A stretch of DNA of 64,000 bases from Clostridia bacterium. Lineage in GTDB: Bacteria; Bacillota; Clostridia; TANB77; CAG-465. Every line of letters starts with the position of its first letter. The stretch's first letter is position 1. The notes below the pieces were generated by a model that did not search any database, had not been told where the DNA came from, and saw nothing but the letters and a program-made list of their open reading frames with translations. Below, in pieces: positions 1-64,000 of this stretch. A program made the position numbers and the translations under genes. The stretch spans positions 2,727 to 66,726 of the forward strand of contig JAZSNU010000020.1 in assembly GCA_045536565.1 (NCBI GenBank), read 5' to 3'.

Positions 1-453
1 ACCTGTATGTATAATTGATATAAAATAAAAGATAAATATTTCTTTTAAATAAATAGATATCTTCTTTGGCATAAAAGTTATATATACCATTACAAAGGAT
101 AAAAGTATTTTACAAACTGCATAATTAAAAAATTCAAGTTTCAACAAATACATAATACATACATATACTGAGCCTAATATGCTTGCTAATGTAATTTTTA
201 TTACTTTTGTTTTTTCTTTTACTATATTTTTAGTTCCATATAGCAAAAGAAAATCCATGATTAAATTTTCTAAGAATATATAATCTATATATACTACCAA
301 TTTATCACCTAGAAATATTATAGTTTTTTTGAATAATAAAAAATGTAGAATTAAATCTTAAATATATAAAATAAAACTGGAATAAATAATTAAAATGTCA
401 AAAAATAAAAATACACAAAAGAGCATTAAAAAAGAGTGGCATTTGCCACTCAA

Positions 454-801
454 TTATTTTTTAGGTCTATATAGGAAAGCATAATAATTAAAGCATTCAT
501 TATCTTTAACTCTCCAACAAACTATGGCCTCTCTGCTTACATCCAACTTTTTATCCATTTGCTTTGCCCAAAATTTCTTACCTGACTGAATTATAAAAGA
601 ACCGGTTGAACTCAGATATTCCTTAATCTCTTCAATCCGTGACACCATAGAATCTTCTACGCAAATATTTATCTTATACTCTGCTATATTTTTCCGTAAC
701 CATAATCTATTTGCATACTCAATACTCTTATTCTCTGCATCATCAAGCACATTAATTACCCAAAATGTTCTTTGCATTCTTTTTTCCGGTGTTGAAAACA
801 T
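454..801 (-). CDS. hypothetical protein (115 aa), no recognisable motif
   Basis: Intact ORF at the downstream end of the minus-strand block after the DinD-like gene; no signal peptide, no catalytic motif. Confidence 0.45.
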   Translation of the reverse strand: MFSTPEKRMQRTFWVINVLDDAENKSIEYANRLWLRKNIAEYKINICVEDSMVSRIEEIKEYLSSTGSFIIQSGKKFWAKQMDKKLDVSREAIVCWRVKDNECFNYYAFLYRPKK

Positions 802-823
802 ATTTATCGCTCCTTTTATATAA

Positions 824-1027
824 TTATTTTATTAACGGTTCTAGTTCTCCTACTATGACTGTGTTTTCCTTTTCAAGATGTCTTAATCCTCTTTTATATG
901 TTCCTGCCATGGTGTAAAAGTCAACATGTTCAGTTATTGGCTTAATTCTTTCTTCATAAAAGTTTTCTGGATATAGTATTGTATCTACAATTCTTTGCCG
1001 AAAGTTAAGTGGTTTTTCCATAAACAT
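824..1027 (-). CDS. small hypothetical protein (67 aa), tandem paralog A
   Basis: Shares FR.R[IV][IV]DT..NPE...R[IV]KP[IL]TE.[IV]DFYT.A.TYK.GLR.L with the adjacent 63-aa ORF; only 18 nt separates the two. Confidence 0.45.
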   Translation of the reverse strand: MFMEKPLNFRQRIVDTILYPENFYEERIKPITEHVDFYTMAGTYKRGLRHLEKENTVIVGELEPLIK

Positions 1028-1045
1028 CTCTCCTTTAATAAGTAT

Positions 1046-1237
1046 TTAATTTAATGGTTTTAACTTACCAACCATTATTCTTTCAGGTCCCATCAATTTT
1101 CTTAATCCATATTTATAAGTTTTTGCTCTCGTATAAAAGTCAATATTTTCCGTTAATGGTTTTACTCTTCTCTTATTAAGTTCAGGATTTGCCATTGTAT
1201 CTATAACCCTTTCTCTAAACTGCATTGCTTTTTCCAT
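1046..1237 (-). CDS. small hypothetical protein (63 aa), tandem paralog B
   Basis: Paralog of 824..1027 (see shared motif); RBS-like AGGAGGTATAG upstream of the ATG on the minus strand. Confidence 0.45.
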   Translation of the reverse strand: MEKAMQFRERVIDTMANPELNKRRVKPLTENIDFYTRAKTYKYGLRKLMGPERIMVGKLKPLN

Positions 1238-1399
1238 ATCTATACCTCCTAACTAAATTATTATAAGAATTTAATTATATTTTGGAATATATTATACCAC
1301 CACTATTTAATTTTTACAACAAAATATTAAACCATATCTTTGAACACCTATAAAACAAATCACTTTAAAATATAATAATACTTTAAAGTGATTACATTA

Positions 1400-1735
1400 T
1401 TATTCTTTTTCTCTTAACTGTTTATTATCCTCTAAATATTGATAATTTAATGCATTATCTTTACTAATAACAGTTTCACCTAGTTTTTCTTCTATATCTT
1501 TTCTAGTATTTTTAGCAACTTCCCCACCAATTTTTGCAACCTTTTTATTTGCATCAAATCCCTGTGGTTTATGTTTCTTCGCTAACTCCCTTGTTGTTAC
1601 TTCTCCAATATCAGTAAGTAAAACTTCTATATCTGTCATATTATCTCTTAAACTTTCTTTTCTAAGTCCTTTATATTGTTTATATTCCTTAGCGGTCATT
1701 CCTGACCACTCTTTATATATTTCATTAGTAAGCAT
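1400..1735 (-). CDS. DinD-like (DNA-damage-inducible protein D family) C-terminal portion, probably the 3' half of a frameshifted gene
   Basis: Sequence resembles the C-terminal region of DinD/Bro-N antirepressor-like proteins; lies 47 nt downstream of the Bro-N ORF in a different frame; the two parts sum to about 268 aa, the length of an intact DinD. Confidence 0.4.
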   Translation of the reverse strand: MLTNEIYKEWSGMTAKEYKQYKGLRKESLRDNMTDIEVLLTDIGEVTTRELAKKHKPQGFDANKKVAKIGGEVAKNTRKDIEEKLGETVISKDNALNYQYLEDNKQLREKE

Positions 1736-1782
1736 AGCATATTCTAATCCACTTTCTATTCCATTATCTTTCCATACATCAG

Positions 1783-2256
1783 TTAGTTTTTTCTTTCTTG
1801 CAATGCTTTAATTCTTCTAGCAATCCAATCTTCATCATAACCTTTTGCTCTATATAACTCTATGGACCTCTGAATAGAGATAGTTGGATCAAATACCTCA
1901 TCAATTCTTTCTTTTCCAAGTCTTGCCAACCACATTTTTATAGGTTCAGCATTTTTTGATGGGATCGATTCTATAATTCTAAACATGCCTTCTATATCAC
2001 ATACATCTGTCATACGATATTTACCATCTTTCGCTTTTAATTTCAAAGCGTTACAATTTGTAACGGTTTCATTTCCCTCATCTTTGAGTCTTTTCTTCAT
2101 AACTCTCCAATAAGTTTGGGGATCTTTACTTTCAGATAAAATACCTACAATATCAACTATACTTATAAAATACTTTTCCTTAGTACTATCCCAAACTGTC
2201 CTAATTGTTTCGTTATTAAAAATTTTATTTATTAAGTGCATTTTTTCTTCTTTCAA
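1783..2256 (-). CDS. Bro-N domain protein, DinD-like N-terminal portion (possible pseudogene fragment)
   Basis: Bro-N-like N-terminal motif (IRTVWDS..KEKYFISIVDIVGIL..S.DP..YW); DinD-like C-terminal half follows out of frame. Confidence 0.45.
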   Translation of the reverse strand: MKEEKMHLINKIFNNETIRTVWDSTKEKYFISIVDIVGILSESKDPQTYWRVMKKRLKDEGNETVTNCNALKLKAKDGKYRMTDVCDIEGMFRIIESIPSKNAEPIKMWLARLGKERIDEVFDPTISIQRSIELYRAKGYDEDWIARRIKALQERKN

Positions 2257-2415
2257 AATATCACCTCGAGTATATTATATAAAACATTTGTTCTTTTGTC
2301 AAGTTAAATTCTTTTTTGCTTTTAATATATTTTTTCCTTATGATTTATTACGCTTAACTCTCTTTCTCATAACAAAAATACCCAAACACATAGTATTTGA
2401 GTATTTCTTTACATA

Positions 2416-3513
2416 TTATTCTCTATTTCTTAAGAAAGGAGGTATATCCCAATCATTCATGTATTTATCCATTCTTGTTTGAGTATTACCATGACTTATT
2501 GTTTCAAATGAGTTATTTCTTGCATCCTCTATGAATTTACTTGCAGTCGTTTCGTCTAGTGCCCATTTGTTGAATCCTGTTGCTATAACAGTTATTACTA
2601 TCTTATTCTCTATGTTCTCATCTATAACAGCACCAAATATAATATTTGCATCTGGATCAACTGATTTTTGTACTAATTCAGCTGCTTCATTAATTTCTAG
2701 AAGTCCTAAATCTTTTCCACCAGTAATATTGATAAGTACTCCACCAGCTCCTTCTATAGATGTTTCTAAAAGTGGACTGTGTATTGCTTGTCTTGCTGCT
2801 TCTTGTGCTCTATTTTCTCCACTTGCAATACCTATTCCCATGTGTGCTACACCAGCGTTCATCATAATAGTCTTAACATCTGCAAAGTCTAGGTTTACAA
2901 GACCTGGTACAGTAATTAGGTCCGAAATACCTTGAACACCTTGTCTTAATACGTCATCTGCCATTTTTAAGGCTTCAACTACTGATGTTTGTTTTTCAAC
3001 AACTTGAAGTAGTTTTTCATTTGGTATAGTTATTAATGTGTCAACATTATGTTTTAAGTTTTCTATGCCTCTTTCTGCTTGAGTCATTCTTCTTTTTCCT
3101 TCAAATGGGAATGGTTTAGTTACAACACCAACTGTTAATATCCCCATTTCTTTTGCTACTTCTGCAACTATTGGAGCCGCTCCTGTTCCTGTTCCTCCAC
3201 CCATTCCAGATGTAACAAATACCATATCTGCGCCTTTTATTGCTTCTGCTATTTCAGCTTTTGATTCTTCTGCACTACATTCTCCTACGCTAGGATCTCC
3301 TCCAGCACCTAAGCCTCTTGTTAACTTATCTCCTATTTGAATTTTTCCTTCTGCTTTTGATACATCTAATGCTTGTTTGTCTGTATTTACGGCGATAAAC
3401 TCTACACCTCTTAGACCAGCCTCAACCATTCTATTAACAGCATTTCCGCCTGCTCCTCCAACTCCTATTACTTTAATAGTAGCCATTCCTGATTGATTCA
3501 TAATTTCTCCCAT
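2416..3513 (-). CDS. ftsZ: cell division protein FtsZ
   Basis: Tubulin signature [11 protein letters not shown]-terminal [17 protein letters not shown], conserved C-terminal DIPPFLR peptide; RBS GAGGAGGA 7 nt upstream. Confidence 0.97.
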
Positions 3514-3528
3514 TTGAATTTCCTCCTC

Positions 3529-4809
3529 TTAAATCTCTACATCTTCATTATCTTGTTTTAATAAATCTTTAAATTTATCTTTTGTACTTTTAAAAAATTC
3601 TGTTAATTTTTGTTTAAATCCAGGTTCAGTTATTATTTCAACATCACTATTTACATGTTTACTAAGACCTATACCCGATATATGCTTAACCATTCCATAC
3701 GCTACTGTATGTTGTGGTTTTATAACATTAATTAATTTTGGACTACATATTCTAACTTGTCCTATTTTTAAAGTAAGTACTGCTAGTTCTTCACAGCCAA
3801 CAATATTACTAATACCTTGACCCGTTAATACTAAACAATCATATTTACCATTCATATTATTATCTACTAATACTTTACGAATAATTTGATATACCTCTTT
3901 AATTCTTGCCTCTATTATTCTAACAATATCACTACATTTTATTTTACTATCTTCTACATTTCCTGTTTTTATAGTATTTAATTTAACTTCATGGTTATTA
4001 GAAATCATAGCTTCTATTGCTAAATTATATTGTCTTTTTAGTCTTTCTGCTTCATCATGTGAAATACCAAGTGTCATGGCTATATCATTAGTAATATGAT
4101 GTCCTCCTATCGGAAGTGTTTCATAAAACTCTAATCTAGAATTTTTATATACTGATATATCCGTATGCATTGCTCCCATATCAAGCATTAATACACCCAT
4201 ATCTTTTTCTTCTGGCATAAGTACTATATTAGAAGTTGCTAATGTTTCTAATATAACACCATCTATTTGAAGTTCTGCAATATTAAGCGTTTCTATTATA
4301 TCATTTAAAAAATCACCATTTGCAATTACCACATCAATATCTACACCAAATTCTTTTGCAAATGCTCCAATTGGTTCTTCTTTATATTCTCTATCGTTTA
4401 CAAAATATGTGTATGGTATTAAATCTATAACTTGCTCATTTTCATTAACTTTAATTCCGTTTCTTACTTGATCAAATAACGAATATACATCGTTATATGA
4501 TAGTCCATCGTCTGGTCTTTCAACCTTTCCCCTGCATTTTATTTTTTCAATTCTTACATTTAAACCTTTTATATTAATGTATGAGGAATTGATATATAGT
4601 CCCGATGTTTCTTCAGCCTCCGTTATAGCTTTAATTATAGAATTTGCTACCGCAGTCTTGTTTACTATTCTGCCCTTACTAAGCCCTTCTGAATCTGATA
4701 GTCCATAACCTATTACTTCAATCTCATTAAATTTATTAACTTGTCCTACCACAGCGGCTGTTTTGGAAGCTCCAATGTCGAGTGAAACTATAATGTCACC
4801 AATAGCCAT
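3529..4809 (-). CDS. ftsA: cell division protein FtsA
   Basis: Actin-like ATPase; N-terminus MAIGDIIVSLDIGASKTAAVVGQ typical of FtsA; start placed at the internal ATG preceded by GGAGGGGGAAAA; directly upstream of ftsZ. Confidence 0.92.
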   Translation of the reverse strand: MAIGDIIVSLDIGASKTAAVVGQVNKFNEIEVIGYGLSDSEGLSKGRIVNKTAVANSIIKAITEAEETSGLYINSSYINIKGLNVRIEKIKCRGKVERPDDGLSYNDVYSLFDQVRNGIKVNENEQVIDLIPYTYFVNDREYKEEPIGAFAKEFGVDIDVVIANGDFLNDIIETLNIAELQIDGVILETLATSNIVLMPEEKDMGVLMLDMGAMHTDISVYKNSRLEFYETLPIGGHHITNDIAMTLGISHDEAERLKRQYNLAIEAMISNNHEVKLNTIKTGNVEDSKIKCSDIVRIIEARIKEVYQIIRKVLVDNNMNGKYDCLVLTGQGISNIVGCEELAVLTLKIGQVRICSPKLINVIKPQHTVAYGMVKHISGIGLSKHVNSDVEIITEPGFKQKLTEFFKSTKDKFKDLLKQDNEDVEI

Positions 4810-4944
4810 TTTTTCCCCCTCCAATTTCATTATGTATATAATACATTTTTTAAACAAAAAAAGCAATACTTTTGACCTATTTTTTGTAATATTTTTGTAA
4901 CTTTTTTGTCACATTATGTATTAACTCCCATTTTATGGTATTTG

Positions 4945-5550
4945 TCAGTATTTTCTTATGTTAAGTGCTAATACATACAACAAGAATATCATGCTAGAAA
5001 TGTTGTTAAATTTATATAAAATTAGTATGCATAGGATAGATAAAACACTTAAACAAAAAATAGATATAAACGATGTCATTTTACCTACTTTTTTCTTATT
5101 ATTTATATACAAAAACAATAATATAGCTCTAATTATATTATAACCATCTAATGGATATACAGGTAACAAATTTAATATGGCTAAAAATATATTTATTTCA
5201 AATATAAATTTAATATCTTTAAATAGATATGCTATTATTAAATTTGACAAAGGCCCCGCTATAAATATTAATACATCTCTAATATAATATAGTCTTGATT
5301 TTAAGCCATATTCATATTTAAAATATGCAGTCATTCCAGATATACTTATAAAAACTTTCCTAAGTTTTCTATTAAGAAGTGTTGCTACTAATATATGTGA
5401 TAATTCGTGATACATAGCAAATAATAGACAAACATAATACTTATCCAAATAATTCATTGCTTCCTTTGATATGCTAGATACAAGAAAAGCTATTATTAAT
5501 AAATATTCAATTTCTACAATTATTTCCTTTATTTTTATTTTAAATACCAT
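4945..5550 (-). CDS. site-2 protease (M50) family membrane metalloprotease, compact SpoIVFB-like
   Basis: HELSHILVA (HExxH) in a TM helix plus NLLPVYPLDG (LDG motif), polytopic; only 201 aa so no C-terminal CBS domain. Confidence 0.7.
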   Translation of the reverse strand: MVFKIKIKEIIVEIEYLLIIAFLVSSISKEAMNYLDKYYVCLLFAMYHELSHILVATLLNRKLRKVFISISGMTAYFKYEYGLKSRLYYIRDVLIFIAGPLSNLIIAYLFKDIKFIFEINIFLAILNLLPVYPLDGYNIIRAILLFLYINNKKKVGKMTSFISIFCLSVLSILCILILYKFNNISSMIFLLYVLALNIRKY

Positions 5551-5559
5551 ATATTTCTC

Positions 5560-6627
5560 TTACAAATCTAAAACTTTTGAAGGATCAATTTTAACACTAT
5601 CTATAACCACTTCAAAATGAAGATGTGGTCCCGTTGCATATCCTGTTTCTCCCATATACCCTAGTAAATCTCCTGCTTTTACCTCAGTTCCTTGTTTTAT
5701 ACTCACACTATCCATATGTGCATATTTTGTTATCAATCTACCGTTTGTTATTTCTACAAAATTTCCATTATATTTATTATTTGCTACTTTTGTTACAGTA
5801 CCAGCCGTACTTGCTACTATATTAGTACCCTTTCTATTTGCTATATCTACACCTGTGTGATATGAATCTATATCCTCAAATATAACTTCCCTTGCCCCAA
5901 AGCTAGAAGATACTGTTCCATTTGTTGGCATTACAAACTCAATATTATTATCATATATATACTGTAAATATGGATCTTCACTACTTATTGTACTTACTGC
6001 TGTTTCGTATTCTATTTTTTCTTCTTCTGCCTCTATTTTATCACTTACAATATTCTCATCTATACTTACTCCTACCCCATCATTTTCAATTTCATTACTA
6101 CTTTCTTCTTTGTTTTCTTCCTCAGCATAAATAGTTACTTGGTTTTTATCATTTTTATTATCCTCTGTTAATGCTTTTTTTACATCTAAATACATTGATT
6201 TAACTTTGTTTTCTACTTCATCTGGAACAATTTTAATTAAGCCCAAGTAACAATATTTTACACCTTTCTTTGCGCCTTTTTTTATTTTATTCATAGGGTA
6301 ATCTTTGCTATATTCTTTTTTTATCATTTTTACATATTTGTTATTATCAATCAAATTAATATCAAACATATTAACTGATATTACCACTATTAGCACACAC
6401 ATCGCACTTATAGATTGTATCCATAGTTTCATCTTAATATTAAATATATGTTTTTCTATAAACGATTTATTTACACTTTCCTCTTTGTTTATTTTTCTAC
6501 CTATACTCAAACTTTTTCTACATACATCACTTAAACTATCTTTTCTATTAAAACTTCTATTATATCTGCTATACGAATTTCCAATGCTACTTGACCTAAG
6601 ACATCTTTTTGCAACTATACCTTCCAT
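5560..6627 (-). CDS. M23 (LytM) family peptidase with N-terminal TM segment and acidic linker, SpoIVFA-like by context
   Basis: C-terminal M23 motifs HTGVDIA ... GETGYATGPHLHFEV; acidic low-complexity linker; start moved to ATG (MEG...) because the upstream in-frame GTG lies inside the RBS GAGGTGA; 10 nt upstream of the M50 gene. Confidence 0.7.
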   Translation of the reverse strand: MEGIVAKRCLRSSSIGNSYSRYNRSFNRKDSLSDVCRKSLSIGRKINKEESVNKSFIEKHIFNIKMKLWIQSISAMCVLIVVISVNMFDINLIDNNKYVKMIKKEYSKDYPMNKIKKGAKKGVKYCYLGLIKIVPDEVENKVKSMYLDVKKALTEDNKNDKNQVTIYAEEENKEESSNEIENDGVGVSIDENIVSDKIEAEEEKIEYETAVSTISSEDPYLQYIYDNNIEFVMPTNGTVSSSFGAREVIFEDIDSYHTGVDIANRKGTNIVASTAGTVTKVANNKYNGNFVEITNGRLITKYAHMDSVSIKQGTEVKAGDLLGYMGETGYATGPHLHFEVVIDSVKIDPSKVLDL

Positions 6628-6710
6628 ATGATTCACCTCAAAAAAATAACTTATCCATATACTTTAAATATATTGGATAAGTTTATTTTTATTACACATT
6701 ATTTAATTAA

Positions 6711-8129
6711 TTACAAAATTTGTCCTGTTAAATACCAAAGATTATTCTTAACAATCTTTATTTTTTTTATCTTTCCTATATCTTCATCTTTTGCCTCAAA
6801 TATTACTACTTTATTTGATGGTGTTCTTCCTGTATACATTTTATCATTATTTTTACTTTTACCTTCAATTAATATACTAAATGTCTTTCCTACATAAGTT
6901 TCATTTTCTTTATTTAATGTTTCTTCGAATAATTTTTTTAATCTTTCTAATCTATCTACTTTTACTTTTTCATCTATTTGATTTTCCATTCTTTCTGCAA
7001 CTGTGCCTCTGCGGATAGAATAAATAAACATATATATTTGACTAAATATAACTTGTTTTACTACATCTAATGTTTGTATAAAATCTTCTTCTGTTTCTCC
7101 TGGAAATCCTACTATAATATCTGTTGAAAAACTTACATCTGGTATTTGTTTTTTCATTTTTTCAACCAATGTTAAATATGATTCTTTTGTATATTTTCTA
7201 TTCATGCTTTTTAATATTTCTGTACTTCCAGATTGAAGTGGTAAATGTATTTGTCTTGATATTTTAGGATTTTCCGCAATATATTCAATTAATTCATTGC
7301 TAAAATCCTTTGGATGTGGTGACATGAATTTTATTACTTCTATTCCTGATATTTTATCTATTTCTTTTAACAATTTAACAAAAGAATAAGAACTCAATTC
7401 TTTATCTTCTAACTTTTTAAAATCATTTGCATATGAATTTACATTTTGTCCAAGTAATGTTATCTCTTTATATCCATTCTCGGCTAGGTATTTTATATCA
7501 TTAATAATATCTTCTGGAAGTCTGCTTTTTTCTCTACCTCTAACATATGGAACTATACAATATGAACAAAAGTTATTGCAACCATATATTATACTAACTG
7601 ATGCTTTTACTGAATCTTCATATATTATTGGAATATTTTCAACTAATTCAGTTTTATCTTCTACATGCTCAGCAATTTTTTTCTTTTCTTTGATTGCCAT
7701 GTATAAAGATTTAGCAAAATCATGCATACTATGTGTTCCTAAAAGTACATCAACAAATCTATATGATTCTTTTATTTTAGCTATAACATGCTCTTGTTGT
7801 GACATACACCCTACAATACATATGTATAAATCAGACTCTTTTTGTTTTCTTTTTTTTAATGTGCCTAATCTTCCATATAGTTTATCTTCTGCATTTTCTC
7901 TTATTGCACAAGTATTAAAAAGTATTATATTTGCACTATCTATATCATATGTTCTTTCCATGCCCATTTTTGCCATTATTCCGCTATATTTCATAGAGTC
8001 ATTTTCGTTTAATGCACACCCCATTGTATCTATATAATATAAATAGTTTTTTGAATCTAACAATTCTTTTATTTTATTTTCATAATTTACTACATATTTC
8101 ACTTTATTCACCCTTTTTACATACAACAT
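6711..8129 (-). CDS. miaB: tRNA-i6A37 methylthiotransferase MiaB (radical SAM, TRAM domain)
   Basis: N-terminal MTTase domain (YIDTMGCALNENDS), radical-SAM CNNFCSYC, C-terminal TRAM; exact start uncertain (ATG at 8129 chosen, 8192 possible). Confidence 0.85.
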   Translation of the reverse strand: MLYVKRVNKVKYVVNYENKIKELLDSKNYLYYIDTMGCALNENDSMKYSGIMAKMGMERTYDIDSANIILFNTCAIRENAEDKLYGRLGTLKKRKQKESDLYICIVGCMSQQEHVIAKIKESYRFVDVLLGTHSMHDFAKSLYMAIKEKKKIAEHVEDKTELVENIPIIYEDSVKASVSIIYGCNNFCSYCIVPYVRGREKSRLPEDIINDIKYLAENGYKEITLLGQNVNSYANDFKKLEDKELSSYSFVKLLKEIDKISGIEVIKFMSPHPKDFSNELIEYIAENPKISRQIHLPLQSGSTEILKSMNRKYTKESYLTLVEKMKKQIPDVSFSTDIIVGFPGETEEDFIQTLDVVKQVIFSQIYMFIYSIRRGTVAERMENQIDEKVKVDRLERLKKLFEETLNKENETYVGKTFSILIEGKSKNNDKMYTGRTPSNKVVIFEAKDEDIGKIKKIKIVKNNLWYLTGQIL

Positions 8130-8204
8130 TTTAGCACATGTTATGTATACTGTCAATGAGATATAAAAATAGCGATAGTTTCCTATCGCCATAAAATAAA
8201 CTTA

Positions 8205-8867
8205 TTAACTTAATGTTACTGTTACAGTACCTATTGTAGCACCTGGTCTTACATTGCTTAAAGAACCACCTTCAAGCTTTAATACATATGTAATTCCTGT
8301 AATAGAAAGAATATCATCATATGCATACATAGCTGGTATCTCACCTGAAGAAGGATATGGTGCTCCACCTGCTGCATACCATTCATAGTATTTATCTGCT
8401 TCAAATACAGTATTTTCAGAGATCTCAACAAGTATTCCGTTTTCATTTAATTCAAAATATGTTCCTGTGCTAAAATCCTCTGGTTCTTCGGATAATAATT
8501 TATATTCTCCTCCCCATAGACCACTTCTAGAATCATCCATAACTCCAATAACTGTTGGTATTGCAGAAGTAAAATTAACATCTGCTTTTACTATAACATT
8601 AGATTTATTAGTTATTGTTATATAATCGGCCATCTCAGATTCTGGTTCCCAATCATAATATTCATTACCATGCTCATCTTCAACTTTGACAAAATCATAT
8701 ACTAAACTTCCCCACTCAATATCAATATCATAGTTAACATCAGTATCGTCAACTATACCAACCTTAACTATTGAACTAGATGTTCCAAGTCCTGTTGCAA
8801 AAACAGATGGAAGAGCAATAGTAGCAACTAATAACATACAAACTACTAATTTTATACTTCTTTTCAT
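8205..8867 (-). CDS. secreted small protein, family member 3 (tandem duplicate)
   Basis: Signal peptide MKRSIKLVVCMLLVATIALPSVFA; family motif Y[DN][IV][DE]I.WGSLVY.F and C-terminal RPGATIGTVTVTLS; RBS AAGGAGGTGAAA. Confidence 0.6.
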   Translation of the reverse strand: MKRSIKLVVCMLLVATIALPSVFATGLGTSSSIVKVGIVDDTDVNYDIDIEWGSLVYDFVKVEDEHGNEYYDWEPESEMADYITITNKSNVIVKADVNFTSAIPTVIGVMDDSRSGLWGGEYKLLSEEPEDFSTGTYFELNENGILVEISENTVFEADKYYEWYAAGGAPYPSSGEIPAMYAYDDILSITGITYVLKLEGGSLSNVRPGATIGTVTVTLS

Positions 8868-8955
8868 TTATTTCACCTCCTTTTTCATAAATTTATATAT
8901 AATATTAAACTATCTATTTTTAATAAGATTATTAGATTGATATTTATAATCCAAA

Positions 8956-9612
8956 TTAGCTTAATGTTACTGTTACGGTACCTATTGTAGCTCCCGGTCT
9001 TACATCAGTTAAAGAACCACCCTCAAGTTTTAATTTCCACATTAAACTTGATACATGTACAACACCATCTAAGTTCGTTGTACATGATGGAATATCCCTG
9101 TTTTCTGATGGTCCTCCACCTGCTCCAATCCATTTGTAATATTTATCCGCTTCAAAAGTCGTATTTTCACCTTTCTCAACAAATCTTCCTTCTTCATCTC
9201 TTACATAATATGTCTCTGTATTGAAATCTTCTGGTTCTTCTGTTAATATTTGATATTCAGATCCAGCTATCCCACAATAATCAGTATCTTCAAATCCGAT
9301 AACATTTGCCATAGAAGATGTAAATTCTACATCTGCATTTATAATTACATTTGAATAATTTGTTATTTCAACTACATCTGCATTTGTTTTTTCAGGTTCC
9401 CAAATATATTCTCCGATACTAGAATCATTTGATTTAACAAAATTATATACTAAACTTCCCCATTTTATATCGACATTGTAATTAACATCAGTATTGTCAA
9501 CTGTACCAACCTTAACTATTTTACTAGATTCTCCAAGACCTGTTGCAAAAACAGTTGGAAGAGCTATAGTAGCAACTAATAACATACAAATTACTAATTT
9601 TATACTTCTTTT
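8956..9612 (-). CDS. secreted small protein, family member 2 (tandem duplicate)
   Basis: Near-identical signal peptide and C-terminus to 8205..8867; start at internal ATG because the longer ORF begins inside the RBS AAAAAGGAGGTGAAA. Confidence 0.6.
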   Translation of the reverse strand, partial: KRSIKLVICMLLVATIALPTVFATGLGESSKIVKVGTVDNTDVNYNVDIKWGSLVYNFVKSNDSSIGEYIWEPEKTNADVVEITNYSNVIINADVEFTSSMANVIGFEDTDYCGIAGSEYQILTEEPEDFNTETYYVRDEEGRFVEKGENTTFEADKYYKWIGAGGGPSENRDIPSCTTNLDGVVHVSSLMWKLKLEGGSLTDVRPGATIGTVTVTLS

Positions 9613-9686
9613 CATTTGTTTCACCTCCTTTTTCATAAACCTCTATATATTAACTTATATTTATTTTTCAGATTAAGATAATACCT

Positions 9687-10220
9687 TTATTTAACTGTTA
9701 TTTTTATTGGAATGTTAGTATTTACAATTGCTTTTTCATCAGTTTCTTCATCATAATACATAATGTTAAACATTCCTTCATACTCACCATTTGAAAGAGT
9801 TATATTTTCTTTTAAATCAAGTTCGTATATAGCATAACTTGGTGGTATTCTATTTGATTCTGCTATTACAACATCATTATCATTTTGTTTTATAATTACT
9901 TGTAATACCATACTTTGAGTTGACCTTGATGGATTTTTAAAATTAATAGAAACTTGTCCACTCTTTAAATCAATATCCACCTTGTTCGAATATGATAAAG
10001 AAACTGCTCCTCCACCTTGACTTTTTTCCATTTTATCTCCTGAGTTAGGAAGGAGCACAATATTATCATCTTCTTTCCCTGGTGCATAATCTACATATTT
10101 AGGTTCTTTAAAAAATACTAAATATACTATTATTCCTACGCATGCTAATATTATTAAAAGTAGAAATACTACTAGCTTATTTTTTCTTTCTTGTTTTTCT
10201 GCTCTTCCTTTTCTACTCAT
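9687..10220 (-). CDS. N-terminally membrane-anchored (type II) beta-rich extracellular protein
   Basis: Basic N-tail, one TM helix (LVVFLLLIILACVGIIVYLVFF), then about 140 aa hydrophilic beta-rich domain; start overlaps the upstream stop by 8 nt (translational coupling). Confidence 0.55.
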   Translation of the reverse strand: MSRKGRAEKQERKNKLVVFLLLIILACVGIIVYLVFFKEPKYVDYAPGKEDDNIVLLPNSGDKMEKSQGGGAVSLSYSNKVDIDLKSGQVSINFKNPSRSTQSMVLQVIIKQNDNDVVIAESNRIPPSYAIYELDLKENITLSNGEYEGMFNIMYYDEETDEKAIVNTNIPIKITVK

Positions 10221-10833
10221 TTTCTCTTTCCTTTCTTGTTTTTATTATTGCAAGTAATATAACTAAAATTGTACATAGTAGAATAATAAATATTACAAGT
10301 GGTGCATTATTTGTTTCATCACCTTTTATTATATCTACTAAATCCTCATACACATTAATATCTTCATTATTATCTGTTTTTATTTCTCCAGCTTGTCCTA
10401 TAACTATATAACAATCATTTGTTATCTTTTCTATCTGATTACCATTATTATCATATATTTTTATTATTTTATCCTCATTAGAATATTCTTCTAAACTAAT
10501 TCCAGATAGTATATTTTCTTTATTATCTAATATTTTCAAGTAATATACATTGTCATTTTCATCTATTTCTACCTTTGTTTTTAACCATTCAAGCGATTCA
10601 TTAGAAACTTCAAAAAGCATGATATTTAAATCCTTACTTACATTTTCATTTAATACTATTCTAATTTTGTCATCATTTAAATCATATTCTACTTTATTAT
10701 CAACTATTTCTTTTGTATGCTTACTAGTATTATCAGTATAGTTATATTTTATAACTATATCTTTACTTGTATCTGCATTTACATTTCCTAATAACACAAA
10801 TAACAAACATAAAATTACACCTATTTTCTTCAT
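10213..10833 (-). CDS. secreted protein with signal peptide and C-terminal TM anchor plus basic tail
   Basis: Signal peptide MKKIGVILCLLFVLLGNVNA; C-terminal hydrophobic segment LVIFIILLCTILVILLAII followed by KTRKERENE; sortase-independent anchor topology. Confidence 0.55.
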   Translation of the reverse strand: MKKIGVILCLLFVLLGNVNADTSKDIVIKYNYTDNTSKHTKEIVDNKVEYDLNDDKIRIVLNENVSKDLNIMLFEVSNESLEWLKTKVEIDENDNVYYLKILDNKENILSGISLEEYSNEDKIIKIYDNNGNQIEKITNDCYIVIGQAGEIKTDNNEDINVYEDLVDIIKGDETNNAPLVIFIILLCTILVILLAIIKTRKERENE

Positions 10834-11322
10834 CTATCTATCACCTATTATAATTTTACTATTTAAGCTAACTGTTCCTTTGCTGTAATATGTTTTAGGG
10901 TCATAACTCATTATTTTAATAATAACTTCTTTACTTTGTTTTAAGTTCTCTACTTTTATATTTTCAATTTGTTCACCTGGTTTTATTAAACCTGTTTCAC
11001 TTAATACATTTTCATCTTTTTCATATATTCTTAGCTTTACAAATACATTATTTTCTTCTAAGGATCTAAAATATATTTTTATATTGTTCTCTTCATCTAA
11101 AATTAAATTATTACAAATTCCAACAACATATCCCTCTGCCACATTTATTTCTGCATATTGTAATTTTCCATCTATTTTAGTATCCAATATGTTTATTGCA
11201 TTTTTATCAAATTGCGGCTTTTTAAATTCTTTTTTTGAACTTGTCATAACTGCTATAATTATTGTTAAAATTATTATTAATATTGTTATTACTACTAATA
11301 TAACCATTCCTTTATTTTTCAT
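10834..11322 (-). CDS. N-terminally membrane-anchored small extracellular protein
   Basis: Start set at ATG after RBS AGGTGGA; single N-terminal TM (VILVVITILIIILTIIIAV) then a hydrophilic domain. Confidence 0.5.
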   Translation of the reverse strand: MKNKGMVILVVITILIIILTIIIAVMTSSKKEFKKPQFDKNAINILDTKIDGKLQYAEINVAEGYVVGICNNLILDEENNIKIYFRSLEENNVFVKLRIYEKDENVLSETGLIKPGEQIENIKVENLKQSKEVIIKIMSYDPKTYYSKGTVSLNSKIIIGDR

Positions 11323-11335
11323 ATTTCCACCTATA

Positions 11336-11812
11336 TTACTGCACACTCATAGTTATTCTTCCCACTTTTATATATTCATCTTTGTCAGAAGTTATTGTTC
11401 CTGCCATACTGAAAGTTACTTCTTCTTTACTATTTTTATCTATTTTAACTCTATCTTTATTAAATTTTCCAGTAATACCCATACCTCTTTTAGTTTGTTC
11501 ATATTTAAAACTAATTGTAATTGGTTCATCTGAAAAATTTTTAATATCTATTTTATTATTTTTATTTATCCATTCAGTTTCTGTCACTATATCATATTGT
11601 TTTTCTTTATCATCCCACTTAATATCTTTTGTTTCGTTATATGTAAAGTTCATATTATCCCATGATATTTCAATATCATATACTGATTCTTCTTTATCAT
11701 CTATCCCTTCAACTTCACCTACTGTTACATTTTTAGTAGATGTACAATATGATGTTGAAATACATAATAATATAACTAAGCCTATTAATACTTTTAAATA
11801 TATTTTTTTCAT
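11336..11812 (-). CDS. secreted (possibly lipo-) protein, family member 1, first gene of the cluster
   Basis: Signal peptide MKKIYLKVLIGLVILLCISTSYC (possible lipobox LLC); shares YDIEISWDNMNFTY and C-terminal VGRITMSVQ with the 220/226-aa paralogs; start at ATG after RBS AAGGAAAGAGGAAAT. Confidence 0.55.
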   Translation of the reverse strand: MKKIYLKVLIGLVILLCISTSYCTSTKNVTVGEVEGIDDKEESVYDIEISWDNMNFTYNETKDIKWDDKEKQYDIVTETEWINKNNKIDIKNFSDEPITISFKYEQTKRGMGITGKFNKDRVKIDKNSKEEVTFSMAGTITSDKDEYIKVGRITMSVQ

Positions 11813-11934
11813 ATTTCCTCTTTCCTTCATGCAAAGTATAACACAATAAAACTTTTATTACAATACATTTGTTATGCATAATTATATATTTTATGCATAT
11901 ATAATTATATTAGTAAATGTAATGAGAGGTAATT

Positions 11935-12108
11935 ATGAAAAAATTTAAAATACCATCTATACCACCAACAACAAATAAATGTATTAGATTTCCAAATAAT
12001 ATTATTGAAGAAATAGAACAATGTATAGAAGGAAAAGATTGTACTTTCACAGCATTTGTTGTAGAAGCAGTTAGAGTGGCATTAGAAAATTTAAAAGAGG
12101 AACAGTAA
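11935..12108 (+). CDS. YlcI/YnfO-like (DUF3950-type) small DNA-binding protein, 57 aa
   Basis: Manual translation MKKFKIPSIPPTTNKCIRFPNNIIEEIEQCIEGKDCTFTAFVVEAVRVALENLKEEQ; IRFP..[IV][IV]EEIE...FTAFV.EAV motif of the YlcI/YnfO family; divergent from the secreted-protein cluster; rho-independent terminator overlaps its stop. Confidence 0.5.
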   Translation: MKKFKIPSIPPTTNKCIRFPNNIIEEIEQCIEGKDCTFTAFVVEAVRVALENLKEEQ

Positions 12109-12139
12109 AATTAATTTTTTTACTGTTCCTCTTTTCTTG
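12097..12139 (+). terminator. rho-independent terminator (GAGGAACAGTA ... TACTGTTCCTC + T-run)
   Basis: Perfect 11-bp stem followed by TTTTCTTG. Confidence 0.7.
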
Positions 12140-12193
12140 TATTGATATTTCAATTTTTTTATGCTATATTTTTTATATAGGAGGATATAGAAA

Positions 12194-12817
12194 ATGAAAA
12201 AATTATTTATAACTTTAATAGTTTGTATATGTGTAGTTTTAATTGTAACTATTATTACTAGAACAGATTTATTTAATAAAAAAACAACACCTAACATTTC
12301 ACAAAAAAATAATTATGATGTTTCCGAAATGCTTGAAAATATTCTAAACATTTCAAATATTTATGTGGAATATACTGACATGGATAATAAAACTACTTAT
12401 ATTTACAAAAAAGATTATCTAGAAAAAACTGTTTCTAATTATAGTACAAAAATATTCGATACAAAAGATAATATATCTAAAGTTTATAAAACCGATTCAA
12501 AAGAAGGTATTATATCGCCTATCTCTGATTTGAATTATAAAAACTCATATTTTTATTATTGTAATACAATTCTTGATACTCTTAAAAATAATAAATATGA
12601 AATACTTAATGACTCTATAAACGGAAAAGATTGTATAAAAGTTGTATTTAAAGATGAAGATTTTGAAGCTTGGTTTGAAAAAGAAAATAATTTATTAATA
12701 AAAATTTATTCTAATAAAACTAATGGTACTGTAGAATTTAAAAATATAAAAATTAATTCTTTAACTGATGATGATTTTAAAGTTCCTAACGATGTAATCT
12801 TAAAAGAAGTAAAATAA
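12194..12817 (+). CDS. membrane-anchored hypothetical protein (N-terminal TM, Asn/Lys-rich ectodomain)
   Basis: RBS TAGGAGGATATAG; one N-terminal TM helix; no catalytic motif. Confidence 0.55.
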   Translation: MKKLFITLIVCICVVLIVTIITRTDLFNKKTTPNISQKNNYDVSEMLENILNISNIYVEYTDMDNKTTYIYKKDYLEKTVSNYSTKIFDTKDNISKVYKTDSKEGIISPISDLNYKNSYFYYCNTILDTLKNNKYEILNDSINGKDCIKVVFKDEDFEAWFEKENNLLIKIYSNKTNGTVEFKNIKINSLTDDDFKVPNDVILKEVK

Positions 12818-12919
12818 TAAAACAAATAATATTACGATTGATAATAAATTTAATTATCCTTAATCCTTTATAAAAAAATAACAACAGCTCTACTGTTGCT
12901 ATTTTTTATATATTTTTAA

Positions 12920-13477
12920 TTAACATCTTTCCATGTATTCACCAGTTCTTGTATCAACACGGATTCTATCTCCTATTTCAACAAAGATTGGTACATTGAA
13001 TTCTACACCCGTTTCAACCTTAGCTGGTTTAGTAGTTCCTGTAGATGTTGCACCTTTTATTCCTGGTTCTGTATATACTACTTCAAGTTCTACAAACAAT
13101 GGTGGTTCTACACCAAATACTTTTCCTTTATATGATAATACTTTAACATCCATATTGTCTTTAAGGTATGGTAATATATTTTCTACATCATCCTTAGATA
13201 ATTCTAATTGTTCATATGTATTATTATCCATAAAAGTATATGTTTCTCCATCGTTGTATAAGAATTGCATTTCAGTAATAGTTACTTGTGCTTCTTCAAA
13301 TTTTTCTGATGGGTTAAATGTTTTTTCCATTGTTGTATTGTTAATTATATTTTTTATTTTAGTTCTAACAAATGCTGCACCTTTACCTGGTTTAACATGT
13401 TGGAATTCAACTATTCTATATACGTTTCCATCCATTTCAAATGTTGTACCATTTCTAAAATCTCCTGCTAGTACCAT
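12920..13477 (-). CDS. efp: elongation factor P
   Basis: Conserved [12 protein letters not shown] loop region and overall EF-P length (185 aa). Confidence 0.95.
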
Positions 13478-13492
13478 AAAAACCTCCGATTA

Positions 13493-13837
13493 CTATTTAA
13501 TTTTTTCAACTAATGCTGCAAATCCTTGGCTGTCTGAAACTGCCATTTCAGCTAACATTTTTCTGTTAATGTTTATATTAGCTTTTTTAAGACCAGAAAT
13601 AAATTTGCTGTATGACATTCCATTTTGTCTAGCTGCTGCATTTATTCTAGCTATCCATAATCTTCTAAAATCTCTCTTTTTATTTTTTCTTCCAACATAA
13701 GCATACATACCTGATTTCATAACAGCTTGGTTAGCCATTCTAAATCTTATGCTTTTTGCTCCATAATATCCTTTTGCTCTTTTTAATACTTTCTTATGTC
13801 TTGCTCTTGTTGTAACTGCTCCTTTTACTCTTGCCAC
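13493..13837 (-). CDS. rplT: 50S ribosomal protein L20
   Basis: [26 protein letters not shown] ... typical L20. Confidence 0.96.
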
Positions 13838-13870
13838 AATAATTCCTCCTAACTTTTCCTAATTTATCTA

Positions 13871-14068
13871 TTATTGATATGGTAATAATTTCTTCATTGC
13901 ATTGCTGTTTGCTGAATCAACATATGCTGCTTCTCTAAGACTTCTTTTTCTTTTTGAACTTTTACCTGTTAATTTGTGTGCTCTGTTTGCTACAGTCTTC
14001 TTAGCAATTCCTGATTTTGTAATTTTAATTCTCTTTTTTGCACCACTATGGCTTTTCATTTTTGGCAT
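13871..14068 (-). CDS. rpmI: 50S ribosomal protein L35
   Basis: MPKMKSHSGAKKRIKITKSG typical L35, 65 aa. Confidence 0.95.
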   Translation of the reverse strand: MPKMKSHSGAKKRIKITKSGIAKKTVANRAHKLTGKSSKRKRSLREAAYVDSANSNAMKKLLPYQ

Positions 14069-14081
14069 AATTAATTCCTCC

Positions 14082-14600
14082 TTATTTGCTTTGTTTTGGC
14101 GATATTATAACATTTAAGAATTTTCCTTCAAGCTTAGGTTCTTTTTCTACTTGACCTTCTTCAATTAAAGAAATAAATTTATCAATTATTTCTCTTCCTT
14201 TATTTACGAAGCTAAGTTCTCTGCCTTTGAATCTTAAAGAAACTTTTACTTTATCACCAGATTTTAAAAATTTATTAGCATTTTTTGCCTTAACTTCTAA
14301 ATCATGAGTATCAATACTTGCTGATAATCTAACTTCTTTAAGTTCAACTACTTTTTGTTTTTTTCTAGCTTCTTTTTCTTTTTTAGCCATTTCGAATTTA
14401 AATTTACTGTAATCTAGTATTTTACAAACTGGTGGATTACCATTAGCACCTACTAATACTAAATCTTTGTCCTGATCATAAGCTTTTTCGATAGCCTCTT
14501 TTACAGACATTTCTCCTAATCTTTCACCATTTTCTCCAATTACTTGTACAGTATTTGCCCTAATTTGCTCGTTAATTAAAAAATCTTGTTTTATATTAAT
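14082..14600 (-). CDS. infC: translation initiation factor IF-3 (non-ATG, probable AUU start)
   Basis: IF-3 C-domain in the ATG-ORF; frame continues upstream through ...QDFLINEQIRANTVQVIGENGERLGE, the IF-3 N-domain; candidate ATT start at about 14600 a few nt after GGGGGTG; infC classically uses AUU. Confidence 0.8.
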   Translation of the reverse strand: MNIKQDFLINEQIRANTVQVIGENGERLGEMSVKEAIEKAYDQDKDLVLVGANGNPPVCKILDYSKFKFEMAKKEKEARKKQKVVELKEVRLSASIDTHDLEVKAKNANKFLKSGDKVKVSLRFKGRELSFVNKGREIIDKFISLIEEGQVEKEPKLEGKFLNVIISPKQSK

Positions 14601-14760
14601 ACACCCCCATAAAAAAAGATTGCTTAAAGCTCAAGCAATCTCCTCACATACAAAAATTAAAATATATACATATCATTAAAAACATTTTTGTATTACCTTG
14701 ACTAAGACAAAACTTGCAAGGTGAGAAGATAACTTCTACTTTACAAATAATATTATACAT
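14601..14760 (-). ncRNA. probable L20-responsive leader / transcription attenuator of the infC-rpmI-rplT operon
   Basis: Hairpin GATTGCTTGAGCTTTAAGCAATC followed by a T-run immediately upstream of the infC start (minus strand), preceded by a second palindrome CTTGCAAG; matches the L20 autoregulatory attenuation arrangement of low-GC Gram-positives. Confidence 0.4.
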
Positions 14761-14933
14761 TATTTTTTCTATTTGTCAATAATTATGTAATATATATTTA
14801 AAATTTATTTATATATTATTCTTAATGTATTCTATATGTTTTTAGTTACATTACTTATACATCAAAAAGCAATTTGTTTTAGGTGCATATTTATTTCAAA
14901 TAATATTATAAAATGCTTACTGGAGGATATATT

Positions 14934-15137
14934 ATGAATAAATTAAAAATTCCTAAAAACCATAGTGGTATTAGTAAAACACTTCGTTTACCTGAAAATA
15001 TTGTAGATGATGTTCAAAACCTTGCAAATATTAAAAATTTATCTTTTAATAAAACAGTAGGTTGTTTATTAGAGTTTGCATTAAATAATTTAGACGAAAG
15101 TGATAAATCTAATTTAGATAAATTAAAATATAATTAA
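14934..15137 (+). CDS. YlcI/YnfO-like small protein, second paralog (67 aa)
   Basis: MNKLKIPKNHSGISKTLRLPENIVDDVQNLANIKNLSFNKTVGCLLEFALNNL aligns with the 11935 protein ([IL]R[FL]P.N[IV][IV] ... SF[TN] ... E[AF]); RBS GGAGGA 6 nt upstream of the ATG. Confidence 0.5.
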   Translation: MNKLKIPKNHSGISKTLRLPENIVDDVQNLANIKNLSFNKTVGCLLEFALNNLDESDKSNLDKLKYN

Positions 15138-15176
15138 ATTATCTTATATATGAACAAAGAGAAGATGTGTATATTT

Positions 15177-15449
15177 TTACATTTCTTCCCTTTTTGTATA
15201 TTCTAATTTAATTTTAGTATCATTATCCATATTTAAAATAATACCATTTTCTAAATAGTCAATTTTATATATTTGATTTATATTTATAATAATTTTTACA
15301 TTTTGTTTATTTTCTATACTTAACAAATCATTTTTTATATTATATGTATAATCAAATATATAAAAATTTGTTTCAATAAATCCTAACTGAGAAACCAATA
15401 TGTTTCTTTCTTTTTTACGATTCAAAAATCTAATTATCTCTTCGTTCAT
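15177..15449 (-). CDS. hypothetical protein
   Basis: Start set at ATG (MNEEIIRF) after RBS AAAGGAG; no motif recognised. Confidence 0.45.
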   Translation of the reverse strand: MNEEIIRFLNRKKERNILVSQLGFIETNFYIFDYTYNIKNDLLSIENKQNVKIIININQIYKIDYLENGIILNMDNDTKIKLEYTKREEM

Positions 15450-15543
15450 ACTAACATACTCCTTTATATTAGTATGGCAAAAAAATATATTTATATACAA
15501 AAAATTAGTTATGCTCCTTTTTTTCATAACTAATTTCTTAATA

Positions 15544-16065
15544 TTAATACTCTATATTAGGCTCACCAAATATATCAACATTTATATCACAATCATATCC
15601 ATTACTTTCTAAATAATTTTCATAATACTCATCCACTTCCACTCCGTGTAACATTTCAGTATATTCCTCTGTAATATTATTTATATATCCCGTATATGCT
15701 CTATCTTTATTCTTTATAACTACCTGAGCATATTTACTTTGAAGTAGTGTTTCAGCTTCAATATAACCTGTAAATTCATTTATATCAAATTCCTGTTTTA
15801 ATTCAGTTATAACTGTTTCAAGAAAACTTGGTATGTTTGCGACTAATACTACAATTACAATACAAAAAACGATTGAAATAATGATTGATACACTGCTAAG
15901 TATAACTCCTGCTACTCCCATACCTTTACCATTTTTATCTTTTCTCTTTCGTGCAACAGCTACTATTGATACTATTAAAGCAACTAGTGAAAGAATAATA
16001 TTAAAAACTGGAATCCAAGATAGTAATAAACTTAGTAAACCTAATACTAAACTTGCTATATACAT
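15544..16065 (-). CDS. membrane protein (two N-terminal TM helices, acidic Tyr-rich C-terminal domain)
   Basis: Hydropathy pattern only. Confidence 0.5.
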   Translation of the reverse strand: MYIASLVLGLLSLLLSWIPVFNIILSLVALIVSIVAVARKRKDKNGKGMGVAGVILSSVSIIISIVFCIVIVVLVANIPSFLETVITELKQEFDINEFTGYIEAETLLQSKYAQVVIKNKDRAYTGYINNITEEYTEMLHGVEVDEYYENYLESNGYDCDINVDIFGEPNIEY

Positions 16066-16188
16066 ACTATCATCTCCTTACATTTTATATTGTTAGTTTA
16101 ATATATTATCATTTATATGTCAATTAAATTTAAAAAATATGCCTAGAAATTTTCTAGACACATTATTTCATAATTTTTGATAATTAAT

Positions 16189-16536
16189 TTAGTTATTTTG
16201 TTTTTCGAATTCATTTCCTATATCTTCCAAAATAGTGTTTCTTAATATTTTTTCAATTACACCATAATCTTCTGATATTTGAAAATTAATTTCATTTTTC
16301 TTAGCAATATTATTTAATTCTTTAATACTTGCTAATATTTTATCTTTTTGAGCATCATCCATTAACCTACCAAGAAATTTTCTTAAATCATTTCCAATAA
16401 TTTTAATTCTTACTTCATTTAAATAAGCAATTATTTCATTTGCTTTTTGGTATTCAATGGGATTTTTTTCTTTCAATTCTTTTAGTAATTCCTTTATTTT
16501 TTCTTTCATGAGTTTGACTCCTTCCTCATTAACCAA
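16189..16536 (-). CDS. hypothetical helical protein
   Basis: ORF with RBS GAGGAAGGAG; no motif recognised. Confidence 0.45.
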   Translation of the reverse strand: MVNEEGVKLMKEKIKELLKELKEKNPIEYQKANEIIAYLNEVRIKIIGNDLRKFLGRLMDDAQKDKILASIKELNNIAKKNEINFQISEDYGVIEKILRNTILEDIGNEFEKQNN

Positions 16537-16580
16537 ATTAATCCTTGTATATTATACCATATTTACATACTTATGTCAAC

Positions 16581-17246
16581 CTACTTAATCATATCGTTCA
16601 TATTTTTTGATACTTTTGTTACACTTGATTTATTAAGTTTAGTTTTTACAATATCATATGCTCGTCTTATTTCTTGTGATTTAGCTACATCTACAACTTC
16701 TGTTTCAGCACTTGCAAAATCTCTCATTTCTTTATCTGGTCTATCTAAACCAACTGTAACAGAAGCTGCAATATATAGCCCAAAATTTCCCATTTCTCTT
16801 CTCTTTACTCTTTGTCTTTCTGTCATCTGGCGTTTTTGTTCTATTGTTTTAGGAGTTAATGGCACAAAACTGTCTTCAAACTCTTCTGCATAATCAAAAA
16901 CTTTAAATAAACCATGCTTTTTTGCAACTTTATCTATCATTATCATATTTGAAATTATATTAGAATGATATCTTGTTCTTTTATTATCCAAATCCTGTAC
17001 ATATTCTACAATATCTTCTGACGAATCATGTTGCTCTCTAAACTTCATAATTCTATCTTCATCATTACATACGCTATCTAAATAATTTTCTATTGCACTT
17101 ATAAAATCATCTACTTGTTCCAAATAGAAATTTGCATCTTCTTCATCAACTTCTTTTCCTTTTTTCTCTTCAAAAAAAGTTACATATTGTCTTAATTTAG
17201 ATAAAACTCTATCTACATCAGGAAAATCATTTTTAACTCTCATCAT
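16581..17246 (-). CDS. hypothetical protein occupying the position where gyrA is normally found
   Basis: Intact 221-aa ORF immediately downstream of gyrB; acidic; no topoisomerase motifs. Confidence 0.5.
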   Translation of the reverse strand: MMRVKNDFPDVDRVLSKLRQYVTFFEEKKGKEVDEEDANFYLEQVDDFISAIENYLDSVCNDEDRIMKFREQHDSSEDIVEYVQDLDNKRTRYHSNIISNMIMIDKVAKKHGLFKVFDYAEEFEDSFVPLTPKTIEQKRQMTERQRVKRREMGNFGLYIAASVTVGLDRPDKEMRDFASAETEVVDVAKSQEIRRAYDIVKTKLNKSSVTKVSKNMNDMIK

Positions 17247-17260
17247 ATCACCCTATATTG

Positions 17261-19192
<1,932 letters not shown>

Positions 19193-19248
19193 CTAATTTA
19201 ATATATTATATTTTATACTAATTTTTTTCCTTTTTCTAGATTTTATCA

Positions 19249-20340
19249 CTAATTTTTTATTTTTTCAACCATGCCACCAGAAACTTTATAAAAAGAAATG
19301 TTACATAAATGTTTCAAAATGTCAATTTCTGTTGTAGTTATGATGGTTTGATAGTTTTTTATATACTCTAATAAATACTCTATTCTATTGTTATCAAGCT
19401 CTGATAAAACATCATCTAAAAGTAATATTGGTACTTCTTCTTTTTCATCTTTTAATATTTCAAGTTCTGATAATTTAAGTGTTAAAAGTGCTGTTCTATT
19501 TTGTCCTTGCGAACCATAAGTTTTAACTTCTAATTCATTTATATATACTTCAATATCATCTCTTTGAATTCCTTTGCTAGATGATTTTTTTAAAGTATCT
19601 ATATATCTATGTTTTTTTAATATGTTATATATCTCTTGAATATCTAAATTTACAAAATCAGAAATGTATTTTATTTCTATAACTTCTTTTGAATTTGTTA
19701 AATCACTTTGTATTTTTTTAGCATAGATGTTTATCTTTTCAATTAATTTCTTTCTTTCACCGCAAATGTATTTTATATACTCTGCAATTTTTTCATCTAA
19801 TATATCTAGATAATAATTATCTATTTTTGAACTTTCTTCTTTTAGAAGTGAATTTTTAATAGCTAATATTTTGTTATACTCTTGAAGTTTAACAAGATAA
19901 TTTTTGGAAAGTTGACTTAGTAACATATCTATAAACTTTCTTCTATTCTTAGGTGAACCTTTTACTATATCTAAACTTTCTGGTGAAAATATAACTATAT
20001 TATACTTACCTATTATTTCAGATGCTCTTTTTATATCAATATCATCTTCTTTTATTTTTTTCTTAGAATCTTGATCAATATATAATTGTATTTTTGATTT
20101 TCTTTCTAACTTATCAACAAAATCCACAAAAATATTGGTATAACTTTCATTAAAATTTATAACTTCACTTTCTTTACCAGTTCTGTACGATTTAGTAATA
20201 GCTGACATATATATAGATTCTAATATATTTGTTTTCCCTTCTGCATTATTTCCAAAAAACACATTTATATTTTTATCTAATTCTAATTCAAGATTTTTAT
20301 AATTTCTAAAATTAACTAATTTCAAATTAGTAATATACAT
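19249..20340 (-). CDS. recF: DNA replication and repair protein RecF
   Basis: Walker A GNNAEGKTN, signature LSGGQ-like (SQGQNRTALLTLKLSE), Walker B LLLDDVLSELD. Confidence 0.93.
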   Translation of the reverse strand: MYITNLKLVNFRNYKNLELELDKNINVFFGNNAEGKTNILESIYMSAITKSYRTGKESEVINFNESYTNIFVDFVDKLERKSKIQLYIDQDSKKKIKEDDIDIKRASEIIGKYNIVIFSPESLDIVKGSPKNRRKFIDMLLSQLSKNYLVKLQEYNKILAIKNSLLKEESSKIDNYYLDILDEKIAEYIKYICGERKKLIEKINIYAKKIQSDLTNSKEVIEIKYISDFVNLDIQEIYNILKKHRYIDTLKKSSSKGIQRDDIEVYINELEVKTYGSQGQNRTALLTLKLSELEILKDEKEEVPILLLDDVLSELDNNRIEYLLEYIKNYQTIITTTEIDILKHLCNISFYKVSGGMVEKIKN

Positions 20341-20362
20341 AATCTTATTTATACTCCATAAT

Positions 20363-21478
20363 TTAATCTTGTCTTAATTTTACTGGTAATACCATATATA
20401 TATAATCATTACCATGAACAGGTTTTATTATCATTGGAGATACATTAGTTGTATAGTTCATTAATACTTCTTCGTTTTCTATTACCTTTAAAGCCTCTAT
20501 TAAATATCTTGGATTAAATCCTATTTCAAGATTTTTTCCTTCAACCACACATGCTACATTTTCTTTTGCATCTCCTGCCAAACTTGTACAAGAAATTTCT
20601 ATACCATCCATAGATATATTAACTTTAAGTGGTGCTTTCTTTTCTTTTTCAGAAACTTCTCTTGAAAAAAGAGATACTCTATCTAATGATTCTAATAAAG
20701 ATTTAGTATTTACTTTTACTTTTGTTTCAAATTCGCTAGGTATAACTGAATTATAGTTTAAAAATTCACCTTCTATGATTCTACTTACAACTATACATTC
20801 TCCCATTTCAAATAATGCTTGGTTTTTATTTACTCCTATTTTTACATTTGCATCATCATCTGATAATATTTTAAGAAGTTCTGATAATGTTCTTCCTGGT
20901 ATAATTGCCTTAAAGTTATTATTGTTGTTTTCTAATAAATGTTGTTTTAGAGCAAGTCTAAATCCATCTATTGCTACTACTTTTAATACATTATCTTCCA
21001 CTGTCACAAGGGCACCTGTATAAACTGGTCTATTTTCATCTTGGCTTGTAGCAAATATTGTTTTCTTAACCATATCTTTAAATATACCTTGTTTAATTGT
21101 TATAGAGTTATCCACATTAAACACAGGTAACTTTGGATATTCTTCTGGATTCATTGTTGATAACTTAAATACTCCACTAGCTGATTTTATAACAAAAATA
21201 TTATTATCAACTTCGAAAGTTATTTCTTCTGCTTCCAATTTTCTAATTATTTCATTAAACATTTTATTATCTACAACAGTTTTTCCCTCTACTTCAACTG
21301 TTGCTTTTATTATATATTCACTTCCTATTTCTAAATCATTAGTTGTGAATTTTACATTATTTCCTATTGTTTCTATTAATATACCTTCTAATATTGGCAT
21401 TGTTGTTTTTGCAGATGCTGATTTTGTAACACTACTTAAACAATTAATTAAATCATTTCTACTACATTTAAATTTCAT
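20363..21478 (-). CDS. dnaN: DNA polymerase III beta sliding clamp
   Basis: 371 aa, three-domain clamp, position downstream of dnaA; RBS GAGGAGGAGAAAAA. Confidence 0.95.
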   Translation of the reverse strand: MKFKCSRNDLINCLSSVTKSASAKTTMPILEGILIETIGNNVKFTTNDLEIGSEYIIKATVEVEGKTVVDNKMFNEIIRKLEAEEITFEVDNNIFVIKSASGVFKLSTMNPEEYPKLPVFNVDNSITIKQGIFKDMVKKTIFATSQDENRPVYTGALVTVEDNVLKVVAIDGFRLALKQHLLENNNNNFKAIIPGRTLSELLKILSDDDANVKIGVNKNQALFEMGECIVVSRIIEGEFLNYNSVIPSEFETKVKVNTKSLLESLDRVSLFSREVSEKEKKAPLKVNISMDGIEISCTSLAGDAKENVACVVEGKNLEIGFNPRYLIEALKVIENEEVLMNYTTNVSPMIIKPVHGNDYIYMVLPVKLRQD

Positions 21479-21484
21479 TTTTTC

Positions 21485-21790
21485 TCCTCCTCAAATTTAG
21501 CAATGTTGATTGCTTATATATATTATTATATTTAGTAGTAGTAGTAGTAGTACCTGTTGATTATGTGGAAAACTACTTCTAACTACTGATATATCTAAAA
21601 ATACTTATGTGGATAAACCTGTGGATAACATGTTTAATTTATCCACAGAACACTTGTTTTTGGTGGATAACTTTTATTTTTTTAGTTATCCACAATTCTT
21701 TCCACAGGTTATCCACTTGATAATGTGGATAACAAAGAACAATGTCACGAACATTAATTATTTTTGTAATATTTTTGTAATAATAACTTC
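21485..21790. promoter_or_regulatory. oriC (dnaA-dnaN intergenic): at least 7 DnaA boxes, (TAG)6 DnaA-trio array, AT-rich DUE
   Basis: TGTGGATAA/TTATCCACA at about 21608, 21620, 21639, 21662 (1 mismatch), 21686, 21708 (1 mismatch), 21725; TAGTAGTAGTAGTAGTAG at 21533..21550 next to box-like TGTGGAAAA (21565..21573); AT-rich tract 21500..21532 beside the dnaN RBS. Confidence 0.85.
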
Positions 21791-23208
21791 TATATACTGA
21801 TAGATAGGGATTTTTTGATATCATCAATTAATGATCTTGTCTCTTCATTATTGTCATATTCTTCTGAGATTTTAGAATATGCATGAAGAACTGTTGAGTG
21901 ATCTCTTCCACCAAAATCTTTACCTATATTAGGAAAAGTCATATTAATTAATTCTCTACACAAATACATGGCTATTTGTCTTGGATAAGCCACATTATTT
22001 GATCTTTTTTCACTTAATACATCACTTACTTTTATGTTGAAAAACTTACAAACAACTTGTATTATTAATGTACTTGTTAATACTTTTGTATTTTTTACAA
22101 GTATTGATTCAATTGTATTATCTATTATAGCATCTGTAAGTTCTTTATTTGTAAATGAAGTATATGCGATTAATTTATTGAAAACACCTTCAAGTTCTCT
22201 AATATTAGAAGTAACCTTAGTTGCTATTTTTATAAGTACATCGTCCCCTATTACATATCTTTCCTTCTCTGCTTTTTTTCTAAGAATAGCAAGTCTTGTT
22301 TCATAGTCAGGTGCCTGAATATCAACAGCAAGGCCCATTTCAAATCTTGTTTTTAATCTATCTTCTAATAAATTAATTTCTTTTGGTGGTTTTTCACTAG
22401 TAAGAACTATTTGTTTTCCACCCTCAAATAATGTATTGAAAGTGTGGAAAAACTCTTCTTGACACTTCTCTTTTCCTGCTAAAAACTGAATATCATCTAT
22501 TAATAATAAATCAATATTTCTATATTTGTTTCTAAAAGATTCACTATTATTGTTCATTATTGCGGATACTAGTTCATTTGCGAAGTTCTCCCCTGTTGTA
22601 TAAATAACATTAAAACCAGGACATGATTCTGCTATGCTATGACCTATTGCTTGCATAAGATGGGTTTTACCCAACCCTACACCACCATATATAAATAATG
22701 GATTATATTTGGATCCTGGGCTTTCTGAAACTGCAACAGCAGATGCATGAGCAAACCTATTATTACTTCCTATGATGTAGTTTTCAAATGTGTATTTAGG
22801 ATTAAGTCCAATAGCATGTGAAACTATTTGATTATTTTGATTGTTAACAACTTTTACATTATTTAATTCATTCGTATTTTCAGTAGAACCTAGTGTATTT
22901 ACAGTTATGTTCTCTTTTTCATTAGTAATTTTTAAATTATCTTCATCTTCTGTTACCCCCTCTTTTGATTCAAAAATAATTATATAATTTTTTTTAGTCA
23001 AAAAAGTCAAGGTATTCTGAATTAAATCAAGATATTTTTTAGAAAGAACTTCTATATGATAATTAGAAGGAGCTAAAAAACATATTGTATTCTCGTCAGA
23101 AAGCCTAGGGATCATAACTTCAACATATGTTTTATATCCAACTGGTGAGATTTCTTCTTGTAAAATCTCTAATGCGTGTTCCCAAGTTTTCATAAAATTT
23201 TCTCCCAT
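21790..23208 (-). CDS. dnaA: chromosomal replication initiator DnaA
   Basis: AAA+ Walker A GGVGLGKTHL, Walker B LLLIDDIQF, C-terminal DNA-binding domain; start at ATG (MGENFMKTWEH) preceded by AGGAGG, 25 codons inside the longest ORF. Confidence 0.95.
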   Translation of the reverse strand: MGENFMKTWEHALEILQEEISPVGYKTYVEVMIPRLSDENTICFLAPSNYHIEVLSKKYLDLIQNTLTFLTKKNYIIIFESKEGVTEDEDNLKITNEKENITVNTLGSTENTNELNNVKVVNNQNNQIVSHAIGLNPKYTFENYIIGSNNRFAHASAVAVSESPGSKYNPLFIYGGVGLGKTHLMQAIGHSIAESCPGFNVIYTTGENFANELVSAIMNNNSESFRNKYRNIDLLLIDDIQFLAGKEKCQEEFFHTFNTLFEGGKQIVLTSEKPPKEINLLEDRLKTRFEMGLAVDIQAPDYETRLAILRKKAEKERYVIGDDVLIKIATKVTSNIRELEGVFNKLIAYTSFTNKELTDAIIDNTIESILVKNTKVLTSTLIIQVVCKFFNIKVSDVLSEKRSNNVAYPRQIAMYLCRELINMTFPNIGKDFGGRDHSTVLHAYSKISEEYDNNEETRSLIDDIKKSLSISI

Positions 23209-23227
23209 TTTTAACCTCCTTTTCGAA

Positions 23228-23265
23228 AAGTTATCCACAAAGTTATCCACAAGTGTGGATAACTT
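23228..23265. promoter_or_regulatory. three perfect DnaA boxes upstream of dnaA (autoregulation / oriC left part)
   Basis: TTATCCACA 23231..23239, TTATCCACA 23244..23252, TGTGGATAA 23254..23262. Confidence 0.8.
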
Positions 23266-23416
23266 ACATAGATTAATAATCAATACTCAAACAATATGTT
23301 ACATAAAGTTGTTAACTTGTATTTTTTTACAAAAAACACGACATATTTTTGCTATAATATATCAAATATTTACACAAAATACAAGTGTTTTACAAAACAA
23401 AATTAAAGAAAAAATA

Positions 23417-23448
23417 ACCAAGCTAAATGTATTAGCTTGGTTAAATAA
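23417..23448 (-). terminator. rho-independent terminator of the 128-aa ORF
   Basis: AACCAAGCTAA...TTAGCTTGGTT hairpin followed by a T-run on the minus strand. Confidence 0.6.
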
Positions 23449-23835
23449 TTAATAAATTCTTCGATTTGGTACATAACATCTAGAAGCCTTATTCATATAC
23501 GAACGATTTGAAGTCTCATCACTTACTTTTCGTCTTTTATACTGTACTGCTTCTTTTGCTTTTTTTACCTTTTTATATTTAATTTTATCTTTCTTTACTC
23601 GATTAGCTTTCTTTTTGCGACTTGGAGAATGTTTTGCGGATGAAGAACTTTCAAAATCGTATTCATCTTCTCTATCTTCTAATGAATCACAATACTCTAA
23701 TTCCTCCAAGACCATGGTTTGCAAAACACCAATCGCAGTACTATTTATTTCCTGTAAAGTCATATCTGGAAACAAGTCAGAAGCTAAATCTTTTAACTCT
23801 TTAATTGATAATTCGTTAACATTAATTTTTGTCAT
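23449..23835 (-). CDS. hypothetical protein (acidic helical N-domain, Lys/Arg-rich C-tail) inserted between dnaA and rpmH
   Basis: Intact 128-aa ORF with its own terminator; no recognisable family. Confidence 0.5.
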   Translation of the reverse strand: MTKINVNELSIKELKDLASDLFPDMTLQEINSTAIGVLQTMVLEELEYCDSLEDREDEYDFESSSSAKHSPSRKKKANRVKKDKIKYKKVKKAKEAVQYKRRKVSDETSNRSYMNKASRCYVPNRRIY

Positions 23836-24070
23836 TACATATTCCTCCTATAAAGAAAAAATTTTTTCTATATTTATGTATAGATACAAATTTATTATAT
23901 CAAAAAATACATATTATGTCAATATGATTAAATACTATATATGATATAACTATTTTTTTGTTTTAGTTTATTTTTCTAAAATTAATTTAATTAAATATTT
24001 GACAAATTAAAAATTATGTAGTATAATCCTAGCAGGAAAAAATCACTTAATAACTTTGGAGGTGTAAGAC

Positions 24071-24205
24071 ATGAAAATGACATTTCAACCAAAAAACAGA
24101 CAATCTAAAAGAGAACATGGTTTTAGAAAAAGAATGAGTACTGCTTCTGGAAGAAATATATTAAAAGCAAGAAGAGCAAAAGGTAGAGCAGAATTAACTC
24201 ACTAA
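24071..24205 (+). CDS. rpmH: 50S ribosomal protein L34
   Basis: [44 protein letters not shown] (44 aa), below the ORF-track size cutoff; RBS GGAGGTG; terminator hairpin AAAGGTA..TACCTTT + T8 at 24222..24262. Confidence 0.92.
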
Positions 24206-24296
24206 TAAAATAGAAATATTTTCAATAAAGGTAGGAAATACCTTTATTTTTTTTATATATTATGGTAAAATATATAATGTGAAAAAGGGGGATAGT

Positions 24297-24638
24297 ATGG
24301 TATTTACTAAATCACTTAAAGGACAATATTCTTTTAAAGTTATATTTAAAAGGGGAGAATATATATCTAATAATAATATAACATTATATATATTAAAAAA
24401 TAGAAAATATGAAAATAACAATTTTCTTGGGATTTGTGTTAGTAAAAAACATGGTAATAGTGTAGTAAGAAATAGACTTAAAAGATGGGCAAGAGAGGCG
24501 TATAAAGAAATAGAAAAAGACTTAAACAAAGGATATAATATTATTATTTTGTATAAGAAAAATATAGATGTGAGTAAATTAGATTTTTATTGTGTAAAAA
24601 AAGAATTAAAAGAATCTCTAGAAAAATTAGGAATATAG
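24297..24638 (+). CDS. rnpA: ribonuclease P protein component
   Basis: [12 protein letters not shown] motif; start at ATG after AAAAAGGGGGA. Confidence 0.9.
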
Positions 24639-24640
24639 AA

Positions 24641-24874
24641 ATGAGAAAAATTATACATAAAATAATAAGATTTCCAAGAAAAGTTATAATATTCTTTATT
24701 AAACAGTATCAAATATACTTATCACCCAAGTTTGGGCGTAATTGTAAATACTATCCAACATGTTCTAATTATGCTATTTGTGCTATTGACAAATATGGTA
24801 TAATTAAAGGCGGAATAATGGCGTTTTTTAGAGTATTAAGATGTAATCCGTTTTCTAAACGGAGGAATAGATGA
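24641..24874 (+). CDS. yidD: membrane protein insertion efficiency factor YidD
   Basis: C-terminal [22 protein letters not shown]...RVLRCNPF typical YidD. Confidence 0.85.
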
Positions 24875-24901
24875 AGTTAAATAGAATAAGGAGTTTTTTT
24901 A

Positions 24902-25732
24902 ATGATAGATGCAATAGCTAGTTTGTTTGGGGCAATTGTAAGATTAATATATAATTTAGTAGGACAAAATTATGGGTTATCTATTGTAATATTTGCAGTA
25001 TTAACTAAAATTGTGCTTTTTCCACTAAGTTTAAAACAAGCTAAAACTACTGAGAACATGAAGAAGATAGGCCCTATGGAACAAGAAATAAGGAAAAAAT
25101 ATAAAGGAAATAATGAAAAAATGGCAACAGAACTTCAAAAACTGTATGCTGAAAATAAAATTAATCCTATGGCTGGATGTCTTCCAGCATTAATTCAAAT
25201 TCCTATGGTTATAGCTATGTTTTATATTGTTAAACAACCATTAACATATATAAAACAAGTACCAAATGAACAAATAATAGAATATGTTCAGGAAATTAAG
25301 GGAAATGATGAAAAAGTAACTAAGGCGGAAATAAGAAATAGTGAAATAACAATAGCTGATGAAAAAGGGTTAATAAATATGGATTTTATGGGAGTACATT
25401 TTGGTGATATTCCAGCAAATTCAGTTAACAAGAAGATTGAAAAAGAGGATAGACCTAGTTATATTACATTATTAGTTCCGGCATTAAGTTTGGTATTATC
25501 TATATTACAGAATAAGATAATGATGAAAAAGAGTAATTTAACAGAAGAACAAAAAGAACAACAAAGAACAATGAATTTGATGTTACCGTTTTTGTCAGCA
25601 TATATTTCATATATAATGCCGCTGGCACTTGGAATATATTGGCTTATAGGAAATGTGTGTCAAATAATTTCACAATTTATGATAGATAGATTAGTTAAAG
25701 AAAAGAAGATAATGATAGGAGAAAGGAGTTAA
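24902..25732 (+). CDS. yidC: membrane protein insertase YidC/SpoIIIJ
   Basis: YidC/Oxa1 core (GCLPALIQIPMVIAMFY). Confidence 0.9.
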   Translation: MIDAIASLFGAIVRLIYNLVGQNYGLSIVIFAVLTKIVLFPLSLKQAKTTENMKKIGPMEQEIRKKYKGNNEKMATELQKLYAENKINPMAGCLPALIQIPMVIAMFYIVKQPLTYIKQVPNEQIIEYVQEIKGNDEKVTKAEIRNSEITIADEKGLINMDFMGVHFGDIPANSVNKKIEKEDRPSYITLLVPALSLVLSILQNKIMMKKSNLTEEQKEQQRTMNLMLPFLSAYISYIMPLALGIYWLIGNVCQIISQFMIDRLVKEKKIMIGERS

Positions 25733-25737
25733 TAAAA

Positions 25738-26385
25738 ATGAAAAAAGTAACAGAACAAATAGGTAAAACCGTTGAAGAAGCAATAAGAAAAGGATTAGAG
25801 GAATTAAAAGTCCCAAGAGATTATGTTAAAATTGAAGTGTTAGAAGAACCTACAAAGGGAATGCTTGGAATGCTTTCTAGTACACTTGCAAAGGTAAGAT
25901 TAACTGTTGATAAAAAGCTAGACGAAGCAACGGTATCAGCAACTATGCAAAAAGTAGATGCGATAGTAAGTAGAATATTTGAAATAATGAAAGATGATTC
26001 TAAATATGAAATAAAAAATAATAATGGAAAAGTTGAAGTAATAATAGATAGTGCTGAAAATACTCATTTGATAGGGTATAAAGGAAGAACGATAGAAGCT
26101 CTTCAATCAACAATCAATTCTATATTACAAAAGGATACAGAAGAAAATGCAAAAGTATTTGTAGAAGTAAATGGATACAAAAAGAAAAAAGAAGAAACAT
26201 TAAAGAGATTAGCAAATAAAATGGCAGATAATGTAGTAAAATTTAAGAAAATTATAAAATTAGAGCCTATGTCTGCATATGAGAGAATGATAATACATAC
26301 AGAATTATCAGATAGAAAAGATGTAACAACAGAGAGTATTGGAGTAGAACCAAGAAGAAGAGTTGTAATAAAATTAAAAAGATAA
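25738..26385 (+). CDS. jag: Jag/KhpB RNA-binding protein (KH + R3H)
   Basis: Jag N-domain, KH and C-terminal R3H; position after yidC. Confidence 0.85.
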   Translation: MKKVTEQIGKTVEEAIRKGLEELKVPRDYVKIEVLEEPTKGMLGMLSSTLAKVRLTVDKKLDEATVSATMQKVDAIVSRIFEIMKDDSKYEIKNNNGKVEVIIDSAENTHLIGYKGRTIEALQSTINSILQKDTEENAKVFVEVNGYKKKKEETLKRLANKMADNVVKFKKIIKLEPMSAYERMIIHTELSDRKDVTTESIGVEPRRRVVIKLKR

Positions 26386-26439
26386 TAAAATAAAAAGTTC
26401 AGACTGAGTCTGACTTTTTTGTGAGGAGAAAATAAAATT

Positions 26440-27807
26440 ATGTTAACAGAAACAATAGCAGCTATTAGTACCGGTGGTAATAATACTGGTATTAATATAA
26501 TAAGAATAAGTGGAGAAAAAAGCAAAAATATAATAGATAATATATTTACAGGAAGTTCAAAATTGTCACATCAAAAAATAATATATGGTAAAATAAAAGA
26601 TAGAGAAAAAGTTATAGATGAAGTATTGGTTTCATATTTTAAGGCCCCAAATTCTTTTACAGGAGAGGATATATGTGAAATAAACTGTCATGGTGGTAGA
26701 AGAGTAACATTAGATATACTAGAATTGGTTATTAAAAATGGAGCTAGAATTGCTGAGCCTGGGGAATTTTCGAAAAGAGCTTTCTTAAATGGTAAAATGG
26801 ATTTATCTAAGGCTGAGAGTATAATAGATGTAATTAATGCTAAAACAAAATTACAAACTAAAATAGCGGCAGAGCAACTTGAAGGCGGTCTATATAATGT
26901 AGTAACTGAGCAAAGAAATAAGTTAATAGAACTTCTTGCGCAAATAGAAGTGAGTATTGATTATCCAGAGTATGATTATGAAGAGTTAGAATATAGTGAA
27001 ATATATAGAATGCTTTTAGATACAAGTAATAATATAAAGAAATATATTGATTCTTATGAAGAGGGTAAATACATTAAAGATGGCATAAATGTAGCAATAT
27101 TAGGTGGAACAAACGCAGGGAAATCTTCTCTTTTGAATCTATTATCTAACAGCGAAAAGGCGATTGTTACAGATATAGAAGGAACTACTCGTGATGTTGT
27201 TGAGGAAACTGTGATAATAGGAGATATTGTATTAAATATATTTGATACTGCTGGTATAAGAAAGACAGATGATGTAGTAGAAAAGATCGGCATACAAAGA
27301 AGTATAGAAATAATAGATAAAGTAGATTTGGTTATTGTTGTTGTTGATATTACAAAAGGAATAACTAAAAATGATTTACATATAATAGAAAAAATTAAAG
27401 AGAAAAATAAAAAATATATTGTATGTTTAAATAAGATTGATATTTCATGTGAAAATTATGAAGAAATATTAAATGTGATTGGAAGCTCTAAAATCGTTTT
27501 AAAAACATCTTTTTTGAGTAAGGAGGGTATAGATACCCTTAAAGATAAAATTGTCTCTATGTTTAATTTAGGGCAAATTAAGACTAGTGATGATATTTTG
27601 GTTGTAAATCAAAGACACAAAGAACTTTTAGAGAAAAGTTATAATAGTTTAAAGAAAGCAATGAGTGAAATAGAAAAAAATATAGGTGTAGATATAGCCG
27701 AAATTGATATTAAAGAAGCGGGAAGATATTTAGGAGAAATAATAGGTGAAGAAGTTACAACAGATGTTATTAACAAAATATTTGAAAAATTTTGTTTAGG
27801 AAAGTAG
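26440..27807 (+). CDS. mnmE: tRNA modification GTPase MnmE
   Basis: G-domain GGTNAGKSSLLN, DTAGIR, C-terminal FCLGK. Confidence 0.95.
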   Translation: MLTETIAAISTGGNNTGINIIRISGEKSKNIIDNIFTGSSKLSHQKIIYGKIKDREKVIDEVLVSYFKAPNSFTGEDICEINCHGGRRVTLDILELVIKNGARIAEPGEFSKRAFLNGKMDLSKAESIIDVINAKTKLQTKIAAEQLEGGLYNVVTEQRNKLIELLAQIEVSIDYPEYDYEELEYSEIYRMLLDTSNNIKKYIDSYEEGKYIKDGINVAILGGTNAGKSSLLNLLSNSEKAIVTDIEGTTRDVVEETVIIGDIVLNIFDTAGIRKTDDVVEKIGIQRSIEIIDKVDLVIVVVDITKGITKNDLHIIEKIKEKNKKYIVCLNKIDISCENYEEILNVIGSSKIVLKTSFLSKEGIDTLKDKIVSMFNLGQIKTSDDILVVNQRHKELLEKSYNSLKKAMSEIEKNIGVDIAEIDIKEAGRYLGEIIGEEVTTDVINKIFEKFCLGK

Positions 27808-27816
27808 GAATGTATA

Positions 27817-29706
27817 ATGGAATACAAAGCAGGAAAGTATGATATAGTAGTAATTGGAGGAGGACATGCGGGGATTGAAGCAGCCCTTGCATCTGCGAGA
27901 TTAGGAAAGAGTACAGCTATGTTTATAATAAACATGGATACTCTTGCAAATATGCCATGTAACCCAAGTATAGGAGGAACATCAAAAGGTCACCTTGTAA
28001 GGGAGATTGATGCTCTTGGTGGGCAAATGGGTAAATCTGCTGATGCTTGCTATATACAATCGAAAATGTTAAATAGTTCAAAAGGACCAGCAGTTCATTC
28101 GCTTAGGGCACAAATAGATAGAAAAAAATATCATATGTATATGAAGAATGTATTAGAGAATGAAGAAAAATTAGATATATATCAAGCGGAAATAACAGAT
28201 ATTATATATGATGAGAAAATAAAAGGAGTTAAAACAAAAACAGGAGCAATATATGAAGCAAAGGCTGTTATTGTTACAACAGGAACCTATTTGAAAGGTA
28301 AGATTATAATTGGAGATGTATCTTACGAAAGTGGCCCAGATGGTGTATTTCCAGCAAATAAATTATCAGAAAGTTTAAAAGAATTAGGTATAGAACTAAG
28401 AAGGTTCAAAACAGGAACACCAGCAAGAATGAATAGTAAAGACATAGATTTTTCTAAGATGGAAGAACAATTTGGTGATGAAACAATTAAATCTTTCTCG
28501 TTTGATAATGAGGAAAAGATAGAGTTATTAAATAAAGAACAAATAAAATGTTATTTAACATATACTAATTTAGAAACACATAAAGTGATAAAAGATAACA
28601 TACATAGATCTCCTTTATATAGTGGGGAAATAAAGGGTGTAGGTCCTAGATATTGCCCTTCTATTGAAGATAAGGTTATGAGATTTAAAGATAAAGAAAG
28701 ACATCAAATATTTATTGAACCTATGGGGGATAATACAAATGAAATGTATATACAGGGGATGTCATCTTGTCTTCCAGAAGATGTTCAAATTAGAATGTAT
28801 AGAACAGTTCCGGGCTTAGAAAATTCTAAGATGATGAGACCTGCATATGCTATCGAATATGATTGTATAGATTCAACAAATTTGGATTTATCCTTAGAGT
28901 ATAAAGGAATTCCAGGGCTTTTTTTTGCTGGACAAGTTAATGGTAGTTCGGGGTATGAAGAAGCAGCTGCACAAGGATTGATTGCTGGTATAAATGCTGT
29001 AAAAAAAATAGATGGAAGAAAACCATTAATACTAGATAGATCAGAAGCGTACATAGGTGTATTAATTGATGATTTAGTAACAAAAGGGACTAATGAACCA
29101 TATAGAATGATGACATCAAGATCAGAATATAGATTAATGCTTAGACAAGATAATGCTGATTTAAGACTTACAGAAAAAGGGTATAAAATAGGGCTAGTTA
29201 CAGAAGAAAAATATAACAAGTATTTGGAGAAAAAAAGCAAGATAGAAGAAGAAATTGAGAGAATAAAAAATGTTAAAGTATCTCCAAATACACACAATAA
29301 TGAAATACTTGAAAAGCTTGGTAGTAGTAAGTTAGAAGTTGGTATGAAACTAGCAGATTTATTGAAAAGAACCGAGTTAAATTATACTAATACAAAAGAA
29401 TTAGATAAAGCAAGAAAGGATCTTCCTTTAAGTGTACAAGAGCAAGTAGAGATACAAATTAAGTATGAGGGATATATTAAATTACAACTAGAACAAATAA
29501 ATGCTTTCAAAAAGTTAGAAACAAAAAAACTAAGTATTGATATTGATTATGAGCAAATAAAAGGTTTATCCTTAGAAGCGAGACAGAAATTAAATAAACA
29601 AAAACCAATATCAATTGGACAGGCATCTAGAATATCAGGGGTTTCACCATCTGATATATCAGTACTTCTTATATACATAAATCAAATGAAGAGAAAAGGA
29701 GAATAG
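27817..29706 (+). CDS. mnmG: tRNA uridine 5-carboxymethylaminomethyl modification enzyme MnmG (GidA)
   Basis: FAD-binding VIGGGHAG; 629 aa. Confidence 0.96.
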
Positions 29707-29713
29707 TTTTCAC

Positions 29714-30445
29714 ATGAAAATGAGTAAGGAGGAATTTATACATACTCTTATATGTAGAGCAGCAGAAAACAATATAAAAATAGATGAAACAAAGGCAGAA
29801 AAAATGTTTTTATATAAGGAATTATTAGTAGAATGGAACGAAAAAATAAATCTTACATCTATTACAGAAGATGAAGATATTATAGTAAAACATTTTATTG
29901 ACTCTTTGTTATGCGTAGAATGCATTAAGGAAAATAGTCAGATAATTGATGTCGGTACAGGCGCTGGTTTTCCTGGATTGGTGATAGCTATATATTTTGA
30001 TGGGAATGTAAGTATAACATTGTTAGATTCTCTACAAAAAAGGGTAAATTTTTTAGATTTAGTTATAAAAGAATTGGAATTGAAAAATATACAGGCTATA
30101 CATGGGAGAGCAGAAGAATATGCCCATAAAGAAGAATTTAGAGAAATTTACGATATAGCAATAGCAAGAGCGGTAGCACCGTTAAATGTTTTACTAGAAT
30201 ATTTATCTGGATATGTAAAAATTGATGGTGAGTGTATATGCATGAAAGCATTATCTATTAATGAAGAGATTAATAAATCTAAGAATGCAACACAAGTTTT
30301 AAATTTAGAATTGTTAAAAAAAATTACAATAACTATTAAATATACAGAGGATATAACCAGGAACATACTTATATATACAAAAAACAAATCTACTCCTAAT
30401 AAATATCCTAGAAGTTATGGAAAAATTAAAAAAAGTCCGCTATAA
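29714..30445 (+). CDS. rsmG: 16S rRNA (guanine527-N7)-methyltransferase RsmG
   Basis: SAM motif IIDVGTGAGFPG; terminator hairpin AAGTCCGCT..AGCGGGCTTTTT at 30428..30462. Confidence 0.92.
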   Translation: MKMSKEEFIHTLICRAAENNIKIDETKAEKMFLYKELLVEWNEKINLTSITEDEDIIVKHFIDSLLCVECIKENSQIIDVGTGAGFPGLVIAIYFDGNVSITLLDSLQKRVNFLDLVIKELELKNIQAIHGRAEEYAHKEEFREIYDIAIARAVAPLNVLLEYLSGYVKIDGECICMKALSINEEINKSKNATQVLNLELLKKITITIKYTEDITRNILIYTKNKSTPNKYPRSYGKIKKSPL

Positions 30446-30531
30446 AGCGGGCTTTTTGACATTTATAAAAAATATGATATAATATACGGGCATAAAATAT
30501 AAATCTAAATTATAATTAAGGAGGAATAGGT

Positions 30532-30849
30532 GTGGATAAAGAAAAAGCATTTTTAATATTAAATGAAAATAGTCATTCGTATAATTTTGAACTTAGGGAT
30601 GCTAACGACAAAACATTGTACAAATTGATGTTTTCTAAGACTTCTACTCGTAATATAAAGAAAGCTCTTATAAATAAGCTTATAAAGATGTTTAAAACAA
30701 ACGGTATAACAAGAGTTTCTATTATTTTTTATGGATATAATAAAATATTTATAAGAAATATAGTTAAGATGTTGGGAAAAGAAAATATCAATATATTGGA
30801 GTTTAAAGGGAAAAGACCTATTGATGAAGAAATAGAAAATATAAACTAA
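30532..30849 (+). CDS. hypothetical small protein (GTG start), at the usual noc position
   Basis: RBS AAGGAGGAA then GTG; no motif recognised. Confidence 0.4.
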   Translation: MDKEKAFLILNENSHSYNFELRDANDKTLYKLMFSKTSTRNIKKALINKLIKMFKTNGITRVSIIFYGYNKIFIRNIVKMLGKENINILEFKGKRPIDEEIENIN

Positions 30850-30874
30850 GAGATTTTAGAGAGGAAAAAAAGTT

Positions 30875-31162
30875 TTGAAAAAGATTAATTGTAAACATGG
30901 ATTGCACCCAAGAGAAGAAATTGCTGCTCGGAGAATGAGAAGAGCAATAGAAGGCTCTGTGTTAGATAGCGAGGAAATTGTAAAACCAAAAATCAAAGAG
31001 ATATATAATTTGTTTTTGATGGATAATCCAAAAAATTCAAAAAATATAGTACGATTGTATAAATATATACAAATTAATCATAAATTTGTATATTCCGCAT
31101 TTGAAAGATTAAATGGATATAAAACATTTACTGATTATGTAATTAAAAATAAAATAATGTAA
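30875..31162 (+). CDS. hypothetical small basic protein (TTG start)
   Basis: RBS GAGAGGAAAAAAAG then TTG; no motif recognised. Confidence 0.4.
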   Translation: MKKINCKHGLHPREEIAARRMRRAIEGSVLDSEEIVKPKIKEIYNLFLMDNPKNSKNIVRLYKYIQINHKFVYSAFERLNGYKTFTDYVIKNKIM

Positions 31163-31252
31163 TATTTTTTATTGAAAAGAGAAAAAATAATGTTTTTCTC
31201 TTTCTTTTTTTTGTATTTTGTAATATAATATCGAAGAGAGGTGGAAAGAAAA

Positions 31253-32029
31253 ATGCCGAAGATAATTGCAATAGCTAATCAAAAGGGTGGAGTAGGAAAA
31301 ACAACTACTTCAATAAATTTAAGTGCTTGTGTAGCAGAAAAAGGAAAAAAAGTATTATTGATTGATATAGATCCACAAGGAAATGCAACAAGTGGGTTAA
31401 GTATAAATAGCCATAGTGAAAATTCAGTATATAATGTGCTTGTAGATGACATAAAAATGGAAGATGCTATAAAACCAACTATGATTAAAAATTTACATAT
31501 TTGTACTTCTAATATAGATTTAGCAGGTGCAGAGATTGAATTAGTGTCATTAGTATCACGTGAAAATAGACTAAAAAATGCATTAGAAAGAATGGAAGCA
31601 AAATATGATTATGTGTTTATAGATTGTCCTCCGTCGCTTGGAATTATAACATTAAATGCTTTTACAGCAGCAGATAGCGTTATTGTACCAATACAATGTG
31701 AATATTATGCTCTTGAAGGATTAGGACAACTTGTTAATTCAATTAAACTTGTGAAAAAACACTTAAATCCGGAATTAGAAATAGAAGGGGTTCTATTAAC
31801 TATGTATGATTCTAGAACAAAATTATCATCACAAGTTGCACAAGAAGTAGCTAAGTATTTTGGGGAAAGGGTATTTGAAACGGTTATACCAAGAAATATA
31901 AGGTTAAGTGAGGCTCCAAGTCATGGACTACCAATATCTATGTATGATCCATTGTCAAAAGGAGCAAGAACATATAAAAAACTTGCAAAAGAATTAATCA
32001 CAAAGCATAAGGAAGAAATTAAAAAATAG
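31253..32029 (+). CDS. soj: chromosome partitioning ATPase ParA/Soj
   Basis: Deviant Walker A KGGVGKTT; RBS AGAGGTGGA. Confidence 0.92.
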   Translation: MPKIIAIANQKGGVGKTTTSINLSACVAEKGKKVLLIDIDPQGNATSGLSINSHSENSVYNVLVDDIKMEDAIKPTMIKNLHICTSNIDLAGAEIELVSLVSRENRLKNALERMEAKYDYVFIDCPPSLGIITLNAFTAADSVIVPIQCEYYALEGLGQLVNSIKLVKKHLNPELEIEGVLLTMYDSRTKLSSQVAQEVAKYFGERVFETVIPRNIRLSEAPSHGLPISMYDPLSKGARTYKKLAKELITKHKEEIKK

Positions 32030-32038
32030 GAGGTTAAT

Positions 32039-32917
32039 ATGGCAAAAAGTTCAAAAGGGTTAGGAAGAGGCTTAGATGCGTTATTTGATGATATAGAAGA
32101 TGTTAAAACAGTAACAAAAAAAAGCGATAAATTAGGGGAAGTTATAGAGATAAAAATATCTGATGTAGAACCTATGCTTAATCAGCCAAGAAAAATATTT
32201 GATGAAAAGAAATTAGAAGAGTTAGCAGCATCTATTAAAGAACATGGAGTTATTCAACCAATACTTGTTGTGAAAAATGAAAATGGATATACAATAGTAG
32301 CAGGAGAAAGAAGATGGAGAGCATCTAAATTGGCTGGACTTGAAAAGGTTCCAGTTATAATAAAAGATTATACTGATACAAAGAAAAAACAAGTAGCACT
32401 TATAGAAAATATTCAAAGAGAAGATTTAAATATAATAGAAGTAGCGCAAGCTTTAAAAGAATTAATGGATATGGAAGGCTATAATATGGCTGATGTATCA
32501 AGGGTTACGGGAAAGAGTTTATCTGGTGTTTCAAACACAATGAGACTTTTAAAACTGCCTGAAAAAATACAAGATAAAGTATTGGATGGTAAACTTGTTG
32601 AAGGACAAGCAAGAGCTCTTCTTGCAATAGAAGATGAAGAAGAACAATTAAAATTAGCAGATAAAATAATTGAAAAAAAACTAACAGTTAGAGAAGTTGA
32701 AAAACTTATATACAACAACGATAAATATAAAGTTAAGAAAAAAAATGTTGCAAAAAAGATAGGAACAATATATAAAGCAGTTGAAGATAAATTAACGGAA
32801 TATTTTGGATTAAAAGTAAAAATAGACGCAACAAAAACTAAACCTAAATTAGTAATAGAATATTACGATAATGAAGGTTTGGAAAGAATATTAGAAAAAC
32901 TTAAAATTGAATTGTAA
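32039..32917 (+). CDS. spo0J: chromosome partitioning protein ParB/Spo0J
   Basis: GERRWRA ParB box and HTH; N-terminal LGRGLDALF. Confidence 0.92.
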   Translation: MAKSSKGLGRGLDALFDDIEDVKTVTKKSDKLGEVIEIKISDVEPMLNQPRKIFDEKKLEELAASIKEHGVIQPILVVKNENGYTIVAGERRWRASKLAGLEKVPVIIKDYTDTKKKQVALIENIQREDLNIIEVAQALKELMDMEGYNMADVSRVTGKSLSGVSNTMRLLKLPEKIQDKVLDGKLVEGQARALLAIEDEEEQLKLADKIIEKKLTVREVEKLIYNNDKYKVKKKNVAKKIGTIYKAVEDKLTEYFGLKVKIDATKTKPKLVIEYYDNEGLERILEKLKIEL

Positions 32918-32928
32918 TAGAGGTTTTT

Positions 32929-33435
32929 ATGGGTAGTAATATATTTTCTTTATACACGGTAAGTATTTTAGTTATAATATTATTTTTTCTTGTTATACTA
33001 AATATAGCAATGATTGTCTTTTTCGTGTTGCAATACAGAAAAGACACAAAAAAGTATAATAATATATGGAGTAAATTTAATAATAAAGATTTAGAAGATG
33101 ACATTCAAAAATTAATTGATAATATGAGTAAAACAGAAAAAGAATGTCAATCTTCAAAAATTCTTTGTTCTGAGATAAACGGAAAGATGACTAAATGTGT
33201 TCAAAAGCTAGGTTTTGTAAAATACGATGCATATGAATCTGCAAATAATGGACTTAGTTTTGCAATTGCTTTACTTGATAATGATGATAATGGTATATTA
33301 TTAGATAGTGTATACAATAGAAACTATTCAAATATATATGCAAAAGAAGTGGTAAATGGTGAAGTTAAAGGAAATATTTCAGAGGAAGAAAAGGAAGCAT
33401 TAAAAAAAGCATTAAATGATAAAAGTTTTATGTGA
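32929..33435 (+). CDS. DUF4446-like membrane protein that commonly follows parB in Clostridia
   Basis: N-terminal TM, acidic C-domain; family assignment from memory of the conserved context only. Confidence 0.5.
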   Translation: MGSNIFSLYTVSILVIILFFLVILNIAMIVFFVLQYRKDTKKYNNIWSKFNNKDLEDDIQKLIDNMSKTEKECQSSKILCSEINGKMTKCVQKLGFVKYDAYESANNGLSFAIALLDNDDNGILLDSVYNRNYSNIYAKEVVNGEVKGNISEEEKEALKKALNDKSFM

Positions 33436-33452
33436 AAAACTTAATATTAGGT

Positions 33453-33481
33453 ATTGACATTTTGTGTTATTGTGTTATAAT
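33453..33481 (+). promoter_or_regulatory. sigma-A-type promoter (TTGACA, 16 nt, extended TGnTATAAT) for the tRNA-Ser pair
   Basis: TTGACATTTTGTGTTATTGTGTTATAAT read directly. Confidence 0.6.
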
Positions 33482-33501
33482 TATATTACTGTTCGTTATT
33501 T

Positions 33502-33590
33502 GGAAGAGTGTCCGAGTGGTTTAAGGAGCCAGTCTTGAAAACTGGTGATGTCGAAAGGCACCGTGGGTCCGAATCCTACCTCTTCCGCCA
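33502..33590 (+). tRNA. tRNA-Ser (anticodon TGA)
   Basis: Cloverleaf by hand: anticodon loop CTTGAAA, long variable arm, CCA end. Confidence 0.88.
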
Positions 33591-33691
33591 TTATAAAATA
33601 GAAAGAAGCAAATCTTCTTTCTATTTTTATTACATTAAATATTGACTTATTAGGAAATTAGTATATAATATATAACATAGATTGAATTTAT

Positions 33692-33784
33692 GGAGAGTTA
33701 CCCAAGAGGCCGAAGGGGACTGTTTGCTAAACAGTTAGTGTCCAATTACGGGCAGCGAGGGTTCGAATCCCTCACTCTCCGCCA
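33692..33784 (+). tRNA. tRNA-Ser (anticodon GCT)
   Basis: Anticodon loop TTGCTAA, long variable arm, CCA end. Confidence 0.88.
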
Positions 33785-33827
33785 AAAGTAGCATTATCAT
33801 TAGATAGTGTTATTTTTATAAGTATAT

Positions 33828-33857
33828 AAAAATAGTGGTCATTTTTGACCACTATTT
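33828..33857. terminator. bidirectional terminator (AAAATAGTGGTCA...TGACCACTATTTT)
   Basis: Perfect palindrome flanked by A/T runs between the tRNAs and a convergent ORF. Confidence 0.65.
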
Positions 33858-33861
33858 TAGT

Positions 33862-34326
33862 TTAACGAACAGCATATTTTCCTAGTTCTAATTCTATTAA
33901 AACATTATCTTGTTTCATATCATTTACATATGCTCTTAGAGTAGCAAAATTTGTTTTTGGAAAAGCTTCTCGTAGCATAGTTAATGTAAAAACTTTTTCT
34001 TTAAGGATATATGCTTGTACTTGAGAAAGTATTGTGTTAGGTTTTTTAGAAATATTTGATTTAATATTTTTCTTTTTGAGTTGTACTTCTTTTTCATCGT
34101 TTTTAATTTTAAATTTTTTTTCGCTATTGACTACAAGTGTTGTTATATCAAAATTATTTTGAATAATAGATAAAACTTCATCTATTTTATCATTTGAAAA
34201 ATCTTCAATAATAACTTTACCTTTTTTAAAATCAAAAGATAATCTACTCTTCTTACCTAAAAGTTTTAATAATTCTGCGATACCTTTATTTTCTTTCTGT
34301 ATTGTTGTTACAAATTCAAGTTTCAT
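33862..34326 (-). CDS. hypothetical protein
   Basis: Intact ORF; possible C-terminal winged-helix-like region; no motif. Confidence 0.45.
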   Translation of the reverse strand: MKLEFVTTIQKENKGIAELLKLLGKKSRLSFDFKKGKVIIEDFSNDKIDEVLSIIQNNFDITTLVVNSEKKFKIKNDEKEVQLKKKNIKSNISKKPNTILSQVQAYILKEKVFTLTMLREAFPKTNFATLRAYVNDMKQDNVLIELELGKYAVR

Positions 34327-34521
34327 GACAAATCTCCTTCATAATTATATTAAAAATCGATTTTTTCCTTATATTAATTAAGGATACTATTATAAAAACT
34401 AATATAATTATATCATTTTCTTGTAAAAATGTCAATTTTATGTAAACACACAACCTTGACATTAATGATATAATTAAGCAAAGTGCATAAATTCATACTT
34501 TTAATAAAGGAGGAAAAAAAG

Positions 34522-35019
34522 ATGTTAACTAATAAAGAAAAGATGTTTTTAGAGAATATCGCGAAAAAATTGCAAGAGAATATAGGAATAATAAGAGAAC
34601 CCAATATATATAACTATGTTAATCTCTTAGAGTTAATTAAAGAACAAAAATTTTGTGTTGTTTTCGGAAGTTCTAGTAATTGTATAGTTGGAAATAGTAT
34701 ATATTTGAAATGTGAGGAACCTAATGAAAATTATACGGATGAGGAATATGTTAATTTTCAGAAAGATTTGTTATATCAAATTTGGAAAATAGCAAAGAAA
34801 AAATATTCAATTATTATGATGAAATACACAGAAGTAGACGCTGGATATTTTTTTAGGGCAATGCTAATGCCAAAGAAAAGCTTTAAGGAATTTGTCTATA
34901 AAAATACAGAAATCAATGGTTGCTGTAATGTTAATGAGGTAGCAAGGGAATTCAATGTGGATTATGTAGAAGTAATTAAAAGAGGAAATGAATTAGGTAT
35001 TTGGAATAAAAAGGTTTAA
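34522..35019 (+). CDS. ImmA/IrrE (DUF955)-like domain protein with degenerate zinc-binding motif
   Basis: EVDAGYFFRAMLMP (the A.FA..LLMP motif) and an ImmA-like C-terminal helix-rich tail, but no HExxH upstream; RBS AAAGGAGGAAAAAAAG. Confidence 0.4.
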   Translation: MLTNKEKMFLENIAKKLQENIGIIREPNIYNYVNLLELIKEQKFCVVFGSSSNCIVGNSIYLKCEEPNENYTDEEYVNFQKDLLYQIWKIAKKKYSIIMMKYTEVDAGYFFRAMLMPKKSFKEFVYKNTEINGCCNVNEVAREFNVDYVEVIKRGNELGIWNKKV

Positions 35020-35122
35020 TTTATAAAAGCTTGCTAGTTTATACTGGCAAGCTTTTGTTTTTATTGAAATATGTACCATATTATGATATATTTTTACATT
35101 ATTTATATAAGGAGGATTTTTA

Positions 35123-35893
35123 ATGATAGCATTAGTTACAGGAGCATCATCTGGGATTGGATATAATATAGCGAAATATCTGAGCACAAAAGGATATGAT
35201 ATAATAGCAGTAGCAAGAAATAAAGATAAATTAGAAAAATTGAAAGAAGAATGTGTCTCAAATGTTGAAACATATATCGTTGATTTATCAAAACAAAAAG
35301 AAGTAGAGTGTCTATATGAAAAGGTAAAAAGTAAAAATATAGATGTTTTAGTAAATAACGCAGGATTTGGAGCATTTGGTAATTTTGAAGATATAGAATA
35401 TACAGCACAATTAGAGATGATAGATGTAAATATAAAAGCTTTGCACATATTAACATATTTGTTTTTAAAAGATATGAAGAAGAGAAATACAGGATATATC
35501 CTGAATATAGGATCTGTTGCTGGATTTTTACCAGGACCATTAATGACAGAGTATTATTCAACAAAATCATATGTTTTAAGACTAACACAAGGTATAAACA
35601 AAGAGCTTAGAAAAGCAAAAAGCAATGTATCTATTAGCGTTTGTTGTCCTGGACCTGTTAGTACCAACTTTAATAATGTAGCAGGTGTTAAATTTGGTCT
35701 TAAATCTAAAACAAGTAAGTTAGTAGCACAAAAAGCAGTAGACGGTATGTTTAAAAGGAAAGAAATAATTTGTCCTGGGATAAGTGAAGGAATCGTAAAG
35801 ATATCACGAAAATTATTCAGTGATAGGATATTAGCAGAAATATCATTTCATATGCAAAAAAAGAAAGAAAATAAAGGGAAAAATAGGCGTTAA
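35123..35893 (+). CDS. short-chain dehydrogenase/reductase (SDR) family oxidoreductase
   Basis: TGASSGIG, NNAG, S...YxxxK (YYSTKSY). Confidence 0.88.
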   Translation: MIALVTGASSGIGYNIAKYLSTKGYDIIAVARNKDKLEKLKEECVSNVETYIVDLSKQKEVECLYEKVKSKNIDVLVNNAGFGAFGNFEDIEYTAQLEMIDVNIKALHILTYLFLKDMKKRNTGYILNIGSVAGFLPGPLMTEYYSTKSYVLRLTQGINKELRKAKSNVSISVCCPGPVSTNFNNVAGVKFGLKSKTSKLVAQKAVDGMFKRKEIICPGISEGIVKISRKLFSDRILAEISFHMQKKKENKGKNRR

Positions 35894-36095
35894 AAAGCCT
35901 ATTTTTATATATTTTTAGCGTTTACATAAATATTGACAATGTAATTAAAGTGTGATATACTACTATCGTATAAAAAGTAAAATGGGAAAAGTATAATTGC
36001 TTTTCTAGGAAGATAAATTTGGAAAATAATAATGGTTAGCCATTTTTAATATAGATAATTCAAAAAAATAAAATGAAAAAGGAGGAAAAAAGCGT

Positions 36096-38192
36096 ATGAA
36101 ACGCATACTTTCAATTTTGCTTGCAATCATATTGATATTAACAATATCAACATCTGTATTTGCTAGCTATGACCCTACGGGATATTATAACCCATATAAC
36201 AACAGTTATAATTCCTACAACACATATAGAGGTGATGATTATTCTAACACATCATTTTCTAATTATTATGGAAATCATCGGTTAAGTTCATGGATGTCTG
36301 ATATAGAGGTAGCATATAATTATCCTACATTATATGAAACATTTCAGAGACCTGTTACAAGAGGTGAATTTGAGCTGCTATTTTTAAGAACTGTGCAACA
36401 TTCTCTCGAAAGACAAGGATATTCAAGACTTATGGCTGGATATAATGCGGTACCTTTTAAAGATTACGGTACAGTTAATCCATATGCTCAATCAGAGGTT
36501 AATGTATTATATTCCAATGGTCTTCTTGTTGGATATGAAGATAACACAATGAGATTTAATCAGCCAATAACGAGAGCGGAAGGTGCTACAATTTATTGCA
36601 GATTTAACAACATATTATTTAATATGGGTCCTCAATATAATCAGAATAATTACACCGGATATAATGATTATTATAACAACAATTTTAATAATTATTATAT
36701 CAATTATGCATATTATACTGATATTAATGGCCATTGGGCAGCACAGTATATTATAACAGCATCTGCTAATGGTGTTCTTCGCGGTGTTGGCAATAATTAT
36801 TTTGATACCGAAGGTCAGCTTACAGTTGAACAGGCTTGGAAAATGATTGATTGTTGTGTAGGATATATGGGGCTTACAAGAAGTGATATTGCTCACGGCA
36901 TGGAAAAAACTTTCAAGATTAAATTTAAAGATATTGACGATGATTACTATGTAGATTCTGTAAATGGTATTAAAATAACAAGGCTTTCAACATCAACAAC
37001 TTCTATTTCTATGAATGTTGGTGAAACAAGAAATATCAAAGTTTCTATTTATCCAACAAATGCAACATATCAGAAGATGAGTTGGAGTTCATCAAACACA
37101 TCGGCTGTAAGTGTAGAAGAAACTTGGAATCCAGCTAAGGGTACAGCAAATGTTGCAATTCGTGCAAGAAAAGCAGTATCGGGATATGTTAATCTAACTG
37201 GTCGTGTACTTGATGGTTCAGGTAAAACAGTAACTGTACAGGTTAAAGTAAATAATAACTATAACGATGGTTATTACGATGATGGATATATTTCATCAAT
37301 TACAATGTCTGAAAGCGTTATATATTTAAATCCTGGCGAAAGTGTTCAGATTAATGCAAGAATCAGACCAACAGATGCATATAACAAAAATCTTACTTGG
37401 TCATCAAACAATTCTAGTATTGCTCGTGTTACAGACACATACACAAGTGGAAGTAATTCATATGCTACTGTAACAGCAGGAAATATTGGGGAGACATATG
37501 TATATGCAAATGCGAGAGATGGTTCTGGTGTGTCAGGTTATGTAAGAGTAGTGGTTAGAAATAATAATACAGCGCAGACAATAACATCAGCTATTGCAAG
37601 TCCTTCATCGGTAACGCTAAATATTGGTAGTTCTCAGAATTGCTATATAACGGCATATCCAACAAATGCTACTGATAAAGAAATTAACTATATTTCGGAT
37701 AATTCTAATATAGCAAGGGTTGTTAAAAATCCTAATAGCAGTATTCAAATAATTGGTGTTGGAGTAGGAAGTACAACCATACGAGGAATAGCAGTAGCAA
37801 CAGGACAAGAAGTTTGTAGTATACCTGTAACAGTAAATTCACAGTATGTAAATCCTGGTCCAGGGGTAACTGATAATAATCCACCTGTTGTAACACTTGA
37901 AGGAGCAACATCTGTAAATATTGGCGATACTATTACTATTATTGCTAAAGCCCATGATGAAACATCAATATCGTCATTTGTAGTTGGTGTAAATGATATT
38001 ATAGGAATGACTGGTTCACTTAGCCCTGTAAGAATAGATAAAATATCTGATACAGAGTATAGAATCACATTAATGGGTGTAGAAGTTTCATCTCAATGCA
38101 TATGTATAAAATCAGGGGTGGCTACTGATACTGCTGGAAATGTAAGCAGCGAAAGTAACGAAATTGTTGTTTTTGTAAATAGTGGAGAGTAA
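36096..38192 (+). CDS. S-layer-homology (SLH) domain surface protein with Big_2 (Ig-like) repeats
   Basis: Signal peptide, Tyr/Asn-rich low-complexity segments, SLH-like repeats (ITRAEGATI, PVTRGEFELLF), several Big_2-like modules (SSNNSSIARV... etc). Confidence 0.7.
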   Translation: MKRILSILLAIILILTISTSVFASYDPTGYYNPYNNSYNSYNTYRGDDYSNTSFSNYYGNHRLSSWMSDIEVAYNYPTLYETFQRPVTRGEFELLFLRTVQHSLERQGYSRLMAGYNAVPFKDYGTVNPYAQSEVNVLYSNGLLVGYEDNTMRFNQPITRAEGATIYCRFNNILFNMGPQYNQNNYTGYNDYYNNNFNNYYINYAYYTDINGHWAAQYIITASANGVLRGVGNNYFDTEGQLTVEQAWKMIDCCVGYMGLTRSDIAHGMEKTFKIKFKDIDDDYYVDSVNGIKITRLSTSTTSISMNVGETRNIKVSIYPTNATYQKMSWSSSNTSAVSVEETWNPAKGTANVAIRARKAVSGYVNLTGRVLDGSGKTVTVQVKVNNNYNDGYYDDGYISSITMSESVIYLNPGESVQINARIRPTDAYNKNLTWSSNNSSIARVTDTYTSGSNSYATVTAGNIGETYVYANARDGSGVSGYVRVVVRNNNTAQTITSAIASPSSVTLNIGSSQNCYITAYPTNATDKEINYISDNSNIARVVKNPNSSIQIIGVGVGSTTIRGIAVATGQEVCSIPVTVNSQYVNPGPGVTDNNPPVVTLEGATSVNIGDTITIIAKAHDETSISSFVVGVNDIIGMTGSLSPVRIDKISDTEYRITLMGVEVSSQCICIKSGVATDTAGNVSSESNEIVVFVNSGE

Positions 38193-38283
38193 ATTTCCTT
38201 AAAAGACGGTTAGTTTAACTAGCCGTCTTGTATTTTATATAATAAATATAAAAACACTTCATATAATTATATGAGGTGTTTTT

Positions 38284-38994
38284 GTGTCTTTAATAGGAAT
38301 GTTTTTAAATTCATATATATTTGGAATGCTTAGTAATTTATTCGGTGCAATAATAGGCTTTATAGGCAACATCAAAAGCCAAGAAGATACAAGTAAAATA
38401 ACTGCTTTTACAGCGGGAATAACCACTTCCATTATTTGTTTTGAAATGTTAGTAGAATCTTTTGAAATAACAACCAAATATATAGTAATAGTATATATTT
38501 TAATTGGTATAGGTTTGGTTAAAACAATAGATATATTAATATATAAAATAAATAAAAATTCCAAAAATAATTCTGCGTTGTTAATTATAACAGCAATGTC
38601 AGCACATAATATAACGGAAGGAATTGCTATTGGGTCTGCTTTTGGATTATCTAATAAACATGGCTTGTCACTTCTTATAGCCATAATGCTTCATAATATA
38701 CCAGAAGGTATGATCATATCTGTTGCCTCTAAAAAGCAGAAAAACAGTATAAAACCCATTATTAATGCATGTAACATAATAGGCATATTTTTAGGAGTTG
38801 GTACAATGGTAGGAAATGCTCTAGGAAACATGAACAATAGCGCTGTAGCACCTTGTTTATCTATTTCGGCGGGTGCAATGTTATACATAGTGGCATGTGA
38901 GTTAATACCAGATATGAATAGTATAAAAAACAATAATAGAATAGGTATAATATATACAATTGGTTTCTTAATAGGTTGTATAATGTGTGTGTGA
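38284..38994 (+). CDS. ZIP family metal (zinc) transporter
   Basis: HNITEGIAIG and HNIPEGMIISVA signature helices. Confidence 0.8.
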   Translation: MSLIGMFLNSYIFGMLSNLFGAIIGFIGNIKSQEDTSKITAFTAGITTSIICFEMLVESFEITTKYIVIVYILIGIGLVKTIDILIYKINKNSKNNSALLIITAMSAHNITEGIAIGSAFGLSNKHGLSLLIAIMLHNIPEGMIISVASKKQKNSIKPIINACNIIGIFLGVGTMVGNALGNMNNSAVAPCLSISAGAMLYIVACELIPDMNSIKNNNRIGIIYTIGFLIGCIMCV

Positions 38995-39063
38995 TAGATT
39001 GACTTTAAAGTGGATTTATGATAGTATTATCATGTGTTAAAGGGGTAATGAGGTAATATAGTT

Positions 39064-39525
39064 ATGAACATAATATTCATATGTACAGGAAATATATGTA
39101 GAAGTGCTATGGCACATGGTTATATGCAAAAAAGAGTTAAGGATTTAGGTATACAAGATGAGTATATTATTGAATCAGCAGGAACGAGTGCATATACAGG
39201 AGATAGGGCAACTGATTTTGCAATAGAGGCAATAAAAAAATATGATACAGATATATCAAAACATAGAGCTACATATATTGAAGAGGCAAATATTGACCAA
39301 GCAGATTTAATTATTTGTATGACAGAGGCGCATAAAAAGAGAGTAATGGAAAAATATCCTAATAAAAAAGAGAATACATATACTTTGAAAGAATATGTTG
39401 GTGAAAAAGGATATATAAACATAGATGATCCGTGGGGATATGGAATTGATGTATATACTTCATGTGCAAAAGAAATTGTTTATTATGTGGACAAACTGAT
39501 AGAAAAAATTTTAAGAGGTGAATAA
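39064..39525 (+). CDS. low-molecular-weight protein phosphatase (YwlE-like; arginine/tyrosine phosphatase)
   Basis: P-loop CTGNICRSAMA (CX5R) at the N-terminus, DPWG region. Confidence 0.85.
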   Translation: MNIIFICTGNICRSAMAHGYMQKRVKDLGIQDEYIIESAGTSAYTGDRATDFAIEAIKKYDTDISKHRATYIEEANIDQADLIICMTEAHKKRVMEKYPNKKENTYTLKEYVGEKGYINIDDPWGYGIDVYTSCAKEIVYYVDKLIEKILRGE

Positions 39526-39973
39526 ATTGATAATATTAGGTTCAGATCATGCAGGATATGAAATGAAAGAAAATATAAAAAAATTGCTGAAAGAAAGTAA
39601 TTATGATTGTATAGATGTATCGACAGAATATATAGAAAATGATGATTATACAGATGTGGTAAAAAATATTTGTGATAAAATGAGCACGGAAGATTTAGCG
39701 ATAATGGTTTGTGGAACAGGAATAGGTAGTTCAATTGTAGCAAACAAATATAAAGGGATAAGAGCAGCAATTTGCTATGATGAATACACAGCCAAAATGA
39801 CTAGATTTCATAATGATGCAAATATGTTATGTTTAGGTGGAAGAACTATTTTAGCAGAAGATAAAGAAAAATTATTTAATATAGTAACTACATTTATATC
39901 AACAAAGTTTTCAAATGAAGAAAGACATATAAGAAGATTAAATAAAATAAAAGAAGTAGAAGAAGGTAATTAG
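39518..39973 (+). CDS. rpiB: ribose-5-phosphate isomerase B
   Basis: LGSDHAGYEMKE and CGTGIGSSIVANK; GTG start overlapping the previous gene. Confidence 0.85.
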   Translation: MNKLIILGSDHAGYEMKENIKKLLKESNYDCIDVSTEYIENDDYTDVVKNICDKMSTEDLAIMVCGTGIGSSIVANKYKGIRAAICYDEYTAKMTRFHNDANMLCLGGRTILAEDKEKLFNIVTTFISTKFSNEERHIRRLNKIKEVEEGN

Positions 39974-39974
39974 T

Positions 39975-41072
39975 ATGAACATATATGTTTATGGAATTAT
40001 ACTTGCAGTATCATTTTTAGTGTGTTATTTTATGGTACCGCTTGCTATAAAATTTGCAGTAAAAAAAGGAATAATAGATAATCCTAAAAAGGATGACAGA
40101 AGGGTGCATAAAAAACCAATTCCAAGAGCAGGAGGAATAGCAATTATAGCATCTATGGCAGTATCATTATTGTTGTTTTATATATTATCATTGTTTTATG
40201 ATAGTTTAAAAGTAGATATGCGATTTGTAGGATATTGTATAGCAGCAATAATAATTGGAATAATGGGATTTTTAGACGATTTAAAGGATTTAAGAGCAAT
40301 AGAAAAAACATTATTTCAAGTCGTTGCCGCTTCAGTAATATATTTATTTGGTATAAGCATAGTAGGTATAAAAATACCTTTTATACATCAAAATATTATT
40401 GATTTTGGAATATTTGCATATCCAATAACACTTTGTTGGATACTTGGAATAACAAATGCAGTAAATCTGATTGATGGATTAGATGGGTTGGCAGCAGGAA
40501 TATCTAGTATATCTGCAATATCATTATTAATAATATTTCTAATTGTAGGAGCACCGTTGGAAGTTATAGTAATAACTATCGCACTTGTTGGAGCCACACT
40601 TGGATTTTTACCATATAACTTTAACCCAGCAAAGACATTTATGGGTGATGTAGGTTCAAATTTCTTGGGATTTACACTATCAGTAATATCGATAATGGGT
40701 ATGGCCAAAGGATATACAATATTGGCTATAGCAACGCCAATTATAATACTTGGAATACCAGTATTTGATATGGTATTTGCAATAGTTAGAAGACTTATAA
40801 GACATCAAAAGATAACTGCTCCTGATAAAGAGCATATACATCACAGATTATTAAATTTAGGATTATCACAAAAACAAGCGGTGTTAACACTTTATACAAT
40901 TACATCTATTTTAGGAATAATTGCCGTTGCACTTACTGCTAACATGAAATGGCAAATATTATTAGTTATAATTATACTTGCAAATATATTAGCAATATAT
41001 TTTGTGGTAAGATATAAAAAGAATAAAAAAGAAAATGATAAATTAGAATTAAAAGAAAGTAAGAAAGTATAA
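39975..41072 (+). CDS. undecaprenyl-phosphate N-acetylhexosamine-1-phosphate transferase (TagO/WecA, MraY-like family)
   Basis: FLDDLKDL and NAVNLIDGLDGLAAG motifs, polytopic. Confidence 0.85.
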   Translation: MNIYVYGIILAVSFLVCYFMVPLAIKFAVKKGIIDNPKKDDRRVHKKPIPRAGGIAIIASMAVSLLLFYILSLFYDSLKVDMRFVGYCIAAIIIGIMGFLDDLKDLRAIEKTLFQVVAASVIYLFGISIVGIKIPFIHQNIIDFGIFAYPITLCWILGITNAVNLIDGLDGLAAGISSISAISLLIIFLIVGAPLEVIVITIALVGATLGFLPYNFNPAKTFMGDVGSNFLGFTLSVISIMGMAKGYTILAIATPIIILGIPVFDMVFAIVRRLIRHQKITAPDKEHIHHRLLNLGLSQKQAVLTLYTITSILGIIAVALTANMKWQILLVIIILANILAIYFVVRYKKNKKENDKLELKESKKV

Positions 41073-41091
41073 TATATAGGGGGAATATAAA

Positions 41092-41541
41092 ATGGGATTA
41101 AAAGAAAATTTATTAAAAGAATTAAAAGAGGCAATGCAGGCTAAGGACACAATAAGAAAAGATACGATAACAATGTTAAGAGCAGCTATACTTCAAATAG
41201 AAAAAGATACACAAAAAGAATTATCAGAAGACGATATGCTTGCAATTGTTGCAAAAGAAGTTAAAAAAAGAAAAGAATCATTACCAGAATATGAGAAAGC
41301 AGGAAGAGATGATATAGTTGAAAATTTAAATAAAGAAATAAAAATATTAGAGGTGTATTTACCAGAGCAACTAACAGAAGATGAAATAAGAGAGTTAGTA
41401 ATAGTAGCTATAAAAGAAGTTGGAGCAGAATCTCCAAAGGATATGGGAAAAGTAATGCAAAATGTAAGAGCAAAAACACAAGGAAAAGCAGACGGTAAAG
41501 TAATAAGCGATATAGTTAAAGCAGAATTAAACAATTTATAA
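41092..41541 (+). CDS. GatB/YqeY domain protein
   Basis: LKEAMQAKDTIRKDTITMLRAAI N-terminus typical of YqeY. Confidence 0.8.
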   Translation: MGLKENLLKELKEAMQAKDTIRKDTITMLRAAILQIEKDTQKELSEDDMLAIVAKEVKKRKESLPEYEKAGRDDIVENLNKEIKILEVYLPEQLTEDEIRELVIVAIKEVGAESPKDMGKVMQNVRAKTQGKADGKVISDIVKAELNNL

Positions 41542-41591
41542 TAATAGAAAAATAGGGCCAAGTTATACTTGGCTTTTATAGGAGGTAGAAA

Positions 41592-42824
41592 ATGAAAAAA
41601 GATATTGTTTTAATAAATGATGAAAAATTTAAAAGTGTTTTCATAGCAATAAATTTTATAAGAAAATTAAATAAAGAAGAAGCAGGGAAAAATGCTTTGC
41701 TTGCATCAGTATTAAAAAAAGGTACGGCTAATTTAAAAACAGAAAAAGAAATGGAACTAGAACTTGCAAAACTATATTATTCTAGTATAGATGTAAATGT
41801 TGAAAAAATTGGTGGGCTATATAATGTTGAATTTGGCGCAGAGTTTATAAATAAAAAATACATAGATGAAGATGTTATGGATAAGGTGGTAAACATTCTA
41901 CATGATGTTATGTATAATCCATATTTAAAAAATAATGTGTTTTCAGAAGAAATAGTAAGTGTAGAAAAAGAAGCATTAATAGAAAAGATTAATCAAGAAA
42001 GAAATGATAAAAGAAGATGGTCTTTAAGAAGACTGGAAGAAGAAATGTATAGTCATAATGATTATAGTGTTTCAGTTTTAGGAAATGTAGAAGACATACA
42101 AAAACAAACAAGCACAACATTATATGAATACTACAAGGAGTTTTTAAATACCTCTGAAATTAGAGTAATTGTATCAGGTAATTTAAGTGGTTATGAAAAT
42201 TTAGAGAAAACACTTCAAGATAAATTTATAAAAAACAATGTAAAGGTAGAAAGTGTTGAAATAAAAAATAGAACAGAGTTTAAAAGTGTAGAGGACTACG
42301 AAAAATTAAATCAAAGTGTTTTATGTTTAGGACTTGACATAAAAAACATGTCAAAAGATTTGGTTCCAGTTGTAGCAGTATATAACAGTATATTAGGCGG
42401 AACACCAGCATCTAAATTGTTCCAAAATGTAAGAGAAAAAGAAAGTTTAGCATATTTTGCTAAGTCTATGTATATGAAACACATAAATTCTATTTATATA
42501 TATTCTGGAATTAATTTAAGTAATGCAGAGAAGGCAACAGATGTAATAAAAAAACAATTACAAGATATAAAGATAGGAAATATAACTGATGAAGAGATTG
42601 ATACAGCTAAAAAGAATATGGTATTAACATATAAAGCAATATCTGATAATAAAGTGTTATACAATAGATTAATGCTAGCAAATGAGATATATTATGGAGC
42701 AGAGTTTAATATTAATCAATTTGTAGAAGATATTGAAAAAGTTACAATAGAAGATGTTGTAAAAGTAGCGCAAAATATAGAAATAAATACTATATATCTT
42801 TTAGGAGGTAAAATAGATGAATAA
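41592..42824 (+). CDS. M16 family peptidase-like protein, non-catalytic partner (no HxxEH)
   Basis: Insulinase fold hallmarks without the zinc motif. Confidence 0.75.
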   Translation: MKKDIVLINDEKFKSVFIAINFIRKLNKEEAGKNALLASVLKKGTANLKTEKEMELELAKLYYSSIDVNVEKIGGLYNVEFGAEFINKKYIDEDVMDKVVNILHDVMYNPYLKNNVFSEEIVSVEKEALIEKINQERNDKRRWSLRRLEEEMYSHNDYSVSVLGNVEDIQKQTSTTLYEYYKEFLNTSEIRVIVSGNLSGYENLEKTLQDKFIKNNVKVESVEIKNRTEFKSVEDYEKLNQSVLCLGLDIKNMSKDLVPVVAVYNSILGGTPASKLFQNVREKESLAYFAKSMYMKHINSIYIYSGINLSNAEKATDVIKKQLQDIKIGNITDEEIDTAKKNMVLTYKAISDNKVLYNRLMLANEIYYGAEFNINQFVEDIEKVTIEDVVKVAQNIEINTIYLLGGKIDE

Positions 42825-44109
42825 AGTAGAGGTTGAAATAAATAATATAACACAAGATAAAGTATATAAAACTACACTTAGCAATGGACTAAGAGTATTT
42901 GTATGCCCAAGAAAAGATTACACAAAAAAAATGGGCATGTTTGGTACGGTATTTGGTTCAATAGATAATGAATTAATTGATATAGATACGCATGAAAAAG
43001 TAAAAGTACCTGATGGAATAGCACATTTTCTAGAACATAAATTATTTGAACAAGAAGATGCAAATGCACTTGATGTGTTTTCGAAAATGGGAGTAGATTC
43101 TAACGCATATACATCATTTGACCAAACCGTATATTATTTTGAAGCATCAGATAATTATGAAGAGTGTTTGGATAAATTAGTTGAGTTTGTATCAAGCCCA
43201 TATTTTACTGATGAAAATGTAGAAAAAGAAAAAGGAATAATAGCACAAGAAATTAAGATGTATGAGGATGAACCAAATGCAGTTGTATACTATAATTTAC
43301 TTAGATGTATGTATCAAAACCACCCTATAAATATAGATATTGCAGGAACAGTAGAAACTATATCTAAAATAGATAAAGAAACATTGTATAGATGTTATTA
43401 TTCTAATTATAATTTAAAAAATATGTTTCTAATTATTATAGGCGATTTAGATTCAGAAGAAATATTAGAAAAGGCAGAAAAAATAGTAGATAAATACTAT
43501 ACAAACAGAAAAGCAGAAGAGATAAAAAGAAATATAATTAATGAGCCAAAAGAAATAGCAAAAAAAGAGATAGAAACAAAACTACCTATTGCTATGGAAG
43601 TAGAAATGTTAGGATTTAAAATGAATCCATGTACTGGGAAAGAAAGCATAAAAGCAACAATAATTTCTGATATTATAAATCAAGTGTGTTTTTCAACAGC
43701 ATCGGATTTCTATGAGAAATTATACAAAGATGGAGTAATCATTGCAGAACCAGATTTTGCATTTGAAAGTGGTAGAGATTTTTCACACGTATTAATATCG
43801 TCATATGTTGTAGATGATAAAAAGTTTGAAGAAGAAGTAATAAAGTATATTACTGAGTTAAAGGAAAACGGTATTGATCAAGATAAATTTGATATTATGC
43901 TTAAAAAGAAAAAAGGAGAACTAATATATAACTCTGAAAAACTTTCATGGATATATAGAAGTGTTATTGAATCAATAATACAAGATGTAGATGTTTATGA
44001 TGAAATTAACATAGCAAGCACTATAACAAAACAAGATGTAGATAACTTCATAAAAGAAAACTTAGACTTTGATAGAATGTGTATATCAAAGGTTGTGGGA
44101 ATAGAATAA
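42817..44109 (+). CDS. M16B family zinc peptidase (HxxEH present)
   Basis: AHFLEHKLFE zinc-binding motif; 8-nt overlap with the upstream partner. Confidence 0.8.
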   Translation: MNKVEVEINNITQDKVYKTTLSNGLRVFVCPRKDYTKKMGMFGTVFGSIDNELIDIDTHEKVKVPDGIAHFLEHKLFEQEDANALDVFSKMGVDSNAYTSFDQTVYYFEASDNYEECLDKLVEFVSSPYFTDENVEKEKGIIAQEIKMYEDEPNAVVYYNLLRCMYQNHPINIDIAGTVETISKIDKETLYRCYYSNYNLKNMFLIIIGDLDSEEILEKAEKIVDKYYTNRKAEEIKRNIINEPKEIAKKEIETKLPIAMEVEMLGFKMNPCTGKESIKATIISDIINQVCFSTASDFYEKLYKDGVIIAEPDFAFESGRDFSHVLISSYVVDDKKFEEEVIKYITELKENGIDQDKFDIMLKKKKGELIYNSEKLSWIYRSVIESIIQDVDVYDEINIASTITKQDVDNFIKENLDFDRMCISKVVGIE

Positions 44110-44145
44110 AACATATATCTTTATATTGTTTTTTAAGAAAGACCA

Positions 44146-44154
44146 TGCTATAAT
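44146..44154 (+). promoter_or_regulatory. extended -10 promoter TGcTATAAT for the small-peptide gene
   Basis: TGCTATAAT read directly 40 nt upstream of the peptide ATG. Confidence 0.45.
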
Positions 44155-44193
44155 TGCTTTCGGCCACTTGCCAAGGAAGGTGGTGAAATAATT

Positions 44194-44280
44194 ATGACAG
44201 CATGGTCTATACTATTAGGTGCTATTGCTTCTGTTTTTGAGTGTTTGGCACACTTGATTACAGCCATTAAAAAGCGTTAG
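44194..44280 (+). CDS. 28-aa hydrophobic peptide MTAWSILLGAIASVFECLAHLITAIKKR (candidate small membrane peptide / type I toxin-like)
   Basis: Strong RBS GGAAGGTGGTGA 7 nt upstream; extended -10 promoter; terminator 44289..44335 right after the stop; 9-bp inverted repeat GACCATGCT/AGCATGGTC brackets RBS and start. Confidence 0.35.
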   Translation: MTAWSILLGAIASVFECLAHLITAIKKR

Positions 44281-44288
44281 CATCTAGC

Positions 44289-44335
44289 CTTTAAGTGAAT
44301 CTAATTCCTAGTTAGATTCACTTTTATTTTATGCA
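44289..44335 (+). terminator. rho-independent terminator (AGTGAATCTAA...TTAGATTCACT + TTTATTTT)
   Basis: Perfect 11-bp stem plus T-run. Confidence 0.65.
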
Positions 44336-44753
44336 AATAAAATTAGTTTATGTATAAAAAGAGAGAAGATAGTTTTTCCTAGCCTATCTTCTCGATAATT
44401 ATGACTTAGTCTATACTTTTAACCTTTCTTTCTAGAAAGGAGAAATAAAAAATGTTTTTTATTTCTTTTAAATTATACATAATCATATATTTATTTTCAA
44501 CAAAAAGAAGAAAATAAAACTGGTTAACATATAATTGTAATATAATTGTAACATGAATTCGATTAGAAGTCAACGGGAATATATCAAATTTTTAAACTTG
44601 CAATATTATGTAAAGTATGATATAATATAAATATATTGTAAACAAGAATTAGTATTTAAATAAATAATAAAGAAAATAATCAGGCATAGCCTGTTTAAAT
44701 ATATAATTATATAAAAATTAGACTCCTTAAAAGAGAGTAGAAAGAGGTATTTT

Positions 44754-45548
44754 ATGAAAATATTAGAAAAATATATTTTACCATCAATGGTTATTTTTAT
44801 TACATTTGCAATAGGTATAATATTAGACTATCTTTTTGATAATAGACTACTAATTGGAATATCTATGATGTTTATACTTATATCTTTAATTTTAGAATAT
44901 GTTTTTGAATGCTATTGGACAAATTTTAATATAGAACACATGATATGTAGTAATATAGTTAAATCGTGTATATGTTACATGATAGGAAGTTATGTACATG
45001 TTGGCCATTCAGAATTTTTAGTTATTGGTTGTATGAGTGCAATTGCAATCTTTATATATCCCGCAGTAACAATTGGCAGTATTATTGCACAATTAATAGA
45101 TAACAAAATAACAATAAAAGAAATAAGAATAAACATTAAATTATTAATAGTTATATTAGTAATAGAAGTATTAATAATATCTGGAATATTAGTGGGGTAT
45201 AGTACTAATAATTATATTCAACAGAAACAATATGAGGCTTTAACATATTTTGATAATTCTAATGTAAATGGAATAGAGTTTGTTCATGTTCCAGAAGAAA
45301 TAGAAGAAGGTCTATATGGTGTAGTTAAAATAAAAGTTTTAACTAATGATGGCAGGTATGATAATGTAAAAATATCAATTGGTGTTTCTGATCCAAGGGT
45401 TATATCATTTAAAACACCGGAGCAAAATGAAGATTATTATACAGTTAAGATTTACGCAAAAAAAACGGGTAGTGCTCAATTTACTGTTAGATGTGATGAA
45501 ACAGATATTAGCAAGAGTGTAAAAATCTCTGTTGTACCAGAAGAATAA
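44754..45548 (+). CDS. polytopic membrane protein with C-terminal beta-rich (Ig-like) extracytoplasmic domain
   Basis: Several TM helices then a hydrophilic domain; RBS AGAAAGAGGTAT. Confidence 0.5.
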   Translation: MKILEKYILPSMVIFITFAIGIILDYLFDNRLLIGISMMFILISLILEYVFECYWTNFNIEHMICSNIVKSCICYMIGSYVHVGHSEFLVIGCMSAIAIFIYPAVTIGSIIAQLIDNKITIKEIRINIKLLIVILVIEVLIISGILVGYSTNNYIQQKQYEALTYFDNSNVNGIEFVHVPEEIEEGLYGVVKIKVLTNDGRYDNVKISIGVSDPRVISFKTPEQNEDYYTVKIYAKKTGSAQFTVRCDETDISKSVKISVVPEE

Positions 45549-45655
45549 TATTCAAAACATCCAAGATTAATTTCTTGGGTGTTTGTTTTTTTGTTATGTG
45601 TCAAATAAAAAGCTCGAATTTTGTAGAAACTTGCGGTCGAAAACTACATAATATT

Positions 45656-45690
45656 GATTGACATAGCTGTCATAAAATGTTATAAATAAT
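45656..45690 (+). promoter_or_regulatory. sigma-A-like promoter (TTGACA, 17 nt, TATAAA) with upstream Spo0A-box-like GGTCGAA
   Basis: TTGACATAGCTGTCATAAAATGTTATAAA; TGCGGTCGAAAAC about 20 nt upstream resembles the 0A box TGTCGAA. Confidence 0.4.
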
Positions 45691-45709
45691 ACATGAAGGA
45701 GATGATTAA

Positions 45710-45862
45710 ATGGTAGCAGATAAAATAAATAAATTAAGAGAAAAAATAGAAAAACAAATAACAAATAATGAGCCTTATGAAGAAATATATAGTACAAGCA
45801 TGCAGATTGACGATTTAATCACAGAATACTACAAAGAAAAGGAATTATCCGAAAAAATTTAA
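45710..45862 (+). CDS. Spo0E-like sporulation regulatory protein (aspartyl-phosphate phosphatase family), 50 aa
   Basis: Manual translation MVADKINKLREKIEKQITNNEPYEEIYSTSMQIDDLITEYYKEKELSEKI matches the Spo0E-like helical hairpin pattern (I..LR..IE ... S..[IL]D.LI.EYY); RBS GAAGGAG. Confidence 0.55.
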   Translation: MVADKINKLREKIEKQITNNEPYEEIYSTSMQIDDLITEYYKEKELSEKI

Positions 45863-46129
45863 GTTTATATTAAGTAGTGATAAACCTAGACATATAATAA
45901 GCAAGATATCGCATGAATTGTCAGTAAGCAAAAAGAAGGCAATTACTAATATAATAATAGTATCTATGTTTAATGAAAATCCACCAATATCTAGCCTATC
46001 ATTACTGCCTGGTTTTATATTAACTATATCTAATATTCGTTTTAAAAAGTTAGGCTTGTTTTCGTCATTTTCAAAATTTAAATTATCCCCTAAATTGTTA
46101 TAAATATTTTCATAATTGTTATATATCAT
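45845..46129 (-). CDS. hypothetical protein (hydrophilic N-half, hydrophobic C-half), third gene of a coupled minus-strand trio
   Basis: Start overlaps the stop of the upstream 183-aa gene by 1 nt; 3' end overlaps the convergent Spo0E-like gene by 18 nt, so its length is uncertain. Confidence 0.3.
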   Translation of the reverse strand: MIYNNYENIYNNLGDNLNFENDENKPNFLKRILDIVNIKPGSNDRLDIGGFSLNIDTIIILVIAFFLLTDNSCDILLIICLGLSLLNINLNFFG

Positions 46130-46680
46130 TAAAAACCACTATCCCCGTTATTAAAAGAATCTAACACATTAAGTATGCCTAAAATAAAAATATATGTATC
46201 AACATTTTTTTGTCTGTTATCTCTTAAAAAAGGTTTCAATGATAATAACAAATTCTTTCTAGGGTCTTCTTTATTCATACTTGTAAAAATTTTACCCATT
46301 CTCACCATAGTATCCATATCAATATTTGCAAATGGATTAGAATTATTAGTACTTTTTGAAGGATTAGAATTAAAGCCATTTAACATTTCAAATATTTTTC
46401 CTATATCAAACCCGCTACTGTTATTATGATTAACATTTTTATTCTGATTTTGAGTAAAGTCGTAGTTTATAGTACTGCTTTTAGTGTTATTAGAAAAGTT
46501 TTCATTTATATTATTAGAATATGTATTAGTATTAATATTACTGTTTACAGCGTTTTGATTTGGATTATTATCTAACTTTTCTTGTAGAGTTTGAATTATA
46601 TCTAAAAGGGGATTTGTATTATCATTATCTGCCTGTATTTCCTTTGGTAATTCATTATTATTTAAGATGTTTTCTTCCAT
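46129..46680 (-). CDS. Asn-rich low-complexity protein with conserved C-terminal domain (KNLLLSLKPFLRDNRQKNVDTYIFILGILNVL)
   Basis: Intact 183-aa ORF whose ATG directly follows the stop of the upstream small gene (coupled); unusual composition. Confidence 0.45.
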   Translation of the reverse strand: MEENILNNNELPKEIQADNDNTNPLLDIIQTLQEKLDNNPNQNAVNSNINTNTYSNNINENFSNNTKSSTINYDFTQNQNKNVNHNNSSGFDIGKIFEMLNGFNSNPSKSTNNSNPFANIDMDTMVRMGKIFTSMNKEDPRKNLLLSLKPFLRDNRQKNVDTYIFILGILNVLDSFNNGDSGF

Positions 46681-46682
46681 TG

Positions 46683-46850
46683 TTATTTTCCTTGATTATT
46701 GTTATTGTTATTATTCATTCCAAGCATATTTGTTAAATTATTTAAATCTTCTGGGGACATGTTCCTTACCATATTAGACACCTGTTCTAATTTTGCTTTA
46801 TCTACACCTGCTAAAAGTTCAAGTAATTTAGAATTAAGCATATTATTCAC
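46683..46850 (-). CDS. small protein (about 55 aa; ...LNSKLLELLAGVDKAKLEQVSNMVRNMSPEDLNNLTNMLGMNNNN...), first gene of the trio
   Basis: Found by manual translation; RBS ATAAAGGAG about 10 nt upstream of a GTG (an ATG lies 3 codons downstream). Confidence 0.35.
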   Translation of the reverse strand: MNNMLNSKLLELLAGVDKAKLEQVSNMVRNMSPEDLNNLTNMLGMNNNNNNNQGK

Positions 46851-46924
46851 TATTAATCAACTCCTTTATATATAACAAGTATATGCATAAATGTACTTTT
46901 ATGTTCCATTTAGACAAGTAAGAG

Positions 46925-47227
46925 GTGATAAATATTTTAAAGCAAAAAGATATATCAAAAATATATAACATTGTAGATATAGTAGGTGGAGATATAATTA
47001 CAAAGAACAATGTAGTAAATATATATAATGTAAAACCATGTAAAGTTATTAATGAAAGTATAGAGCAACAGCAACAAATATTTTCTTCATATTTAGCAGC
47101 AATTAAAATGTTTAATTTTAATTATAAAGTAATAATTGAAACAAAAAGAATAGATTTTAACAATATGATTTCCAAACTGGATAATAATATGCATTTAAGT
47201 AATAATGAGGGTCAAAAATATAAATAG
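46925..47227 (+). pseudogene. N-terminal fragment of a VirB4/TcpF/Orf16-type conjugation ATPase (truncated relic)
   Basis: YNIVDIVGGDIITKNNVVNIYNVKPCKVINESIEQQQQIFSSYLAAIKMFNFNYKVIIETKRIDF matches the conserved N-terminal region of Gram-positive conjugative-element VirB4-like ATPases, yet the ORF stops after 100 aa and is followed by short out-of-frame remnants up to about 47350. Confidence 0.35.
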
Positions 47228-47388
47228 CAAACTAAAAATAATAAATTATGACAGAGAGTGCATAGGAGAAAATAAAATAATACAAAATATAGCTATGCTA
47301 GTAAACAGTAAGAAGGAAAAATTAACAGATGCTCAGTTGCAACTTTGTAATGTGTTATAGTATAATAAATACATAATAGGAGTATGTA

Positions 47389-48558
47389 ATGGAAAGTAGA
47401 AAAGGTAGAAGAAATATAAGATATAAAGAAGAACAAACGAAAAGTAAAAATAAATGGAAGTTAATATGCTTAATATCTCTTGTGGTTATGATATTAATAT
47501 ATAATGAAGTGTATATATTGTTTAAATATACAACAGGGCAAAATGTTACCGAAAAGCAAATAAGATTATACAAATGGGTAACAAGTTTAAGAAACAATGA
47601 AGCAGAGGTAACAGGAGAAGGAAAATTAGATATAGCGGTTCTGGGGAATATTGTTTTAAGTGATAAACTTCAAAAAAGTTATATATCAAATAATCAGTCA
47701 AATATTGATGAAGTATTTAAACATGTAAAGTTAAGTGGTTATGATTATACTGTTGTAAATCTTGATATGGAATTAAACAATAATGATTTAACAACAAGAG
47801 AACTAATCAATGAATTTCATAGACTTAAAATAAATATGATAAATCTAGCAAATGAGGGGCTTATATATAGCCAAAAACAAGATATAGATGAAACACTTGA
47901 TGCTATAAAAGAAAACAAAATTGAGTATATAGGAACAAAAAAACAAGATAAAAATTATTATATTCTAGAAAAGAATAATATAAAAATTGCCTTTTTATCA
48001 TATATAAGTGATGAATACGGTGAAACTATAAAGCTAAATACATATTCAGATAAGCAGTTAGAAAAAGATATAGAACAGATAAAAAAAGAGAAAGTAGATG
48101 GAACAATACTTTTTATAGATACACTAAGAAGTAATAAAGAAAATATAGATGATGATAAAAAAGATATGCTTAAACAAATACTTGAAAAGGATATAGATGT
48201 AGTAGTATCTAGTGATACAGTTGCGCAAGAAATATATACTAAAAAAGAAGCACAAAATAGCAAATATATTGCTTATTCTTTAGGAGATTTTATAGGGCTT
48301 CAAAAAAATAAAAATAGCGATGTTTCTAAATTATTAAAAATATCAATTAACAAGAAAAAAGAAGACGGCAGCATTAAAACAATTTTTGATGTGGGTTTTG
48401 ACAAGACTTTTGTTGCTTTATCAAATAGTGATGTTACTAAATGTAAAGTGGTTGATTTAGAAAAAGAAATAAAAGAGTTTAATGAAAATGAGGCAGGAAA
48501 TATAACAATGGCTGAGTACCATTATTTGTTGAAGTTAAAGGAAAACTTAGAGTTATAA
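47389..48558 (+). CDS. CapA/PgsA-family (metallophosphatase-like) membrane-anchored protein
   Basis: N-terminal TM, then DIAVLGNIVLSD...YDYTVVNLDMEL pattern of the CapA (PGA_cap) family. Confidence 0.6.
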   Translation: MESRKGRRNIRYKEEQTKSKNKWKLICLISLVVMILIYNEVYILFKYTTGQNVTEKQIRLYKWVTSLRNNEAEVTGEGKLDIAVLGNIVLSDKLQKSYISNNQSNIDEVFKHVKLSGYDYTVVNLDMELNNNDLTTRELINEFHRLKINMINLANEGLIYSQKQDIDETLDAIKENKIEYIGTKKQDKNYYILEKNNIKIAFLSYISDEYGETIKLNTYSDKQLEKDIEQIKKEKVDGTILFIDTLRSNKENIDDDKKDMLKQILEKDIDVVVSSDTVAQEIYTKKEAQNSKYIAYSLGDFIGLQKNKNSDVSKLLKISINKKKEDGSIKTIFDVGFDKTFVALSNSDVTKCKVVDLEKEIKEFNENEAGNITMAEYHYLLKLKENLEL

Positions 48559-48667
48559 GCGTTGATTTAAGATGCTAGATGTGGTATAATTCTTTGCACA
48601 AGGAGGAAATTAGACTAGTATATCAAAATATATTATTGATATAGAAAATTAAAGGAGGATTTAAAAA

Positions 48668-49822
48668 ATGTCACAAAGATTTATATTAAATGAAACTTCA
48701 TACTTTGGTAGAGGTTCAAGGGAAGAACTTGCAAACGAAATTAAAACAAGAGGTTTTAAAAAAGTTTTGGTTGTAACAGATAAAACATTGGTAGATTGTG
48801 GGGTTACAGCAAAAGTAACAGAGGTTTTGGATAAAGCAAATATAGAATATGTTGTTTATTCGGATGTAAAACCTAACCCAACAGTTAAAAATGTACAAGA
48901 TGGTGTAAAAGTATGCACAGAAAATGCAGCAGATGTTATTGTTGCAGTGGGTGGAGGCTCAGCAATTGATACAGCAAAAGGTATAGCGATTGTTATGACA
49001 AATCCAGATAGGGCAGATGTTGTGTCTCTTAATGGTTTATCAAATACAATAAATAAAGGCATGCCTATGATAGCATTACCTACAACACATGGAACAGCGG
49101 CAGAAGTAACAATAAACTATGTAATTACTGACGAAGAAAAACAAGTAAAAATGGTATGCGTTGATCCACATGATATACCACTTGTTGCTATTGTAGATTC
49201 TGAGTTAATGGAAACATTACCTAAAAAGGTAGCAGCTTCTACTGGTATGGATGCTTTAACACATGCTGTTGAAGGATATATCACAAAAGGTCATAACACT
49301 ATGGCAGATATGTTTCATATGAGAGCAATTGAGTTAATATTTGAAAATTTACCAGCAGCTGTAAATGAAAAAGATGAAAAAGCAATTGAAAATACGGCTC
49401 TTGCTCAATACATTGCAGGTATGGGATTCTCAAATGTAGGACTTGGAATAGTTCATTCTATGGCTCATCAGTTAGGTGCTGTATATGACACACCACATGG
49501 TCTTGCAAATACTATTTTACTTCCAACAGTAATGAGATTTAATGGCGCTGTTTGTGCTGATAGGTTTAAAGAAATATTAGCACATTTAGGGGTTGCAAAT
49601 GCAAATGATTTAAGCGATGAAGAAGCAATTGAAACACTTGTAGGAAAGATTGTAGATTTATCTAATGCAGTTGGTATAACTGAAACAGTTAAAGATACTG
49701 GATGTAAGGAAGAAGATTTAGAAATGCTTGCTGAAAAAGCAATGGAAGATCCATGTAAACCAGGAAATCCAAGAGAAGTGACAAAAGAAGACTTTATAAA
49801 ATTATATAAAGAAGCGATGTAA
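48668..49822 (+). CDS. iron-containing alcohol dehydrogenase
   Basis: GGGSAIDTAKGIA, and the family His cluster; 384 aa. Confidence 0.9.
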   Translation: MSQRFILNETSYFGRGSREELANEIKTRGFKKVLVVTDKTLVDCGVTAKVTEVLDKANIEYVVYSDVKPNPTVKNVQDGVKVCTENAADVIVAVGGGSAIDTAKGIAIVMTNPDRADVVSLNGLSNTINKGMPMIALPTTHGTAAEVTINYVITDEEKQVKMVCVDPHDIPLVAIVDSELMETLPKKVAASTGMDALTHAVEGYITKGHNTMADMFHMRAIELIFENLPAAVNEKDEKAIENTALAQYIAGMGFSNVGLGIVHSMAHQLGAVYDTPHGLANTILLPTVMRFNGAVCADRFKEILAHLGVANANDLSDEEAIETLVGKIVDLSNAVGITETVKDTGCKEEDLEMLAEKAMEDPCKPGNPREVTKEDFIKLYKEAM

Positions 49823-49929
49823 GAGAAAATATAAAAATAAAGCGCATCATATAAGTTTTACTTGTATGGTGTGTTTTTCTTGTAATTAATTATTAGGTAT
49901 TATATAATAAACAAAAAGGAGAGATAAAT

Positions 49930-50268
49930 ATGAATTTTTATGATAAAGTATATGAATTAGTTAGATGTTTTAAAGAAACAGAGGAATATAAAAAATATAT
50001 TGAATTAAAAGAAGAAATAAGGAAAGATTCTAAAAATTATAACATGCTAAAAGATTTTAAAGATAAACAAACAAAAGTACAAATGGATTATATAAATACA
50101 GGTAAAGCCAATGAAAATGTTCAAAAAGAACTAGAAAATTTATATTCAATACTTATACAAAATGACAGTATAAGAACATTCTTTGAATCTGAAATAAGAT
50201 TAAATGTATTACTTGCAGATATGAATAAAATAATAGGTGAAGGTATACAAGATATTGTAGAATTTTAA
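49930..50268 (+). CDS. YlbF/YmcA (UPF0342) family regulatory protein
   Basis: Size and helical pattern consistent with Com_YlbF family; low certainty. Confidence 0.5.
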   Translation: MNFYDKVYELVRCFKETEEYKKYIELKEEIRKDSKNYNMLKDFKDKQTKVQMDYINTGKANENVQKELENLYSILIQNDSIRTFFESEIRLNVLLADMNKIIGEGIQDIVEF

Positions 50269-50286
50269 ATTTGTAAAGAGGAATAT

Positions 50287-64000: not shown

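Follow-up and report, generated by a model that had tools for sequence, protein, structure and literature searches.

The locus lies on the minus strand of the window, by which we mean the whole 64-kb stretch of DNA that was analysed. An earlier note on this DNA had described six co-directional minus-strand genes between miaB and a divergent mini-gene, with exported or anchored products belonging to no nameable family. All six ORFs were confirmed present, at the corrected coordinates 8205-11812, and the flanks are as it described: miaB lies downstream, and a divergent 57-aa gene of the YlcI/YnfO family upstream. Preceded by a promoter-like site and followed by a terminator hairpin, the six genes read as one unit, a predicted operon, with these features:

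11835..11863, minus strand: promoter-like site, TTGTAA, 17 nt, TATACT with a TG extension (consensus scan and sequence read)
11336..11812, minus strand: G1, small secreted subunit, 158 aa counted from Met7
10834..11322, minus strand: G2, N-terminal transmembrane anchor and beta-rich ectodomain
10213..10833, minus strand: G3, signal peptide, acidic beta-rich region, C-terminal transmembrane helix and basic tail
9687..10220, minus strand: G4, basic cytoplasmic tail, transmembrane helix, linker and Ig/macroglobulin-like sandwich
8956..9615, minus strand: G5, large-type secreted subunit, 219 aa
8205..8867, minus strand: G6, second large-type secreted subunit, 220 aa
8169..8192, minus strand: terminator-like hairpin, 10-bp stem followed by a T run, 12 nt past the G6 stop codon

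The promoter-like site lies immediately upstream of the G1 ribosome-binding site and agrees with the consensus at 9 of 12 positions, which in this AT-rich DNA is a pattern match only. G1 starts at Met7, with GGAAAGAGGAAAT directly before it, and G5 at Met8, directly preceded by the ribosome-binding site AAGGAGGTG. For G2 we take the ATG of MKNKGM as the start. An alternative is the GTG listed at 11346, with which the 13-nt gap between G1 and G2 becomes an 11-nt overlap. The G2/G3 junction is 0 nt, G3 and G4 overlap by 8 nt, and gaps of 50 nt and 88 nt separate G4 from G5 and G5 from G6. The hairpin resembles an intrinsic terminator and would mark the end of the operon; three terminator-like sites were observed in the region, against 0.5 expected. 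After the hairpin, at 8156-8128, comes a near-consensus miaB promoter. No RNA families were found within the region. Comparison with orthologues indicated purifying selection on all six genes, with omega values of 0.17-0.42 for G1-G4 and 0.09-0.8 for G5 and G6. Profile searches against Pfam, NCBIfam, PHROGs, PADLOC and PDB sequences gave 0 matches for G1-G6, so that none of the six could indeed be placed in a named family. A phage or defence origin was rejected, PHROGs and PADLOC being without a match.

Judged by their sequences, G1, G5 and G6 belong to a single family of secreted proteins with a beta-sandwich fold. The shared motif from which such a three-member family had been proposed is fitted by YDIEISWDNMNFTY, YNVDIKWGSLVYNF and YDIDIEWGSLVYDF, and the accompanying C-terminal motif by GRITMSVQ and GTVTVTLS. 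The relationship is beyond chance: G5 and G6 are 61.5% identical, and hhalign matched the G1 family to the G5/G6 family with a probability of 95% and an E-value of 2.6e-8. G1 (omega 0.35-0.42) is the minimal form of the family, with a signal peptide, the N-terminal strand TSTKNVTVGEVEG, a core beginning at VYDIEISWDNMNFTY and the C-terminal strand KVGRITMSVQ, and it resembles the typical members, of about 175 aa, of a wider subunit family. G5, which is identical to P0002, consists of a G1-type core interrupted in the centre by some 70 aa of variable sequence. The AlphaFold monomer model of G6 is all-beta with a pLDDT of 81; a helix at residues 2-24 corresponds to the signal peptide, and residues 19-41 fall below a pLDDT of 50. 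Conservation in G6 is highest in residues 25-41, at the N-terminus of the mature protein, and in the C-terminal strands, the centre being variable. In both G5 and G6 the N-terminal segment combines a conservation of 0.90-0.93 with a monomer pLDDT below 50. That the mature N-terminal strand should be the most conserved part and yet appear disordered, in monomer models built on shallow alignments, suggests strand complementation between partners. Nearly all small subunits have an N-terminal strand and a Gly/Ser linker.

G2 and G4 are, from profile comparison, paralogues with an N-terminal membrane anchor and a predicted Ig-like ectodomain; hhalign aligned the two families over 143 columns with a probability of 97% and an E-value of 5e-11. 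AlphaFold placed the transmembrane helix of G4 at residues 10-37; a linker of some 40 residues then leads to an Ig/macroglobulin-like sandwich of seven strands (residues 76-176). Its invariant motifs are GGGAVSLxY and FxNPSxSxQ, and the strand motif directly precedes the Ig-like domain; in G2 the conserved motifs are F.KP.FD and GETGLIKPGE. The omega of G4 is low (0.17-0.22), that of the subunit high (0.6-0.8). No homology was detected between G4 and the subunit family. A match of G4 to MAG1140 (E 2e-4) was discarded, as it is below cutoff and spans only the tail, transmembrane helix and linker. G3 carries, after its signal peptide, the subunit-like strand KDIVIKYNY and has near its C-terminus a hydrophobic stretch, after which the protein closes with KTRKERENE. 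It is our candidate for a base anchor. This end of G3 and the modelled helices of G6 and G4 agree with the types of anchor and export signal first proposed for these proteins. G3-like proteins elsewhere bear SPxTG-type sortase signals, while the G3 of the window has only the helix and tail. With hhalign, no relative of G3 was found among the other components; the strands of G3 and G4 have in common the pattern x-V-x-[AL]-x-Y.

A comparison of gene neighbourhoods, of the kind that the earlier note had proposed, revealed a module whose genes are conserved and share one direction in about 90 loci. The subunit family comprises at least 1,278 clusters at 50% identity, and at least 163 relatives of G4 were found in one metagenome scan. 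Related loci with at least 3 kb on either side of G4 were treated as complete (n=37); these have GC contents of 26-64%, and many come from the human gut. Subunit genes adjoin G4 on the same strand in all 37, and G4 is the best-conserved component of the module. G2 was found in 25, mostly as the final module gene, and a G3-like gene in 8, G3 being missing from L003 and from most distant loci. In its canonical form the module begins with a large, adhesin-like protein that carries the family domain at the very C-terminus, and continues with G4, then one small subunit or two, then G2. Such a large protein is present in 23 of the 37 complete loci; the window itself encodes small family proteins only and no large adhesin. 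The number of paralogous subunits reaches six or more in L009, and other proteins combine the family domain with LRR_5/BspA and CBM26 modules. Matches of family members to NCBIfam ExtJ and JUQZ-1 were set aside, since they cover essentially the signal-peptide region only and are all below the curated cutoffs. Thus the six-gene unit is real in this window but lineage-specific: the conserved core consists of the subunit(s), G4 and G2, with G3 as an accessory. The divergent mini-regulator is missing in L005-L008 and is therefore not a conserved partner. By these comparisons, the cluster is a local, lineage-specific arrangement of a widespread, unannotated gut-Firmicutes module. Its proteins are all annotated as "hypothetical".

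From gene content and sequence, the most likely role of the module is to assemble a complex or fibre on the cell surface, on which adhesins are displayed. The conservation of the module, the C-terminal family domains of the adhesins, the sortase signals of G3 homologues and a part list like that of WxL clusters support the first reading of the locus as an uncharacterised surface or appendage assembly system. WxL/Csc clusters occur in Lactobacillales and Bacillales, and peptidoglycan binding is central to the WxL model; in the Csc nomenclature CscB is the small WxL protein, CscC the large WxL protein, CscA the WxLIP (DUF916-DUF3324-TM) and CscD the LPxTG protein. Besides a small WxL protein, these clusters encode a large one that ends in a WxL domain and an Ig-like WxLIP anchored in the membrane; an LPxTG protein is often encoded too. 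AlphaFold predicts that a loop of WxLIP, on turning into a strand, completes the sandwich of the WxL domain (PMC10599100, PMC9772566). The parts of our module map one-to-one onto these four, which bears out the loose resemblance suggested earlier. Across the module, the small secreted protein consists of the shared domain alone and the large adhesin-like protein ends in it; the membrane-anchored partners are Ig-like, and in some lineages a small protein carries a sortase signal. In both systems the N-terminal strand of the shared domain is joined through an unstructured linker, a partner strand would complete the sandwich (predicted for WxL, inferred for the module), and commensal gut Firmicutes are among the hosts. 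The differences lie in the partners, of which the module has two, paralogous and with an N-terminal helix, as opposed to one with a C-terminal helix, and in the position of a conserved Trp strand, about 25 residues from the mature N-terminus in the module and about 110 in small WxL. The module also occurs in Clostridia, which are not among the taxa of the WxL survey (PMC10599100, PMC9772566).

A sequence relationship with WxL proteins was not detected. WxL (PF13731), DUF916 and DUF3324 gave no profile match at any threshold tried, the Pfam hmmscan sample comprising G1, G5 and G6 at E<=1 and 38 family members at E<=0.01. The dual Trp-x-Leu motif is absent: G1 and G6 are without W-x-L, and G5 has one incidental WKL. 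Likewise, no partner of the WxLIP type, with DUF916, DUF3324 and a C-terminal transmembrane helix, was found. The proposal that TVTVTLS is a WxL motif with Val in place of Trp is therefore not upheld.

By analogy, we tentatively favour, at a little short of an even chance, the view that the module assembles a non-covalent surface complex and is a functional analogue of the WxL/Csc clusters of Lactobacillales. Subunit domains would be exported by Sec, then captured at the membrane by G4 and G2 and tethered by G3. Capture would proceed via beta-strand complementation, with a conserved edge strand completing the sandwich of a neighbouring subunit; such a strand could be supplied by G4 (GGGAVSLxY), by G3 (KDIVIKYNY) or by the subunits themselves, whose mature N-terminus is disordered in the models yet highly conserved. 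The outcome would be a scaffold exposing the variable insert and, in other species, the large adhesins. As the window is without a large adhesin, the exposed surface here would be G5 and G6 themselves. G4 is found in every module, its paralogue G2 in most and G3 in some, and the means by which G3 is anchored is a C-terminal helix in the window and a sortase signal elsewhere. Counting against a surface complex is that G2 was undetected in 12 of the 37 complete loci, and against the likeness to WxL that the anchor of G2 and G4 is N-terminal and that of WxLIP C-terminal.

A polymeric fibre explains the same evidence about as well. If donor-strand exchange built a pilus or fibre without a sortase, which we consider possible but somewhat doubtful, G5 and G6 would be the major subunits, the N-terminal strand of each completing the sandwich of the next, and G1 a minor or initiator subunit. 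The large proteins would be tip adhesins elsewhere, G3 would donate its N-terminal strand to the terminal subunit and anchor the fibre to the membrane or wall, and G2 and G4 would be membrane-tethered, chaperone-like placeholders. The near-universal N-terminal strand and Gly/Ser linker of the small subunits fit such a fibre, as does its being the most conserved and least ordered segment of G5 and G6. In about two-thirds of the distinct large proteins listed, the HMM match begins past this strand, at HMM positions 40-48, as expected if a tip subunit accepts a strand without donating one. The presence of several subunit paralogues at one locus (at least six in L009), conserved termini around a variable centre, as in pilins and flagellins, and the pattern common to the G3 and G4 strands point the same way; donor-strand fibres formed without a chaperone are known for TasA, archaeal threads, bundling pili and cannulae. 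However, a typical locus has only one or two small subunits, much as in WxL stoichiometry, and P0097, P0103, P0130 and P0188 carry extra domains past the subunit domain, which a linear fibre accommodates less easily. Taken further, the module could be a Gram-positive counterpart of chaperone-usher pili: a sortase- and ATP-independent gut-Firmicutes pilus of Ig-like subunits joined by N-terminal donor-strand exchange, with giant LRR tip adhesins that end in a subunit domain, G4 and G2 as chaperone and platform through GGGAVSLxY, and a G3-type terminator or anchor. We regard this extended version as rather unlikely. Features that the module has in common with chaperone-usher pili (type 1/P) and other donor-strand pili are subunits of predicted Ig-like fold whose N-terminal extension is conserved, an adhesin that ends in a subunit domain, multiple subunit paralogues per operon, Ig-like accessory proteins and the lack of an ATPase, but its accessory proteins are membrane-tethered. 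The Pfam search revealed no PapD-like chaperone, no usher families and no TasA/Peptidase_M73, and no dedicated signal peptidase is conserved. A SipW/TasA reading, suggested by the S26 peptidase adjoining L003, was rejected because that enzyme is LepB-type and not conserved, and a TasA fold is lacking.

Other known appendages are further removed. Sortase-assembled Gram-positive pili are also encoded by an operon of a large adhesin and small subunits, with a base protein that carries a sorting signal in some lineages, but the subunits here have no LPXTG or pilin motif and end in a conserved beta-strand; no TLxTC ORF was found in the window, and no sortase recurs in the neighbourhoods. G2 and G4 are without the prepilin leader (G|FTLxE) of type IV or Com pseudopili, and no module contains an ATPase or peptidase. 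A ComGE match (E 0.09) was below cutoff, and the TANB77 "pilin" cluster was dismissed as type IV, with an ATPase. F-ENA subunits are DUF4183 proteins that lack signal peptides (PMC12357932). Ena/F-ENA spore appendages were rejected, as DUF3992 and DUF4183 were unmatched in Pfam and all subunits here have Sec signal peptides.

The payload, rather than the assembly, is at issue in a further reading, namely that the same complex carries substrate-binding modules and captures polysaccharides or nutrients instead of mediating host or cell adhesion. Such a role was the one originally proposed for csc clusters, by Siezen et al. (PMC1534035); one family member has a CBM26, and some of the giant proteins nearby have dockerin-like repeats at their end. 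We find it improbable, given that glycoside hydrolases and sugar transporters do not recur beside the module, BspA-type LRR proteins are the commonest payloads and the cluster in the window has no binding module. An envelope- or spore-associated structure tied to sporulation or division is very improbable. In the lineage of the window the module sits in an origin-proximal block (efp, module, miaB, M23, M50, ftsAZ, Peptidase_U4) and adjoins spoIVFA/spoIVFB-like genes, ftsA, ftsZ and spoIIGA. This context is not kept, however: L003 lies between metG and lepB/holB, and L001, L009, L012, L013 and the metagenome loci are in unrelated neighbourhoods; moreover all components have Sec signals or transmembrane anchors, unlike Ena/F-ENA subunits. 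Finally, annotation is lacking everywhere and AT-rich DNA yields many ORFs, but it is hardly credible that unrelated small hypothetical ORFs lie together by chance, or that the genes are non-functional, in view of an order and strand kept over about 90 loci of wide GC range, purifying selection, confident AlphaFold folds and family-invariant motifs.

How Clostridia and other gut Firmicutes without an S-layer (SLH), CWB2 or WxL system keep giant adhesins at the cell surface is poorly understood, and the module, with its small part list, is a concrete and widespread candidate. If strand complementation holds, it would represent a new principle by which monoderm bacteria anchor proteins or assemble fibres, and would give a function to three new families: the subunit domain, the G2/G4 family and the G3 family. 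Among the loci examined, a second copy of the G5/G6 type occurs only in this window, and the DNA of the G6 gene is 98% identical to the single copy in L004, against about 80% for its neighbours. Since G5 and G6 are hypervariable and recently exchanged, phage or immune selection is likely to act on the structure.

The six co-directional ORFs that an earlier note had placed on the minus strand of the window were all found, and both sequence motifs it had given are present exactly as described. From upstream to downstream these are G1 (11336-11812), G2 (10834-11322), G3 (10213-10833), G4 (9687-10220), G5 (8956-9615) and G6 (8205-8867), three starts (G1, G2 and G5) having been shifted after inspection of the upstream sequence. 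G1 to G4 are tightly packed, with junctions of 13 nt (G1/G2), 0 nt (G2/G3) and an 8-nt overlap (G3/G4); the gaps ahead of G5 and G6 are 50 nt (G4/G5) and 88 nt (G5/G6). No Rfam families were found in the region. The start and transcription signals are as follows.

11863-11835, minus: promoter-like site with an extended -10, a pattern match, upstream of the operon
11812, minus: start of G1 at Met7, with GGAAAGAGGAAAT upstream
11322, minus: most likely start of G2, the ATG of MKNKGM
9615, minus: start of G5 at Met8, with AAGGAGGTG upstream, agreeing exactly with the homologous protein P0002
8192-8169, minus: terminator-like hairpin 3' of the G6 stop codon
8156-8128, minus: near-consensus miaB promoter (TTGACA, 17 nt, TAAAAT, with TG), directly beyond the hairpin

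With these junctions, the promoter-like site and the hairpin past the G6 stop, the six genes look like one transcription unit. The miaB ORF as listed (start 8192) overlaps the G6 hairpin; given this overlap and the promoter at 8156-8128, translation of miaB must, on these predicted signals, really begin further downstream. Omega for G1 to G4 against their orthologues in two related loci, L004 (MAG contig JAZSQI010000047) and L005, is 0.17-0.42, indicating that the genes are real.

No match for any of G1-G6 was obtained in Pfam, NCBIfam, PHROGs, PADLOC or PDB sequences, and a Foldseek search of the PDB gave nothing below E 0.001, upholding the earlier opinion that no family could be named. Identity between the secreted subunits G5 and G6 is 61.5%, and G1 is a shorter relative (hhalign probability 95%, E 2.6e-8) that shares with them the N-terminal strand, the VY.[VI].I.W core start, an I.I.N.S strand and the C-terminal G..T[VM].[VL] strand, and lacks their central insertion of ~70 residues. 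The AlphaFold model of G6 is all-beta (pLDDT 81, about 90 or more across most of the core), with residues 19-41 disordered in the monomer. Conservation in the G5/G6 family is highest (0.90-0.93) in the mature N-terminal segment (residues 25-41), reaches 0.84-0.87 in the C-terminal strands and falls to 0.27-0.6 in the centre; the best-kept segment is thus the one left unstructured in the monomer. In the G4 model (pLDDT 80) a linker connects the transmembrane helix (10-37) to a seven-stranded sandwich (76-176); GGGAVSLxY, just before the domain, and FxNPSxSxQ stay invariant where overall identity is as low as 36%. G4 has a paralogue in G2 (hhalign probability 97%, E 5e-11, 143 columns). G3, for which hhalign detected no relative among the other five cluster proteins, begins with a signal peptide, followed by a beta-rich acidic region, and ends in a helix with a basic tail.

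Close relatives recovered by word-indexed search were few (12 for G6, 15 for G1, 28 for G4), and a single GTDB species representative, an uncultured Clostridia MAG, was found. The order in the window's lineage is G1-G2-G3-G4-subunit between efp and miaB, with a single G5/G6-type gene in every close relative examined. An exhaustive profile search (E<=0.001) yielded 1,278 representative subunit-family proteins (50% identity clusters), mostly of 150-190 aa, with a common layout: after the signal peptide come a strand (for example DVKATY), a linker rich in Gly/Ser, VYSVDI.WG.M.FTY and, at the C-terminus, IGTVTVT[IL]. In the 38 members scanned, the family core was covered by neither Pfam nor NCBIfam; weak NCBIfam matches, all below cutoff, were confined essentially to the signal-peptide region, and among the longer members three contained LRR_5 (BspA) and one CBM26.

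A G4 profile scan of metagenomes returned 163 relatives, many from human gut assemblies, of which 80 loci were kept, and local HMMs of four families were mapped onto 95 loci. This neighbourhood check, proposed in the earlier note, revealed a module that is always co-directional, in the canonical order large secreted protein (200-2,600 aa, family domain at the extreme C-terminus), G4, one or two small subunits, G2 and occasionally a G3-like gene. Where at least 3 kb was available on both sides of G4 (n=37), subunit genes were present in 37/37 loci, G2 in 25, a large family protein in 23 and G3-like genes in 8. The loci range from 26 to 64% GC; a Bacilli MAG and a Lachnospiraceae MAG are among the named carriers, with the proteins annotated 'hypothetical'. 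Three families of the module are without a curated model or solved structure, and the module is new at family level. The window cluster is a lineage-specific, rearranged version of this widespread, unannotated Firmicutes surface module, with a second G5/G6-type subunit gene.

No recurrent sortase, ATPase or peptidase was found in the neighbourhoods, and the window holds no further family members or sortase-like ORF. The recurrent neighbours are additional LRR proteins of giant size, or proteins whose ends are dockerin-like. In three loci (L061 289-6798, L070 1280-6973, L082 5452-7047) giant secreted proteins with terminal dockerin-like repeats lie beside the module, a hint that in some lineages it may be linked to cohesin-dockerin type surface assemblies. 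An expanded variant of the module occurs in a Lachnospiraceae MAG (L009 641-14594): beside one G4 it has six or more paralogous small subunits, a protein of 1,941 aa with the family domain at its end, and an unknown of 455 aa; G2 was not detected there.

Several features bear on how the components may fit together. The HMM match begins at positions 40-48, past the N-terminal strand, in about two-thirds of the distinct large proteins listed, and this strand is kept in the small subunits. The x-V-x-[AL]-x-Y strand pattern of G4 is seen again at the N-termini of subunits (DVKATY) and immediately behind the signal peptide of G3 (KDIVIKYNY; AEIEVRARY in the related locus L035). G3 homologues elsewhere carry sorting motifs which, judging from Clostridioides difficile sortase substrates, we take to be sortase signals of (S/P)PxTG type; in the window's G3 just the helix and tail are retained. 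From these features we infer that components would be joined by edge-strand complementation, with G3 as a base anchor and G4/G2 holding subunit domains, or handing them over, at the membrane.

The nearest known organisation is that of the WxL/Csc surface-protein clusters of lactic acid bacteria, in which an unstructured loop of WxLIP is predicted by AlphaFold to turn into a strand and complete the WxL sandwich beside its N-terminal strand (PMC10599100, PMC9772566). However, WxL, DUF916 and DUF3324 profiles gave no match, the dual Trp-x-Leu motif is absent, the conserved Trp strand differs in position, the anchors are N-terminal rather than C-terminal, and there are two paralogous partners (G4 and G2) instead of one. 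A published survey of WxL and WxLIP does not list Clostridia, Lachnospiraceae or Ruminococcaceae. Sharing the logic but lacking these hallmarks, the module is filed, by analogy, as one that may work like a WxL/Csc cluster without belonging to the family. Its general type recalls the Gram-positive surface-complex clusters already known, and the earlier, hedged reading as an uncharacterised surface or appendage assembly system with WxL/csc-like logic is supported.

We tentatively favour a WxL-like anchored display complex for the window cluster, at somewhat less than even odds. The same data fit a donor-strand fibre or pilus nearly as well, in which the large protein ending in a subunit domain would be the tip adhesin; the N-terminal extensions and the conserved termini around a variable centre agree with this reading too. 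We rate it somewhat lower, and give other or unknown roles a like weight. A sporulation role is suggested by local context in the window's lineage, but we consider it unlikely, since in other genomes the surroundings of the module are unrelated. Readings as TasA/SipW, sortase pili, type IV pili, Ena/F-ENA, phage or defence were all put to the test and discarded.

From lineage to lineage, the subunit of G5/G6 type changes far more quickly (protein identity 42-62%, omega 0.6-0.8) than G4 (80-86% identity) or EF-P (97%). G6 (8205-8867) shares 98% DNA identity (dS 0.06) with the single subunit gene of L004 (10001-10663), while the flanking G4 (dS 0.51) and miaB (dS 0.92) are both ~80-84% identical; dS between G5 and G6 is 0.52. 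The second copy thus seems to be an allele acquired by recent exchange rather than the product of an old duplication in place.

A perfect inverted repeat, TATGCATAA/TTATGCATA, whose 9-nt arms stand 9 nt apart (11873-11899), separates the operon promoter from the divergent gene and may be an operator. Other features of the window are listed here.

11935-12108, plus: 57-aa YlcI/YnfO-family gene (NF041551, E 8e-9; phrog_949, E 9e-10), divergent to the operon
12093-12135, both strands: bidirectional terminator-like hairpin (18-bp stem, T runs on both strands) between the 57-aa and 207-aa genes
12194-12817, plus: gene for a 207-aa membrane-anchored protein, no family match
36072-38192, plus: 706-aa ORF whose N-terminus resembles a signal peptide; HMMs show no relation to the module

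The 57-aa gene, described earlier as a divergent mini-regulator, is absent from the related loci L005-L008 and thus no conserved part of the module; L004 may have a copy, since the DNA alignment reaches across its region. Downstream of miaB, M23 (SpoIVFA-like) and M50 (SpoIVFB-like) genes are followed by ftsA, ftsZ and Peptidase_U4 (SpoIIGA) (window 5560-6636, minus; L005 14440-20483), and the upstream side in relatives holds infC-rpmI-rplT-efp and dnaA-dnaN-recF-gyrB. The neighbourhood belongs to the origin-proximal core of the chromosome in a spore-forming, uncultured Clostridia lineage of very low GC (~25%).

Follow-up and report, generated by a model that had tools for sequence, protein, structure and literature searches.

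A predicted ribbon-helix-helix protein of the YlcI/YnfO family and a conserved candidate operator between divergent promoters in gut Clostridia

Small ribbon-helix-helix (RHH) autorepressors at divergent promoters are already known. CopG (RepA) of pMV158/pLS1, an RHH protein of 45 amino acids, represses its own synthesis through several dimers that bind cooperatively to four sites, which lie one helical turn apart and span the -35 and the -10 (PMC2724298). Reg576, known from the establishment genes of Bacillus pumilus p576, is an RHH protein that represses its own promoter as well as others; it acts on short motifs arranged in pairs, to which two dimers bind with high cooperativity, and it gives transient expression after transfer until the repressor builds up (PMC6294495). 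Arc and Mnt of P22 are small RHH repressors that act on a compact region of divergent or overlapping promoters (ant/arc-mnt). The family of the protein studied here also has an NCBI name already, YlcI/YnfO, shared with the E. coli prophage genes ylcI (DLP12) and ynfO (Qin). A full-text literature search found YlcI, YnfO and DUF3950 named in passing, and no function or functional study of them.

We analysed a stretch of 64,000 nucleotides (the window; G+C content 28%) in which a small gene of this family stands divergent from an operon of six genes. The features of the locus are:

8192..8169, minus strand: terminator closing the six-gene operon, followed by a strong promoter for a miaB-like gene
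11812..8205, minus strand: operon of six ORFs for secreted or membrane-anchored proteins, the presumed target of P_div
11863..11835, minus strand: P_div, a predicted leftward extended -10 promoter (-35 TTGTAA at 11863..11858, 17-nt spacer, TG at 11843..11842, -10 TATACT at 11840..11835)
11858-11880: conserved box TTGCAATACATTTGTTATGCAT, made up of TTACAATACAT, a T and TGTTATGCATA, two related units of 10-11 nt that lie 11 nt (one helical turn) apart
11878-11889 and 11897-11908: perfect 12-nt AT-rich inverted repeat ATAATTATATAT / ATATATAATTAT, surrounding the -10 of the small gene
11889-11899, plus strand: additional, window-specific copy of unit 2 of the box in direct orientation, TTTTATGCATA (compare TGTTATGCATA), overlapping the same -10 and containing a second ATGCAT at 11893-11898
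11900-11905, plus strand: likely -10 (TATAAT) of the promoter of the small gene, inferred from the family profile
11914-11924, minus strand: inverted, degenerate version of unit 1 of the box, immediately 5' to the Shine-Dalgarno sequence (matches 8/9 to 8/11, below the PWM threshold)
11924-11929, plus strand: Shine-Dalgarno sequence of the small gene, GAGAGG, by reading of the sequence; relatives carry GAGGTGAT at the equivalent position
11935..12108, plus strand: small gene, an ORF of 57 amino acids starting with ATG, product MKKFKIPSIPPTTNKCIRFPNNIIEEIEQCIEGKDCTFTAFVVEAVRVALENLKEEQ
12093-12135: intrinsic terminator hairpin with an 18-bp stem and a T-run, overlapping the stop codon of the small gene
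14934..15137, plus strand: paralogous RHH-like gene of 67 amino acids (32% identity), preceded by a box of its own, GGTGCATAT

A sequence-only reading of this DNA had pointed to a 57-aa ORF transcribed divergently from the cluster of secreted-protein genes, and the ORF is indeed present at 11935..12108 on the plus strand. When it is compared with 88 relatives, differences fall on codon positions 3, 1 and 2 in the numbers 2211, 751 and 201, a bias expected of coding sequence. Its product has 3140 homologous 90% clusters, the best 120 of which are 82-100% identical to it. Given this breadth and the third-position bias, the ORF is a true gene under purifying selection. It forms a monocistronic unit, since the terminator hairpin overlaps its stop codon. 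The 57-aa protein is without a ligand-binding or sensor domain.

The assignment of the protein to the YlcI/YnfO family, made earlier from a sequence signature, stood in its NCBIfam form and not in its Pfam form. The NCBIfam model NF041551 (YlcI_YnfO_N) is matched by the 57-aa protein with 35.4 bits (E 8.3e-9), above the curated cutoff of 30 bits on the whole-protein score, and by 50 of 53 sampled members of two paralogous families, the second being that of 14934..15137 (E<=1; best 5.4e-10). BLASTP aligns YlcI of E. coli MG1655 with the window protein at 49% identity over 35 amino acids, hhalign gives YlcI a probability of 87.7% against the family alignment, and PHROG 949 is matched at 8.8e-10. 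YlcI and YnfO have the signature IRFPN..IE.I......K...F.A.V.EA in common with the window protein, and ylcI is a small solo gene as well. By contrast, the search with Pfam PF13132 (DUF3950) that had been suggested as a check gave no match for the 57-aa protein at E<=10 and none among the 53 family members at E<=1, although YlcI, the positive control, reached 72.8 bits; this model is narrowly built (30 positions, gathering threshold 25 bits). YlcI thus passes the Pfam model and the window protein fails it. A second difference is that the E. coli genes are prophage genes, whereas the window family is nearly absent from phage collections. By the NCBIfam model, a profile of sequence, the 57-aa protein belongs to the YlcI/YnfO family.

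An AlphaFold2 monomer model, built on a 53-sequence alignment (mean pLDDT 71.8), places helices at residues 21-31 and 38-56 after an extended N-terminus, and the protein ends a few residues past the second helix. No beta-strand is formed in the monomer, as expected without a partner chain. Foldseek comparison with the PDB returned RHH proteins in 22 of 23 matches, all of them weak (E >= 0.88, TM 0.4-0.75): Arc, which was the commonest, CopG, CopA, PutA-RHH, TacA, NikA, Reg576 (6gyg), ParD, MazE and PrpA. The best superpositions have an rmsd of about 1.4-1.6 A over 37-41 residues. The Pfam families CopG_antitoxin, RHH_1 and Arc gave weak matches among the 53 members, all below cutoff, and a search of PDB sequences with the small protein found nothing relevant. 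The model and these matches indicate that the 57-aa protein likely has an RHH DNA-binding fold.

The proteins of the divergent operon match no Pfam or NCBIfam family. Its last two intergenic gaps are 50 and 88 nt long, and the others comprise no more than a few bases. No internal terminator was detected in 11812..8205 and the run of genes ends at the hairpin at 8192..8169, so P_div plausibly drives all six genes. The first gene has an ATG at 11812 that is preceded by a Shine-Dalgarno sequence, AAGGAAAGAGGAAAT, and lies downstream of the predicted P_div; the position of this promoter makes a longer start at 11830 unlikely. The intergenic region, earlier put at about 100 bp, is 104 nt when counted from the longest upstream ORF and 122 nt from the likely start. 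One protein of the cluster was searched for relatives, and this protein (8205..8867) has 12 homologues among 5.8 billion proteins. The order miaB, cluster, RHH gene, efp is kept in the window and in two relatives (L009, L098); a distant variant of the cluster, in L097, is without the box.

In order to compare the region upstream of the small gene, 83 distinct related upstream regions were aligned, and promoter figures were taken over 76 loci. Seventy-six of the 83 regions contain TGCAATACA with at most one mismatch. The family-wide form of the box is TTGCAATACATTTG(T/C)(T/A)ATGCAT, its columns are 80-99% conserved in relatives, and the form present in the window is TTACAATACATTTGTTATGCATA. The 64 kb contain the composite 21-mer a single time, compared with 0.09 expected occurrences. 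The -35 of P_div, a near-consensus promoter (TTGTAA-17-TGnTATACT), sits inside unit 1 of the box. Relatives have TTGCAA-(16-18)-TATAAT at the same place; of 76 loci, 63 match the -10 consensus in at least five of its six positions and 68 have the TG extension. In the rightward direction, a TATAAT some 40 nt past unit 1 of the box is conserved in the family profile. For the small gene itself, the -35 is weak (CATAAT, 11877-11882), and neither the family profile nor reading of the sequence offered a better one than CATACA/CATAAT. The box therefore overlaps both the -35 of P_div and the weak, presumed -35 of the small gene. The geometry expected from the sequence alone, an operator lying over divergent promoters, is in this respect borne out by the 76-83 distinct related upstream regions. 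Since it lies upstream of both predicted transcription starts, the box would act as DNA and not as RNA. An Rfam search of 11500-15300 gave sub-threshold matches only, so the spacer holds no known cis-regulatory RNA. We regard the box at 11858-11880 as a candidate operator on the basis of its conservation; a conserved promoter region is no proof that the adjacent protein binds there.

Most relatives carry a further, inverted copy of unit 1. The inverted sequence TGTATTGCA was found at about 47 sites at -18..-23 from the ATG, between the TATAAT and the Shine-Dalgarno sequence, and an inverted copy anywhere in the upstream region was present in 55 of 83. The start-to-start spacing to the inverted copy is 36, 47 or 58 nt, a series with steps of 11 nt, in 34 of 51 cases; the other 17 spacings fall outside this series. 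In the window this third unit is degenerate, and regulation may therefore be weaker or different there.

A second copy of the same small protein had been reported at 14934..15137. An ORF exists at this position, but its product is a paralogue that belongs to a separate and equally conserved family of 1915 clusters, and by itself it gives no match to NF041551. Upstream regions of the paralogous family contain an inverted repeat, ATATGCACC-N7/8-GGTGCATAT, then TATAAAAT, then TTGCAA beside the Shine-Dalgarno sequence, together with a leftward TGnTAATAT and variable divergent genes, a layout as in the first family. The presumed DNA-reading strand is NKCIRFP in the first family (the same in all sequences shown) and SKTLRLP in the paralogous one. 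Between the two families compared, the difference in this strand parallels the difference in the boxes, which fits the boxes being cognate operators.

A scan of GTDB species representatives returned more than 404 relatives, from MAGs of gut and rumen Clostridia, and 80 loci were compared. In nearly all relatives, the stretch homologous to the window by blastn has a sharp start at 11857-11861 and extends to 12101-12108. From this homologous stretch and the leftward -10 at 11835-11840, we put the conserved unit at about 275 bp. Sixty-seven of 87 loci have a divergent upstream neighbour, and a divergent ORF with a Shine-Dalgarno sequence is present in 67 of 81 distinct loci, its start lying 92-199 nt away, mostly about 115-145 nt. 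These divergent neighbours are mutually unrelated: they include Zn-ribbon membrane proteins, DUF4190, DUF4236, DUF4352 and Cu_amine_oxidN1 proteins and also enolase, SpoIIGA and GGDEF proteins, and 44 of the 67 have a strongly hydrophobic segment. Fourteen of the 81 loci showed no divergent ORF, and P_div is conserved even in these, so that it may in some way serve the RHH unit itself. As judged from these sequences, several hundred species-level genomes from gut and rumen Clostridia share an RHH gene with a bidirectional promoter, which stands beside changing, mostly membrane or surface genes. The unrelated neighbours, the different breadths of homologues and the boxless cluster variant indicate a generic unit that has not co-evolved with the cluster.

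The reading that we favour, with somewhat better than even confidence and by analogy to CopG and Reg576, is that the small protein is a repressor of this type which damps its own promoter and P_div from a self-contained unit, about 275 bp long, that would comprise P_div, the two-unit box of 21-23 bp, the rightward promoter and, in most relatives, the inverted third unit between the -10 and the Shine-Dalgarno sequence. RHH dimers would bind the helically phased units cooperatively and would occlude the -35 of P_div as well as the -35 and the start region of the small gene. Both divergent promoters would thus be repressed, and in the window P_div would feed the operon 11812..8205. Whenever little repressor is present, as might be the case after transfer or dilution, a burst of expression could follow. 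Since the protein has 57 residues and lacks a sensor part, a negative feedback that sets the dose is likelier than a switch that responds to a signal. The arrangement found here, with units 11 nt apart over both -35 regions, is the one expected of a multi-site autorepressor.

The closest described systems resemble this proposed mechanism to different degrees. The 11-nt distance between the box units recalls the helically phased sites of CopG. However, CopG is encoded upstream of a replication initiator and co-transcribed with it, while the window gene is monocistronic, faces a divergent promoter and belongs to a mostly chromosomal family; moreover, the two proteins have no significant sequence similarity, and binding by the window protein is predicted. 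Reg576 acts, as proposed here, as an RHH protein on paired motifs, and part of the window family resides in mobilizable elements. Its motifs are TTATCCC heptamers, in contrast to the TGCAATRCAT-like units of the window family, it acts on four dispersed promoters and not on a local bidirectional region only, and most members of the window family are not on recognisable mobile elements. Arc and Mnt share with the predicted protein the small RHH build and the compact promoter region, but they belong to a phage immunity context, have other operators and show no sequence relationship beyond the fold.

The sequence-only reading had placed the operator elsewhere, in an AT-rich dyad built on ATGCAT (11874-11910), and had taken the protein for a dedicated on/off switch of the secreted-protein cluster, which we now consider very unlikely. 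The repeats that it quoted, ATGCATAATTATATAT at 11874-11889 and ATGCATATATAATTATAT at 11893-11910, are in the spacer and contain the perfect 12-nt inverted repeat as well as a 10-nt direct repeat. When the 122-nt spacer was shuffled 2000 times with its dinucleotides preserved, inverted repeats of at least 12 nt arose in 0.1% of the shuffles and direct repeats of at least 10 nt in 3%. Of the only four distinct sites that TTATGCATA has in the whole 64 kb, two lie in this spacer, 19 nt apart. The low shuffle frequencies and the few sites show the repeats to be real and non-random, and the dyad overlaps the -10 of the small gene. It is kept at 11 of 12 positions in L009, the closest syntenic relative, but the second ATGCAT is missing there, as it is in other relatives, and the dyad is absent from the other approximately 80 upstream regions despite an identical NKCIRFP strand in the first-family sequences shown. 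On this comparison the second ATGCAT and the dyad are lineage-specific. Being composed of A and T only, with TATAAT on both strands, the dyad may simply be promoter sequence. The conserved candidate is instead TTGCAATACATTTGTTATGCAT, which contains only the first ATGCAT. A switch dedicated to the cluster is too specific a role for a protein without a sensor domain, whose unit adjoins dozens of unrelated genes and whose family, with more than 3,000 clusters against the 12 homologues of the cluster protein, is about 250 times more widespread. The small gene plausibly represses the cluster locally, but it is not a switch specific to it. Another reading is that the protein regulates only itself or acts in trans elsewhere, P_div being independent and constitutive and merely sharing the spacer. 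Small RHH autorepressors are common, P_div is kept at the 14 of 81 loci without a divergent ORF, and the neighbours are functionally heterogeneous. We find this reading doubtful: in nearly all loci, the box unit with the strongest conservation contains the -35 of P_div, so that binding at the box would hardly spare this promoter. As to action in trans, there was no second composite box within the 64 kb searched and no evidence of further targets in it, since single units occur at chance level (34 found, 26 expected) and the best single-unit PWM match lies inside rpoC.

A function in mobile elements, of which the window gene would be a remnant, is highly improbable for this locus; the protein would then be a relaxosome accessory protein, a centromere-binding partition protein of the PrgO/omega/ParG type or an establishment regulator. 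The two most abundant alleles (P0056 and P0098) do reside inside integrative mobilizable elements, between Mob_Pre and integrase, in the gene order RepA_N, Mob_Pre, cargo, RHH, accessory genes, DUF6076, excisionase, integrase; PrgO is weakly matched by 11 of the 53 members (best 0.0035), and NikA and Reg576 are among the fold matches. However, tblastn with RepA_N, Mob_Pre, DUF6076, excisionase and integrase found no relative in the window, parts of the element accompany the gene in only 13 of 80 species-representative loci, most of them without the full backbone, and searches of phage, plasmid and IMG/VR collections for the family turned up 2 phage records, no plasmid and 3 IMG/VR loci. A partition role is at odds with the absence of an adjacent ParA-type gene from the window and the loci examined, and a relaxosome role with the placement of the gene in the elements, where it is convergent with Mob_Pre or one cargo gene away and not upstream of the relaxase. 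That the protein is the antitoxin of a type II toxin-antitoxin pair is hardly credible, even though CopG_antitoxin is weakly matched by 41 of the 53 members (best E 4.8e-4, below cutoff) and several of the fold matches are RHH domains of antitoxins: the gene is monocistronic with a terminator at its stop codon, the product, at 57 amino acids in total, has no C-terminal toxin-binding tail, and there is no conserved downstream partner, the downstream neighbours being unrelated across loci.

Several pairs of loci bear on how the neighbours of the unit change. Two syntenic genomes (L013 and L014) differ only in the cargo, and their homology breaks at the Shine-Dalgarno sequence and start codon of the cargo gene. 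In two other loci (L104 and L105) an identical RHH allele of the second family faces cargo proteins with a common N-terminus and different C-terminal parts. Among the mobilizable elements, the cassette of cargo and RHH gene is found in both orientations and with different cargo between the same backbone segments. A far-reaching interpretation, which we think unlikely, is that the unit of about 275 bp is a portable, self-limiting expression platform that marks a gene-exchange slot for membrane and surface genes in gut Clostridia, and perhaps creates this slot by serving, thanks to its strongly conserved sequence, as a recombination arm.

There appears to be no earlier description of the conserved unit of protein, box and promoter, of how widely it occurs in gut Clostridia or of how its neighbours turn over. 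Should the repressor mechanism that we favour be true, it would provide the first testable function for the YlcI/YnfO (DUF3950-like) family and would make the protein and its box a cognate protein-operator pair, present in gut and rumen Clostridia in several hundred genomes at species level. The unit could then serve as a compact, autoregulated bidirectional promoter for the genetics of poorly tractable Clostridia, and the genes beside it, including the six-gene operon, would stand out as accessory surface functions that share one logic of control.

The cargo, the divergent gene facing the predicted ribbon-helix-helix (RHH) gene and presumed to be driven by the leftward promoter, was compared among relatives together with the DNA around it. 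The regions considered are as follows:

L013, 3747-4687, and L014, 5132-5869 (loci of relatives): cargo-RHH region, syntenic on both flanks
L001, 5267-6347; L005, 5270-6186; and L040 (loci of relatives): cassette of a cargo gene and a divergently transcribed RHH gene, in integrative mobilizable elements
Window, 12194-12817, plus strand; L009, 6172-7384; and L098, 2892-2955: interval between the RHH gene and efp in syntenic relatives
Window, 8205-11812, minus strand: six-gene operon whose products carry a signal peptide or a membrane anchor and match no Pfam or NCBIfam family

With synteny on either side, L013 and L014 differ solely in the gene under the leftward promoter, which encodes a Zn-ribbon membrane protein in the former and a DUF4190 protein in the latter. 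Homology breaks at the cargo Shine-Dalgarno sequence and start codon, 131 nt before the ATG of the RHH gene. The mobilizable elements have backbones that are 83–95% identical and carry the cassette between Mob_Pre on one side and a common 170-bp segment on the other. Its orientation is opposite among these elements and its cargo differs, being a 198-aa DUF4190 protein versus a 139-aa membrane protein.

Two genes of the six-gene operon, 8205-8867 and 8956-9636, are tandem paralogues, and the operon's 220-aa protein has only 12 homologues among 5.8 billion proteins. L097 carries a distantly related version of this cluster, after which comes a gene for a Peptidase_S26 signal peptidase. The separate family of the RHH-like paralogue (window 14934..15137) is represented by L104 and L105, which share the same 66-aa RHH allele and the same downstream genes, near mraZ. 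Their divergent genes encode a common hydrophobic, prepilin-like N-terminus and differ in the remainder, the products being 386 aa with no Pfam match versus 326 aa with Flg_new. Upstream of infC-rpmI-rplT, a ribosomal protein L20 leader match (window 14670-14747, minus strand) is sub-threshold, scoring 30 bits where the gathering score is 58.7.

In L059 (1100-1700) the entire RHH unit, i.e. the gene and its upstream DNA, is duplicated in tandem. A perfect 20-nt palindrome, TATACAAATTATGCATTGCA / TGCAATGCATAATTTGTATA, lies ahead of each copy and is composed in inverted arrangement of the same box units that form the candidate operator. In one relative, the 57-aa domain was also matched four times in tandem within a single predicted protein of the 50% cluster library (P0247, 238 aa), which may reflect a gene fusion or the miscalling of tandem genes.

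Directly after the RHH gene, six species (L043, L045, L070, L073, L075 and L085) carry a gene beginning MKNNLPKRKPTRLKGYDY..., an N-terminus that we presume resembles a REP-associated or IS200-type tyrosine transposase. As this gene overlaps the RHH stop by 5–11 nt, the arrangement suggests translational coupling of the two.

In the window the RHH-efp interval is occupied by a gene for a 207-aa membrane or lipoprotein-like product; in L009 it holds a 333-aa gene on the minus strand, and in L098 and L087 it is empty. This segment is thus also variable among syntenic relatives, and the RHH unit therefore has variable DNA on both flanks.
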